A DNA stretch of 64,000 bases from Tubiluchus corallicola. Lineage: Eukaryota; Animalia; Priapulida. The notes below the pieces were generated by a model that was not told where the DNA came from, searched no databases, and saw only the letters and a list, made by a program, of their open reading frames with translations. Below, piece by piece: positions 1 through 64,000 of this stretch; within the stretch, counting starts at the first letter, position 1, and each line of letters starts with the position of its first letter. The position numbers and the translations under genes were made by a program. The stretch covers positions 1-64,000 of the forward strand of contig JAQGDQ010000285.1 of assembly GCA_030141605.1 (NCBI GenBank), written 5' to 3'.

Positions 1-2
1 CG

Positions 3-2264
3 GCCGAAGACACAGTCAAGGCACTTCTGCGCTACATTGCTTCATACGGAGCCCCGACTGAAATCGTTTCAGATCAAGGCCCCGCGTTTATCTCACAAAT
101 ATTACAGGATCTTGAGTCAGTCCTGGGAATAAAAGGAATTTATGCCACTGCATATCACCCGCAAACCTCTGGCCTAACGGAGAGATTTAATCAGACCCTG
201 AAGTCATCGATCAGAAAGCTTCAGCTAACTGAGGGAGATTGGGAGTGGGACGAATTAATTCCTTTAGTCTTGTTTGCATATCGAGACTGCCCACAGAGTT
301 CAACGTCGTACTCACCATATGAACTTGTTTACGGTTTCCCAATCAGAGGGCCGCTTACTATACTGCGAGAAAAATACAATGTACCGCGTCCAAAGCAATT
401 GACAGAAGTCAATACTTTTGTGGAGGAACTTATGCATAAGATGGAAGAAGTCACAAACGACGCACATGCCGCATTGCATGAAGCCCAGCTGTCGCAGAAA
501 AAATGGTATGATGAAAGGGCAAGTGAACGCAGGCTAGAAGTAGGTAGCAAAGTTCTAGTACTGCTGCCAAAGAGCGCCAAGAAACTGAACCGCATTTGGA
601 AAGGCCCTTACCAAATCTTAGAAAGGGTCTCTGACCAGGTTTACAAAATTGCTTTCCGAGGGAAGAAAAATCGTGAGCGTAACTTCCACATTAACTTACT
701 GCGACCTTGGATCGAGCGCGATGAGGCTCAGGCATTGTTGACATTTGCCACTCCAGACAAAGCCGCTGAGGTCTATGAGGAAGGAGTAACGGAAGTCCAA
801 GATCACATGTTTCCTCCCTCTGCAACCCAAACTCAGAGCATACGGGACATAGATATATCTGAAAGTTTGACCAACAAACAAAAGGAACAGCTAATAAAAA
901 CATTACATGATCATGCAGACATTTTCACAGATTTACCAGGATGTACAGATTTAATAGAACATGAAATACTGGTTCCAAAAGATGCTAAGCCCATTCATCA
1001 ACCACCTTATCGTGTCCCTCAGGCACAAGAAGCACAAATTCGTAAAGAGATTTCCGAGATGGAGAAACTTGGGGTAATAAGAAAATCAAACTCAAGCTTC
1101 AGCAGCCCCGCTGTAATTGTTTTAAAGCCTGATGGCACTATACGTTTTTGCATTAATTATATTAAAGTTAACGAACTGACAACTTTTGATCCGTACCCCA
1201 TACCAAATATGCAGGAGATGCTCAGTAGCTGCCATGGTGCCAAGTATATATCCAAACTGGATCTTACAAAAGGTTACTGGCAGATCCCCCTACATCCAGA
1301 TTCGATAAAACGGTCAGCTTTCTCCTTGCCATGGGGGCAATGGGAATTCCTAGTTATGCCTTTTGGGCTCGTCAATGCAGCTGCAACCTGCCAGAAACTG
1401 ATGGACAAGGTTCTCGACGGAATTCCTAATTATGCCAGAGGGTATATAGATGATACAATCATATGGAGTACACACTACTCAGAACATATTAGTCATCTTA
1501 ATGAGGTACTGTCCCGCTTAGGCAATGCCAAGTTGACATTGAAGCCGAAGAAATGTACTTTTGCGTGTCAACAAATAGACTTCTTGGGACACCGGCTAGG
1601 CAATGACATGTTAAGGCCTCAACCAGATAAACTAGAAAGAATCAAGCATTTTCCGCATCCTATAACCAAGAAAAATGTTCGAAGTTTTCTTGGATTTGTA
1701 GGCTTTTATAGGAACTTTGTTCCAAACTTCAGCAGCATTGCTATGCCATTATTTGAGTTGACCAAGAAACACCTGCCAAACGAAGTAGCCTGGAATAAAC
1801 AAGCAGAAGAAGCATTTGTCCAGTTAAGAGCGGCAATAACTTCAGATTCCTTCTTGATGGCTCCAGATTTTAGCCGAGAATTTATACTCAGCACCGATGC
1901 CTCCAATGTGGGCTTAGGTGGCGTACTTTCTCAGATTAATTCAGAGGGCAGGGAGCAAGTAGTGAGCTACATCAGTCGAAAGCTCACAAAACCCGAGCAA
2001 AACTATGCCACAGTGGAACTGGAGCTTCTGGCTATTCTTTGGGCTGTGCAGAAACTAAACGACTACTTGATGGGAAGACCTTTCACTATCAGGAGTGATC
2101 ATCAATGTTTAACATGGCTCCAAAGAATGAAAAATAAAAACAGAAAACTGGCTAGATGGTCACTCATATTACAAGAATACACATTCAAAGTCGAATACAT
2201 AAAAGGTGCCCAGAATGTTGCAGATGGTCTGTCTAGAAATTCAAATGCAAATCATAAGAAATAA
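3..2264 (+). CDS. Pol polyprotein C-terminal part: integrase core, RT, RNase H (Gmr1 domain order), open from the window edge
   Basis: Frame 3 is open from base 3: AEDTVKALL...IVSDQGPAF...YHPQTSGLTERFNQTLK (integrase D..E), WKGPY (GPY/F motif), LDLTKGYWQ, MPFGL, YIDD (RT), TDASNVGLGGVL, ELELLAI, SDH, ADGLSR (RNase H). Confidence 0.95.
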   Translation, partial: AEDTVKALLRYIASYGAPTEIVSDQGPAFISQILQDLESVLGIKGIYATAYHPQTSGLTERFNQTLKSSIRKLQLTEGDWEWDELIPLVLFAYRDCPQSSTSYSPYELVYGFPIRGPLTILREKYNVPRPKQLTEVNTFVEELMHKMEEVTNDAHAALHEAQLSQKKWYDERASERRLEVGSKVLVLLPKSAKKLNRIWKGPYQILERVSDQVYKIAFRGKKNRERNFHINLLRPWIERDEAQALLTFATPDKAAEVYEEGVTEVQDHMFPPSATQTQSIRDIDISESLTNKQKEQLIKTLHDHADIFTDLPGCTDLIEHEILVPKDAKPIHQPPYRVPQAQEAQIRKEISEMEKLGVIRKSNSSFSSPAVIVLKPDGTIRFCINYIKVNELTTFDPYPIPNMQEMLSSCHGAKYISKLDLTKGYWQIPLHPDSIKRSAFSLPWGQWEFLVMPFGLVNAAATCQKLMDKVLDGIPNYARGYIDDTIIWSTHYSEHISHLNEVLSRLGNAKLTLKPKKCTFACQQIDFLGHRLGNDMLRPQPDKLERIKHFPHPITKKNVRSFLGFVGFYRNFVPNFSSIAMPLFELTKKHLPNEVAWNKQAEEAFVQLRAAITSDSFLMAPDFSREFILSTDASNVGLGGVLSQINSEGREQVVSYISRKLTKPEQNYATVELELLAILWAVQKLNDYLMGRPFTIRSDHQCLTWLQRMKNKNRKLARWSLILQEYTFKVEYIKGAQNVADGLSRNSNANHKK

Positions 2265-2570
2265 ACGGGCACTAATTAACAGAAACAGAAGATTACTTGA
2301 CATTTTCAGTTTTTTTTGTTTTTGTACGAAACTTTTGAATTTTGAAGTTGGTAGAACCAATATCATTTTGAGAGGTTCAAAGCTTTTTTTCCTATTCTAA
2401 GTGATGAGTAGAAAGCTGTCAGACTTTCTTTTGGTACAAACTATCATGCACGTTTCAACTGGCAAAGAGTTGTTTATGCCACTTTTTTAAGTTGAAGACG
2501 AGCACTAAGGTCTGGCCTGTCAGGTCTGATTTTCGAAGACTAGTATTTCATGGAAACATTAGTCTAAAAT

Positions 2571-2581
2571 TTGGGGGGCTA
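2571..2581 (+). promoter_or_regulatory. Polypurine tract (plus-strand primer)
   Basis: ttggggggcta lies immediately before the LTR start TGTGATGG; an identical copy is at 8181-8191. Confidence 0.75.
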
Positions 2582-3780
2582 TGTGATGGACCAGACTAGG
2601 TCCACCCCTTGGCTAAAGTGTGTTCTTGCACATTACAAGCAACCACCTATGTACATTATATTATGCAATTTGTTCAATGATAAATGTTTTGTTCGATTGA
2701 AGAGGCCTAACTTAGTTTGATTTTGTATAAGGAAGCTACCTGCATTGTTTACTTTATTTTTTATGGCTGTTGTTGTAATAATGTACCAGGCACCCATGAA
2801 CTATATCTGCCCCACATGTAACCTACATGTCAGTGTTATGCAGGTCATTTTGAAAGTGTGTTGGCTTCGGCCTTGTTTATTTTATTACAGGGGTGTTTTG
2901 CTTTCTCATTCAGCGTATATAGTGTTACAGTTACCTGTCTAAAGTATAAAACTACCTAGAATGTAGTGAACTGTTCCAGTAACAGGAAAATGTGCTTTTG
3001 ATATTGAGAAGTGGGTAGAATGGTCTGGAAAATGAGAGCTGTTAAAATGTTGGGTTTATACCTTTGAGGACAAACTTAAAATTTATCTGTTGAAAATGGC
3101 TGAACTGGTGTTTTATTGTGAAAAAGCCTGGACAGTTGTAAATGGTGTAATACTATCCTAATGGACAATGTGTTGTAATGCAATTGAGTGGAGTAAAGAC
3201 CAACTTTGAGCCTTCTACACAGTATAAGCAACCCAGCCCTTGTTGTCAGGGTGTGGAGGACCGGCACCTAGTACTGTCGAGCGTGGTATGCGATGTTTTG
3301 GAGATGGTATCCCTTCCATGGAGTACCCCAGTGATTGCCAATGGACTGACGTAGTGAGCGCTCACTCCAGAGATAAGTAACAGTTTACTTTTGAGCTCAA
3401 TAGTGATTATTCAAATTGGTGATATCTTGTGCACAAACTCTTATGGACAGTGAAAACTGCAGTTACTATTAGGTTACTGTTTGGTACCAAGAACTCGTGC
3501 TGTAATTCTTGAAATGGCCATCCTTAACTATTGTAATGTATTTTTTTCTTTTTCTCTTGATTCACTCATATTGTCTGTTAGTAGAATAAAAGCATTGAAA
3601 TGTTAATTAGTCTTTTAGTAAGCTTTGTATTCTGAAACAGGTACACATAAACTACAAGGACAACTCCGCATTTCAAAAGCCTTAGTATTAGTCTCGCTAC
3701 GTTACCAAAGTTAAGTGCGCTTCATACTCGTATTGCATAAGTTACTAATTACTATCACCCACGAGGAACGCCGTCATTAC
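2582..3780 (+). repeat. LTR 1 (1199 bp, terminal A missing)
   Basis: Starts TGTGATGGAC and ends CGTCATTAC; near-identical to 3781-4979 and 8192-9391. Confidence 0.95.
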
Positions 3781-4979
3781 GTGATGGACCAGACTAGGTC
3801 CACCCCTTGGCTAAAGTGTGTTCTTGCACATTACAAGCAACCACCTATGTACATTATATTATGCAATTTGTTCAATGATAAATGTTTTGTTCGATTGAAG
3901 AGGCCTAACTTAGTTTGATTTTGTATAAGGAAGCTACCTGCATTGTTTACTTTATTTTTTATGGCTGTTGTTGTAATAATGTACCAGGCACCCATGAACT
4001 ATATCTGCCCCACATGTAACCTACATGTCAGTGTTATGCAGGTCATTTTGAAAGTGTGTTGGCTTCGGCCTTGTTTATTTTATTACAGGGGTGTTTTGCT
4101 TTCTCATTCAGCCTATATAGTGTTACAGTTACCTGTCTAAAGTATAAAACTACCTAGAATGTAGTGAACTGTTCCAGTAACAGGAAAATGTGCTTTTGAT
4201 ATTGAGAAGTGGGTAGAATGGTCTGGAAAATGAGAGCTGTTAAAATGTTGGGTTTATACCTTTGAGGACAAACTTAAAATTTATCTGTTGAAAATGGCTG
4301 AACTGGTGTTTTATTGTGAAAAAGCCTGGACAGTTGTAAATGGTGTAATACTATCCTAATGGACAATGTGTTGTAATGCAATTGAGTGGAGTAAAGACCA
4401 ACTTTGAGCCTTCTACACAGTATAAGCAACCCAGCCCTTGTTGTCAGGGTGTGGAGGACCGGCACCTAGTACTGTCGAGCGTGGTATGCGATGTTTTGGA
4501 GATGGTATCCCTTCCATGGAGTACCCCAGTGATTGCCAATGGACTGACGTAGTGAGCGCTCACTCCAGAGATAAGTAACAGTTTACTTTTGAGCTCAATA
4601 GTGATTACTCAAATTGGTGATATCTTGTGCACAAACTCTTATGGACAGGGAAAACTACAGTTACTATTAGGTTACTGTTTGGTACCAAGAACTCGTGCTG
4701 TAATTCTTGAAATGGCCATCCTTAACTATTGTAATGTATTTTTTTCTTTTTCTCTTGATTCACTCATATTGTCTGTTAGTAGAATAAAAGCATTGAAATG
4801 TTAATTAGTCTTTTAGTAAGCTTTGTATTCTGAAACAGGTACACATAAACTACAAGGACAACTCCGCATTTCAAAAGCCTTAGTATTAGTCTCGCTACGT
4901 TACCAAAGTTAAGTGCGCTTCATACTCGTATTGCATAAGTTACTAATTACTATCACCCACGAGGAACGCCGTCATTACA
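3781..4979 (+). repeat. LTR 2 (1199 bp, initial T missing)
   Basis: Starts GTGATGGAC directly after LTR 1, ends CATTACA, and is followed by the PBS. Confidence 0.95.
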
Positions 4980-4980
4980 C

Positions 4981-4998
4981 TGGTGGCAGCGGTGGGAT
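4981..4998 (+). promoter_or_regulatory. Primer-binding site complementary to the tRNA-Leu 3' end
   Basis: TGGTGGCAGCGGTGGGAT is the reverse complement of ATCCCACCGCTGCCACCA, the 3' end of metazoan tRNA-Leu(AAG/TAG type) plus CCA; it lies 1 nt after the LTR. Confidence 0.88.
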
Positions 4999-5333
4999 CC
5001 GATATTACTTATGTGTACTTGCAACTGAACATTTATAAAGTATCATAGTAATTATTTTGCAGTTTTGTGGTAGACACGGTGTGTAAAACCCTTAATTATT
5101 TTTCACTGCATTTTTTGGGGTTCAAAAATTTTATTGCACTATGCCTGATTAATTATGCTAGTAAAGTTTTTACTGGACAATATTTGCTACAACAGATAAC
5201 AAGTAAACACGAAGTTACTTCTCTACAGGAAATATTTTTGAGTGACTTACAGTCATATACACACGGAATTGTATTACACTTTATTATTTTGTACAAATAA
5301 TACAGACAACATAAACGGGGGTAGTAAAGCACA

Positions 5334-7955
5334 ATGGAATTTGTGGAGTTTACACAATTACAACTCCAGTCACTGGAATTAGAACAGTTACAGGGTATAG
5401 CCCGAGAACGGGGTATAAAGTGGGAAAGACGCAGTCATGAACAGCTGGTTACAGCCATAATGGGGTGGCAAAAAGTTTGCAACACTAAACCCAGTCAACC
5501 CAAGGTACCAGACGAAGACAAAATACTTCAAGCTCAAGGGGGAGGGCTTCATACTGAACATTCAGACAAAGAAGCTGCTAATGATTCTCTTAATGATGAA
5601 GAGGAACCAGCCCTTCAGCTTGCCCACTCACCCTTACCTTCTGAATATGATTTTGACCTCGGTCTAGGTCGACCCCCACCAGCTCCACCAGATTTTGTTC
5701 AGCCAGTTAGCCCAACAGTTAATACACAAGTTGGTGGATTGCCTAAGGTTGATGTTACTATGTATGCGGCTTTTGATGCTAACAAGTTGCAAATCATATT
5801 GGAGCACCAGCGCAAGCAAGAACGAGACAAACAGGAATATGAGTTGGAGTTACGGAAAATAGAAGCTGGAATGCAAGCTCCCTGGACATCAACACCAGCG
5901 CCGCAAGTGGGAACTACGAGTGATACAGCTGCAGCCCACAGAAACCTGTGTATAAAGTACTTTGGTGAAGATGCTGAATCTCCAGACCTAGCGGAATAGT
6001 TTCGATACTTAGAAAGATGTCTGGTAGTCAATCGTATCCCCAAAGCAGACTGGCCTTGTGTAGTTGCCCGAGCTTTAGCAGGGAATGCTAGATCATTGCA
6101 GGCATACAACTGTGTCCCACAAACTGACTTGCAAGATTATGACAGGATAAAGAGTCGTGTCTTGTCCTTCTTTTCGCTTACACCAGACAGTTACAGGCAG
6201 ACTTTCCGTAAGCTGACTAGAAAACCAGATGAGTGTTATCGCGCCTATTTTACAAGAGTGCGAAATGCTGGAGATTTGTGGCTAGAAGCGGCTAATGTCC
6301 AAACTTTTGAACAAGTTAAAGAATTGTTCTACTTGGAACAAGCCCTAACTGGAGTACCCAATGATATTGCCAAATGGGTAAAGAGGAATAACTGGAACAA
6401 TTTTGATGAAGTAGCTGAGAAATGTGACAGGTATAAGTGCTCGGAAGGGGGGAGACTTGAAATTAACCCTCAGCAGGACAGCAGAGGACATAGCAATTTC
6501 AAGAAATTTCCACCCAGAGACTCTAAAGGCGCCACAGCTAAGCAGCCAGTTCCAAACCAAGAAGCCAGGATTTCTTCTTGGAAATGTTTCAATTGTGGTG
6601 GATTAGGACACATGGCCAGTAGGTGTCCATCATCCAGGCAAACGGCAAAACCACTAGAAGCAAAACGAGGAAACAAACTCCAGTTAGCGTCGACAAAGCA
6701 GAAAGACTGCATTGATGTTTCACAGACTAGTGATGAAGCATTTTGTTTTCCAGCCATGGTAAATGGTCACAAGGTAATAGTACAACGTGACACTGCAGCA
6801 AATGTGAACTGCATACATCGAAGATTCGTACGAGCAAACCAATTTTTGCCTGATCGTACAGAACAGATTCTATGTGGGCATGGCGACCGTCGTACATGTA
6901 GAGTAGCAAGGCTGCCAATTGAGTGCGAACTTGTTAAAGGTGAGCTAGAGTTTGTAGTCCAGAACAAGCTTCCGTCTGAGTGCTTACTTGGTAACAATTT
7001 TAAATCCACTTGGCAGCCTTCTAAAAAACTTGGTCCAAAACACAGCGTTCATAGAGGCCAAAAGTTTGGGAAGAAACAACCTTTTCGAACAGACAGTAGC
7101 AGATTTAAAAATTGTTCAGGAAAGTCCCAGCAGATAGAAGACCGTCACGGTGAGCAGAAAGATGTAGAGGATGATGAACACTCGAGTGAGTCTCAGGTGG
7201 TTAACCAGAAAGGGGTGTCCCATCCATTCTCAACACCAGCTCTGCAAGTCATGACTCGGTCACAAGCAAAGCAATTCAATGAAGAGTTAGAACGAGAGGA
7301 AATAGAGCGGCAGGAAGATGAAGACCATGAGATTCCTGCCCTGGTGAATGAGCAAGAAGAGGATAATTCTCACCAAGGCCAGTCACGAGAAGCACTTATC
7401 CAGGACCAAAACAATTGCATTACCTTAAAGCACCTGTACGACAACGTGATATCGGAGAAACAGGCTAAAAGTCTGGGTAAAGGATATTTTATCAGAGATA
7501 GCCTACTCTTTTTACATTTGAAAAGAGCAAAAGACGTTGATGGTAAAGATTTGATTGTCTTACCCAAAAAACGTAGACTTGAGGTCCTTCAGCATGCTCA
7601 TGACAACAAGTTAGCTGCACATTTTGGGATACAGAAGACAACAGAGAAGATTTTGCGTGAATTTTACTGGCCACATATTCATAGCGATATTCGAAGATTT
7701 GTACGCAGCTGCCCAGTCTGTCAAAAATGCAGTATACGAAAAGCAAGCGATCGTGCTAAGTTGCAACCTATTACAGTCAACGAATTACCATTTCAGAAGA
7801 TTTGCATGGACTTTGTTGGTCCACTTCCACGAACGAAATCAGGTAACCGATATGCTCTGGTTGTTACAGATTTTAGCACACGGTATCCTGAAGTATACCC
7901 CACCAGGACTCAAACTCAGTTTTTTTTGTTTTTGTACGAAACTTTTGAATTTTGA
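5334..7955 (+). pseudogene. gag-protease-integrase(N-term) polyprotein with one in-frame TAG (5997-5999), truncated by deletion
   Basis: ORFs 5334-5999 and 6096-7955 share one frame. SCAN-like capsid (LTPDSYRQTFR...LFYLEQAL), zinc knuckle CFNCGGLGHMASRC, protease-like RDTAANV, integrase HHCC (HAHD..AHFG..CPVC) and DFVGPLP. Confidence 0.88.
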
Positions 7956-8191
7956 AGTTGGTAGAACCAATATCATTTTGAGAGGTTCAAAGCTTTTTTT
8001 CCTATTCTAAGTGATGAGTAGAAAGCTGTCAGACTTTCTTTTGGTACAAACTATCATGCACGTTTCAACTGGCAAAGAGTTGTTTATGCCACTTTTTTAA
8101 GTTGAAGACGAGCACTAAGGTCTGGCCTGTCAGGTCTGATTTTCGAAGACTAGTATTTCATGGAAACATTAGTCTAAAATTTGGGGGGCTA

Positions 8192-9391
8192 TGTGATGGA
8201 CCAGACTAGGTCCACCCCTTGGCTAAAGTGTGTTCTTGCACATTACAAGCAACCACCTATGTACATTATATTATGCAATTTGTTCAATGATAAATGTTTT
8301 GTTCGATTGAAGAGGCCTAACTTAGTTTGATTTTGTATAAGGAAGCTACCTGCATTGTTTACTTTATTTTTTATGGCTGTTGTTGTAATAATGTACCAGG
8401 CACCCATGAACTATATCTGCCCCGCATGTAACCTACATGTCAGTGTTATGCAGGTCATTTTGAAAGTGTGTTGGCTTCGGCCTTATTTATTTTATTACAG
8501 GGGTGTTTTGCTTTTTCATTCAGCCTATATAGTGTTATAGTTACCTGTCTAAAGTATAAAACTACCTAGAATGTAGTGAACTGTTCCAGTAACAGGAAAA
8601 TGTGCTTTTGATATTGAGAAGTGGGTAGAATGGTGTGGAAAATGAGAGCTGTTAAAATGTTGGGTTTATACCTTTGAGGACAAACTTAAAATTTATCTGT
8701 TGAAAATGGCTGAACTGGTGTTTTATTGTGAAAAATCCTGGACAGTTGTAAATGGTGCAATACTATCCTAATGGACAATGTGTTGTAATGCAATTGAGTG
8801 GAGTAAAGACCAACTTTGAGCCTTCTACACAGTATAAGCAACCCAGCCCTTGTTGTCAGGGTGTGGAGGACCGGCACCTAGTACTGTCGAGCGTGGTATG
8901 CGATGTTTTGGAGATGGTATCCCTTCCATGGAGTACCCCAGTGATTGCCAATGGACTAACGTAGTGAGCGCTCACTCCAGAGATAAGTAACAGTTTACTT
9001 TTGAGCTCAATAGTGATTACTCAAATTGGTGATATCTTGTGCACAAACTCTTATGGACAGTGAAAACTGCAGTTACTATTAGGTTACTGTTTGGTACCAA
9101 GAACTCGTGCTGTAATTCTTGAAATGGCCATCCTTAACTATTGTAATGTATTTTTTTCTTTTTCTCTTGATTCACTCATATTGTCTGTTAGTAGAATAAA
9201 AGCATTGAAATGTTAATTAGTCTTTTAGTAAACTTTGTATTCAGAAACAGGTACACATAAACCACAAGGACAACTCCGCATTTCAAAAGCCTTAGTATTA
9301 GTCTCGCTACGTTACCAAAGTTAAGTGCGCTTCATTCTCGTATTGCATAAGTTACTAATTACTATCACCCACGAGGAACGCCGTCATTACA
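8192..9391 (+). repeat. LTR 3 (1200 bp, intact TG...CA)
   Basis: TGTGATGG...CATTACA, preceded by the PPT and followed by unique DNA. Confidence 0.95.
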
Positions 9392-9718
9392 GTGCTGTCT
9401 TCGCGTATGAAACATTTACATTGGTTCTTTTTATAGACCTGTAGCCACTCACCTAGTACCGTTATAAGATTTCAAATGTTTACGTATGTATTGTTCCAAT
9501 TTTTTATGCACTAACAAATACAGTTTAAACCGAAAATAAATTAGAGTTCGTTTCTAGCAACATAAAATGGTGATAATGGCTAGACTAATTAGACAAATAC
9601 TTTGCTCATGCCACAGGTTGCTCAATGCTGGAGTTCACACCGGACTGGATTCTTGCTGACAGATATCTGTCTATATCTGACAATTGGAATTGACTGTTTA
9701 ATGTTACGTTAAAGTGGA

Positions 9719-9937
9719 GAAGTCTTACTCCTCTGAAAATTGTGTTAGGCACAGAAGTTTTACTCATCTGAAAATTTTGTTAGGCAAGGAAGTTTTACTC
9801 ATCTGAAAATTGTGTTAGGCACAGAAGTTTTACTCATCTGAAAATTGTGTTAGGCACAGAAGTTTTACTCATCTGAAAATTGTGTGAGGCACAGAAGTTT
9901 TACTCATCTGAAAATTGCGTTTAGGCACAGAGGTTTT
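9719..9937. repeat. 35-bp minisatellite, about 6 copies
   Basis: Unit gaagttttactcatctgaaaattgtgttaggcaca repeated in tandem. Confidence 0.9.
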
Positions 9938-10886
9938 AAAAAAATTTGTAGCGTCCTGAAACCAACTACAAAGTCCAGAGAAAGTCTCACCGCACGGCAT
10001 GAATATTAACATTAAAATAGTTTGTTTTCATGGAATTAGTAATAATATTGAATATCTCATTATGGTAGTCGTTTTGTCAAGGTATAGAAACGTTCATTGT
10101 TCAACAAGTAGATAGATTGTGAACGTATAGTTTATTGAAATACACAACTATCCATAGTATTAACTTCAAGGAATGAACAACTAAAGCAATAGCAAATACA
10201 CATAGTTAAAGCACAAGTCATAACGTGTCTGTAAAAGTTAGAGAAATGTAACCTGATCCAGAAGTGTGTCAGTGTTTATGGCACAACAGATGTGTTTACA
10301 TATATGTTGTTCCTATTTTTCATAGCAGTTCAGTGCAAAGTAACATTATTTTGCATGCGGACGGTTTTTTATATTTCTAGCTTGTAAGTAGTTAATTATG
10401 CAACATTAATTTTATAAAAAATTTATAAAAATAAATTATTTAAAAAAATTATAAAACATTCGTGCTTAATCCTTAATACTTTGGCATGTATAATTTTCTT
10501 ACGTTTCTGTTTTAAATTAAAAACTCGTGGTAACATTACAGTTCAATCCAGAGTTCAGAGTCATTACTGTTGTTTCTTGGCCTCTATAGTCATCAACTCA
10601 ATCATTATTTTTTCGACTTACTGTATGAAATGTGTCGTTGAATCACTAACTGCTTTTGTTGCTTCTAATCAAGTGTTGGCGGCCTAGTTACCAGTGCTAG
10701 TTTGCTAAAAGCCTAAAGTTCGGTGCAAATGTCATGTTGACCCTTGTAATATTTTCACCATTTATTTCCGTAATGTTTTGCTTTGCGATGGATCATGATT
10801 ACATCAAATCTAATTTGTATTTATTTAACCTCATTAGCTGTGTTATCTATAAGTCATTAAATAAACATCAGTAGGAATCAAATAAT

Positions 10887-11478
10887 GTCTGTTTAAACAA
10901 AAGCAGCATTTATTAAACATTGAAGCATACAAAGAATATTTTACTCTGCTTTTTATATTTAAATACATTAACAACATCAGCAAACCATTCCAGAATAACA
11001 GATTTACCTTTTTTCCAAATCCTATCGTTAATTCCAGAACAAGCCATCTAAAACAAATTAGGACAAATACCAACTATGGAACGAACTCTCTAATCAAACA
11101 AGCAATTCTACTTTGGAATTCTCTACCATTACAGGTTAAACAAATCAAGTCCCTATCAACATTTAAAACAAAATTAAAATCACTAATATTAACCAGATAT
11201 GAAATACCATCACACCAGTACGACAACATACACACTAATTCAGAATTCATATATCCACGGCCATATTAATTAAATCTCAGTTTTTTCATTTTTTGTGCGT
11301 AGTTGTAAATATGTTTGATTTTATTCGTCGTTGCTTTCCATTACTGCACAGTAGTTTAGATTGCACTGACGCATTTGCCTTTAGCAGTGTAAGTTTTTAT
11401 TAACTAACACTGATTGATCATCTCTGTAAAGTTTTTATCAGTGATTATCAATGTATTTTAATGGCAAATAAAGATTAT
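10887..11478 (+). mobile_element. 5'-truncated LINE (CR1/L2-group-like): ORF2 C-terminus and 3' UTR
   Basis: Manual translation LFKQKQHLLNIEAYKEYFTLLFIFKY...RTNTNYGTNSLIKQAILLWNSLPLQVKQIKSLSTFKTKLKSLIL resembles typical LINE ORF2 ends. It ends in aataaa plus a short repeat tail. Confidence 0.7.
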
Positions 11479-11485
11479 TATATAT

Positions 11486-11562
<77 letters not shown>
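11478..11562. repeat. (TA)n microsatellite
   Basis: Direct reading. Confidence 0.95.
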
Positions 11563-11564
<2 letters not shown>

Positions 11565-12551
11565 AGGTTTTAATTAGGTTTTTCAATCATCAGCTCAAGA
11601 TAAGATTCTTTTGAATTACACGTCAATAAAAAAAGGAAAATTCTATTAAAATATATATAGTGATCAATTGATGTATGTTTCAACAAAGCAAATAAAATTG
11701 TACCCAGTCATCTCTAATACGTCAAACGAAAACAAATTATTAATATTTTTTCTAGTAAAAAATTATGTCGAAATTGTAGCTTTCGTTTGCAAATTTATAT
11801 TTGAGTATTTTACCAATAGAAACCTAACTTACGTTATAATTATACTTTTATAGTATTTGTAATACTAAAATGTTAGCTATGTTGTCTATGAATAATTGTA
11901 AGTATTTATTGTCAACCTAAGTTACTGTGTCTTCACAATCTGCTTTAAATTTTGTAATATGTTCTAGTTGTTACTTTATTGTATTGTTTTTATTCTCTGG
12001 TAATATTATTATGGCTATTCAAGCATCTCATTACATGTTACTATGTTTTTGGTTGTGAATTGTTATGTTTCTGTGCGTCAATAAACCTTAATCTTATCTT
12101 AAATGTGCAGCAAACAGAGTACAGAGACCTTCTGTAAACACTGTCACTGTTTAAGAAAGGTTAAGTTACATAAAAGCATCTTACATAAGGTCTTTTCTTA
12201 CACTGTTAGCCTCTGTAAGCTATTGAACGTGTTTATCACGCTTAATCAATTAATTTAAACGTTGTGAAAGTATACATATTTAAACAATACAAAATTATAT
12301 GTGTAACCACTATATGTTAACTTATATGTGTATGTTTAGGTACAAGAAAACGTTCGGCGTGGAAAGTTCCTGAACTGTATGGTAAGTTAAAGTAACGTAA
12401 GGTAAGTTTTTGAATTGCCTTTTTAAATTAATAATCAGTGTAATTTCTGCGTAACATTGTTTAAGTGAAAAATAATGTATAACAGTATGCAGTTTTTAAA
12501 ATTTTCAGTGTGGCTGTGTTGTTCAAAATTTAATTTGACAGTTCGAAAGTG

Positions 12552-12590
<39 letters not shown>

Positions 12591-13684
12591 TTATTCTCAA
12601 CATAATGTGGTAATATGCATGTTTATACTGTGTTTTCATTAAAACCTAAGACTTACTATAACATTTTTGACAGTTGCCAGCTCCTTGTTAAAATTTCGAT
12701 ATTTAATTATAGCTTCAGCACTGACAAAAGACAGTTTACAAAAAAGGAATGGCTTGGTAGCTTAAATCCAAATTGAATTCCAAAATTTTCAAATTTTTCT
12801 GTCTTTCCAGTTTGGTATCAAGTTGTGATTAGTCATGGGATTGTGTCATTATAAAAAACATTAATTTTTACTAAATCCGGTTGACATGTATTTGCACGAA
12901 AACATAAGGCTCCCATGTCTACTGAAAGAAAAGATAAGGAAAGATGAAGTGAGATAAGGTGAGGTGAGGAAACATGAGGGCGGGGAGGTGAGGTAAGGTA
13001 AGGTAAGTTAATGTAAGTTTAAAAATTGTCTTTCCAATTATTGGTAATCAGTGTAGTTTCTGTGTAACTGTGCTTAAATAAATAATGTTAAGTTTCGTTT
13101 ATTTCACAGCCCCTGATAAAGCCCTGAGCAAGATCTCGAATTGTATTCACAAGAAATGCACTAAAAGACGATTGTAGAAAAAGTAGATTTTCGATTTATT
13201 TTTATTTCTTCCATGTTTGGTACTATAGGATTTAGCCTTTAAACTGTTTACGTCATAAGAAATATTTTGGATTTTCATAGTTGAAAATTTATTAATGGCA
13301 ACTTAGTTCCAAAAACTTGTGCTTTTGGCTTTTATATTGAAACTATTGAACATTATTTACTTTACTACCCGTGGCATGTTGCTGTTAGACATCGTATTTT
13401 GTTATCAACGTGAAATATACTTCTCAATGTAGGCCTCGGAAATTTTGAAAAATCCGACACAGCAATATCAAAATGAATTGTAGGATATGTTTTTTGCTGT
13501 TGTGAATAATTATAACAGAGAAGCTAAACATTTTAACTTAAGCTAAATTGAGCATGACAAGACAAGTTATTCATTCATTCGTTTGTCTCATAGCTATTAG
13601 AAAGTCTCTTATAAATATAGTAAGTAGATTAATGACGATTGTTTGGGGTCTTAGAATGGAATTATAATATTGTAATCGCACGGT

Positions 13685-14530
13685 AGTAGTATAGATGTTT
13701 TGCCTCTGGCCGATTTCCCCACCCCCCCCTTTGGCTGCCCGGGGGGGTGGGGAAAAACACCCCTAAAAAAGTGCGAAAATCCGCGAAAACCCCTAAAAAA
13801 GTGTGAAAACCCGTGTGAAAGTGCGCACGTGACCGAAATCGACGAAAAAGCGCGAAAAACAAAGAAAAACGAAGAAAAGGCGTGTGAAACGAGGTAAAAA
13901 TTTTGCAGTTTTTCCCTCCCGCATGGCTTCATTTGGATCGAATGACCTTGAACTCTAGGTCACGTGACCAAAGTTCATTGACCCCTGGCCCCTGGATGGC
14001 TTCTTTTTTTGACGCCCCATTTTAAACCGCGCAAAACCGCGCGAAAGCATGTGAAAGTGTGTGAAAGCGCGTGAAAGCGTGTGAAAGCGTGTGAAAGCGT
14101 GTGAAAGTGTGTGAAACGAGGTAAAAAGCGCCTCAAACGAAGAAAAAGGGAGAAGTGGAGTTCCCGCCGAGGACTAATTAGTGCTAATTGGCGCTAATTG
14201 GGGAGCCCCTGCCACCCCTCCGCCGCGTGCAAACGTCCGTCCCGGGGGTCGGGGACACCCCCCCTGCAACCCACCCCTCCGTCGCGTGGAATCGTCCACT
14301 GCAGGCAATGAGGGAAATCTTTTTCCCGCCACTCGCGCAGTGCCGGCCCTTTTCCGCGACCACTTCTCTCTCTCGGGTGCCCTCCCTTTTCCGCGACCAC
14401 TTCTCTCGCGGGTTTAGATGTGTGTGTGTGTGTGCGTGTGGAGATTTATTTCAAATGCCAAAGTTTGATAAATGCATTTTCACAAATCTTTTTTATTGAT
14501 GGATTACAGGTGTGGAGATTTATTTCAAAC
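13685..14530 (+). repeat. Left terminal inverted repeat
   Basis: Reverse complement of 15972-16798 (mirrored spurious ORFs 13651-13932/16551-16922 and 14188-14499/16302 confirm it). Contains gcgtgtgaaa 10-mer arrays. Confidence 0.95.
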
Positions 14531-14715
14531 GCCAAAGTTCGATAAATGCATTTTCACAAAACTTTTTTTATTGATGGATTACAAAAATTTTTTTTACATT
14601 TTTTATGCAAAATACATACGTGCTAAAACTAGATTATTATTATTATGGTGACATGATAGTTCTACATTTTACGTTTTTTTCGCAAATTACACAAATTATG
14701 CAAATTACAGTAAAA

Positions 14716-15306
14716 CTACACTAATGACGACGAGCGAGTACATGGATTGTCGTCGTCGTCGTCGATGTGATACAGACAAACGTTATTGTTGTTAAAAACG
14801 AATTCGTTAAATTTGCGGAAAACGCGAGAGAAATCCTCGACCTTTGTCCCGCCCATCATTATTATGCTTCCGGTGTGAAAAATGTTCAGAGTAATTTGCT
14901 CGCATTTGCAAGTTAGTTTGGGAAATAGTTCCACTTCGTAAAACACTTCTCTAAAAGAATGCGTCGAAGGACGAACGAGTTCTTCGTACAGTGCACCCAG
15001 TTTCAATCTGCAGCGTATTTTGGCTCTGGCGGTGATGGTGCGAATTGCGATCCCGTCGGCGGGCGTCAGTCCGAGACCTTTCGAGAGTTCTTCGATCGCA
15101 TTGCGTAGTACTTTTTCCTCCGAAAAACCGTTGGCCACCACGGAGCCGGAGGCAAAAATCATCAGCGTCCCGCCCAGTCGCTTCAGCAGAACCATTTGCG
15201 GTTTTCTTTCGTAGCGTCTTCCGCCCGTTCTCCGCCGGAGTTCGTTCAGATCGAAGCGCTGCGAGAACGAAGCCGTGGCGACGATGTTGACCGTTTGGAC
15301 TGACAC
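14716..15306 (-). CDS. Divergent TATA-box-binding protein (TBP)-like protein, two-repeat saddle fold, element-encoded
   Basis: Repeat 1: VNIVATASF..FDLNEL...TLMIFASGSVVANG. Repeat 2: TITARA...LKLGAL...YEVELFPKL...LNIFHTGSIIMMGGTK. These match TBP motifs NIVST, LIFxSGK and YEPELFPGL. The start is uncertain: an in-frame GTG is at 15306 and the frame stays open to 15717. Confidence 0.85.
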   Translation of the reverse strand: MSVQTVNIVATASFSQRFDLNELRRRTGGRRYERKPQMVLLKRLGGTLMIFASGSVVANGFSEEKVLRNAIEELSKGLGLTPADGIAIRTITARAKIRCRLKLGALYEELVRPSTHSFREVFYEVELFPKLTCKCEQITLNIFHTGSIIMMGGTKVEDFSRVFRKFNEFVFNNNNVCLYHIDDDDDNPCTRSSSLV

Positions 15307-15758
15307 GTTAGAACGTAGTTGGCAATCGTTTCGGACGCCCGAACCGCTCTGCCTCGTCCGTTGCTCTGCCAACGTATGGCGGGCGGCGGGTGCTCGCTTT
15401 CCAGATCCTCTACGCGTATGACCACGCGATTTTTGGGGAGATGTTTTTTGACGAAATCGTACATCTCTGCTCCCTTGACGTAGGTGATCCTGCCTCTGGT
15501 GGTCTGTCGTAGAATGTTTTCCAATTCTGCGTACTCGATCATTCCCTCCTCCCACGAGATGCCGTGTATGTGTCTGATTAGGTAGTTGTAGGTGGATCGC
15601 TTGTGCTGGGGAACGCGATTCCAGGGGTGGGGCGGTTTGAAGGTGTAGTTGTGATATATGCCGGTCTCTATTTCGCGAATTACCAAATTTTTGACCAGGT
15701 ATTCTTCTTTTCCGCACTGGAAGGCATCTATGGTGAGAACTATGCTCGATTCAGACAT
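15246..15758 (-). CDS. DEDD/DnaQ-exonuclease-like protein of the type seen in invertebrate Polintons (possibly inactive)
   Basis: Pattern IDAF..YLVKNLVI...FKPPHPW...NYL..HIHGISWEEG..Y...YVKG.E recalls a Polinton-associated hypothetical family. Its ATG overlaps the stop of the upstream ORF (ATGTCTGA). Confidence 0.6.
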   Translation of the reverse strand: MSESSIVLTIDAFQCGKEEYLVKNLVIREIETGIYHNYTFKPPHPWNRVPQHKRSTYNYLIRHIHGISWEEGMIEYAELENILRQTTRGRITYVKGAEMYDFVKKHLPKNRVVIRVEDLESEHPPPAIRWQSNGRGRAVRASETIANYVLTCQSKRSTSSPRLRSRSASI

Positions 15759-15969
15759 CTGTGACGATGGGGGGTCCTTCTACGCCGTCGGCAACGAGTT
15801 TTCCTTCGATGACGATTTGCTTGTGATTGTTCACAAATTCCAGAGACTTGATTTTTTCGAAGGTGTATTTTTTTATGACCTTGTTGGGGGCACTCTTGCG
15901 TGCGTTGGCGCGCTTGCCGCCCCGCGTCCCCGCTTGTTGTTGTTGCTTGCGAGGAACGGTGGTTAGAGG
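15751..15969 (-). pseudogene. C-terminal remnant of a basic protein gene cut by the deletion breakpoint
   Basis: TTVPRKQQQQAGTRGGKRANARKSAPNKVIKKYTFEKIKSLEF...VTDV*. There is no ATG in the unique region, the upstream frame runs into the TIR, and the stop overlaps the next ATG. Confidence 0.5.
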
Positions 15970-15971
15970 TT

Positions 15972-16798
15972 GTTTGAAATAAATCCACACCTGTAATCCA
16001 TAATAAAAGATTTGTGAAAATGCATTTATCAAACTTTGGCATTTGAAATAAATCTCCACACGCACACACACACATCTAAACCCGCGAGAGAAGTGGTCGC
16101 GGAAAAGGAAGGGCACCCGAGAGAGAGAAGTGCTCGCGGAAAAGGGCCGGCACTGCGCGAGTGGCGGGAAAAGATTTCCCTCATTGCCTGCAGTGGACGA
16201 TTCCACGCGACGGAGGGGTGGGTTGCAGGGGGGGTCCCCGACCCCCGGGACGGACGTTTGCACGCGGCGGAGGGGTGGCAGGGGCTCCCCAATTAGCGCC
16301 AATTAGCACTAATTAGTCCTCGGCGGGAACTCCACTTCTCCCTTTTTCTTCGTTTGAGGCGCTTTTTACCTCGTTTCACACACTTTCACACGCTTTCACA
16401 CGCTTTCACGCGCTTTCACGCGCTTTCACACACTTTCACACGCTTTCGCGCGCTTTCACGCGGTTTAAAATGGGGCGTCAAAAAAAGAAGCCATCCAGGG
16501 GTCAATGAACTTTGGTCACGTGACCTAGAGTTCAAGGTCATTCGATCCAAATGAAGCCATGCGGGAGGGAAAAACTGGAAAATTTTTACCTCGTTTCACA
16601 CGCCTTTTCTTCGTTTTTCTTTGTTTTTCGCGCTTTTTCGTCGATTTCGGTCACGTGCGCACTTTCACACGGGTTTTCACACTTTTTTAGGGGTTTTCCC
16701 GGATTTTCGCACTTTTTTAGGGGTGTTTTTCCCCACCCCCCCGGGGAAATCCCCACCCCCCCCGGGAAATCGGCCAGAGGTGTAACATCTATCCTACT
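15972..16798 (-). repeat. Right terminal inverted repeat
   Basis: Reverse complement of 13685-14530, with small indels and a divergent outermost ~60 bp. Confidence 0.95.
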
Positions 16799-17042
16799 GA
16801 CTCACACACTGAAAATCTCTCAGGTGGCACTTCTCCTAGCGATCAATCGTGAATTTGTTGACATTAATGCTCGAAGTTGCCTAATTTCGATCCTTATAAT
16901 CGCGATCGCTTTAGAATCATGAAACACATACCGTAACCACTCAACTATCACACATGAATAAATAAATTCCATGTACAGCTGGGTTTGAGAGCAAAATCAT
17001 CGTCTAGCAAGTAAAGGCTTTCCTTTTGAATAGCAGGACAGC

Positions 17043-17258
<216 letters not shown>

Positions 17259-18177
17259 GGGGGCGTTGTTTAGTCCGTTCACATTAGTCTAGTTGTTCTA
17301 ATTTCGCTGTGTACTTCAATCAGTGCTTGAGTAAGGCATAAACTACAGGTGTCAGGGCCTCATAATCGGGAGTGGCTTCACAATTGCACATTTTCAATAG
17401 GTTATTTTGTTTTCTAATGATAAATACATTTGACAAGGGATTTTTGAAAACGCTTTTTTGGCAACATTTTTTGCATGTAAAGATGTGACCTCTAGACTGT
17501 AAATCACATCTCATACTAATTACAAATGTGATGATCAACAAAAAACAAGCAAACAGTTTCGGAATTCGAAGATATGCAAGCTTTTGTTTTCAGTTTTTTA
17601 GACATTCAGTAGCAATTTTTCTGTTTTTTGTGTAATACAGCTTTATAGCCTCAGAGGAAGCTGATGCTAGTAACTGTCATGTCAAAATTTTTCAGGAAAT
17701 TTATTTTATAACTACACTGTGAATTCGCGAAAATTTTGTTTGAACAAAATAAACACTGTTTTTCTCATACTGGTACATATACTTTTAAATGAAACACAAA
17801 AACACATGACGTCTTCTATACTGTAGAACATTGTGGGGGGGGGGGCGGTGTGGCAGACTGACTTGGAACCACGCATCTTTATAGGTAGCATTTTTTTCGG
17901 TTTATGTAGTACTGTATTTAACGTGTAATATTAGTGCTCTGCCTATGTACATTGTATGTATTTGTGCAAATACAACTGAATGGAAAGATTGACCAGCATA
18001 ATCAGCTTTACCAGCAAAACAACAAAAGTCGAAGGTTAAGATAACAATAACTAATAGTTTTCACTGACTAAAAATAATTACCGTAATTTATCAGTGACAA
18101 ATTATAGCAATATTCATTCCTTCTTTGATTATCACTCTGAACAGCTATTGGGTTTCTCTTTAGCTACGCGGTGCAAC

Positions 18178-18197
18178 GAGAGAGAGAGAGAGAGAGA

Positions 18198-18231
<34 letters not shown>

Positions 18232-18239
18232 GGGAGAGG

Positions 18240-18322
<83 letters not shown>
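18178..18322. repeat. (GA)n microsatellite
   Basis: Direct reading. Confidence 0.97.
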
Positions 18323-18326
<4 letters not shown>

Positions 18327-19075
18327 GGGGGGGTTGTTGAGTATTGTGTATTTTTTTATCTCAACAACTTTGACACTTAGTTATTAGAGTATTTCATGTA
18401 ACTTATTAATTACTCACTGCTCTAACCTATTAAAAATATTTTTAGTTGTTTCATCTATTTTTAGTCGTTTCATCTTCAAATAAAATATTTTGAATGAATG
18501 AATGAATGAAAGAATCTATTTTTATAGTTAGTGGAATATTTGAAAACAGGATGTATAATGGTACAAATATGGGTAAGCTGAAAGCTACTAGCCAATCTCC
18601 GAGAAGGTTGAAGAACACAAAACATATAATGAAGTCAGAAAGGCTGGCTCTTGCTTCGGCAAGACCACATGAACCAGGTGTTAAAGTAAATTGATTTTTT
18701 GGATTTAAAAGATTAGCTTTCAGACAGTCTTTAGACATCTATTGTACAGTTTTTTACTTCTTAAATCTAGCAGCTGTCTTATATTCAATTTATTATGATG
18801 TGTCCTTTATCTTTTTATTTATTTGTTATGCTGTTAACTGACACAATACAACTTCTGTATCATCTAACATCTTCTGATAGAGAGAGAGAACTAGGTGGGG
18901 GGAAAAGGGAGCATTTTGAAAAGTGGTCTGTGTGTTATCCTGTCGTCACAGCAAACGAAAATATTGTTTTTATACAGAAAAACCGCTCAAGAACTTTATT
19001 ACCATAGAATTGTACAATCAAATAATTATAATACAAGCAGTTTGTTTTTGTATGATGACAAATTACATTTAGTTG

Positions 19076-19076
<1 letters not shown>

Positions 19077-19142
<66 letters not shown>
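19077..19142. repeat. (TA)n microsatellite
   Basis: Direct reading. Confidence 0.97.
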
Positions 19143-19146
<4 letters not shown>

Positions 19147-19287
19147 GTCTTAACTAAATTTCAATCTCTTTTCAGTTAGTACTAATAAAAAATAAACTGA
19201 AATCATTATACTATAGTTATTTTATGGTCAAATCGCGCAGGTCGACAATAATAGCTTTTCGAGCGCACTGCATGTGAGTTCAAGAAT

Positions 19288-19692
19288 TTACCGCTGTCGT
19301 TCTCGCATTTTAATAAAATAGTCAATAAAATTTTCACTTAGTTCGTTAGGGCTATGAACTCTGTCAAAACGGTCGTCTAGCCACAATAGTCTTTCTTGTT
19401 CCAGAGCTTCTCCCGCCTCTCTGATTCTACCCATGTTAAATGCAGTCTGGATTAACTCATCTGTTAACGGGTTACTGTACCCGTAATAGTCTAGAGAAGC
19501 GTTCGAAGTTCTCTTCCCAAATCGCATTGGATGTCTAGCTCTACATTCGTAGCACAGTTTGTGCATCCTTTTTGCAATCGTCTGTTTGTTACACAAGTCA
19601 CAGTAGGAAGGTTTGGCATTGGAAGCTGTTGCAATACCAACAACAAAGCACACGGAAATGATGATAAACGTAAATGAAGAATGCCACGCCAT
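19288..19692 (-). CDS. Neuropeptide precursor, CCRFamide-like
   Basis: Hydrophobic signal peptide (MAWHSSFTFIIISVCFVVGIATA), then a peptide with CxxC...CxxC ending MRF-G-KR (amidation Gly plus dibasic cleavage), then an acidic propeptide. A splice acceptor (ttgcag) lies 2 nt upstream of the ATG. Confidence 0.8.
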   Translation of the reverse strand: MAWHSSFTFIIISVCFVVGIATASNAKPSYCDLCNKQTIAKRMHKLCYECRARHPMRFGKRTSNASLDYYGYSNPLTDELIQTAFNMGRIREAGEALEQERLLWLDDRFDRVHSPNELSENFIDYFIKMRERQR

Positions 19693-20821
19693 ATCTGCAA
19701 ATATATTAACATAAAAGTAATAACAAATTTAAGACTGCAAGTACAAAAGAGCTAGAAAACTTATGAGACGAACTCGTCAAATAAATAGAGCAAATAAAGA
19801 TCATGATTAGACTCAGTCACAAATCATGACCATTCCTATATTAATTTTTTATACAATTCATCATTTATTGTTACATAACGACGCAAAAATTGCTACATAA
19901 TGACGCACAAACTGTTACATAATTGTGATGACAACGTTGTTAGAATGATCGTTACACAATGATCGTTTCATAATAATGAATTTTCTCATTTATTACACAA
20001 TAAGCATTGGTTTAAAATACTGTACAACTTTTGATTGTGATCGTCTGCAACAACGACACAAATTACATGTACATGACGTCATGCAGCAGCAGAAATTCAC
20101 AAGTGTATTACAGGTTACTTATTCTTCTAGCACGGCATTACTAAAGCTGCCTTTGCGGCTTTAAAAAGAATTAATGCCGGTAATGACATTTCTTAAACAG
20201 CTGCTACTGGACTATTAACTATTACTGAGTTCATGTCCCATTCGTCCACTAACTATAGGCAGTAAACGATTAATTAATAAAGCACAACTTGGAGGCATCT
20301 CTGCGTATATCATAGCATTTAACAGTGTTAGAAAAAAGTTATCATCATCACAATTTTTAAAAAATATGGGTATAATTATATATAGTATAGTATTATGTAT
20401 TTTCCAACACCAAAAATATTCCACGAATGTATTGCACGACGTGTTTGCGAAAGAGAAAATTGAAGTACAATATTACAGTAAGAGATTCAGTGCGTTGTAA
20501 TAAAAAGCGGCAAGTTTTGAGATAAAAATTCAAATTTCAAATTTACTGCTGTTCTCATCGCATAAGCTCTCGAACATGTGTACTATGCCAGAATCGAAAA
20601 CATCTGAACTGAAGTACAGTACCTGTTTTTTGTACAACGCATTTTCGAAATGCAGGCGTCTAACTAGAGAACGGTGAAATGTTTTGCTTTAACAGACTTA
20701 TTATTACTATTTATAATGTCTATAAAAATCTCTGAATTACCCGCTTTCCATTTTAACAAGGCCCAGGATTTAGAAAAGACTCAAATAAATGCACTAAATC
20801 AGAAAGTCAAAAAATTTTTAC

Positions 20822-20892
20822 ACCTCCTCTAAGATTTGAAACCGAGACCTTCCGCTTCTCTGGCAGCTATGCTAATTGTTACACCACAGAGG
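20822..20892 (-). mobile_element. tRNA-derived SINE head
   Basis: Reverse complement has A-box-like TGGTGTAACAATTAGCA and B-box-like GGTTTCAAATC; homologous to 51047-51113 and 51220-51281. Confidence 0.55.
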
Positions 20893-21851
20893 TGAAGACT
20901 TTTCAGACTCAGAAATGTACACTAAAACTCTAAAACAGATTTTGAAAATTAAGCATTACAGTGTTGGAAGGAGAAGGTCTGACCAGTAACCAAGAAATAA
21001 AGCAGAATAGAAGTTGCATGGTAATACATGGTAAATATGCTCATCCATTCTTTGTTCTGTAATTAACCTGCAAATGAAAAGGGCCCAAGTGTAGTATTAT
21101 TATTAATGTTTGAATGGCTTTTAAAGCGATATTAACTTGAAAGATAATAAATGTCACATAAAAATACCACACTAATAAGCATGAAAATTAAGATTTATTA
21201 CATTTTTACTCAGATTTCGTGGTACGTGTATGGTGTATGCTCAACATATCAGCGTGCTTTGCAACTTTGTAAACTATTTACACATCGGGCTGTTTACTGT
21301 AGTCTTACTACAATTTAATGCATTCCTCGTTGCAATAAGTATCCTTCTCAGTCCCGAAATTGCTCATTTTTCGTACATAATTTATGAGTAGCTAGGAAAA
21401 AGGTTGTCTCTCATTAATTTATCTCGCTCAACTCAAGTTAATTTTCTCGAGAAATTCCAACGCGGCAGTCAGGAGTTACAAGAAAAGTCAGGGAGGCTCA
21501 CAGAGTTTTGAGTTAAATCTAAACAAAATTAATTTTATGTTAGTAAAAAACTAACGTCCGAAATGCTATATATTATATTTAAGGTGGAATGTGCTAGTGA
21601 CAAGACTTTAGTTTTTTAAACTTTTAAAAAGTTCATTATGTTTTCTATAATGCATGGCATCTATTTAGGTAGCATTTGTTTGAATGCCTGATTCACAGCA
21701 TTACAAATTGGGTGCTTATTAATTCTGCTAATGATAAATAGAAACTAATATGCGACAAACTATCTGAGTGCTAAATTTCAGTGCTCATCTCAGAGAAAGA
21801 AATAAACGAGATCGTGAGGATCCGTTTGGTGAGGTGGCATTGAGGTGAGTA

Positions 21852-21990
21852 CGACAACGACCACAACCACAACCACAACAACAGTAACAGCAATAGCAAT
21901 AGTGACAGCAACAGCAACAGCAACAGCAACAACAGCAGCAGCAGCAACAACAACAACAACAGCAACAGCAACAACCATAATAATAATAAA
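21852..21990. repeat. (CAA/CAG)n compound trinucleotide repeat
   Basis: Direct reading. Confidence 0.9.
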
Positions 21991-24900
21991 TATGAATATT
22001 CAAATAGATAATGGTATTATGCCAATGTTTGCGTTACAGTAATGTAACACTAGGATATTAAGGGTTAATTAAGTAATTCAGTACTCGATTCCAAGGTGGT
22101 CCCGATTATCATTATATTACCACTCGTTTCTTCGATAAACCCGCGTGTTTGGTCGAAGAACAAGCGGAACCGTTTTTAAGTCTTTCGTTATTTATGTCTC
22201 GGTCAGGAGTCGTACCCGCGACCTCTCGGGTGGGAAGCGAGCACGCTATCTGTACCAGAGATATGGGAGAGATAATATTTTTAACGTCTCTGAGCACCGT
22301 GTCGTGTCGAATCAGCTTTTTTAAGTTTTTCACGTAGGCTTATGACACGAGAGATAGGATGGAATATATAGTCTCATGATGCACGTTTATGTCAATGTCT
22401 CGCACTTTATTATCAAAAGGAAGCGCCCGTTTGCACTGAGCGGGTGCAAAATTAATTTGAGCCGATTAGCTAATAATTCGTTGCACATTAGTCTCTAGCT
22501 CTGCTGGAGCTATTAGTTTCCACTTAACGAAGTGCAATTCGCGAGGTGTATATTATATAATATCAGGCTTGCCAATGAATCAAACTGTTTGAAAACCAGT
22601 ATATACGTGGGTTCATAAACACAGAGTTAATTTCTTACTTCCTGCAATATTTGAAAGTCACTCTATTATAAGAAGCGTAGTCAGATTCTATACTCACTTC
22701 ATTGAAGATCGTTGCTTGTTTGTTATCTACAATACTCGATATACGTGACAAGAGAAGTGGTGTAGAAAGCTGAGCATTTGAACATTATTCTTAAGCTAAA
22801 CCCCATCGATTTTGGAATCTATCGCTGCATAAAATCATTGTCATCCGCCCGCAAAATTAATATCCAGAATAAACGGGCAAATTTGCGTATGCGTCGTAGT
22901 TTTGGTACGCATGTTGTAATGAAGTTTCGTTTTTACTCTCAAAACTAAATCTGAATTTTATTTGTGGTGTCAAAAAGTGTTTTAAAGGAGACCAATATAA
23001 GTATTATTGAGCATAAGTTTACTCAATCTCCAAAGGTTTTTTAATTCTGCATAAAGTAACGTAAGTTATACTCATCTGCCATATTATATTAGAAAGGCAT
23101 AGAAACTTGATAATAAGTAAGTGAGTGGATCAGTTCGTTAATGAATTAATGGTGCAGTTAATGATTATTTAACGATGAATTATAAATCGTTTAGTTGGGT
23201 TGTACAGTTAGTCATGACCTTGTGGCTTTACTGTTATGCGTAGAACAGATCTCATTTTCGTTGTTTTATTTAGAATTAATTAGCTATTGACTAGTTAACT
23301 GATTTTATTAAATATTTTTTACGTATTAAGTTATTTGTAAAGTATGATTTTTAAACGGGTCTGAAGTTTAAAAAAGTAGGCTGGCATTTTTTAAACCAAT
23401 TTCAAGGTCATACCAAGGCTAATCATACTCGGATTCAACAAAATTATATTTAATAAAAATGCATATAAGGGCTATTTAAATCTTTTCAAATGGAACTGTG
23501 GGACTCAAATATTGAAGAAAAGAATGTTTATCATTATTATGTTAGTTATTAGAAGAGGTGACAACTCATTTTTATATCAAGACCAAATGTTGTTTCCATG
23601 TCGTAGTGAAGAAAATCTGTATATCTCAAGAGAACATATATAGTTTGGAGTACAAGTTGTTAGTTTGCTTATGTTTCACTGAAATATCTTGGAAAGCATC
23701 CCCAAATAATATGCAATAATTATATTCTATAGAATTAACTCATTTCTTGTGTCAGAGTCAAGGTCACATTAGCATAATAATATACTGCTCATTTATATGT
23801 AGTTCATAAAAACTGTATCAAAATCAGTAACTTAACCGTAGCTCAATTAAAGATGCAGAGAATGTGACAAACGCAATCTGAAGGATTGACATTGACCAAT
23901 AGAGACCAAAATTTTAAAACGAACAAGGTTAAGTTTAAAGATATTTTTAATTGAGTGCATCCTGTTGTCAAAACAGTGACAGTGAATGAAGGGTACTGTA
24001 TCAAGGCATATTGTTTATGAAATACGTAAGAGACGGTTTTATTGTAAAAATGGGCATGAATGCCATTGAAATCATCACTGAGCGTAAGCAACTCAAGTCT
24101 CATGTGTGCTTATTATAATTATTACTTATTATATCACTGTAGTCCACATATGTCACTGCTTATGCGCTCCATTGTCGAACGTGCATCTTTAAAAACACAA
24201 ACAAAAAGACTGGAACCTTTCAAAAAGACGTATTCAGAAGACCAACGGGGAATATGGAGGCGAAATAAACACCAAAATCCAGCAGGCGTCATTCATAAAT
24301 GCAAATGAGGCCAAGTCACTGGGTTATAACGTCATAATAGATCAGTTACATAAATTGCCCAAAAATTTGTTTCGTAATTTTAAGGGGCGAATTAATTTAA
24401 TTGTCAGTCTTAATGACGAAATTTTCGTTTCGCTATCTTACATTAAATTTGATTTTGTCAATTAGGCTATGATGGTCAATACCCAGTTACTGACAATCAT
24501 ATTGAAAATACACTGAGCATGCGTGACCTTGCATGATACTATATAGACCATTATATACTTTTATATCAGCTGACAAGCATACGCACATTTATGCAGTCTA
24601 AAATCAGTCAAATGCTTCCTATTTTGACTTCAAAGCTGCGTCACTGGCTAGTTTGGGTTGTTTCTGCTGCACCTGAAGTTGATTCTGCCCCAATGAAATC
24701 ATCTTAGACTTTTTAGTGCGGTTCGTAACCAGGATGACCTGCAGCACATTTTCCACCACGAATTAAGACCTTCCTCAAAAGTCAGCATAAATCACTTTTT
24801 TGATAATTTACCACCAATTTTTGAAATGCGAACGCTCCATAAGATTTTGTCTGAATAGCATATCCGAGATAAGGGTCCTCCAAACTGTGCAAAATGCCAT

Positions 24901-25819
24901 TTTGGGCAGTTTGTGGGCAATGTAGATAAAAGCGATTTGGGGAAGGTCTGGGTACCTCCATATTTAAACGCCCCAACTGAAAAACTTCTCAGTCTCTGCA
25001 TTTGCATGGATATACCTATATAAGAAAGGCATCAAACTAACTTTCCCCAAAACCTATCTAGCTCCCCGTCTCTTATAGGTTACCAGCGTATAACGTGCGT
25101 ATTTCAGTTGAACGTCTACATGCAAGCATGAAACATAATACGTTCATTTGGTTCACTGGCTCACGAAACCTGATCATCTATCATGTTGCACGACAACATA
25201 ATTTATAACAGTATCTATAAAACTAACAATTCCTATGTCAACCAGAAATTTCACAACTACAGCTGTCGATTAGCATACTCTTTACTGATGTATCTACAAT
25301 CGAAAATTTAATGATGCATTTACCATTCACCTTTTTCAAAAATGAGTAAAATGACTTCAGTATGAGATAACTGAGTCATTTATATGAACATTGGTAGTAA
25401 ATAGTTACAAAGCAGGGGCCAAGCGAAGCTAAAATAAGGCACACGCACATAACACAATGCCTCCATAATGACAAAAGTGCATGCATTCATAACGTGCAAT
25501 TTCCGCACCGGGTTTTTTTTTGCTTCACTCGGTTCAGAGATACTAACTCTATAAGCACCTGAGCACCACTTTCGTAACTAATAAAGGTGCCATTATTATA
25601 TTTATAATACGTAAGGTTCATTAATGTTATATTTTCTTAACGAGGGAAATAACCGAGTTGTCATTGTATATGTTTCCTGGGCGGTGTCCTTTGACACACT
25701 GTCCCGGCTATTTAATTCGTTGAACAAGTTATAGTAACTAAGGAACAAAGTAGTACACTGTAGTTTTATTTCGAAGTTCGCAGAACACACATACTATAAT
25801 ATAAAAATATATAGACTAA

Positions 25820-25974
25820 AGTTTACAATTCCTCCACACAAGAAATTTGTTCCAGAAGCGGATCAAAATTAGGGCTATGATTATGATTAGGGTTAGGGTT
25901 AGGGATAGGGTTGGGTTAGCGTTAGGGTTACGGATAGGGTTAGGGTATTTAAATCTTGTGGGGAATTATAAACT
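25820..25974. mobile_element. Small TIR element (MITE-like) filled with telomere-like (TTAGGG)n
   Basis: agtttacaattcctccacacaaga ... tcttgtggggaattataaact are imperfect inverted repeats; ~10 degenerate TTAGGG units lie between them (25887-25946). Confidence 0.65.
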
Positions 25975-27505
25975 CCTTCCAATATTTGTTTTGTGTGGTT
26001 AACAAACCCGTTTTTGTTCAAAATAGTTACAATTGATTCACGAAAATTACAGAGTTTTGCCACAGGAAGACCGACGTCAGTTTAGCTGAAGGATTCGCAA
26101 AGTAATACATTTGCTTACAAAAAACTAAAAAACACTAAATTAAGAAGTGGCGATAAACAGATATGTATCTGTGGGTGCTTGTCTTAATTCTGAAATTGAA
26201 GGGAAAGGGAAAGAAGATCCTATTAAAGAATTCTAGAGGTATGATACCTGGTGGTAAAATTGGTAAGAAAGCGGTCTATTATAGTATAAGAATGGTGAAC
26301 TGTTGCAAAACAAACTGAAAATTAAATTACATCAGAATTAACTTTGGTAATTAAACTGTACAATTGCTAGAAACCGAAGCAAACAGCGATGACATCATCT
26401 TGAAACTCAGAACAGCTCGTTTACGCACTAGTCCCAAAAACTTGGTTTGCGCCAACTAATTCAGACAAAGTAGGAAAAATAAAGTCATAATAATTGTTTT
26501 ACCTAATTAATAAGAAATAGCCTAACAATTGTTTAGAATATCTTACCTGCCGTATATACTTTACCAGATGTCCCAGCAAACATGCAATCCTATGACGCAA
26601 AACAGTAGGCCTACATAATATTCTGCGCTTGTAAGTGTTACTCAATTTATTTAGGAAAAGCACGGAGGAGAAAGTTTGGTCAAAGCACGCATGCGTGTTA
26701 GGTGTGTCAGTGCGATGCGATGCGTCCCGCTGTGCGTGGTAACGCGCGAAGCAATTAAAGTTGTAAAGAATCTTGAACCGCAATTAACCGACAGGGAGCA
26801 TTAGTCAAACGTTTGTATTAGAAAATAATTTCATCCAGTTTGAGACAATTATTAGTTTACACAAAATGAATTGTTGACACTAATATATCTTTCGATGCAA
26901 TAAGCAATTAATATCCAGTAGACAACAACGTAAGCCTGCCCAGCTGCTCTTAATAGAAATTGGGCTAAATAAAAAGTTCACATTTATCTAATTGGACTGA
27001 AGTAAAATACTAGAAGTACTTTACAAGAGCTTTACTAGTAGTACTAGGAAAAATATTAGTAGTACTTTACATTACAAAGAATGATTAATTTACCATACAG
27101 ACGCAATTAACTTTCGTGAGCATTCCGTGGATTTGATGAATCTGTGATGTTTTGATTAAAATGCTTAACATTTTCTTCTGCCTATCTAAGTTTACAAACA
27201 AAGCCTTACTGAGCATATATTTCTCCTATAAATGTCACTCATAACATTATCCAAATTTATTATGCATGAAAAGCTATGGAAATATGCATACTAGATTAAT
27301 TACTTTCATAGGAATTTCATGTTCGTTTTCAACTTCAAGTTCAATATATTTGTCTCATTGATATTGTTAGTAAGATTTTGCATACCGTGATTTTCTTGTG
27401 CAGAAACAATAAAAACTTATTTGTATTATTTTCATTGTAAGCCCTTTCACCATAACACACGAAACTATTGTAAATGTGTAATGTGAAATAAATGACTTAT
27501 GACCC

Positions 27506-27880
27506 TAAATGCTATGCCAATGTGGTGACACTAGTGGCACGATGTAGGCTGCACAAGTAGCGTAACTTCCATGCTCTAAACATTTTGCCAATGTTGTGAC
27601 GCTAGTGGCACGATGTGGGTTGAACAACTTTCATGCATTAAATGCTGTGCCAATGTGGTCACACTAGTGGCACGATGTAAGCTGCGCAAGTAGCACAACT
27701 TTCATGCTCTAAATGCTGTGTCAATGTGGTGGCACTAGTGTGTTGTGACAGTGTGATGACACTAGTGGCACGATGTCACACATCTGCTGCACAAGTAACA
27801 TAACTTCCACCCACTAAATGCTGTAGCAATGTGGTGACACTAGTGGCACAATGTGGTGGCACGATGTGGGCTGCACAAGT
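27506..27880. repeat. Degenerate ~70-bp minisatellite, about 5 copies
   Basis: Recurrent taaatgctgtgccaatgtggtgacactagtggcacgatgt...gcacaagtagc..aacttccatgc. Confidence 0.85.
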
Positions 27881-28639
27881 TTATTCCTAAATACTGACAA
27901 TGTGAAAAATGCTGCTAAATGAGACAGAAAATTACCCTCGACCCAAGACTGATGATTCTATCAATGCCCTTTCTTGAGTTCGATAAATTTTCACTCTTGA
28001 TCTCAACTCTGGTTATCTTCAGTGTTAATAAAAACTGTGTTATAAGCAACTTTGCATCTTTCTTCTTAGTGTATTTCACTTTTACTAACGACACTGTTTG
28101 TTTTATTGTTTTTTATTTTCAAATATACGCGACGTATAATCACGTATTTGTCTTTGGGGCTATTACTTTTCTTGTGCCATCCGTAGTTAATGATACGGAT
28201 AATGTTATTATAATTATCATAGAATTGAAATTGCACGCCAGATAAACTAAGACAGCTTTTGTCGTTTAAGGCATTTGATAATTTAGAACTACACCCTTTT
28301 GTCTTCTCAATGCTGTTAGGTTTCTACGACATTTTCCGTTTCACTTCTACGATCTATGGAAATGGTCCTGTCTAATATTATATTAATGTTCGGTCTTATG
28401 TGTAGTTTAATGACATATTAATTGATTAAGGTCGGCGGCTGGCCTACATTACTTGGTGCGCGCGTCTCCAGGAATTAAGTTTTTTGTTTGAACTTCAGGG
28501 TCTTACTCACACTGAAGAGAGGGGTCCTCGAAACGCACGCATACAGCCCATGTTAATCAAATTAATATAGTTTCTATTCTATGTACAAACCCACAGTTAA
28601 TTAAATTTTGAAATAAAAAATTTGATTTTGAAATCAAAT

Positions 28640-29250
28640 CTCGGAACACAGGCTGGATTTGAACCAGGAACCTTCTGCATACAGGGAAATGTCTAACCCG
28701 CTAAACTAACATGCTCCTCAACGATAATGCCAAGATACTTTATCCCTTATAGCTGGCCAAGCAGTTCAATATTTCCAATAATTGATTACTCACGCTAGGC
28801 ATAGACATAGACATTTATTTTCTCCAATAATGTCACAAATATTTTATTTTACAGTAATACTTTACTTCGTCCAAGGAGATGGGGTGAGCAAAGACGGTGG
28901 GTCATCCGATCACTCACCCTGGTCGCTAGAATGATATTAACTATTCAGATTAATTTTAATTATTTTTGAGCCCAAGATTAATTGTGGGTGTTTGCCGTCA
29001 TTAATAATGATCTTGAATTTTAATATTATAAATAATTAATTTCCCATTGGAACTTCAGGTTCAAAATTAAGATGAATCTAATTGCAGTTGTTAATACAAT
29101 TAGTTGGAATCATCTTGCGGGAGCGACCTAACATTTGACATGGTGACCTAGCTAGCCAAGCCAGCTATAAAGGATGAACTTTGAACTTAGTGGTCTTAGA
29201 TATCTGCTTTGTGGGCAAACGGTCCCGGTTCAACACCAGACTCAGTTCCA
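28640..29250. mobile_element. Two inverted copies of a tRNA-like SINE head
   Basis: The reverse complement of 28640-28760 aligns with 29160-29250 (gccagctataa.gga...ggttagacat...ggttcaaatccag). Confidence 0.5.
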
Positions 29251-29479
29251 ACTTTTTAGTTTTTCAGTTTGCGTTACCTCTAGGCCTACTCTATTATTTG
29301 AAAATTTTCTGAAAATTTCCGATTTTCTTGAAATTGCATGCAGTAAGAAAGTTCATTTCACAGTTTTTCTCCACGCGTCCAGTTAGCTGCTGCTACTTTG
29401 TTAGTTTATACGGCTGCATAACAATGTCTAAATATACGCTATACTTGCTATATTCTCATATACAAAGTACAATTAATAG

Positions 29480-29985
29480 TCAATGCAATGTCAGACCTAT
29501 TTGTATTTTTTTAGTAAAGTTCTACTAGCCATTTCAAAATCTGAAAATATACGCATGTATAAAATAAATATGTGCGTGCGTTACTTTTCTTTTCCACGAA
29601 TATATACTACAGCCATCGATGTTGCATTAATAAAACATAAAATCGTCAGTCGGTTAAAAGAAAGATTAAATCTTAGAATTTCATGTTGAAATGTGCTAAT
29701 AACTGTTGTTTGTTAAATAAGAAAGAAGTAATTGAGTACGTAGTTAAATTTAAAACTGAATTGTGCGAGGATTCCTTATGAAAACGGAACATGCAGTAGT
29801 TCTACAATGCGGCAAAATTCCTCACGAGGAGGACGCATAGCTTCTAGCTGGCGGCAGAATTCCTTACGAGGAATTTTGCAGCGCGTCCTCACTGTGAAAT
29901 GCGCCATAGAAAACAATGTGTTCCATTTTCGTGAGGAATTTCGTCTCGAGGCGTTTTTCTGCGGGTCCTCACTGTGAAATGGGCC
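29480..29985 (+). mobile_element. 5'-truncated copy of the Harbinger-type MITE at 49033-49954
   Basis: Collinear similarity with 49450-49954; ends in ctcactgtgaaatgggcc followed by taa. Confidence 0.75.
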
Positions 29986-32911
29986 TAAGTTTTACAGGAA
30001 TGATATGCACGCAGTGTTGATATAATGGTTTACCACTATGTTGTAGTAAATGCAGATGTGGCTACTTAATTCAGGCTAATAAAAGATTAATCATCATCGC
30101 ATTGAGCTGCGTAATTTGATGATCACGCAAATTGTTAATTGACTTTATAACTCTGCGACAGCTGAAACTGAATGTCATCCCTAGAATGACCTAGTCTAAA
30201 TTTATGAAAAGTATCGTACGTAATAGCAAGTTTAAAGGTTACGCACATATGTACGTTTTGGATTATTTGTTTCGAGGAAGGAGTTATATGGAGTATAGAA
30301 GCTAGGTTTGTTCTTTCTCCTTATAGGTAGCTAGGAGGGTAACTAAGTTTAGTTCATTATATATTAAATAAAGTGAACAATACACATTAAAATATATACA
30401 TGTACACACGCACATATACATCATATAAAAACACGCATTACACATTAAAATATGTACACACATAGAAAAGCAGCATAATAATGTAAGGCGGTGTGGGGGA
30501 GACACAAAAGAGCAAACGCTTCTTACATGTGCCGGTAAAGTTTGCATTTCGAGCTTTTACCAATGGCGCACCATTTACAATTTTTAGTAAACTATTCTAA
30601 ATCAGAACAACTTTATTAGAAAAAATGACCAAATATTTTTAGCAGATCGCCTGACATACTGTTAGGTTAACTGCTGCATAGGAGAAGGGATCAAATGCTT
30701 CCATCTCCTATTTGAACAATACTAAAAATAATTGATCAAACTTCATGTATTATACTAAATTGTACTCATTGCAAAAACCGCACCTTTTCCATTCTAACTC
30801 TTCCTATTTCACTAGTTGCACATAGTCTAACCTTCAAACTCTTCTTCGAAACATTTCTCTTTTCACACTTAAGAGTGAGTTTGCTAACTCCTTGTTATTT
30901 ATTTCTATATGAACGCGCCACAGTATGACAATCAGTGGCGTCACAGCTTCTATTTTCCTTAATTTCACATCGTAAAAAATGTAATTGCCTATGCATGCTG
31001 GAGTATTTTGTGTATTGTGTGAACAAATAAACTAAACTAACTAAAGAGCAAATGAGCTAATAGTAAAGTGCGTAACTTGAACATTCACATAAACTGTTAC
31101 AGTTATATAATTTCTGTTAACTTTTTGAAACTAGTGAGTTTTTAATCTATTATGGAAGCTCAATAATTTGTGGATTCTATTTTGTTCATTTCTTGCAAAG
31201 TTAATCGTTTCAAAAAAAATCATGAGAAGCATTAACAGTTGTCATGAATCTTTTTTTTTCGTAAAGATTTATACTACGTATGTATGATTGATGGGGCAGA
31301 TCCATTTATATGTTATAATGAAACCCCAATAATGCATAAGGCTGATTCATTTAACTGGCATATTTAAAGACTGTATTACCAGAGTGGAAAATTGACACTG
31401 TTACAATCTGTGCAGTGATCTGTTGAATTTTTATGAAAAGTGTCTCTTACGATGAAAGGTGTGACAGTGATAGCTTTCAAACGTTAATGTGACAACACCA
31501 CCACTACAAACAACAACAAGCTGTAAGAATCTTGTACTTCGACCCGTATAACCCCCTCCCCGATTCTTTTTTAGTTCTATAAATCAGCAGCGAATCTGTT
31601 GGAATAGTTGTCGCAAGCAAGTTACCACAATCATTGTTTTGTTTTGTACTTACCGTTTTTGTAATAACCTATAACTCAGGCAATTCACTTTCAGAACTAA
31701 TTATTTTCCTTTGTAGAAAACAGAAATTGTGCAGAAAAATAATTCGTCCTATATCATGAAAAATTCTGCATTTCAGAGATGCTGAAGTGCAAGATACATT
31801 TTTGCAGTATAGTAATGATAAAAGACCTATTATTGCTTATTGGTTGGTTCTTCTAAACAACGGCGCAATAGAACAAACCACTTTTGATGCAATTTTGGTT
31901 ATAAAATGTAATTTCTATTGGTCTGCACGTTTCTGCATTAGACGTAACGACTCTAATCAATTTTTGCTGATTAATCCAGCAAGTAATCCAGGCATGCCGT
32001 TGGTCACAACGTTGTGATATGGTACTCATCTGGACAGTGCACTGCTATCATTTTAGAAGCTGTCCAAATGTTGTCGGTTTTCAGGTCAGTGTATTAGCAT
32101 GCAGTACATGTACCAATATTATACAGAAATTGCTTATGGTATTGTATGTCATTAAGTTTAACAAGATAATCAATAAAACTATTAAATCAAAAGATAATCA
32201 ACCCAGAAATGGTTGAAAGCAATAACTGCTTAGATGCGTGGCAGTAACTTAACTCATTTATACAGAGGTGATCCATGTCTTGAATATAGTGTTCTAAAAT
32301 TAATAAGCTTTAAAATGCAAAGTAAATGCAAATTAATGTAAAAGCTGAGAGAAACAGATTTGTTAACACTTGTATTCTTTCAATTAGAAGGATCATCAAA
32401 AACTTCCTCTCCTAACTACTAGCTTAATATAAAGTAAAGGTCTTTGTCACACTTCTTTTTGTCACTTTTTTGTTATTCCTGTAGATGTATGGAGGAGCAA
32501 AAACATCTGCGAACATCAGCAGACCACTGCTAAATATTCTAATTAGGACTGTGACACAGGTTACCTCCTTCACCGTTTTGCTGATTTGCAATTTATTACA
32601 CAAATTGTCTTGTTAGTAAAAACATAACTGGACTGTAGTGCACAGTGTATCATAGTACAGACTTCTTATTGGAATTAGTTAATAACCTAATTATCATAAC
32701 AACATTGCGCTGGAGCTAGAATTTAGCTACCAACAGCATTAAACAATGTAAGCAGTCAGCAAAAGAACATTAACAGCAATTTATAAAATAAGATGAAGCT
32801 GGCATTTTATTCACTGTATTCAGAATTCTTCATGAACGAGCTTTACTACGAAATTTTACAAAGAATTAATCTAACATACAAAAATTTACAGCACAAGCGA
32901 GTTAGCCAGTT

Positions 32912-33009
32912 TCAGTGAGCTGGAGGTGCATCTCCATTCACCGGCTTTCGGGATAACCGTCTATTCTCTTGTACGTTCCAATCGTAATACAAGTATCCAA
33001 TGATGAAAG
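32912..33009 (-). CDS. UQCRQ: Cytochrome b-c1 complex subunit 8, coding exon 3
   Basis: Acceptor tttttcag, then (P)FIIGYLYYDWNVQENRRLSRKPVNGDAPPAH*; matches the QCR8 C-terminus (PPF..GYL.YDW...E..RL.RK). Confidence 0.9.
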
Positions 33010-33302
33010 CTGAAAAATAAAAAACAAATGAACAATAAAACCAAAGAAATTTGTCGTGTGACAAGTAAAGAAATGTCAGCGAGTTTACAAAAAATAAGGG
33101 AAAATAATTTCATGGCTGTGTCAGTTCCAGGCTATAAATATACCACAAGTGTTACTAATTCTGACTAATCACAATTAAAATATCTGTTTAAACAAGTGAA
33201 TGCAGATTAATGATAACACTGATTCTGCATTGTATTTATACATTTATTGGAAAATTATTGTTCATGGCTGACATTAAATCGTAATTAAATAATCATACAT
33301 AC

Positions 33303-33371
33303 GCGGCACAACTTTCAACACTGATGTCTTGAACCGCCATATAGTGTTAGGAATAATCTTGGTAAAATAAC
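33303..33371 (-). CDS. UQCRQ: Cytochrome b-c1 complex subunit 8, coding exon 2
   Basis: tttcag|(G)YFTKIIPNTIWRFKTSVLKVVP|gtatgt; 69 nt, phase 1 to phase 1. Confidence 0.9.
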
Positions 33372-34214
33372 CTGAAACAAACAAGCAAACAAATTATTAT
33401 ATTATTTCATTGAAAAGTTTGCTATAAAGCACATATGTAACATACTGGGCTGCTGTTTAGATAAATAGACAAGAGATTCTAAGGTAACTCAGAGCATTTA
33501 AAAACAACCAGTTATTCAAATCATCAGGTATGTTATGAATTTATGCCAAAGATAGAATTATGCAAACAATTTGCAGTTATATGTGAGACTAGTACATTGT
33601 TGTATTTGATTTCAAAACTAATTGTCTCGAAGCTTGATGAGCAACTGACTGTCATACACCACCGGTTGTCTAGAGTTGATTAACTGACTACTAAGTACTC
33701 AAACAAGTGAAAACTGCTCAAACAATAAAATAATTATGTAACAGTGGGCTTTCTAGTGTAATACATTATTAAAACATCTTGCTTTTAAAAAACAATATGA
33801 AGCAAATTTGATGCATCTATTCTCTTTATCGTTTCCCAAACATAGCACAGCTCTATCCACATATACAGGTTACTTAAACTTCTTAAGTGGCAACTCCCAA
33901 ATCAGAAGCAACATCTTATCAATCATGTATGTATAACCATGCATAAAATTCCACCATCCAACTATGAGATGGAGCAAAAGCGAGTGATTTAGTAAGATTC
34001 AAGTCGGGAAGGAACAGGAGGTTTTCCTCATTTCAATTTAGTGTGAGTTAAAAAAATAAAAGTGCACAGATATAGGCAGTAGCTGAATTTTTGGCACATT
34101 TTCGCAAAAAGGTCATTGCTGCTTAGATTTTGGCTAATGTGCTAAACTGAGGTTTATAATATTACAAGCGATGTCATTAGACATTTTTAGCAATTTAAAA
34201 AAAAATTAAATTAC

Positions 34215-34302
34215 CTGCAAATGCTTTTTGCTCATATGGAGATAATGAGTAATAGACGATTCCTCTAACTTTTGCAGGTAGTTCACCAAAGTGTAGGCCC
34301 AT
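34215..34302 (-). CDS. UQCRQ: Cytochrome b-c1 complex subunit 8, coding exon 1
   Basis: MGLHFGELPAKVRGIVYYSLSPYEQKAFA|gtaa carries the QCR8 motif YSLSP(F/Y)EQ; the spliced product is 84 aa. Confidence 0.92.
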
Positions 34303-36719
34303 TTGGATCAGCTTATGTCAAAGTTCCTAAAACTGAAAATTGGCATTTTGTTTGAAAAGTTGCTACTAGTTAATCAAATACATATCAATGTCATTGTCCT
34401 GATAAAAACATGCTTCATGTGGAAAAAAAACAGTCACTCTACTGTCAGCTCAGTCTACAGAACATACTTAGTTGTCGTTATGGAATCAAAGAGGTGACAT
34501 GAGAACATGGGTGTGCAAGATGCATAAAAAAATAAATATCATGGGAGAGCTTCAGCAAGACCATAAAAGGCTGAAAAAACTGCTCGAATTTGTGGGAAAG
34601 TAACAAGTGAAACAATTTTGTCTCTAGTACGTATTAAATTTACAGCAAAATCGGAAATCAGGCCAATTCCGTTTTAAGTAGATATTTCCGTTTTAGCTGC
34701 CCAGTTCCATGAATTCCGTCCGTTTTCCGTGATATGGAAAATCGGAGGACCTATTTACGCAACTGAATAGACCACGTGGCAAAAAACAAAATATAATAAT
34801 TTAATGAAAAATGTGCAATGATACTCGATCAAATACATAAAGTATATAGGTAACCGAATAGGCAATGAAATAAGAGAACCAAATCAAATCAAAACAGAAG
34901 AATAAAGTATACATGAAGAAATAAAAAGCGAAACAAAATATGCATGTCAACTGGTACCAATAACTAAATAAATTAAGTAGCATTACCGTAGATCAACAGG
35001 GCGAAGCATGATACTCAACCAAATATGGTAAGTATAAAAATGAATAAACTACTGAACAAAAGGACAAAACATAAAGTAACAGAAATGGAGCATAATGTAG
35101 AAAAGTTATTTATGTGAGAACAGTTCGTCTATAGACGTAAATGGAATGGAATATTAAAGGAAACAGATTTATGACAAAATGATACACCCACACATTAGAG
35201 TAGAACTAACAAATAAATAGTTTATTGAGGAACAACACAACAAACGCTGTCTGCGACAATGCCCAACCATGGTGTTAAGAATAAGACTACCCGAGAATGA
35301 GTCAATGAGTGTTCCGCACGAGTTTACCTTACAAAAGTTATAGGGACCTTGAGTTGAACTCGGCTGCCGGCCTTTTTCAAAGATACCGTAAAGCAATTGA
35401 TTGATGTCATGTACGGATGTATTTGGTGATTGGTTCCACGGAGTTAACAACACGGAAAGCGAAAAAATGGGAACAGATATTAGATCGGGAACAAACAGTT
35501 TCGAGTGACGTCCTCGGATTATATCAAGACACGCTGATTTACCTAACTTCAGTATTTTTTATTATAGTGAAATAAATTCACACACGTCACATCAAATCTC
35601 TTACCGAAATTCTTTGACAAAAAGTATGATAGTTTCCAAAGTCAAAAAAGGCAATACCTCCTCAAGCAATAAGCACAGTTAGCGCACATTTGAAAATGTT
35701 CGAAGCCAAAGAACCGTGTATTCAATTTCAATTTATTGGAAATTATTTTCGGGACCGCCTTCTACGATAGTAGCAAATTCAAAATTTCAATTTTTCCAAT
35801 TCAATTTAATTTGCGTTTTTATTTCCATATACACAATATAAATGAAATAAAGTAATGATAATTAAATTATTCATCACGAAGACGGGATGGTGATTGGCGA
35901 ACAACATTATAGTCGATGAATTGAGTCATTTTTCAATACATGAAAGTATTATTGGGATGGCTCATAAGTGTAACGACTACCGATTAATGAAATAATCTTG
36001 TCAGATACAACCTCTCATAATACAAATTATTATGAAAGGTTGTATTGCTGCTGCCACTGCAAAATATCCAGACACTTTAAGGTAAGAATCTGTGAACATC
36101 AAGCTGTATTGTCTAGAAATAGTTCATCTAGCATTCACGACCATAGTTGTGCCTCTGGTCACTAGGGGTGAGCATTCTTTATCAGATAGCAAATTCGAAT
36201 CAAACCGAATTTCAAGCTTTCGAGTCCGAATCAAATTCGAACTCAGTTTTTTCGAATATTTCAAATCATTAACAAAAACCAGTATTGCAAAGCACATGTA
36301 TTATGCTTGATTTTGTTCTGCAGTAAAAATGCTACTATTCATTTATAAATTGTGCACAGAAATCATGACTAAATTATGCTGTTTCAAACGTTTTAATGCT
36401 AAAGAATATCATGTAGTTGAACCGGTGAGTTATTCAAACCCATAATAATTTAGGTTGGAACCGAATTTGAACGTTCTAACTGGAACGTTCGGTGCTTCTC
36501 TCCCTACTGGCCACTGATTTAAATACGTAATAACTAATCATTGTGACAGAACTTCAAACAACTGGGATCTATTAATAAAAGAAAGCTTACCATGTATTTT
36601 AATAATTAAGCCGTCTCTTAATGTGCAAATTAGTTCAATTTCACTAATTTTGTTTTCAAACGCTCAGCTATAGTTTTATTTATATACTAGCCAAACCCCA
36701 CAAAAAGAATTTTGTGCAC

Positions 36720-37975
36720 AAATCAACACACAACCCACACCACACCACTCCACCTCATCACACCACACTGCACCACACCATACCACTCCACCTCATCGCA
36801 CCACACAATACAACCACACCGCACCGCACCACACCATACCACCTACACACCACACCACCCACACCATACCACTCCACCACATCACACCACACTGCACCAC
36901 ACCATACCACTGCACCACCCACGCACCACACCACACCACCCACACCATAATACCCCACCACATCACACCGCACAGCACAGCACAGCACCACACCATAACA
37001 CCACACTGCACCACACCACCCACCCACCTACACACCACACCACCCACACCATACCACTCCACCACATCACACCACACCGCACCACACCATACCACTGCAG
37101 CACACCGCACCACCCACACACCACACCACCCACACCATACGACTCCACCACATCACACCACACTGCACCACACCATACCACTGCACCACCCACGCACCAC
37201 ACCACACCACCCACACCATAATACTCCACCACATCACACTGCACAGCACCACACCATAACACCACACTGCTAAACACCACCCACCCACCTACACACCACA
37301 CCACCCACACCATACCACTCCACCACATCACACCACACCATGCACCACCCACACCCACACCACACCATAATACTCCACCACATCACACCGCACAGCACCC
37401 ACACCATAACACCACACTGCACCACACCACCCACCCACCTACACACCACACCACCCACACCATACCACTCCACCACATCACACCACACCGCACCACACCA
37501 TACCACTGCAGCACACTGCACCACCCACACACCACACCACACCATAATACTCCACCACATCACACCGCACAGCACCACACCATAACACCACACTGCACCA
37601 CACCACCCACCCACCTACACACCACACCACCCACACCATACCACTCCACCATATCACACCACACCGCACCACACCATACCACTGCAGCACACTGCACCAC
37701 CCACACACCACACCACCCACACCATACGACTCCACCACATCACACCACACTGCACCACACCATACCACTGCACCGCACCACCCACACACCACACCACACC
37801 ACCCACACCATAATACTCCACCACATCACACCGCACTGCACCACACCATACCACTGCACCACCCACACACCACGCCACCCACTCCATACCACACTACCCA
37901 CACCACACCCCACACACCATCCATAGCACAACACACAAAGCACACCACCACCACACCACATCAAATCCACCACCT
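36720..37975. repeat. Complex (CACAC/CACCA)-rich tandem repeat
   Basis: Recurrent units such as cacccacaccataccactccaccacatcacaccacactgcaccacaccataccactgca. Confidence 0.93.
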
Positions 37976-38264
37976 CACGTGGTGATCATGATGGTGGCAA
38001 CGATGACGACACCTATAGCACAAGCACCAACAGCACAGCATTACAACAAAACCATTCCAAACATTTTTCACAAAGTTGAAACTATGTGCTATAATATAAT
38101 AAATAGCAAAGGCCCCGCAAAAGATTTTGCGTAAAAAACCACGTATAATCAATAACACGCGAACATTCTACCTAGTCCTCATTTTTAACACAAAGCCCGT
38201 AGCAGGTTTTACTGAATTACACAGCTGCGTAGCAGCTTTTTGCTGAATTAAAGCTATAAGATTA

Positions 38265-38887
38265 TAGACAGATATAATGGATGACGTCACAACAATGCCT
38301 TTGCGTCAGCAGTTTCTTAAGCGAAAATTGTCGAAAATGGAACCTCTAATTAACTCGTCGGTACTTCTCTCGGTGGACCTGCCCTAATATATAGCCCACA
38401 TCATCGTGTAGCCCCGTTCTTCCTCTTTCTGATGAGCTGTATATCTCCTTCCGAGAGTCCCACCAGGCGCCGCTAGAACGTTTTTCCCGCAGGCTGTTTG
38501 GTCAAAATTTCGAAAAAATCGCGTTGGGTCCGGGAAAACGCCCGTTGCGGGGCGCCCTGGCCCTCTCGCGAATTCTAAATATGCCTACTACACCCACCGC
38601 TGAACGGGCTATCTATCCGTACCCAGCACCCTCCTCGGCCCATTCCCGTTCTCTACATCTCAGCCGTAGAACTTTTGCAAAAAACGGCCGAAAAAGGGCC
38701 ATTTTTGGAGGTTTTTCGCCTCCCGTTCCTCCCGGTGGGCCCATTTCGAAAAATAAACCATCAATGGCAAGACACTAGATCGAGACCTTTCGTTTGATAT
38801 ATAGATCGCCGCAAATGGTGCCCTCGTCGGAGCTGTAGCCTCGAATCTTATATAAGATACCAAGAATATTAATATAAGAGTATAGAT
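38265..38887 (-). mobile_element. GC-rich non-autonomous repeat, possibly Helitron-like
   Basis: Abrupt GC/CpG-rich island. The minus strand starts ATCTATACTCTTATATTAATA and contains gatctatatatcaaacgaaaggtctcga, reminiscent of invertebrate Helitron-like repeats. The 3' end is not resolved. Confidence 0.35.
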
Positions 38888-41839
38888 ATCTCTATAGCCG
38901 TTTCACAGTGCACTAGATCTTTGGCTTAATTTATGCGAGTATAATATGAGTACTCATTTTCGTGTACTGTAAAACTATAAATCTAGTTGCTGCTTGTAAA
39001 CTCGTCACACTGAAGATGACTACCAGGCTATACAATCGAAATGTTAGTCATGATTATAATAATTTTGTTTTAAAGTTTTTTTATAAACGATGTTTCACTG
39101 TTATTCATAAGAGTCTATGTGTTAAGGCAAATGGTGCTACTGCTGATGGCCAGGTTTCGGGTCTCCACATGGCACCATAACAGCCAAAGTGGTAGCTATT
39201 CCGCTACATCGCCATAATCCCAACAGTGGTAGCACAGTCCTAACAAACTAACATAGCAAGTGCCAGCTGAAACAACCAGCAAGGCAATTGAAACGCTTAC
39301 ACATAAGTTACGAACTATACGCCTATACGTACCTCGTTACACAATAAACCCTGCGTGCGCACCCTGTTAAGGTATCAACATCACTCCAATGGGGATAAGG
39401 AAAAGCACCTCTCTTTATGACATGATGTCAATCGTTGCACCAAACTATCAAAGGACTGAAACAATATAGGAGATTAGAACATCTACGTTAAGGCTAGTGG
39501 TCATCAGCAGTTGCCATGTTTCGCCGGCCGGAGATTCCGGGCTTAACTTGACCCTCTACATGGCTTCCCAACAGGCAGGATGTTATTCCTCTGTATTGCC
39601 GTAACCCTCAAATTGGTAGCATAGCTGCCTGCTACGGTAGAACGCCCTTACAAGTAGTGATCATAGCAAGACATCACTTGTTATGTGTAGTGTTATATGT
39701 GTTTACTAAAGAGAGTTGTTGTTCATAGTAGCTGAAGTGTTCCCGATTTCCCGTGAACGTGCTTACGTCACAGCGGAGGCGGACGATAGACCAATATGCT
39801 TGGCGTGATTCCACATAATTAATGACACAAGATACGAGCTCTGCATACGCAGTTACAAAACTAGCCTAATTCTACCACATCTATCAGCTTCAAAAGCGTT
39901 TAAAAATACCGCCATTCGATATACGCGGTACAGATATCTTACCACTGGTTTTAAATTAGTTACTACTTTCAAAAACAAAGCTTTTAGAGCGTTGAAGTTG
40001 CTTATTCAAATAATAAATGATTTTCTGACAGGCTAACTCACATTACAATAAAAAAGAGATTTTATAGTTTTAATCTCGGACCGCTATGAATGTAAAGAAT
40101 AGTTTTGTTCAGCGCATGTCCGGCGAAAGGCTGCTTCTCAGGGAGAATGCCCCATGTTTGGATCTACCATAGCTGGACTTACCTCATACTGTGTCGCTAT
40201 GCATTCCGGATGCACGTGTAAGCGCCCTAACACGCAAGAAAGTGGAATAAATGAATCAATTAGTGAGCTAAAGCTGCCTCATAGCGCGCGTGACTATTAG
40301 AATAAGGATGGCTTATCAACGTACGACAACCCACCTAAGCTACATTCTTCATAATCCGGTATTTTATTGACATTTTACATACAATCCGATATACTGTTGG
40401 AATCCAGCACTCAATTGCTGGGAAAAGTAAATGCTACGTGCCTGTGACGAGATTGGAATCTAGTTCCTCATAGCACTCCAAAATGAGCTACTGAACCGAC
40501 AGAAGCTTCCTAACTAGATCTGCATATGAATGCATTCTCCTTCAATGAAGTAAACGATCAGAATTTGAATCGTGATCAAAGAAGCAATTTCTCAGATGAC
40601 TCAGACTTAAATGCAAGCACCCCAACCTGGCTCGGATGCAATTACACATCCTCCTTCCAACCAAAGAAGTAGACAACCAGTGAAGCCGTCCAGAACGAGT
40701 ACTGAGCTTATAGCCTAGTCACCGGCCAGACAAGGCGCTGTTTGACTCCAGTCGCAAAACAGACGCCGTGACCTTTTGCTTACGCATCTCGACTAAATTC
40801 TAACGAGCATTTTTTTTCAATTCATAAGTTTCTCCTGCACTGCAGGGAACATTTAGTGCAAGCGGCCTACCACAATAAGTGCTGAAATTAAACGCGTCGC
40901 TTCTGGTAGTTTGAGGATTAAGAAAAAGAAGCCAGGCTTCGGACAGCAGTTACCGTTCAATCAATCATGACTGTTAGAGCGCATGTAATATGCCTCGCGA
41001 TAGCATACCTAGTCAACCTACAGTACTCGACGCAAAGACGCGCTTTCTTGGAAAGAATAAAATGACTGCAGGACACGTAACGAAGCCATAGAAACGCTGC
41101 CCAAGCTTCATGAATGAAGAGTGAACATATTTCGACCTGCGTCACTTTTCATTAACAATAGCCATTTTTATTAGAGAATATGACCTACATGTAAAAGATT
41201 AAACGATTATCATAACGATTGTTGAAAAGTATAAACCTATAGGAAACGGAAATAGCTGTGTGATCAGCGACGGAACACCTTAATCGACGGAAACAACAGG
41301 TACTCATTCGCATATTCTCATTTAGAATACGGAGTAACTATATAGTGGTGTCAGAATATTAAAAACGGATAAAAACTTATTGAATGAAAACCAAACAACC
41401 GACAACTAGAACAAAAAGGGAAAAGCGAATGAGACTTCCTTATAGAATTACTTCGCAAACGAAAACACAATAAAAGTTTGTTACAAAAGGTATCGCGTAT
41501 GTTTTAGGCAATGCTGCACAGACTAACAATTTAATATGATCTAGTTACTCTTAGTCAATTAAACGCCGAACGCACAGGTCATTTTCAAAAAAAAACGTTG
41601 CAAAAATCTTTCAATAAGAATTAACATTTTTTGTAAATAAAAACAGAAACTGAAAAATATTGGTTAACAGAAAATTAAAAAAATGTTGGTTAACTGTAGG
41701 TAAACGAGTGCAAAAAATTCTTATTTCAAAACATTTGTTACTAGATCAAAAAGAGATTTTTTGTAAATCATCCCTTGCAATATATAATTTTATCCTTTAT
41801 GTCTAAACTTATACACAAACCGCACGAAAGAACTTTAAG

Positions 41840-42870
41840 CAACAAGAACATCTAGAATGCGTTTATGACAAAATCTTTGCTCTTGATCTTTGTCTATAAA
41901 TCATAATTTTGCTATTGCAGGAATTCTCCGTGTTTCATTACATAGGAAATCCATTTTATTGCAATAGCATTTTGGGTCCTGTCTCCGTGACCTTTGACCC
42001 AGAGGTCACCATTCTTATACCGTTTTTTCTTTACCTGTATTAGGTGCCAACCCTGCAAATTTCGTGATTCTATCTCTTATACTTGTTGAGTTATTGACCA
42101 GACCCCATTTTAACACTTTCGGCTATGTCACGTGATTTGGCCGGCCACACTTACTTTTCCAAAAATACTTAATGCACATCTACTCTTGCCTGGTTACCCA
42201 CACATGCATAAACAGTGACTCCTAGTCCAACACTGGAAGAGGAGTTGAGTGACAAAGTCATTCGTCCTAATTTCCACATTTTGGGTCCTGCTGCTGTGTC
42301 CTTTGACAGAGAGGTCACCACTTATATAAAGTTCTGTGATCACTTATGTTAGGTGTCCACCCTGCAAGTTTCGTGATTCTAGCTGTCATACACATTTTAA
42401 CACTTTCGCCCATGTCATGTGACCAGGCTACGCTCACTTTTCGAAAATTACTTAATGCACATCTACATTCACCAGCTTACCGCACATGCATAAACATTGT
42501 TACTCAACCAGGACTTGGGTGACAAAGCTGTTTACCCTGATTTTCCCCTTTTTTCTCCTAACTCGGAACAACTTTCCTAGACTCCAATTTCCAAAACAGC
42601 TATCCCAAAGGACCTAAATACCGGTGAAAAAAATTGAATTTAACTCAAAGCCCTAAGAGGAGGTGAACAACAAAGAAAAACTGACCAGTGGCCTTGACCA
42701 TTTGACCCGAGGTCAAATGTCGCTAAACCAATTTTAGCTCCCATAGCTCAGGTGTCTACCTACCAACTTTGTTGACTCTAGGTACCATTGTATGGGAGTT
42801 ATTGTCCTAGCGGAGAAATAATAAACGGTTGATTTCTAATAAGATTCTGCTATATGCAGAATCTTAATAA
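41840..42870. mobile_element. Helentron/HINE-like non-autonomous element
   Basis: Begins aacaaga. Has two ~310-bp internal direct repeats (from ~41970 and ~42278) with tgacctttgacc motifs, and a terminal hairpin taagattctgc-tatat-gcagaatctta followed by ataat. Confidence 0.55.
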
Positions 42871-44740
42871 TCGCACATCGAATATTACGCCTGTACCTTT
42901 GATATTTAATAGGTGGGGATTTCACGTCAATATTTTTATTTCTAATAGACGCAAAATTTTAATTTTTGCCACCATATCGAAACTTAGGATCTGATTAAGA
43001 ATTTTGATAAAAGTGGGCATTGGTCAACGATCCCCCCTCCTGATTTACGAAATCTTTTCAGGTTACTTTTAGAGAGTAAAAGCACTTTCAAAAGATTAAC
43101 AGGAAAAATGCGACACACTGGGGATGTTGTATTCAAGACGTATAGTGTTGCAGAGTCGTAAAAACACTTTTAAGATATTAAAAGGAAAACAACTGATGCT
43201 CCAGGGATATGATAATCAAGGTGGATAGCCCCAAATACAAAAGAATGCCATGATCTGCAACCAAATATCAACATCATCATTTGCCCATGTCTATTGTAGA
43301 CAATCGGAAAGCAGAATTTTAAAAAAGAATCATGCCCTCAAAAAACAGGTAATCACAGCAGTAATCTAGTGGTTTGTCAGCATCACTGCGAGCCAAACAA
43401 GGGCTAAAATAATACATTCTTGTACTTGCATTCAAAAACAGCCATTAGTACGCAAATATCAACAGTGGTATAAATGTAAATAAGCTGAACTTTTGGGCGA
43501 AGCCACAAGCACAAGCAAACAAGCGATACGTGTTTTTTATGCCCCACAAACTAAATTGCGATCAGAATATTTATGAATCTAGGAAAAGTGCAAAAGAAAG
43601 CATCAAAATATACCAAAGCCCCAAATGAATATCATTACCAAAATCGTTAGAAACCTAAGCTCAACATGGTGCCAAGAACCAAATTTATACACAAGCAGTC
43701 AACTTGAAATGACTTACACATTCAGCACCCCACTAACTACGTGTTAAGTATTCCCGACAACCCCCATGAGACCACACCCAAGGAAAAGCCTAATGGCCAA
43801 TAAACATGCCCAACTAATGCATACATTCAGTTAGGCTAGTGCGTTTTTCAGTGGATAGAGATTTGGCCATAATTAGTATCCATACACCTCAAGTGAATCA
43901 AGTATTGATGTGTATCCAGCTCGAAATGCATTAAATCCAGCGGCGACAACAACTGGACAATTACTCTGTTGCAATTACATGTACACTGCATATCGACGCT
44001 CATAAAACCGATGCAATACACGGTCTGACGCACAAACTAGAGCACGGTCTCAGAGAAACATTCAAGGAGCAATGATATTGAGTAAAAGTGAATCTTTTTG
44101 ATACTGGTAATGCACAGAAATGAACAATTCTTTATAAAACACTAAAAGAACCATTTAAAAATGATCAAGCAAACTACAAAATTAAAAATTTTGGTTCGAG
44201 CTAATACTAGATCAGCACATTATTTCTTAATTCTTTCAATTATTAATAAATAAACGTAACCAATAAAATGATAAATTACGCTAAAATGCCAAAACTTGCA
44301 ATCACAGTGCAATTTCACCTTAAGCAAATGGATATTTCTAGTGAGTATGTCAATTTGGTGCAAGTACATAATACACAAAAGTGGGAGGCATTTTTCATAA
44401 TTGTACAGAAATAATATTATAAATATCTGGATTGAATACATATTCATGATTAAATGTTTAAGTATCTGTATAGTTGTATACTAATTACAATAGCATTATA
44501 ACAGTAATAATTAAATAACAACTAGAAAAATCAATATAAATATTTAACAAATTAACTTGAGGCTCTATACTTCTGTTGCAGTCCCACAATAGTACATATA
44601 ACAATTAGACAGCGCTGTATGATTTAGGCAATTTATGGCAAGCAAATGGTAGCAATCTAGCAAATCAAACTGCAACTATTACAAACTACTTGAAAATCAT
44701 AATTTCTCTGGCATAGTCTCTTAAAAAATGTTTGTAAGTT

Positions 44741-46372
44741 TCACTGAATTACACAACAGCATCTCTGCTTATTGTCCTCACCAACAACCTCAACACTGCT
44801 GAATTTGTACTTTGTTTCTGTATAGGCATGATCGCCGGAACCCGATTTGTCCTTCTCCCTACTTGCCCTTCTAAAAACATTGGTATCAAGAATACGTAAC
44901 CCATTCGACGTTCGTCGATTACTCTTTGAATCTGGAGACGCCTCTGTAGCATTTTTCTTGGTTGCGTCGATCTCTAATGGATTTTCCAAATCATCGGATG
45001 CATCTCTGCTGTTCGTCTCTTCGTGTGAAGCTGAATTTGATGCACCAATTTTGATGGCAAGGTCTAGTCGTTCCATAGCAGTGGGAGCTACACTATCGCC
45101 ATTGTCCTTTATAGAATGAGCATCAGGTTTTCTGGTATTAAGTTTTGGTGACTGTCTCGGTGAAACACGTTTCTGCATACTGTGCAAATCTTTGTGAGCC
45201 TTTTTTACCATACTGGGTGAAGACGGCACAGCTATATCAACGTCAGCAATATTTACTGGCTCTTTGGTTTCATTTTGCAATGCCCTCACTCTTGCCTCTT
45301 CCTGAGCTTCCCTTCTTGAAAGAGCTGTTTTGTCTCTTATGCTAGTTCGCCTGATAGACTGGCTTCGGGTGTTGGTACTTTGTCTGCGCATGTGAAGTGG
45401 TCGGCGGGATAAGTTATACTCAATCTCGCTCTTTAACTCAATGATTCGATCTCGCAAATCAGGATCTTCACAAATGTCAAATGGCGTTTCATCATTGTGA
45501 GTCGTAGCCTCAATGTCTGCACCATTAGATACTAATATTTCTAGTAGGTGAGCATGACCCCAGCAAGCAGCAGCATGAATTGGCTGCCAGCCGTCGTCAT
45601 CTTGAGCATCCAAGCTAGCATGATTATCTAGTAAAAGTTCAACTACTGTTATGTAACCATTAGCACTAGCAACATGTAAAGGAGTTGCACCAACTTCATT
45701 CCTGTATTCTATGCTTTGGCCTGTTTCAATCAATATTTTTGTGTCCTTATACATCTGATGCTCGGTTGCTGATCTAGTTTCATCAATTAACTCTTGGGTC
45801 ACGCCTCTACCAGCCATAACTGACTCAATGTAATCTAATGTGATTTCATCTTCACAAATATCATAGGCCATATTTCCATCAGCATTCACAGCTAACAAAT
45901 CAGCACCCTTGTTTATAAGTAGCTTGACTAGATGTAAGTGACCACATGTGGCTGCTGCATGTAGTGGTGTCCATAATTCGGAATCTGTAGCATTAACATT
46001 AGCATTAAATTCTAATAATAGTTGCATCATTTCTTCACTGTCATCAATGCAACACTGATGCAGAGCTGTTAGGCCATCGTCATTGGTCACATCCGGACTT
46101 ACGCCTTTTGTTAATAACCTACGAACTTCTTCCACGTCATTTCTTGATGCACTTTCCAGAAGGACAACAGAAGGATCAAACTGTACTTGCGTGACCTGCT
46201 GCTTCTGTTTAACAGCAGAGTTCTTCTTTTTCTTTGAACTCAACTCCTTTTCTCGGTGAGAATATTTCTTCAGTTGTTGGCTACGTCGTTTCCGAGCGTG
46301 CTTCAAGCGCTCTTGCATAGGCATTTTCTCCAGCATGGGCATTTCTGCCATTAATTCTGAATGTTCAACCAT
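44741..46372 (-). CDS. PPP1R16A: Protein phosphatase 1 regulatory subunit 16 family (MYPT3/TIMAP-like), single coding exon
   Basis: N-terminal QERLKHARKRRSQQLKKY, RVxF-like QVQF, ankyrin repeats (DGLTALHQCCIDD, WTPLHAAATCGH, ATPLHVASANGY, WQPIHAAACWG), RRTS PKA site and C-terminal CaaX (CCCVIQ). A versus B paralogy is vertebrate-specific, so the symbol is approximate. Confidence 0.93.
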   Translation of the reverse strand: MVEHSELMAEMPMLEKMPMQERLKHARKRRSQQLKKYSHREKELSSKKKKNSAVKQKQQVTQVQFDPSVVLLESASRNDVEEVRRLLTKGVSPDVTNDDGLTALHQCCIDDSEEMMQLLLEFNANVNATDSELWTPLHAAATCGHLHLVKLLINKGADLLAVNADGNMAYDICEDEITLDYIESVMAGRGVTQELIDETRSATEHQMYKDTKILIETGQSIEYRNEVGATPLHVASANGYITVVELLLDNHASLDAQDDDGWQPIHAAACWGHAHLLEILVSNGADIEATTHNDETPFDICEDPDLRDRIIELKSEIEYNLSRRPLHMRRQSTNTRSQSIRRTSIRDKTALSRREAQEEARVRALQNETKEPVNIADVDIAVPSSPSMVKKAHKDLHSMQKRVSPRQSPKLNTRKPDAHSIKDNGDSVAPTAMERLDLAIKIGASNSASHEETNSRDASDDLENPLEIDATKKNATEASPDSKSNRRTSNGLRILDTNVFRRASREKDKSGSGDHAYTETKYKFSSVEVVGEDNKQRCCCVIQ

Positions 46373-46430
46373 CTTGACTTTGTTATGAGGTCGGACAAAG
46401 TAGATTTACTGTTTTGCAGTAGTTCCCTGT

Positions 46431-46478
46431 CTAGTATAGCTTTGGCATTTCTAATTGTAATTTTCGTCCCTGTTTCAT
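46431..46478 (-). promoter_or_regulatory. Upstream ORF (15 aa) in the PPP1R16 5' UTR
   Basis: After the splice acceptor ttttcag at 46490: ATG AAA CAG GGA CGA ... TAC TAG, ending 58 nt before the main ATG. Confidence 0.45.
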
Positions 46479-49032
46479 CGAATGTATACCTGAAAAAAAA
46501 ATCACAATAAAGCTAAATCAATTCAGTTAGCACTAGCAAAGCCAAATCTGTATATCAATTTTATGAAAATTCTGTAAAATATGGATATGCCATGGGACAC
46601 TTCAGTGAAGTGGACAGTGGAAAAATATCCATGCAATTCCAGGTAGAACTTCGAATCGATATGTGCAAGTTAGAATCTATCATTAAATACAAATCAGGAA
46701 CATGAAAGGAACATTCTGATGCATATAAATTGAAAGTGAGACAAAATGAAATATCGTACAATGATATTACGAAGTGTGGACAGTGTAAAACATTAATTTT
46801 TAAAACAATTTCCCAGGCGATTGTAGCTAGCACTAGGTAAACTATAGCTTCTACAAGTTAGAATAAGAATTCTACGTGGAGTCACAATAGAAAAAAATCT
46901 AATAATTACTGTTTTAATTCTCACTGCATCTGTTACAAACACAACTCAAATAAAACAATCGTGCAACAAGTAACACATTTAATTTTATTTTCAGCAAGTT
47001 ATGAAAAACTTCTCACGGTTTTAAGTGAATGTAAATATTAATACTCAAGTTAAGCAAAGTGCATAATACAAACAACGATATTTCTAAACAAATCTATACT
47101 GGGTGTTTCAGCTCATAAATAATTAAGGAATTTACAGTGAAAGTTTTAAACAAAATTTCAATTTTCAGTTTATAGTATAACAAATTTTAATACTATGGCT
47201 TTTATCCCACAGTTAATGAATTTGAAAATTTTTAGACATTTATTTATTTAAAAAAACTTTTATCTATACCCAATTCAAACTATCAAGTATCTTGAGTTCA
47301 CCCACTGATAGTTTCATATCACTTGGCAAAATATATGGTATATTATAGACAATACATTGACAGAAGTGCTAATTATCAATTTTAAGAAAAAAACTTGATT
47401 TATGGCATTCTCTGTAACTGATTGAATTCAGTAAGTCATAGCCTTCAAACCAGACTTGCAATGGGCAATGCATGTGCCTTATGATATGTAGCTCTTTAAA
47501 GATTTCAATGAAAACGACTGAGCACAAACTACTCTGGAATAAAATGACACCTGACAATGGGAAAGATAAAGTTGCACAACTAACTTACAGATAGAAAGGC
47601 AATGTATTACAGGTCTCGCTGATGACTTGTCATCACAGTGTTGCTGTTTCTAGTAGCATACTTATATGGTTAGTCAAAAAAATGTTCAAGCATATCAAAA
47701 ATTCAGTAATTTGCAGCAAGCAAATTTAAATCACGAAACATATACGCACTATACATCTCGTGCACAGTAAAAAAATCAATTCATTTTACTGTTTCTAACT
47801 TTGCTATTTCTAGATGTGGAGTACTTTGATCTTTGGTACCACGTTGCTTTAATACTATTGGCAACACAAAGGTGGATCCAGGATCAGTTCAGAGCCTTGA
47901 GACACAAAAACGTTTCTCCACTGATTTATGGGATGCTGGAAATTGGAGTGGAAACAAGGGTCTCTTTCTTTGTACTTTGTATTTAGACTTGTTGTTTATA
48001 TGATTTCACATTTAAGGTTCTGAAGGTATAAGCAGCTGCACTGGTGTTACAGTCACACTCAATACTGTATATGGCATAGAGTTTATCGATAGATACTTAA
48101 AGATAACAGTTCAGTTTAGCCCACAAGTGCTAACTAATAACTACTATCTAGATACCAAAATTGTAGAAGAAAAAAGTTAAAGGTCTGTTTATAGAAATTA
48201 CGAAGATAAACTGACAAGTCCATTCCGGGCATTTCAGAAAACTTTGTTATAGTTGAGGAACCTTGAGAGTTCAGAAAAATGTCGAAGACTAAAAAACTCA
48301 ATTTAAAAGGAGCAGAATTCTAACTATGCATAACACTTTATAAGCAACAACTCTTCCAAAAGAAGGAGAACTTTCAGTACTACTCAAGTATTAACATTTT
48401 GACTAAACTGTTCAGCAAAACAGCACACATTCAAAGGTAAAATAAACAATCGTTATTACTAATACACAATGTGTTATCTAGTCATGATCTTATTAATAAT
48501 TGGAGCCAAAAGTATTATTCGAAAAAAAATTGCAGGCCACACATGACAACCACTGAAAAAAGGTGTTAGCCATCAGCCACTCAACCAAGGAGTAAACCAA
48601 ACCTTTTTACACTTATTGGCATAATACTAATTAGACATGTCTTTTAAATTTTTGGGCATGACTAGAAATATTCACCACCCCTTGTATACATTAGGTGAGT
48701 AGTACTCAGGCTTGCAGTGAGTAGCTGAAAGGCATTATGTTTTCTTGTAATTATTTAGAAACTCACATGTTACAATGCCATAATTTTTATGCAAACTGCT
48801 TGCACGAAAAAATTGTGAAAAAAAACTGATTTTGAGCACAACAAGCTAATATGAACGTTAGTAGCATCGAGGGATTCACTGAATTCAAGATTAGAAAAGA
48901 CGTCAATGCTGCCATCTTCAATTTAAGATGATAATAGTAACTATAAGTAAAAAATGAGAAAAATCAAAAGCCCGATGAAAGCAGATGTTAATACATTCTT
49001 GTAGAGTTTCCAGATGAACCTTTGCAGCTTTA

Positions 49033-49954
49033 GGCCCATTTCACAGTGAGGACACAAGGAAAATGATGCACGGAATTGCTGTCAGAAAATTTCCGATTTT
49101 TTCTCGAAATCCTAGTTACCTGCAACTACAATTACTCGTCAACAAGGACAAGGAAAACGACGTCATGTTTTCTCTAAGTGCTTACTACGATTGTGATAGT
49201 ATTAATTATCATCGTTATGGGGTTCACCCAATTAACGAAACAAGACAGCACCGTGGTAGTTGTTGCAACCTTGTATGGGCATTTGAAAGATGATGGGGAG
49301 AAATTATACAATTATACTAGAATGACTCCCGACACTGCATTGACTCTCTAACTTTGTAATTTGATATTTTATGCCATATAATTATGTCTAAATTAAGTCA
49401 TAGTTGTTGTATTTTATCAAATGCAAAGTACAATTATTAATATTAATCAATGTAATGTTATACCTGCTTGTTTTTTTAGGAAAGTCCCACTAACCACTTC
49501 AAAATTTGAAAATACACATACATGTGTGTAAAATAAATATATGCATGCATTATTTTTCTTTTTCATGAATATAGCCGTCACTGTTGTATTAATAAAACAC
49601 AACATCATCCGTCTGTTAAAACAGAGATTAAGTCTTATAAATTTATGCTGAAATGCGTTAATAGATGTTCGTTAAAAAAGAAAGAATTAATTGAGCAGTT
49701 AAATTTTAATCTGAATTCTGCGAGGATTGCTCACGAAAATGGTACTTGCACTATGTGGCAATTTTCCTCATGAGGAAGATGCATAGCTTATAGCTGGCAG
49801 TAGAATCCTCACGAGGAATTGCACAAGGAAATTTCTTCAAGATGCATCACTGTGAAATGCACCACAGAAAACAATGTTTCTATTCTCGTGAGGAATGCCG
49901 CAAGGAATTTCTCCTTGAGAAATTTTGCTGTGCATCCTCTCTGTGAAATGGGCC
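49033..49954. mobile_element. PIF/Harbinger-type MITE with TTA target-site duplication
   Basis: TIRs GGCCCATTTCACAG...CTGTGAAATGGGCC, with tta on both sides (49030-49032, 49955-49957). Confidence 0.85.
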
Positions 49955-51046
49955 TTATCCTTTTTTTTGAAAGTGATAGACATTACTGCTGCTATCTAGA
50001 TTTCAAAATGGCAGATAAAAATCTGACTCTGTCAATGGATGAGGAAATTTTTTAGTATATTTATCTGAAGTTTCATGGCAATCCATTGTGAATCGGCGAA
50101 GCCTTGGGCTTTTTTTTGAAAAATTAACTTGCTAATCAATCTGACGATCGATACAGAATTTGTTCTAGTATGTCTCCTATAAAGCTTCATGATGTTCCAT
50201 TGCAAATTGAAGAAGTAGAAGCTTTTTTCGAAAATAATGTTATTGTTTGAATCCCATCCCGTCAGATGATGCAGAATTTGTTCTGGCACATTCCTGTCAA
50301 GTTTCATAATGATATATTGTAAACTGGCAGGGCCTTAGGCATTTTCTCAAAATAATGTTTTTGCCACCATCTTGAATTCAAAATTTGCTGTAGCATATCC
50401 TTATGAAGTTTGTGACGACTTCCATTGCAAATTGGCAGAGCCTTGAGTTTTTTTCGAGAATAATGTTATCACCGCCATCTTCAATTCAAAATGGCAGGTC
50501 GAAAATCCAACTCCATCACTTAATGGAGAATGCATTCTAGTATATTTGTGTGAAGGTCCATGACGATCCATTGCAAATTCACGGGGAGCCTTAGACATTT
50601 TTCAAAAGGTCATCACTCCAACAGAAACAAGAACAGCAACAAGACTGAAGAACAAGACTAAAAACAACATCCATAGTTGTTCAGTTGAACATGAGTAGCT
50701 ATTTGGATCGAGCACTCAAACAAAAATTTCCTTACATTCGAATTCACAAAGATGACAGCTAGCTGTGTGGGCACCTATCTACCACACCCTAGTTCTTGGC
50801 ATCAAGGGAAAGCACACAGCCACCTTTTTCGGTTACCCTACTTACATCTTTGTCAAGCTTAAAATGTTTCCACTTAAATCCGCAAAATTTCCGATGAAAT
50901 CGAATGAACAGTTTACTCTCTCTCATTATTAGAAACTGCATTTTTGGATTGAAAGTTTGGTGTGCAAATAAACTTGATTAAAAGTTTACAATCCCATAAG
51001 TGTACGAAATATTTATCAAATCAGAAAGTTTGAAAAAATTTTCATT

Positions 51047-51281
51047 CCACAGGGACTCAAACCCAAGACTTTCTGCTTTCCTGTCAGCTATGCTAACCAT
51101 TACACCACAGGGGCACCCAATCTTTCACCCTCATAAATTTACTCTGAAAAGCCAACCAATGGTCTATCAAAAAACTGGAATGCCATACTAAATTAGAAAG
51201 TTGAAAGACTGAGTCTCAACTGGGACTCGAATCCAAGACATTCTACTTTACATGCAGCCATGCTAACAGTTATACCACAGT
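51047..51281 (-). mobile_element. Two tandem tRNA-derived SINE heads
   Basis: Reverse complement ctgtggtgtaatggttagcatagctg...gtcttgggtttgagtccc has A/B boxes but no intact cloverleaf; second copy at 51220-51281. Confidence 0.6.
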
Positions 51282-52565
51282 GAAAATTTGCTGGTCATAT
51301 AATGTAATAACTGTATTCCGTCTCTGTGCACTTGCCACTCACTGCTCAAGAAGTATGGACAATACTCTTACTGTTAAAGTTATAAAGATTTTTTGTGTTC
51401 AGTTAGAATGAGTAGTTGCTAAACTCAGTAGAATAGTAGTAAAATATGAAAGATTGATGAATAGAACTTCTAACATACACTGGTGCTTTTAGTTATAAAG
51501 GCACACTGGATGAAAGGTTGGACAAGCCTCTGATAAATAATCCTCTTATCATCAGTGCGGAATAACTAGTTTTATTTTGCACAGTACCTCTTTACGCTAC
51601 TGGCTCAGTTATAGTTGCTTGCTAGTTAAAAATGCTCAAAATTACACTAGCATCTACTGAATGTTTCTAAATTAGATCATTAAAGGTCTCGTAAAGAACT
51701 GGCACTGAAAGCATTTTTGAATGAATAGTTTTTGTAGTGATGCTGTGTATGAGTTTTTCAAGGCTGCCACCATGTGGCAAACTTGAGGCCCACCTCAAAA
51801 ATTTCTCTGTGAGAAATGACTGCGCATTACAGCTCTCATTCACCTCTTATTCTGAATGTCTAGTTTGATAGGCAGTTGTGTCTATATGTGTCTCTTATGC
51901 ACTTCATATGTTCATTTAGATTCTCTTTTGAACTTGAGTATGGCAAATGTACTGCTGGACCTTTAAACCTGTAATAAATTACCACTAACATTACATAGGA
52001 CACTAAATAAACAGAAGGTTAAATCACATGCAGCTTTTTTATAAATACGGAAATTAGGTCACCTTAGACAAACATGTTATACTAAGCTACCATTTTCAGT
52101 ACAGCTCTGATCATAACATGATCTACTACATATCAGCACAGAAGAATAACTTCCTGTTCATAATGAGCACTATTGGTAGCCTAAAAATTTTGTGCCTAAT
52201 GCTGATTTTAATAGCAGAAACTAGTGATCCATCAAAAAGAATATAAAAAATACTGAATCCAAACAAGAAGAAAATCAAATAATCCATTTAACCCCAAATT
52301 TTGCTTCAGAGCAGCGTGTTGAAATTGTGGCCCATTTTGAGCATACAGTTTACTGATAGAAAAACAACTGGATTTGTCGTCCTGGTGATCAATCACACAT
52401 GGCCAGTTTTAGAAAATGTAGCATCCCATTGTGAAAATCGAAGAACTGATCAAGACCTTTGCAATTAGGTAATGAGGGGGAGTAATGTTAGCCCTCGCCA
52501 TGTGCTGCATTCCACAGCTGCAAAGTCTCTCCAAACAGCTGAAAATAACGATGTTTCTCCCTGAT

Positions 52566-52649
52566 AGTCTTACTATTATGGGAAAATTCAGCATTACCTG
52601 GGCTACAAGTCTTACTATTATGGGAAAATTCAGCATTACCTTGGCTACA
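52566..52649. repeat. 42-bp tandem duplication
   Basis: agtcttactattatgggaaaattcagcattacct(g/t)ggctaca x2. Confidence 0.85.
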
Positions 52650-55600
52650 ACACACTCACATCACTGCCGTTTTTTAAAGCTAATTTAAGGTCAGTTTTTC
52701 AAGAAAAACGATTGAATAGTTTTCTAGGACATATTTTTTTTACAGACTCAGAATCAGTTTCAGCTGTAGGTCTATACTACAGTGCACGTTGTTGTTGAAA
52801 CACGCATACATGGTTTTTATTACTGTAACGCAAAATGTAAAATTGTACTAAAGTGTCAGCTTCCTGTTACTGCTTTGCCACAGCCTGGATGGCTATTTTC
52901 TCCAAGAGTAATTAATCTGTATATAAGATTCACACTATTTTTTTGTAAATATATGTAGTCAGTTACATTCGAATGAATACAGCCTAATAAAGAAATAAAG
53001 AAACCAGCTGTTACTGATTAGTAACCGATAAATGGTTCTTGATTTCATTTCAATTAGGGTAAATGTGAAACAGAAGAATTTGATAGGGTTTTGATATGAC
53101 AAAACATTTCTCCATGACATTTCACAATAACTGCTATAAAGGTATAACATAAAGCAAAACTGCAACTTGGTAAGCATGACTGTGGTTTAGTCAAATGTGA
53201 TTGAGCAGTTTGCCCTAATTTTCACATTTTGGCTCCATCTCAGACCCTTAAACAGTTCCAGCTTTTTTAGTTACTTTACCGCTACTGAGCCTGTACTGCA
53301 AGTGTCTACCCTGTAAGTCTGTTTACTCTACGTATTATAATTTAGAAGTTTTCAATGCCTGAAACTTGATGTCTAACATAATTTGTGTCATATCACAAAA
53401 CAAATTAAAAAATTAGTGTATGAGTTCTCTAACATCTGCTGTTCGTCGATTAATTTTAAAAGTGATACATGAAAAAGTACAGAAGAATGACCATTGATTA
53501 ATGCACACCACCACAAAGCCTTTGACTGCAAATTCACACTGATTGTAAAATCTTTAAATGCTGTAAATTCCATTAGCACTGTACCACTTACAGCTGTCAT
53601 GAAGCTTACCATAAATTTTTGTTGCTTTTCTGGAAGACAGAAATCTCACAAATGTAATGGATGTTGTAAAATTTGTAATACAATTTCTTTAAGATTACAA
53701 GGTTTGTGGATGATAATTTTTTACTGACCTTTGTGGAGTATGACACATGTGGATATTTGTTTTCTTACTTAATAACATTCCTGCATTTGTAATTAAGTTA
53801 AGAGTATACAATCCAAGAAAAGGTACGTGGCAGAGTGGATTCGTGTGCATGCTTTATGTGTGGTAGCTTGGGTTCAAAACTTTCTGTGGACTCTACCATT
53901 CCGATCTAAATCTTGGCTGTTTGTCTCATAGCGAAAGGATGTCTATACATTCAAATCAGGATGAGACGCCTCTGCTGGTTTAATGTCTCATCTTAGAGGT
54001 ATATATAATAGAAGCCAGGCACAGGTTAGGCCGCAAACATTTTGTTAAGTGGGCTCTGCCCTAGAGTACTAAATTGCTACTTGCAGTGAAAAGAGAAAAA
54101 ACAAGATGGCTTGAGGAAGAGGCACTGAAAGTAAAATTAAATGCATTAAAAATGTAACGTAATTGCAATTATAAGCTGGCTAAAATAAACGAATGTGAAT
54201 TTTGAATGACATTTGTAAGATCACTATCACAGATGATTATACAGAATATGAAAGGCTTAGACCTACACAGGTTAATGAAAAAAGTATGACATCGATACAC
54301 ATTTGCAAAAAAGTAAAACAGAACATTGTTCACCAGGGTGCAAATTTACCCATTTTTTCTACTGGAAATGGGGACAGGTAGCCAAAAAAATTTGCCTGTC
54401 TCCATTTTTTTCAGTGTGTAGAGAATACTGCACAACATTAATTATACACAATAATTTAGCAACATTGTTTTTGCCTAATCTGTATTTAACTATAAATACT
54501 CATTCAATTTTTTTTGCAGCCAGTATGAGTATTATTAGCGTTATAGAGTTCGGTGGTCAGTACACACATGCTGCATGGCTGATAAGTAACTGTGTCCGAC
54601 AGCATCATAAGCAGTAAATATAACAGAGCTTTAACAAGCAATAATCAATCTCTATGTTGAATTTTGTGTAAAAAATATCGAAACATCAGCCATATATATT
54701 TTAGTCAAATATAGTTTCTTTCGTATTTTAATTTGTCTTTTAAAATAGTTCGTTTGATGTGTGAGTAAACGGAGTGTTCAAATTTAGCATGCGCCAGTGA
54801 GAATGTCATTAACATGGCGGCTTTTGTCATTTAGATGCGTCTTAGACAGCCAGATTAATTATTACTATGTTGTAAACACTAAAATTTTGTGTAAGTGGTG
54901 CATCGCTAACTGTAGATGTCAAGTTGGAAAAGATAGAAGGCTTCATTAATACGAAAATATAATAAATATGGTAACCTTAGTTTATTGGCCAAAGGGACCT
55001 GTGTTCAGACGACTTCTGCCTGTTGTCAAGTAGATTTACCAGAATTTCCAGTAAGATTGACGTTAAATTTGCACTCTGTTCATACACGATCAACGTGAAT
55101 ATTCACGCAAGTATATTTAGTTATCAACTCTTCAAATATAAATTAATCCTAAATCAATTCAGTAATTTAAACTGGGTACTAGTTTATAATGCTTCATTGT
55201 TTTTGTCACCATATTACATACCTACATAAAAGTGCTAGTAACACAGCTTATTATGATACAACATTACACCATTAGGAGTATAGGTGCAAACATTTATTAA
55301 AATCATTACTGAACTAAGAGACGTTAGTGTACCTTTAGAAATAAAAGTTCACTATAAAAAGTTTCCATTGTCTGAAAAACTATTATAAAAGTTTCTACAA
55401 AAGCAAATTTCAGCTTACGCAAAGACCCTGCAAGTCCAAATTCAATTACCACGACGTACATGTATCAAGTTAGGTACACACAAACTTTTATCAATTTGAT
55501 TTGAGTATGAGAGCTGAAATTGTGAGGAGGGTAGGAAAATAATGAGAGAGAGAGAGAGAAAGAAAGTGAGTGTGTGTGTGAAAGAGAGAGAGAGGGGGGA

Positions 55601-57132
55601 GAGAGAAGGGGAGAGAGCCAATTTCTTCAGCCACTTTTTTCAATTTTCACAGTACCTGGTATTAATGACTCAAATGACTAATCGTCAGCAATCCCTGTCC
55701 AGCAGGCAGCAGATACTCATTCAGTTTCTCAGAACGGACCGCCGGTAAAGAACAGAAGAAACACAACATACAAGAAATACGGGTAGCAAAGTTTACGCTG
55801 ATATTTGGTCAACTATAACAATTACTGTAATTACTCTTCGACCAGTCAACCAGCTACTCGAAATCGAAGAATCTCGTTAACTAGACCCTAGTGAGCACTG
55901 CGACTACACTTCAAAATGTCATCGAATCACATAATGACGCATTTTATTCTACTCATGTTCATTTTCTTTGTTTGTAGCTGAAATTTTAGTTGCAAAAAGC
56001 TTGGAAACCTTTTTAACTAATGCCATGACATAAGGATAATGTAACTGATACAATTAATATCATTAAATGAACTCGATTACTGATTTGATGATGTAGATAA
56101 CTTTTGCAAGTGCAATCGCTGATTAGCAGCTCAACTTATTTCGCGATTCCTGTAAAACAGTTGTCCCGGACTGCAGCATAACAAAATAGAAAAATTATTA
56201 AATTTTTTAAAATATTGATTATTAAAAATTAGTTTTCACCATGTTGTATTTTGATATGAATTTGATTCGCCTAGCCAAACTATTTTTACAGATATCAACT
56301 TTTGTTAGTGACTTTTCAACATAAGATTTACTATTATTTACTTAATTACTATTTAATGCAATTGTGTTTTCTATAATTTTTTAAAGTTTAAAATCAACAT
56401 AAATTTGACATAAAATCAACCTTAATTATTTGCATTGCTAAACGTAACATCATGAGGTGTCATGATTTTTGCAATGTTTTAGCGGCAAAAAAAACATGAC
56501 AATAGCATACATACAGTGGCATAAACATCCTGACAGGAGGCATTAATTAGCAAGAGTAACAGCTGCAGTAACAGCAGCTGTAGTGGTACCAGTATGTAAC
56601 TAGGTTAGTATTTAGCAGCTGTACCATGCAGTAATGCTAGCAGCATCAAATAAAAAACACCACATCAAAAAAAGGCTAACAGTAGAAATTAACAATAGCA
56701 ACAACAACAAGCATGCAACAGCATGAGAAAAGTGGGACGAATTGGTAGCAAGAAGAATAGCCAGCACAACTTAACCAAGCATGACAACTTGGCTAGCTAG
56801 GGTTGAACATCAAACACATGAATTTGACTCAAATTAGCCTTTCTAGTTTGAACAGGATTCGAACTTAAAATTAAAGATTCGAATTATTTAGCACATCAAT
56901 TGCCCACGATATAAATTTATCACTAAGACACTTTGAAACATCATGCAATTAGTACAATAGAAGATGTTCGCCTTTAAGCATGGCAACTCATAAGTAGCAA
57001 TAACAATGGCAATGACAGGGCAATGCCCAGCAACAGTACTGGCAATGATGGTGTGACACAATTAGAATTAACCTGTTTAATAATTATTGATCTTGCATGG
57101 TCAACCTCGACAGCCATATGTATTATGATAAT

Positions 57133-57511
57133 TAGGGGTGAGCATCGAACATTCAAGTTCGAGTGCTTGAATCCAATTGTTTTAATTCGAATGAGTTTTT
57201 TTAATTCAATTTCGATTTGAACCTAGAATTATAAATTCGAGTAATTCAGCACTTGAACCACATATGTTCTTTCGTCACTAGAATGGCTTAAACATTACAC
57301 AATTAGCACAATTTAGCAACAATTTCTGAGTGCAATTTTTAAACTACTTATTAGTGGTTTTATACTGCAGAAGAAAATCGAGTAGTTGGGCGTATGCATG
57401 ATCTTTGTGAAACCACTTTTTACTGAGGGTTCAAAAACTCGATTGAAAATCTTTCAAACTCAATTCAAATTCGATTCGAATTCGATTTCTGGTAGAGAAT
57501 AATCACCCCTA
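57133..57511. mobile_element. hAT-type MITE
   Basis: TIRs TAGGGGTGA...TCACCCCTA, 8-bp TSD atgataat/atcataat (7/8 match) and subterminal ttcgaa repeats. Related partial ends lie at ~36163-36260 and ~56798-56890. Confidence 0.7.
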
Positions 57512-60500
57512 ATCATAATTATAACTATGTCGACGATCTGTTCTCAATTCTGACCTTGGCCATGGTTATAAATTGGCAAAACCCAGGGCCAGTTAAAGGG
57601 TTTTTGTGTCATAAGCATTCATTGCCATCCCAACGTCACTATTATCGCAAGAAACAGCGTATATTGTGTAGCACTCAGCTCGTACTGTTCGGTGGCAGTC
57701 CTGATTCTTGACGCATAATTAGTCAATGCCCCAACCCTTGACTTAATCATCATTTCAAAAAAATGTGGCACGAATCTCGACAACAGTAACAACTTTTTTG
57801 GAATTTATTGCAAAACATAACAGAGTAAGTTGAAACAGATATCTAAGGATATTGCAGCAGGTAGCAGCAAGAGCCATGCATCATTACATAATCGTGATAT
57901 AGCTAACATAATTATCTAACTAATAATATTGGCCTAGAAACTAGAAAATAGCTGTTTGACTCATAAATTGGATGTAGTAAAGACTTAAGGCATTATAAGA
58001 CGTATGAGTAAGTACCTGTCTTAATGTGTCTAAGCCTGTGCCTGTACAAACAAATGACAATGCCGCTTCTGTAATTGTTTCTGTGTGGGTGCGCCCAATG
58101 TAGATTCTATACCAATTCTCAGAAAACAACAAGAACATCAACAACAGCAACAACAACCACAACCACCACCACAGCCACAACAAAAACAACAACAACAATA
58201 ATGTATGTCCATTACATTAATAATAATAATATTGTGCGTGACTGACTGTTCGTTATTGCATCATTGTACAAGGTGATCCTAGCAAATAAAAGTAGACTGA
58301 ATTGACGTTCAGAATTTGAATCGGAAACTACGACGGGCCTGATCGAAGTTGTCACGGCTTGAACACAGGTGATTAGTAATTAATTTTAGCAATTTAATAA
58401 TTTGTCTGCAGACAGTATAAAACATAAAAAATACAATGTGCTGGTATGCCAGCGCATAAAACGTTATAAGGCTTTTGTGTGCTATGATTATTTGCAATTG
58501 TAATTAGTGGAAGTATTTTGATACCCAATGGCGAAAGTCTTACACAAGTGTCCCAGGGTCTAAAATTTTTATAGAAGTATTTAGTATCGAGGTAGTTGCG
58601 GGCGGTGGGGGGGGGGGTATCTGTAGCAAAGCTCCACGAAGATTTCAAAATGTATCGTTTTCTAAAATGTCAATTTTATTAGAACTATCACCACCCAAAT
58701 ATATTCTCGTTGGAGTTGCTATCTTCAAACATTTTTTCAGTTATTGTTACTCACTCTTATATACAGATGAAGCACACTTAAGTGATTTAAAAGCGAACTG
58801 TGAACTATATTAACAAAAGACCCATTGATTTTGTTTGGTTTACTGTTTCTATCATTTTGTCAAGGCACAGCTTGAAACAATAATTCTGTAAAATATTTCA
58901 CCCATCTAGGCATTTCTTATATCTAATGTTGCTTAACTGCTGAACCAAGTATTTTTGAGTGTCATAAAGGAATTAAGCGGTGAAGCTGTTAGGATATTAG
59001 CACATGACTTGTATTACTATTGGTTAGCGACTAGGTGGCAGGGCCAATTGCTACGGTAACTGTAATTGTATAATTTGAAGCCAATCACAAACTAATGAGT
59101 CAGCAAGATAACACTTCTAAGCTGAAACTGTTATTTGGTGAAATTTCAGTACCACCCACTGAGCAGTAGGGCTTGAAAGGGTAGCTGTGCTGCTGAAAAT
59201 CAATGTATCTTATCTTTACAACAGGAATGAGATCGCTACTATATTGTTACTGCATAATAATTATGCACACATATTACACCAATACGTTCCACCACTGCCA
59301 AGTTTTTGAGTGCCTAGGGACAAACTGATACCTACTGTGCCTGACTCAGCAAACAGGCATGTAAAACACACTTACAGTGCACTGACATATATGACGACTG
59401 CTAACATAACTATATAATATAATTAGGGCCCCAGGTTTCCGTTTCAAAATTGGTCAAATTTTGTTTCAACGAATCATTGATTCTTCTTCACAGAAATTAG
59501 AAGCTAAGTTGTCCTCTAGCCACTAATATCAAGTTTTGTACTATGCAGTAGATCATTAAAAAATGAATTCTTATGTGAATTAAGAAAGTAATCTATCAAG
59601 CACTTATGTACCGTTACATAACATAAGAACACCGACATTTAATTTGCAATTTTAAACGTTTGTTTCCACAGATTATTCTAAAATCTGTTTTTCATATTAC
59701 CATTATAATACAGTATTATTAATTGCTTCATGATTTTACAACTGTTGAAGATCGTTTTACTTTTTTTGGTTGAACATCACCTTCGTCACCCATTTTTAAA
59801 AGATGAACTAAATAGGCTCGAATTGACATCAAAAAGGGACAGAGTTCAAAGAAATTTTATTATAAATACAAATTCAATGAAAATGCAATATAAATTTGAG
59901 CTTTTGCATGAATGTGGGAAACTTTTTCGCAAACGTACTGCTATTCATTATATTTTATTACAAATAACATGAAAAAAATAATGTTGACACACCAGGCTGA
60001 CACTACAAAATTTTCCGTAAGTGAAAGGACATATATGGGGTTCGCATATTGCATAAAAAACAGGTGGGGGAGAACTTCTAGCAAGGTCATGGAAAGCAAA
60101 AGTGGTTCCGTCTCAGAGCACAAACAGTTTAAAAAATCGACTTTGTAACCACAGGACTGCATGTTGCTATACTACACCATTTGAAGTTTTTGCTTACTGC
60201 AATATCTATGACTAGATTTGCTCTGTTATTTTTTAGCCAACACAGTGTTTTCTTTTAAACTTGGTTTGTAAGTTGACGATATTTGTGTGAAAGAAACGAC
60301 CAGACTAAAGCCGCAAAGACTAACATTTTAGCTGTAGAGATGGTAAACTGTAAGTACAGTTGTACACAGATGATACATACTGACATCTGCTAATTTTCAA
60401 CCAGACTGCAAGCAATCTATTGTTGAAGATCTGTAATAGTGCTTTGCATAGTTTAGGATTATTTGGTATCTCTCTAACAATCTATCTTCATAACTGGCTA

Positions 60501-61241
60501 TAGATGGTAGTAAGTGCATTTGAGCTATCTTTTTATTCCATCATCCATCAACTGGTGAGCATTTAGGCAAAATGAAGCATGCAGACTTTCGAGAAAATTA
60601 ACGTGTGGCAGTTTATAATGTTTGTACAAATAAATATTATATCAATTACATATTTTACCAACTTACTGTTAACTTCTAGGACATGTTACTTAGGTTTACA
60701 GTGCCCCAGTGTTAGTTGCTTACTAAAATCGACTATTTTAAAAGGCTGTTAAACAAATAAAGTCACACATAGCCTAGAATTTACAATAAATACTTCAAAA
60801 TTATGCATTCACGATTTCTGGACAGTCACTCAAGACTGCTAACAAAATCAAAAATTTCTGTGTTACGCAAACAAGATCTAACTTCAATGAAAATACCGAT
60901 TCTGAAAGCTGTATGTAACAAGTGTGTTTGCTTTAAATTTTACCCATCCTCATATTACCGTAATTAATGTCATACTTTTAAAAGACCATCAATGTTTAAG
61001 AGTATTTGATAAAGAGCTCTAGTAACAGCAATTAAATGCCATGCCACTGATACTGCTGTTACTAATGTTTGTATGCAATGTTGACAATGTAGTAGATGAA
61101 ATGAAAAGCCCATGTAGCATTGCATTAGGTGGTTATTTAAATTTTGTATGCACCAGTTTTATACAGCACATTCTGATTTATTTAAGTGTAGGATCAGATA
61201 CAATAGCTGTGAAACCTTGCAATCGGCAGTTATATAAAATC

Positions 61242-61291
61242 ATGAGTGATGACGAGTTGGATGGCGTTATTGTTGAGAAATCTAAACAATG
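61242..61291 (+). CDS. ZNHIT6: Box C/D snoRNA biogenesis protein (ZNHIT6/BCD1), probable first coding exon
   Basis: ATG...MSDDELDGVIVEKSKQ-tg|gtaag; phase 2 joins correctly to the acceptor at 62218 to give W-CFVC. Confidence 0.7.
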
Positions 61292-62218
61292 GTAAGAAGA
61301 AAATATATTTAGAGAAAAATTAAGACTTTATATGTTATGTTATATCATTTTTTATATGTAGCGTTAATAATGCAGAGTTTTGTTGTTTAGTATTGCATTT
61401 ATTTACTCTTATTTGTTTTGGTAAACCTTCCTTGCCATTTCACTGTCTAAAAATGTCTAAATTTTGTTTAATAAACTGACAGTTTTTTTCTTTTGGGCAA
61501 ATTCACTTTCATTGGCAATGTCAAAAATGTACTTGCAGTATGGCTTCATTGAAAGTTACCTTGATTGCTAGACTGGTGGACACTTGTTACTATAGTTATC
61601 ACGAATTACTATTCAAATTGTTTAAGGTAATTACTAACAAATCCAGTAAGCAGAGTATAGTTTTGCACAGTTCAAGTGAAAGTCCTCCTGTGGCAGGTTT
61701 CCATTGTTTGTGTAATTGAAATTTAAACTGTTTCTTTATTATAATTTCATATGGGATGTACCATCCAATTTCATTAGAATGTGAAGTGCATTGATCATTC
61801 TGCCCAAATTGTGATATGTCCAGTTTGTTAAATTCATACCGTCTTTTTAGCCAACAAAAACATGGTCTTAATCTGTTGGAGGACATACATGAAATCACGT
61901 GCCATGTGAATAATGACTGGTGACCATGACGAAAGTATTTGTAATCATAAGCTCTTGTGTGTGGCTCATTCAAGCCTTGTTATAATGCCTCCCTTTGTAA
62001 TGCCAACTTCGCTTAACGTCCAAGTTTTTAGCAAAACAAAATATTTATATTTGCATAGACATACATGTATTAATGTACCTGTTTATAGTGCCAAGATCAC
62101 TATAACGCCAACTTTTTTGCAGTCCCAAATTAGGCCGTTTTACTATACTTTTGCTATGCTTTTACCCAAATCTCAACTTTTATTGCCAAAAAATTCTATA
62201 CAACTTTTCTCTTTGTAG

Positions 62219-62942
62219 GTGTTTTGTTTGTGAGGAACAAGCTGCGGCATATTGCTGTCCAGCTTGTGAATTACGAACTTGTTCCTTGAAATGTGTGAGG
62301 CAACATAAGCAGCAATATCATTGTACGGGACAGCGTGACAAGACAAAATACATTGGACTTCAGGCAATGAATGATCTCACACTTCTGAATGACTATCGTT
62401 TGTTGGAATCAATAGGACGTGTCTGTGACAATGCCCAGCGCGACAGTTTGGCACATGCGCCAGTGAACTCTTTTTATGAGAAGAAAATGATCACTAAAGC
62501 TAGGCAAAAAGGCATGGAACTTCTTATGCTTCCAAAACAGTTTAGAATTTGTCGTGAAAATACAACGTTTTTTAGCCACAAGCTGCATGTTTTCTTTTGG
62601 CATATAGAGTTGATTTTTCCAGCTGTAAATGGCAGGTTTATTGAGAAAAAGCAGCACGAAGAAACAAAGTTGAAGACGGTCCTTTATAAATATTTTTCCA
62701 TTAGCTCAGATAACTGTACAATTAGCCAGAAACTAGGAAAGCATTATGAAAATTGCGGCTTGGACAATGTTTGTGTGTTTATGCCTGATGTACCAAATGA
62801 ACGAAATGTAAATGCTTCTTATACTAAGTTGGACATTAATGAAAGTATTGTTGCTAATCTCAAGGGTAAGAAGGTGCTAGAGCATCCTAAATTGTACATT
62901 GTTTTGCCTCATGAGGTTGCAAAATACAGTAAAGATAGCTAG
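62219..62942 (+). CDS. ZNHIT6: Box C/D snoRNA biogenesis protein (ZNHIT6/BCD1), main exon
   Basis: zf-HIT CFVC...YCCPACELRTCSLKCVRQHK..HCTGQRDKT, LLNDYRLLE, FWHIELIF and NLKGKKVLEHPKLYIV; acceptor ttttctctttgtag. Confidence 0.9.
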
Positions 62943-64000
62943 TGACAATTGCAGCTGTTTCATTGCTAGATTTGCTGTCCTGGTTTTTGCTAAATCATGT
63001 ACCTAAATACTTATATTTTTAGAATGTCTTACCTGTAACCTGCTATTACTGTGAAGATTTTTAAGTACAGAAAAATAAAGCAGTAAAATTTAGTTGTTTG
63101 CAAACCACATTTGTTTATTTTTGCCTATGCATGTCAAGTTTTTACTATGAATTAGAAGCAGAATAATTTTTTCTGGCGACAATACCATAATTTGCATCAT
63201 TTTCCAAAAAACTTTGTTTTATGGAGAAGAGAAATATAAGTATTGACGTGATAATCGTTCAGGGACAATTAAATCTGCTCAAGGACCAATCCCACAGAAA
63301 TAGCTACATGTATAAGAATCTATTGAATGATAAATAATTTCTTTTAACTTTTTATGGCGGTCAAGTGTGAGAGCTGTTTTTTTGGCATTTGGTGTAACAT
63401 GCGGTCATATAAACAACATATAAACATTCAAACAAATACAGATTTGTGCATTTCTGTATTAGCTGAAGATTGTAATTTAATTGTAATTACATGTATTAAT
63501 GTGACTGAGCAGACCTGAAAATGACAATACAGCTGCATAAGTTAATGGCCACCTCGAAAAGAAAAAGAGATCGAGGGATGGATGAAAAGGAGGAAAGTGA
63601 AGAAAAGCACAGAGAACCAGAGTAGCTGTCTCGATGTGAAGACTAATGCTGCGCTGACACCAGTGACAACGGCGAGGATGACAGTGACAAAATAGTAATA
63701 ATAATAATGATAATAATATCTGTTTCTATTGTCGTCATCAAAATTGTCATTATCATTAATTGAGTTGTATAGCAGAAGCTGTTGAAGATCACTGATAAGA
63801 ACTACATGTAATAACTAACAGTATCAGCCATGAAGTTTATTCGTTTATTGTATAAATTTTTCCTTGTGAAAAAATCACGCCTATGACAGTAATTGTCCAG
63901 AACAATTAACGTGAAGAAAGCTCACACAATGGCGCAATGCAATGCACGCACGTATGGAGATTATCACAGTTTGGCAGTTTTCCCTTGTGAAAAGTTACGC

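What the first reader, a model, noticed from the sequence alone, without database searches (positions are those of the whole stretch)
13685..16798. Mini Polinton/Maverick-like element carrying its own TATA-binding-protein homologue
Seen: ~830 bp TIRs beginning AGTAGT enclose only ~1.4 kb, holding three overlapping, intronless, same-strand ORFs in virus-like packing; the last encodes both repeats of the TBP fold. Established: AG/AGTAGT termini and long TIRs typify Polintons, whose canonical gene set is pPolB, RVE integrase, packaging ATPase, adenain-like protease and two capsid proteins. TBP is not in that set; I know viral TBPs mainly from large DNA viruses (Nucleocytoviricota, mirusviruses). 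Inference: this is a deletion derivative of a Polinton-like endogenous virus lineage that encodes a basal transcription factor, possibly to redirect host Pol II to its own promoters.
Basis: partly seen in the sequence, partly recalled or inferred. Interest (0 to 1): 0.92.

Follow-up and report, generated by a model that had tools for sequence, protein, structure and literature searches.

The report
Mini-Polinton carrying a rewired TATA-binding protein
A 3.1-kb repeated element in what appears to be an animal genome, likely the cut-down remnant of a virus-like Polinton transposon, keeps a reading frame for a divergent look-alike of the cell's TATA-binding protein, which in full-length Polintons likely steers the host's RNA polymerase to the element's own packaging and capsid genes.

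Summary
Real, and mostly as described. 846/827-bp inverted repeats (97% alike) enclose 1.44 kb with three minus-strand frames. The last folds as a two-lobed TBP (Pfam 3e-22; pLDDT 87; Z 17.5), only 22-26% identical to cellular-type TBPs. Corrections: only the left end is AGTAGT, there is no target-site duplication, ORF1 looks 5'-truncated, and the TBP frame has no ATG before the fold. Host reads show a multi-copy family and suggest this copy is an internal deletion. Polinton origin rests on the ends, on ORF2 resembling an adintovirus accessory protein, and on metagenome Polintons that carry a short TBP with the same altered loop. The parent in this genome could not be retrieved. In those Polintons an ATAAAC box precedes the ATPase (7 of 7) and capsid-region genes (6 of 7) but not TBP (0 of 8), which suggests an early-to-late switch; the mini-element has no such box. 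The window protein keeps the TFIIB-binding glutamates but has altered DNA contacts. A TBP-like gene in polinton-like viruses is already named in a figure legend (Starrett 2021), and this scan noted Polinton TBPs on other DNA six times. Expression is not shown.

The parts
13685..14530 (+). Left terminal inverted repeat, 846 bp, starts AGTAGT; internal 10-bp tandem units
   Evidence: a host contig joins other flank DNA exactly at 13685 (X3 record 20)
14436..14583 (.). 74-bp direct duplication (14436-14508 / 14510-14583) at the inner edge of the left repeat; the right repeat holds only one copy and part of the second
   Evidence: self-BLAST, 94.6% identity
14492..14572 (-). Two AATAAA hexamers (starting 14572 and 14497) downstream of the TBP stop, likely poly(A) signals of the cassette
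   Evidence: motif scan; function inferred
14716..15306 (-). TBP-like frame, two lobes; no ATG upstream of the fold (GTG at 15306, first Met at 15195); overlaps the end of ORF2 by 61 nt
   Evidence: start search
15246..15758 (-). ORF2, 170 aa; resembles an uncharacterised adintovirus/ichnovirus protein family; predicted RNase H-like (Maelstrom/DEDD-type) layout
   Evidence: Foldseek E 1.6e-4 with a low-confidence model; Atlas leads; E 7e-5 pairwise to L006:6594-7055; 8 of 13 listed differences synonymous
15751..15980 (-). ORF1 remnant, about 75 codons, no in-frame ATG, likely the 3' part of a longer gene; its stop overlaps the ORF2 ATG
   Evidence: host contigs leave the window sequence at 15980; no family found
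15972..15980 (.). 9-nt overlap between the inner end of repeat homology and the end of the cassette as seen in the commonest X1 contig; likely microhomology of the internal deletion
   Evidence: repeat homology ends at 15972; X1 record 6 matches 15580-15980 with no difference and then departs
15972..16798 (-). Right terminal inverted repeat, 827 bp, outer end reads AGTAGG
   Evidence: two X1 contigs run on into other flanks after 16800

Best explanation
This is likely an internally deleted, non-autonomous Polinton (Maverick/adintovirus) copy that keeps both long inverted ends and a three-gene accessory cassette whose last frame encodes a predicted TBP-fold protein. Shown: the repeats, the fold, repetition in host reads, and short TBPs with the same altered loop inside gene-complete Polinton contigs. 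Inferred: (1) the copy arose when the parent's interior was deleted at a short microhomology, which cut off the start of ORF1; (2) it can move only with polymerase and integrase from a full-length helper that recognises the ends; (3) in the parent the TBP-like gene is an early gene read by the host machinery, and its product binds a non-canonical TATA-like box through an altered saddle and recruits host TFIIB and Pol II through the retained acidic stirrup, switching on packaging and capsid genes; (4) in this mini copy the gene has no target in cis and is most likely a passenger, made, if at all, by splicing or a non-AUG start.
For: Fold. Ends: left (AGT)2 fits the commonest Maverick end motif (PMC8097293 passages). 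ORF2: the top 6 Foldseek rows include Drosophila-associated adintovirus 2 and four ichnovirus ORFs, and a weak relative lies in Polinton contig L006. 10 of 11 loci fetched with the short TBP P0020 have Polinton-type gene neighbourhoods or are near relatives of those that do; L006 has pPolB, PLA2, TBP, ATPase and rve-chromo integrase. These TBPs share with the window protein the shortened K/R-P-x-Q/M first loop and a Thr where cellular TBPs have Val. A focused tree puts the window protein with them, 100/98, apart from cellular rows, and the AU test rejects a eukaryote-type clade. Residues: 3 of 4 intercalating Phe kept (F59, F136, F151 of the 204-aa frame); both TFIIB-contact Glu kept (E132, E134; their role per PMC7221094); minor-groove positions changed (T98, N67, M159). 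ATAAAC within 100 nt upstream: ATPase 7 of 7, next gene 6 of 6, capsid-region 6 of 7, TBP 0 of 8, shuffled background 5%. Multi-copy: X1 contigs at depth 536 (TBP) and 1026 (ORF1/ORF2) against 9.7 for the right flank. Selection: 3 of 4 differences of the main X1 form in the TBP frame are synonymous.
Against: No parent was seen: no pPolB, integrase or capsid gene is linked to these repeats by any search. No target-site duplication, and the right end is not (ACT)2. The ORF2 model has pLDDT 38, and the tool warns that such matches can be meaningless; ORF2 had no word-search homologue and no PDB match at E 0.001. The window protein scores higher on a eukaryote-type profile (67.7 bits) than on the narrow Polinton profile (40.0); long-branch attraction could make the clade, and the AU test shares that bias. 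It is only 22-24% identical to the Polinton TBPs. No ATG precedes the fold. A low-depth relative in X1 shows 3 synonymous, 3 non-synonymous and 1 stop-type difference in the TBP frame (single-site reading). Read depth is not a copy number, by the tool's own warning.
Confidence: 0.6

Rival explanations
1. Same origin, but the cassette in this copy is dead: ORF1 is beheaded, no TBP protein is made, and the frame is open only because the deletion is recent.
For: No ATG before the fold, no slippery site near the junction, and only a weak acceptor at 15299; ORF1 cut at the repeat; no target genes or box in cis; termini unequal and no duplication.
Against: The only close homologue, P0001 (59%), was also called from the same internal Met, so the missing ATG may be a family trait, although a contig end could also explain it. 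The main X1 form shows no difference at the 5' end of the TBP frame and keeps it open.
Confidence: 0.3
2. The mini-element is a selected satellite or defective-interfering form: it keeps the TBP cassette because the protein acts in trans on the helper's late promoters, boosting or damping helper activity.
For: High, even summed depth across both inner junctions in X2-X4 would fit amplification of the short form; what is kept is an accessory, possibly regulatory, cassette and no enzyme gene.
Against: X2-X4 are one sample and may be the window's source; their depths are sums of many short contigs. In X1 the commonest contig leaves the window sequence at 15980, and the left inner segment has depth 39 against 536, so the short form is the minority there.
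Confidence: 0.15
3. The protein is a decoy and not a promoter reader: it binds TFIIB or other basal factors and dampens host transcription or antiviral genes.
For: The TFIIB-contact glutamates are kept while one Phe and three minor-groove residues are changed.
Against: Three Phe and the whole saddle are kept; the changes are shared across the Polinton-type group and do not look like random loss; related Polintons carry a gene-class-specific box.
Confidence: 0.12
4. A foldback/Mutator-type DNA transposon that captured a host TBP or TRF2 gene.
For: Long, internally repetitive inverted repeats; no Polinton core gene inside; higher score on a eukaryote-type profile.
Against: 22-26% identity to cellular-type TBPs; AU p 0.0006; AGTAGT end; ORF2 resembles an adintovirus protein; virus-like gene overlaps; no transposase fragment.
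Confidence: 0.04

Closest known systems
Polintons/Mavericks/adintoviruses of animals (PMC8097293, passages; PMC8502044, passages and sections 3.2 and 3.4)
   Same: Long inverted ends, (AGT)2 at the left end, compact overlapping genes, an accessory gene shared with an adintovirus.
   Different: 3.1 kb; none of the core genes; no 6-bp duplication; right end imperfect.
TBP-labelled gene in MELD viruses with adintovirus-like PolB (Starrett et al. 2021, PMC8502044 Fig. 5 legend; bioRxiv 10.1101/697771 legends)
   Same: A TBP-like gene in a polinton-like element.
   Different: Only named in a legend, in a section on non-animal datasets; I could not see the figure, so which element carries it is unknown to me; no analysis of residues, promoter or function in the passages read.
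Short TBPs of Polinton contigs L001-L010
   Same: About 165-175 aa core-only TBP, same altered first loop, same side of the tree; L006 also has an ORF2-like gene.
   Different: 22-24% identity; they have their own ATG and sit directly before the ATPase; their genomes carry an ATAAAC box that the window element lacks.
Cellular TBP (PF00352; yeast 1ytb, human 1cdw, archaeal 1mp9)
   Same: Two-lobed saddle (Z about 17.4), three of four Phe, TFIIB-contact Glu pair.
   Different: About 22-24% identity; first-lobe stirrup shortened and its Phe lost; second-lobe Asn-Ile-Val replaced by Thr-Ile-Thr.
Viral TBPs of large DNA viruses and the herpesvirus late TBP mimics (PMC7221094, passages; PMC12529657 and PMC7498053, search listing and start of abstract only)
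   Same: Virus-encoded TBP fold; for the herpes proteins, steering host Pol II to late viral promoters is the working analogy.
   Different: Per PMC7221094 viral TBPs have mostly diverged at the TFIIB-contact positions and often come with a viral TFIIB; here the glutamates are kept and no TFIIB gene was seen. Herpes mimics are large multi-domain proteins (577-1005 aa).

Membership tests
Polinton/Maverick | Long terminal inverted repeats | tested here: met
   846/827 bp, 800 of 825 columns identical
Polinton/Maverick | End motif (AGT)2//(ACT)2 or (AG)3//(CT)3 | tested here: inconclusive
   left end perfect, right end 5 of 6 (motif from PMC8097293)
Polinton/Maverick | 6-bp target-site duplication | tested here: not met
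   none at the termini; best is a 5-of-6 match needing a 3-nt shift on both sides; contigs in X1 and X4 join the right flank to other DNA, so the site may be rearranged
Polinton/Maverick (autonomous) | pPolB, rve integrase, ATPase, protease and capsid genes | tested here: not met
   absent from the 1.44-kb interior
Polinton/Maverick (non-autonomous derivative) | A full-length parent in the same genome with the same ends | not testable with these tools
   no genome held; read laying shows departures at 15980 and 15307 but does not return the longer forms
Polinton/Maverick (non-autonomous derivative) | Cargo genes of Polinton type | tested here: met
   ORF2 (weak) and TBP-like frame
TBP superfamily | Two-repeat saddle fold | tested here: met
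Canonical eukaryotic TBP | Four intercalating Phe and conserved minor-groove Asn/Thr/Val | tested here: not met
   3 of 4 Phe; T98, T100, N67, M159 differ; the roles of these positions are from my own knowledge of TBP-DNA structures
Canonical eukaryotic TBP | C-lobe Glu pair that binds TFIIB | tested here: met
   E132 and E134 present in sequence (PMC7221094); binding itself untested
Host TBP/TRF2 paralogue (recent capture) | Nests inside animal TBP or TRF2 | tested here: inconclusive
   rejected against 14 eukaryote-type rows that I assigned by similarity; no labelled animal TBP or TRF2 was in the set
Viral late-promoter TBP system | Cognate non-canonical box ahead of late genes, bound by the viral protein | tested here: inconclusive
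   box present in distant Polinton loci, absent from this element; binding not testable
Maelstrom/DEDD-like nuclease (ORF2) | RNase H fold with acidic catalytic and Zn-binding residues | tested here: inconclusive
   strand-helix order fits, Atlas Maelstrom row 0.86 is a lead only, PDB Maelstrom E 0.32; no Pfam hit
Foldback/Mutator DNA transposon | DDE transposase and 9-10-bp duplication | tested here: not met
   neither found in or beside the element

The most novel reading that the evidence does not exclude
Animal Polintons widely carry an old, own lineage of core-only TBPs that pair a rewired DNA-reading surface with the host-type TFIIB stirrup, giving these small endogenous viruses a one-protein early-to-late switch on host Pol II; this mini-element is an amplified satellite that kept just that regulator and acts in trans on its helper.
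Probability: 0.2. Interest if true: 0.85.

Novelty: new variant of a known kind. Interest (0 to 1): 0.5.

Why it matters
How Polintons, which have no RNA polymerase, time the expression of their capsid genes is open. A compact TBP that keeps the host TFIIB contact but changes its DNA contacts, together with a gene-class-specific box, makes a testable answer and would be a natural orthogonal promoter-factor pair. This particular copy is a weak place to test it, since it lacks target genes and a clear start; its value is as one more, divergent member and as a case of what a deletion derivative keeps.

Tried and rejected
No whole genome is held, so no parent search. No second copy in the window. 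IMG/VR scans with the TBP frame, ORF2, alignment A1 and the L006 ORF2-like protein returned no locus (one search counted one relative but gave no locus). A metagenome scan with A2 found no relative among 161 candidates. Word searches: one homologue for the TBP frame among 190 candidates, none for ORF2 among 50; the A1 profile gave 49 hits, mostly archaeal-type TBPs; only lengths near the query were searched. Cluster look-ups for 20 proteins gave no Polinton label. A long 344-codon protein overlapping ORF2 was rejected: the lack of stops is only mildly unusual (p 0.03-0.04) and 11 of 13 listed differences are non-synonymous in that frame against 8 of 13 synonymous in ORF2 (the table showed 40 of 56 rows). 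A frameshift fusion was not supported: no slippery-like site within 120 nt of the TBP frame's start. ORF1 has no Pfam or Atlas match above 0.82. No RNA holder was listed; X6, only guessed to be RNA, has one contig with two short diverged matches to ORF2, which shows nothing about expression. X5 holds short diverged matches to the TBP frame and ORF2 (6 records). The first 125-row tree was only a quick tree with half of its branches open. The wide structural search was not obtained. No complex prediction was run. Literature: nine searches found no paper analysing a Polinton TBP beyond the Starrett legends; one supplement of PMC8502044 had no TBP hit; figures and bioRxiv supplements could not be seen and may say more; two recent preprints had no TBP or TATA mention in the main text; subscription journals and Repbase are not covered.
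Full report
Observation. The element spans 13685-16798. Local alignment gives a left repeat 13685-14530 and a right repeat 15972-16798, with 800 of 825 aligned columns identical. The left end starts AGTAGT; the right end, read inward, starts AGTAGG, and the first ~50 nt differ. No target-site duplication sits at the termini. The element has GC 0.51 and CpG o/e 1.1-1.4, its flanks GC 0.29-0.34 and o/e 0.7. The window looks like animal DNA (microsatellites, a Gypsy-type element, ankyrin and BCD1 genes); no genome is held.

Reading frames. All three lie on the minus strand. ORF2 (15758-15246, 170 aa) is the only one with its own ATG, which overlaps the ORF1 stop. ORF1 has no in-frame ATG and runs into the right repeat. 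The TBP frame is open from 15750 to 14716, but its first Met is at 15195, inside the fold. The long upstream stretch is not a protein: 11 of 13 differences listed for run X1 are non-synonymous in that frame, while 8 of 13 are synonymous in ORF2. How the TBP frame is started is unresolved: there is a GTG at 15306, a weak acceptor at 15299, and no slippery-like site nearby. The only close homologue, P0001 (59%, one Logan contig of 1855 bp), was called from the same internal Met.

The TBP fold is real. Pfam PF00352 matches two stretches at E 3.2e-22; 35 PDB sequences match, all TBP or TBP fusions; the AlphaFold model has pLDDT 87, Z 17.5 and rmsd 2.8 A over 177 residues to archaeal TBP and Z 17.4 to yeast and human TBP, and E 1e-10 to viral proteins, several named TBP. 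Identity to cellular-type rows is 22-26%. In the 204-aa frame, three of four intercalating Phe are kept (F59, F136, F151), the first-lobe stirrup is shortened to K-P-Q-M, the second-lobe Asn-Ile-Val is Thr-Ile-Thr, and the two Thr before the conserved Gly are N67 and M159 (the roles of these positions are from my own knowledge). The glutamate pair that binds TFIIB (PMC7221094, passages) is kept. This reads as a changed DNA preference with an intact contact to the host adaptor (inference).

Link to Polintons. (a) (AGT)2 is the commonest Maverick end motif (PMC8097293, passages). (b) A single-sequence model of ORF2 is poor (pLDDT 38), yet its top six Foldseek rows include a Drosophila-associated adintovirus 2 protein (E 1.6e-4, 23%) and four ichnovirus ORFs; the Atlas gave unnamed, mostly arthropod clusters at 0.95-0.96 and Maelstrom at 0.86. 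(c) A metagenome scan with P0020, a short TBP from the same loose branch of the first tree, gave 11 loci. Ten encode close relatives of it, and all but the shortest show the same Polinton-type neighbours; L011 is a weak, unrelated-looking match. L006 has pPolB, KilA-N, PLA2, TBP, ATPase and rve-chromo integrase (its capsid-region ORFs had no Pfam capsid match and are assigned by position), and an ORF with a weak match to ORF2 (E 7e-5 pairwise, 18%). (d) These TBPs share the shortened loop and an invariant Thr with the window protein (15 of 15 rows). A 39-row tree joins them at 100/98, and the AU test rejects placing the window protein with 14 eukaryote-type rows (p 0.0006). Against this: the branches are long, the window protein scores 67.7 bits on a eukaryote-type profile and 40.0 on the narrow Polinton profile, my group labels came from similarity, most of the 125 hits were left out of the focused tree, and no labelled animal TBP or TRF2 was included.

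Host reads. Four runs from two studies hold most of the interior. X2-X4 are one sample and may be the window's source. In X1, single contigs cover 14700-15452 at depth 536 with 4 differences and 15580-15980 at depth 1026 with none, against 9.7 for the right flank; the tool warns that depth is no copy number, so I read this as 'likely tens of copies, recently amplified'. Other flanks join at 13685 (X3) and after 16800 (X1), which confirms the termini. The commonest X1 contig leaves the window sequence at 15980, while repeat homology reaches inward to 15972: a 9-nt overlap, as expected if this copy arose by a microhomology-guided deletion that cut off the start of ORF1 (inference). One X1 contig leaves at 15307, where ORF2 meets the TBP frame, so a form without the TBP gene may exist. 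Contigs in X1 and X4 join the right flank (16796 onward) to other DNA, and no joint to the left flank is listed, so the site is polymorphic or rearranged, which may explain the missing duplication. Unexplained: in X1 the repeat contig (depth 384, both ends pooled) is shallower than the cassette would predict. Only part of each table was shown (24 of 410 and 14 of 68 loose-end rows).

Mechanism. Following a lead from earlier notes, I counted ATAAAC within 100 nt upstream of starts in eight of the loci (L004, nearly identical to L003, and L010, L011 left out; one PLA2 start estimated): ATPase 7 of 7, the next gene 6 of 6, capsid-region 6 of 7, PLA2 4 of 5, integrase 3 of 4, basic gene before TBP 2 of 5, zinc finger 1 of 5, pPolB/KilA-N group 1 of 7, TBP 0 of 8; shuffled background 5%. 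The loci are kin and the motif was chosen after inspection, but the split by gene class is what an early TBP switching on late genes predicts. The window element has no ATAAAC, and no late gene to carry one. So the likely picture is: in the parent, a Polinton-encoded TBP reads a private box and recruits host TFIIB and Pol II; in this copy the gene is a passenger between ends that a helper could still act on. None of the binding, expression or mobilisation steps is shown.

What is known. Starrett et al. [quoted passage not shown] 5 legend, section 3.4 read whole; bioRxiv 10.1101/697771, passages); the figure was not visible to me. TBP-like proteins of large DNA viruses are reviewed in PMC7221094. 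Nine searches found no analysis of a Polinton TBP. This scan's earlier notes report Polinton TBPs six times and miniature Mavericks three times on other genomes; they are unchecked AI notes and I used them as leads only. None matched this protein by sequence.

Verdict. A real, likely non-autonomous Polinton derivative with a genuine, divergent TBP-fold frame. It fails the test for an autonomous Polinton and for a canonical TBP, and passes for the fold and, indirectly, for Polinton cargo. New variant of a known kind; interest 0.5.

Noticed in passing
window 2306-8489: Gypsy-type LTR element with near-identical direct repeats (2306-2879 and 7916-8489; part repeated at 3778). The frame 6000-7955 has SCAN, zinc knuckle, protease and integrase zinc-binding matches but no reverse transcriptase match, so it looks internally deleted and recent.
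   Followed up: partly
window 44741-46405 (-): Uninterrupted 554-codon ankyrin-repeat frame ending in CCVIQ; from recall it resembles PPP1R16/MYPT3; lack of introns may mean a retrocopy.
   Followed up: partly
window 62106-62942 (+): Uninterrupted frame with zf-HIT and BCD1 domains (box C/D snoRNP assembly factor type).
   Followed up: partly
L006:237-18113 (and L001-L010): Near-complete Polinton from a metagenome with a TBP gene directly before the packaging ATPase and an ATAAAC box ahead of ATPase and capsid-region genes; a better system than the window element for testing the promoter model.
   Followed up: yes
L001:218 and 1451, L006:7151 and 8405, L008:431: Genes without the ATAAAC box in the 80 nt shown share a TCATTCTTTC-like word followed by an AACATCTCT-like word before the start, a possible early-promoter signature.
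   Followed up: no
window 15436-15595: Run X1 shows a depth peak of about 8000 inside ORF2, far above the rest of the element; a short stretch shared with another repeat or many relatives.
   Followed up: no
window 15307: One X1 contig leaves the element exactly where ORF2 meets the TBP frame, and ORF1/ORF2 depth is about twice TBP depth: the TBP gene may be a swappable module.
   Followed up: partly
window 36656-37926 and 9683-9956: C/A-rich satellite of about 86-nt units with extreme strand skew, and a 35-nt tandem array.
   Followed up: no
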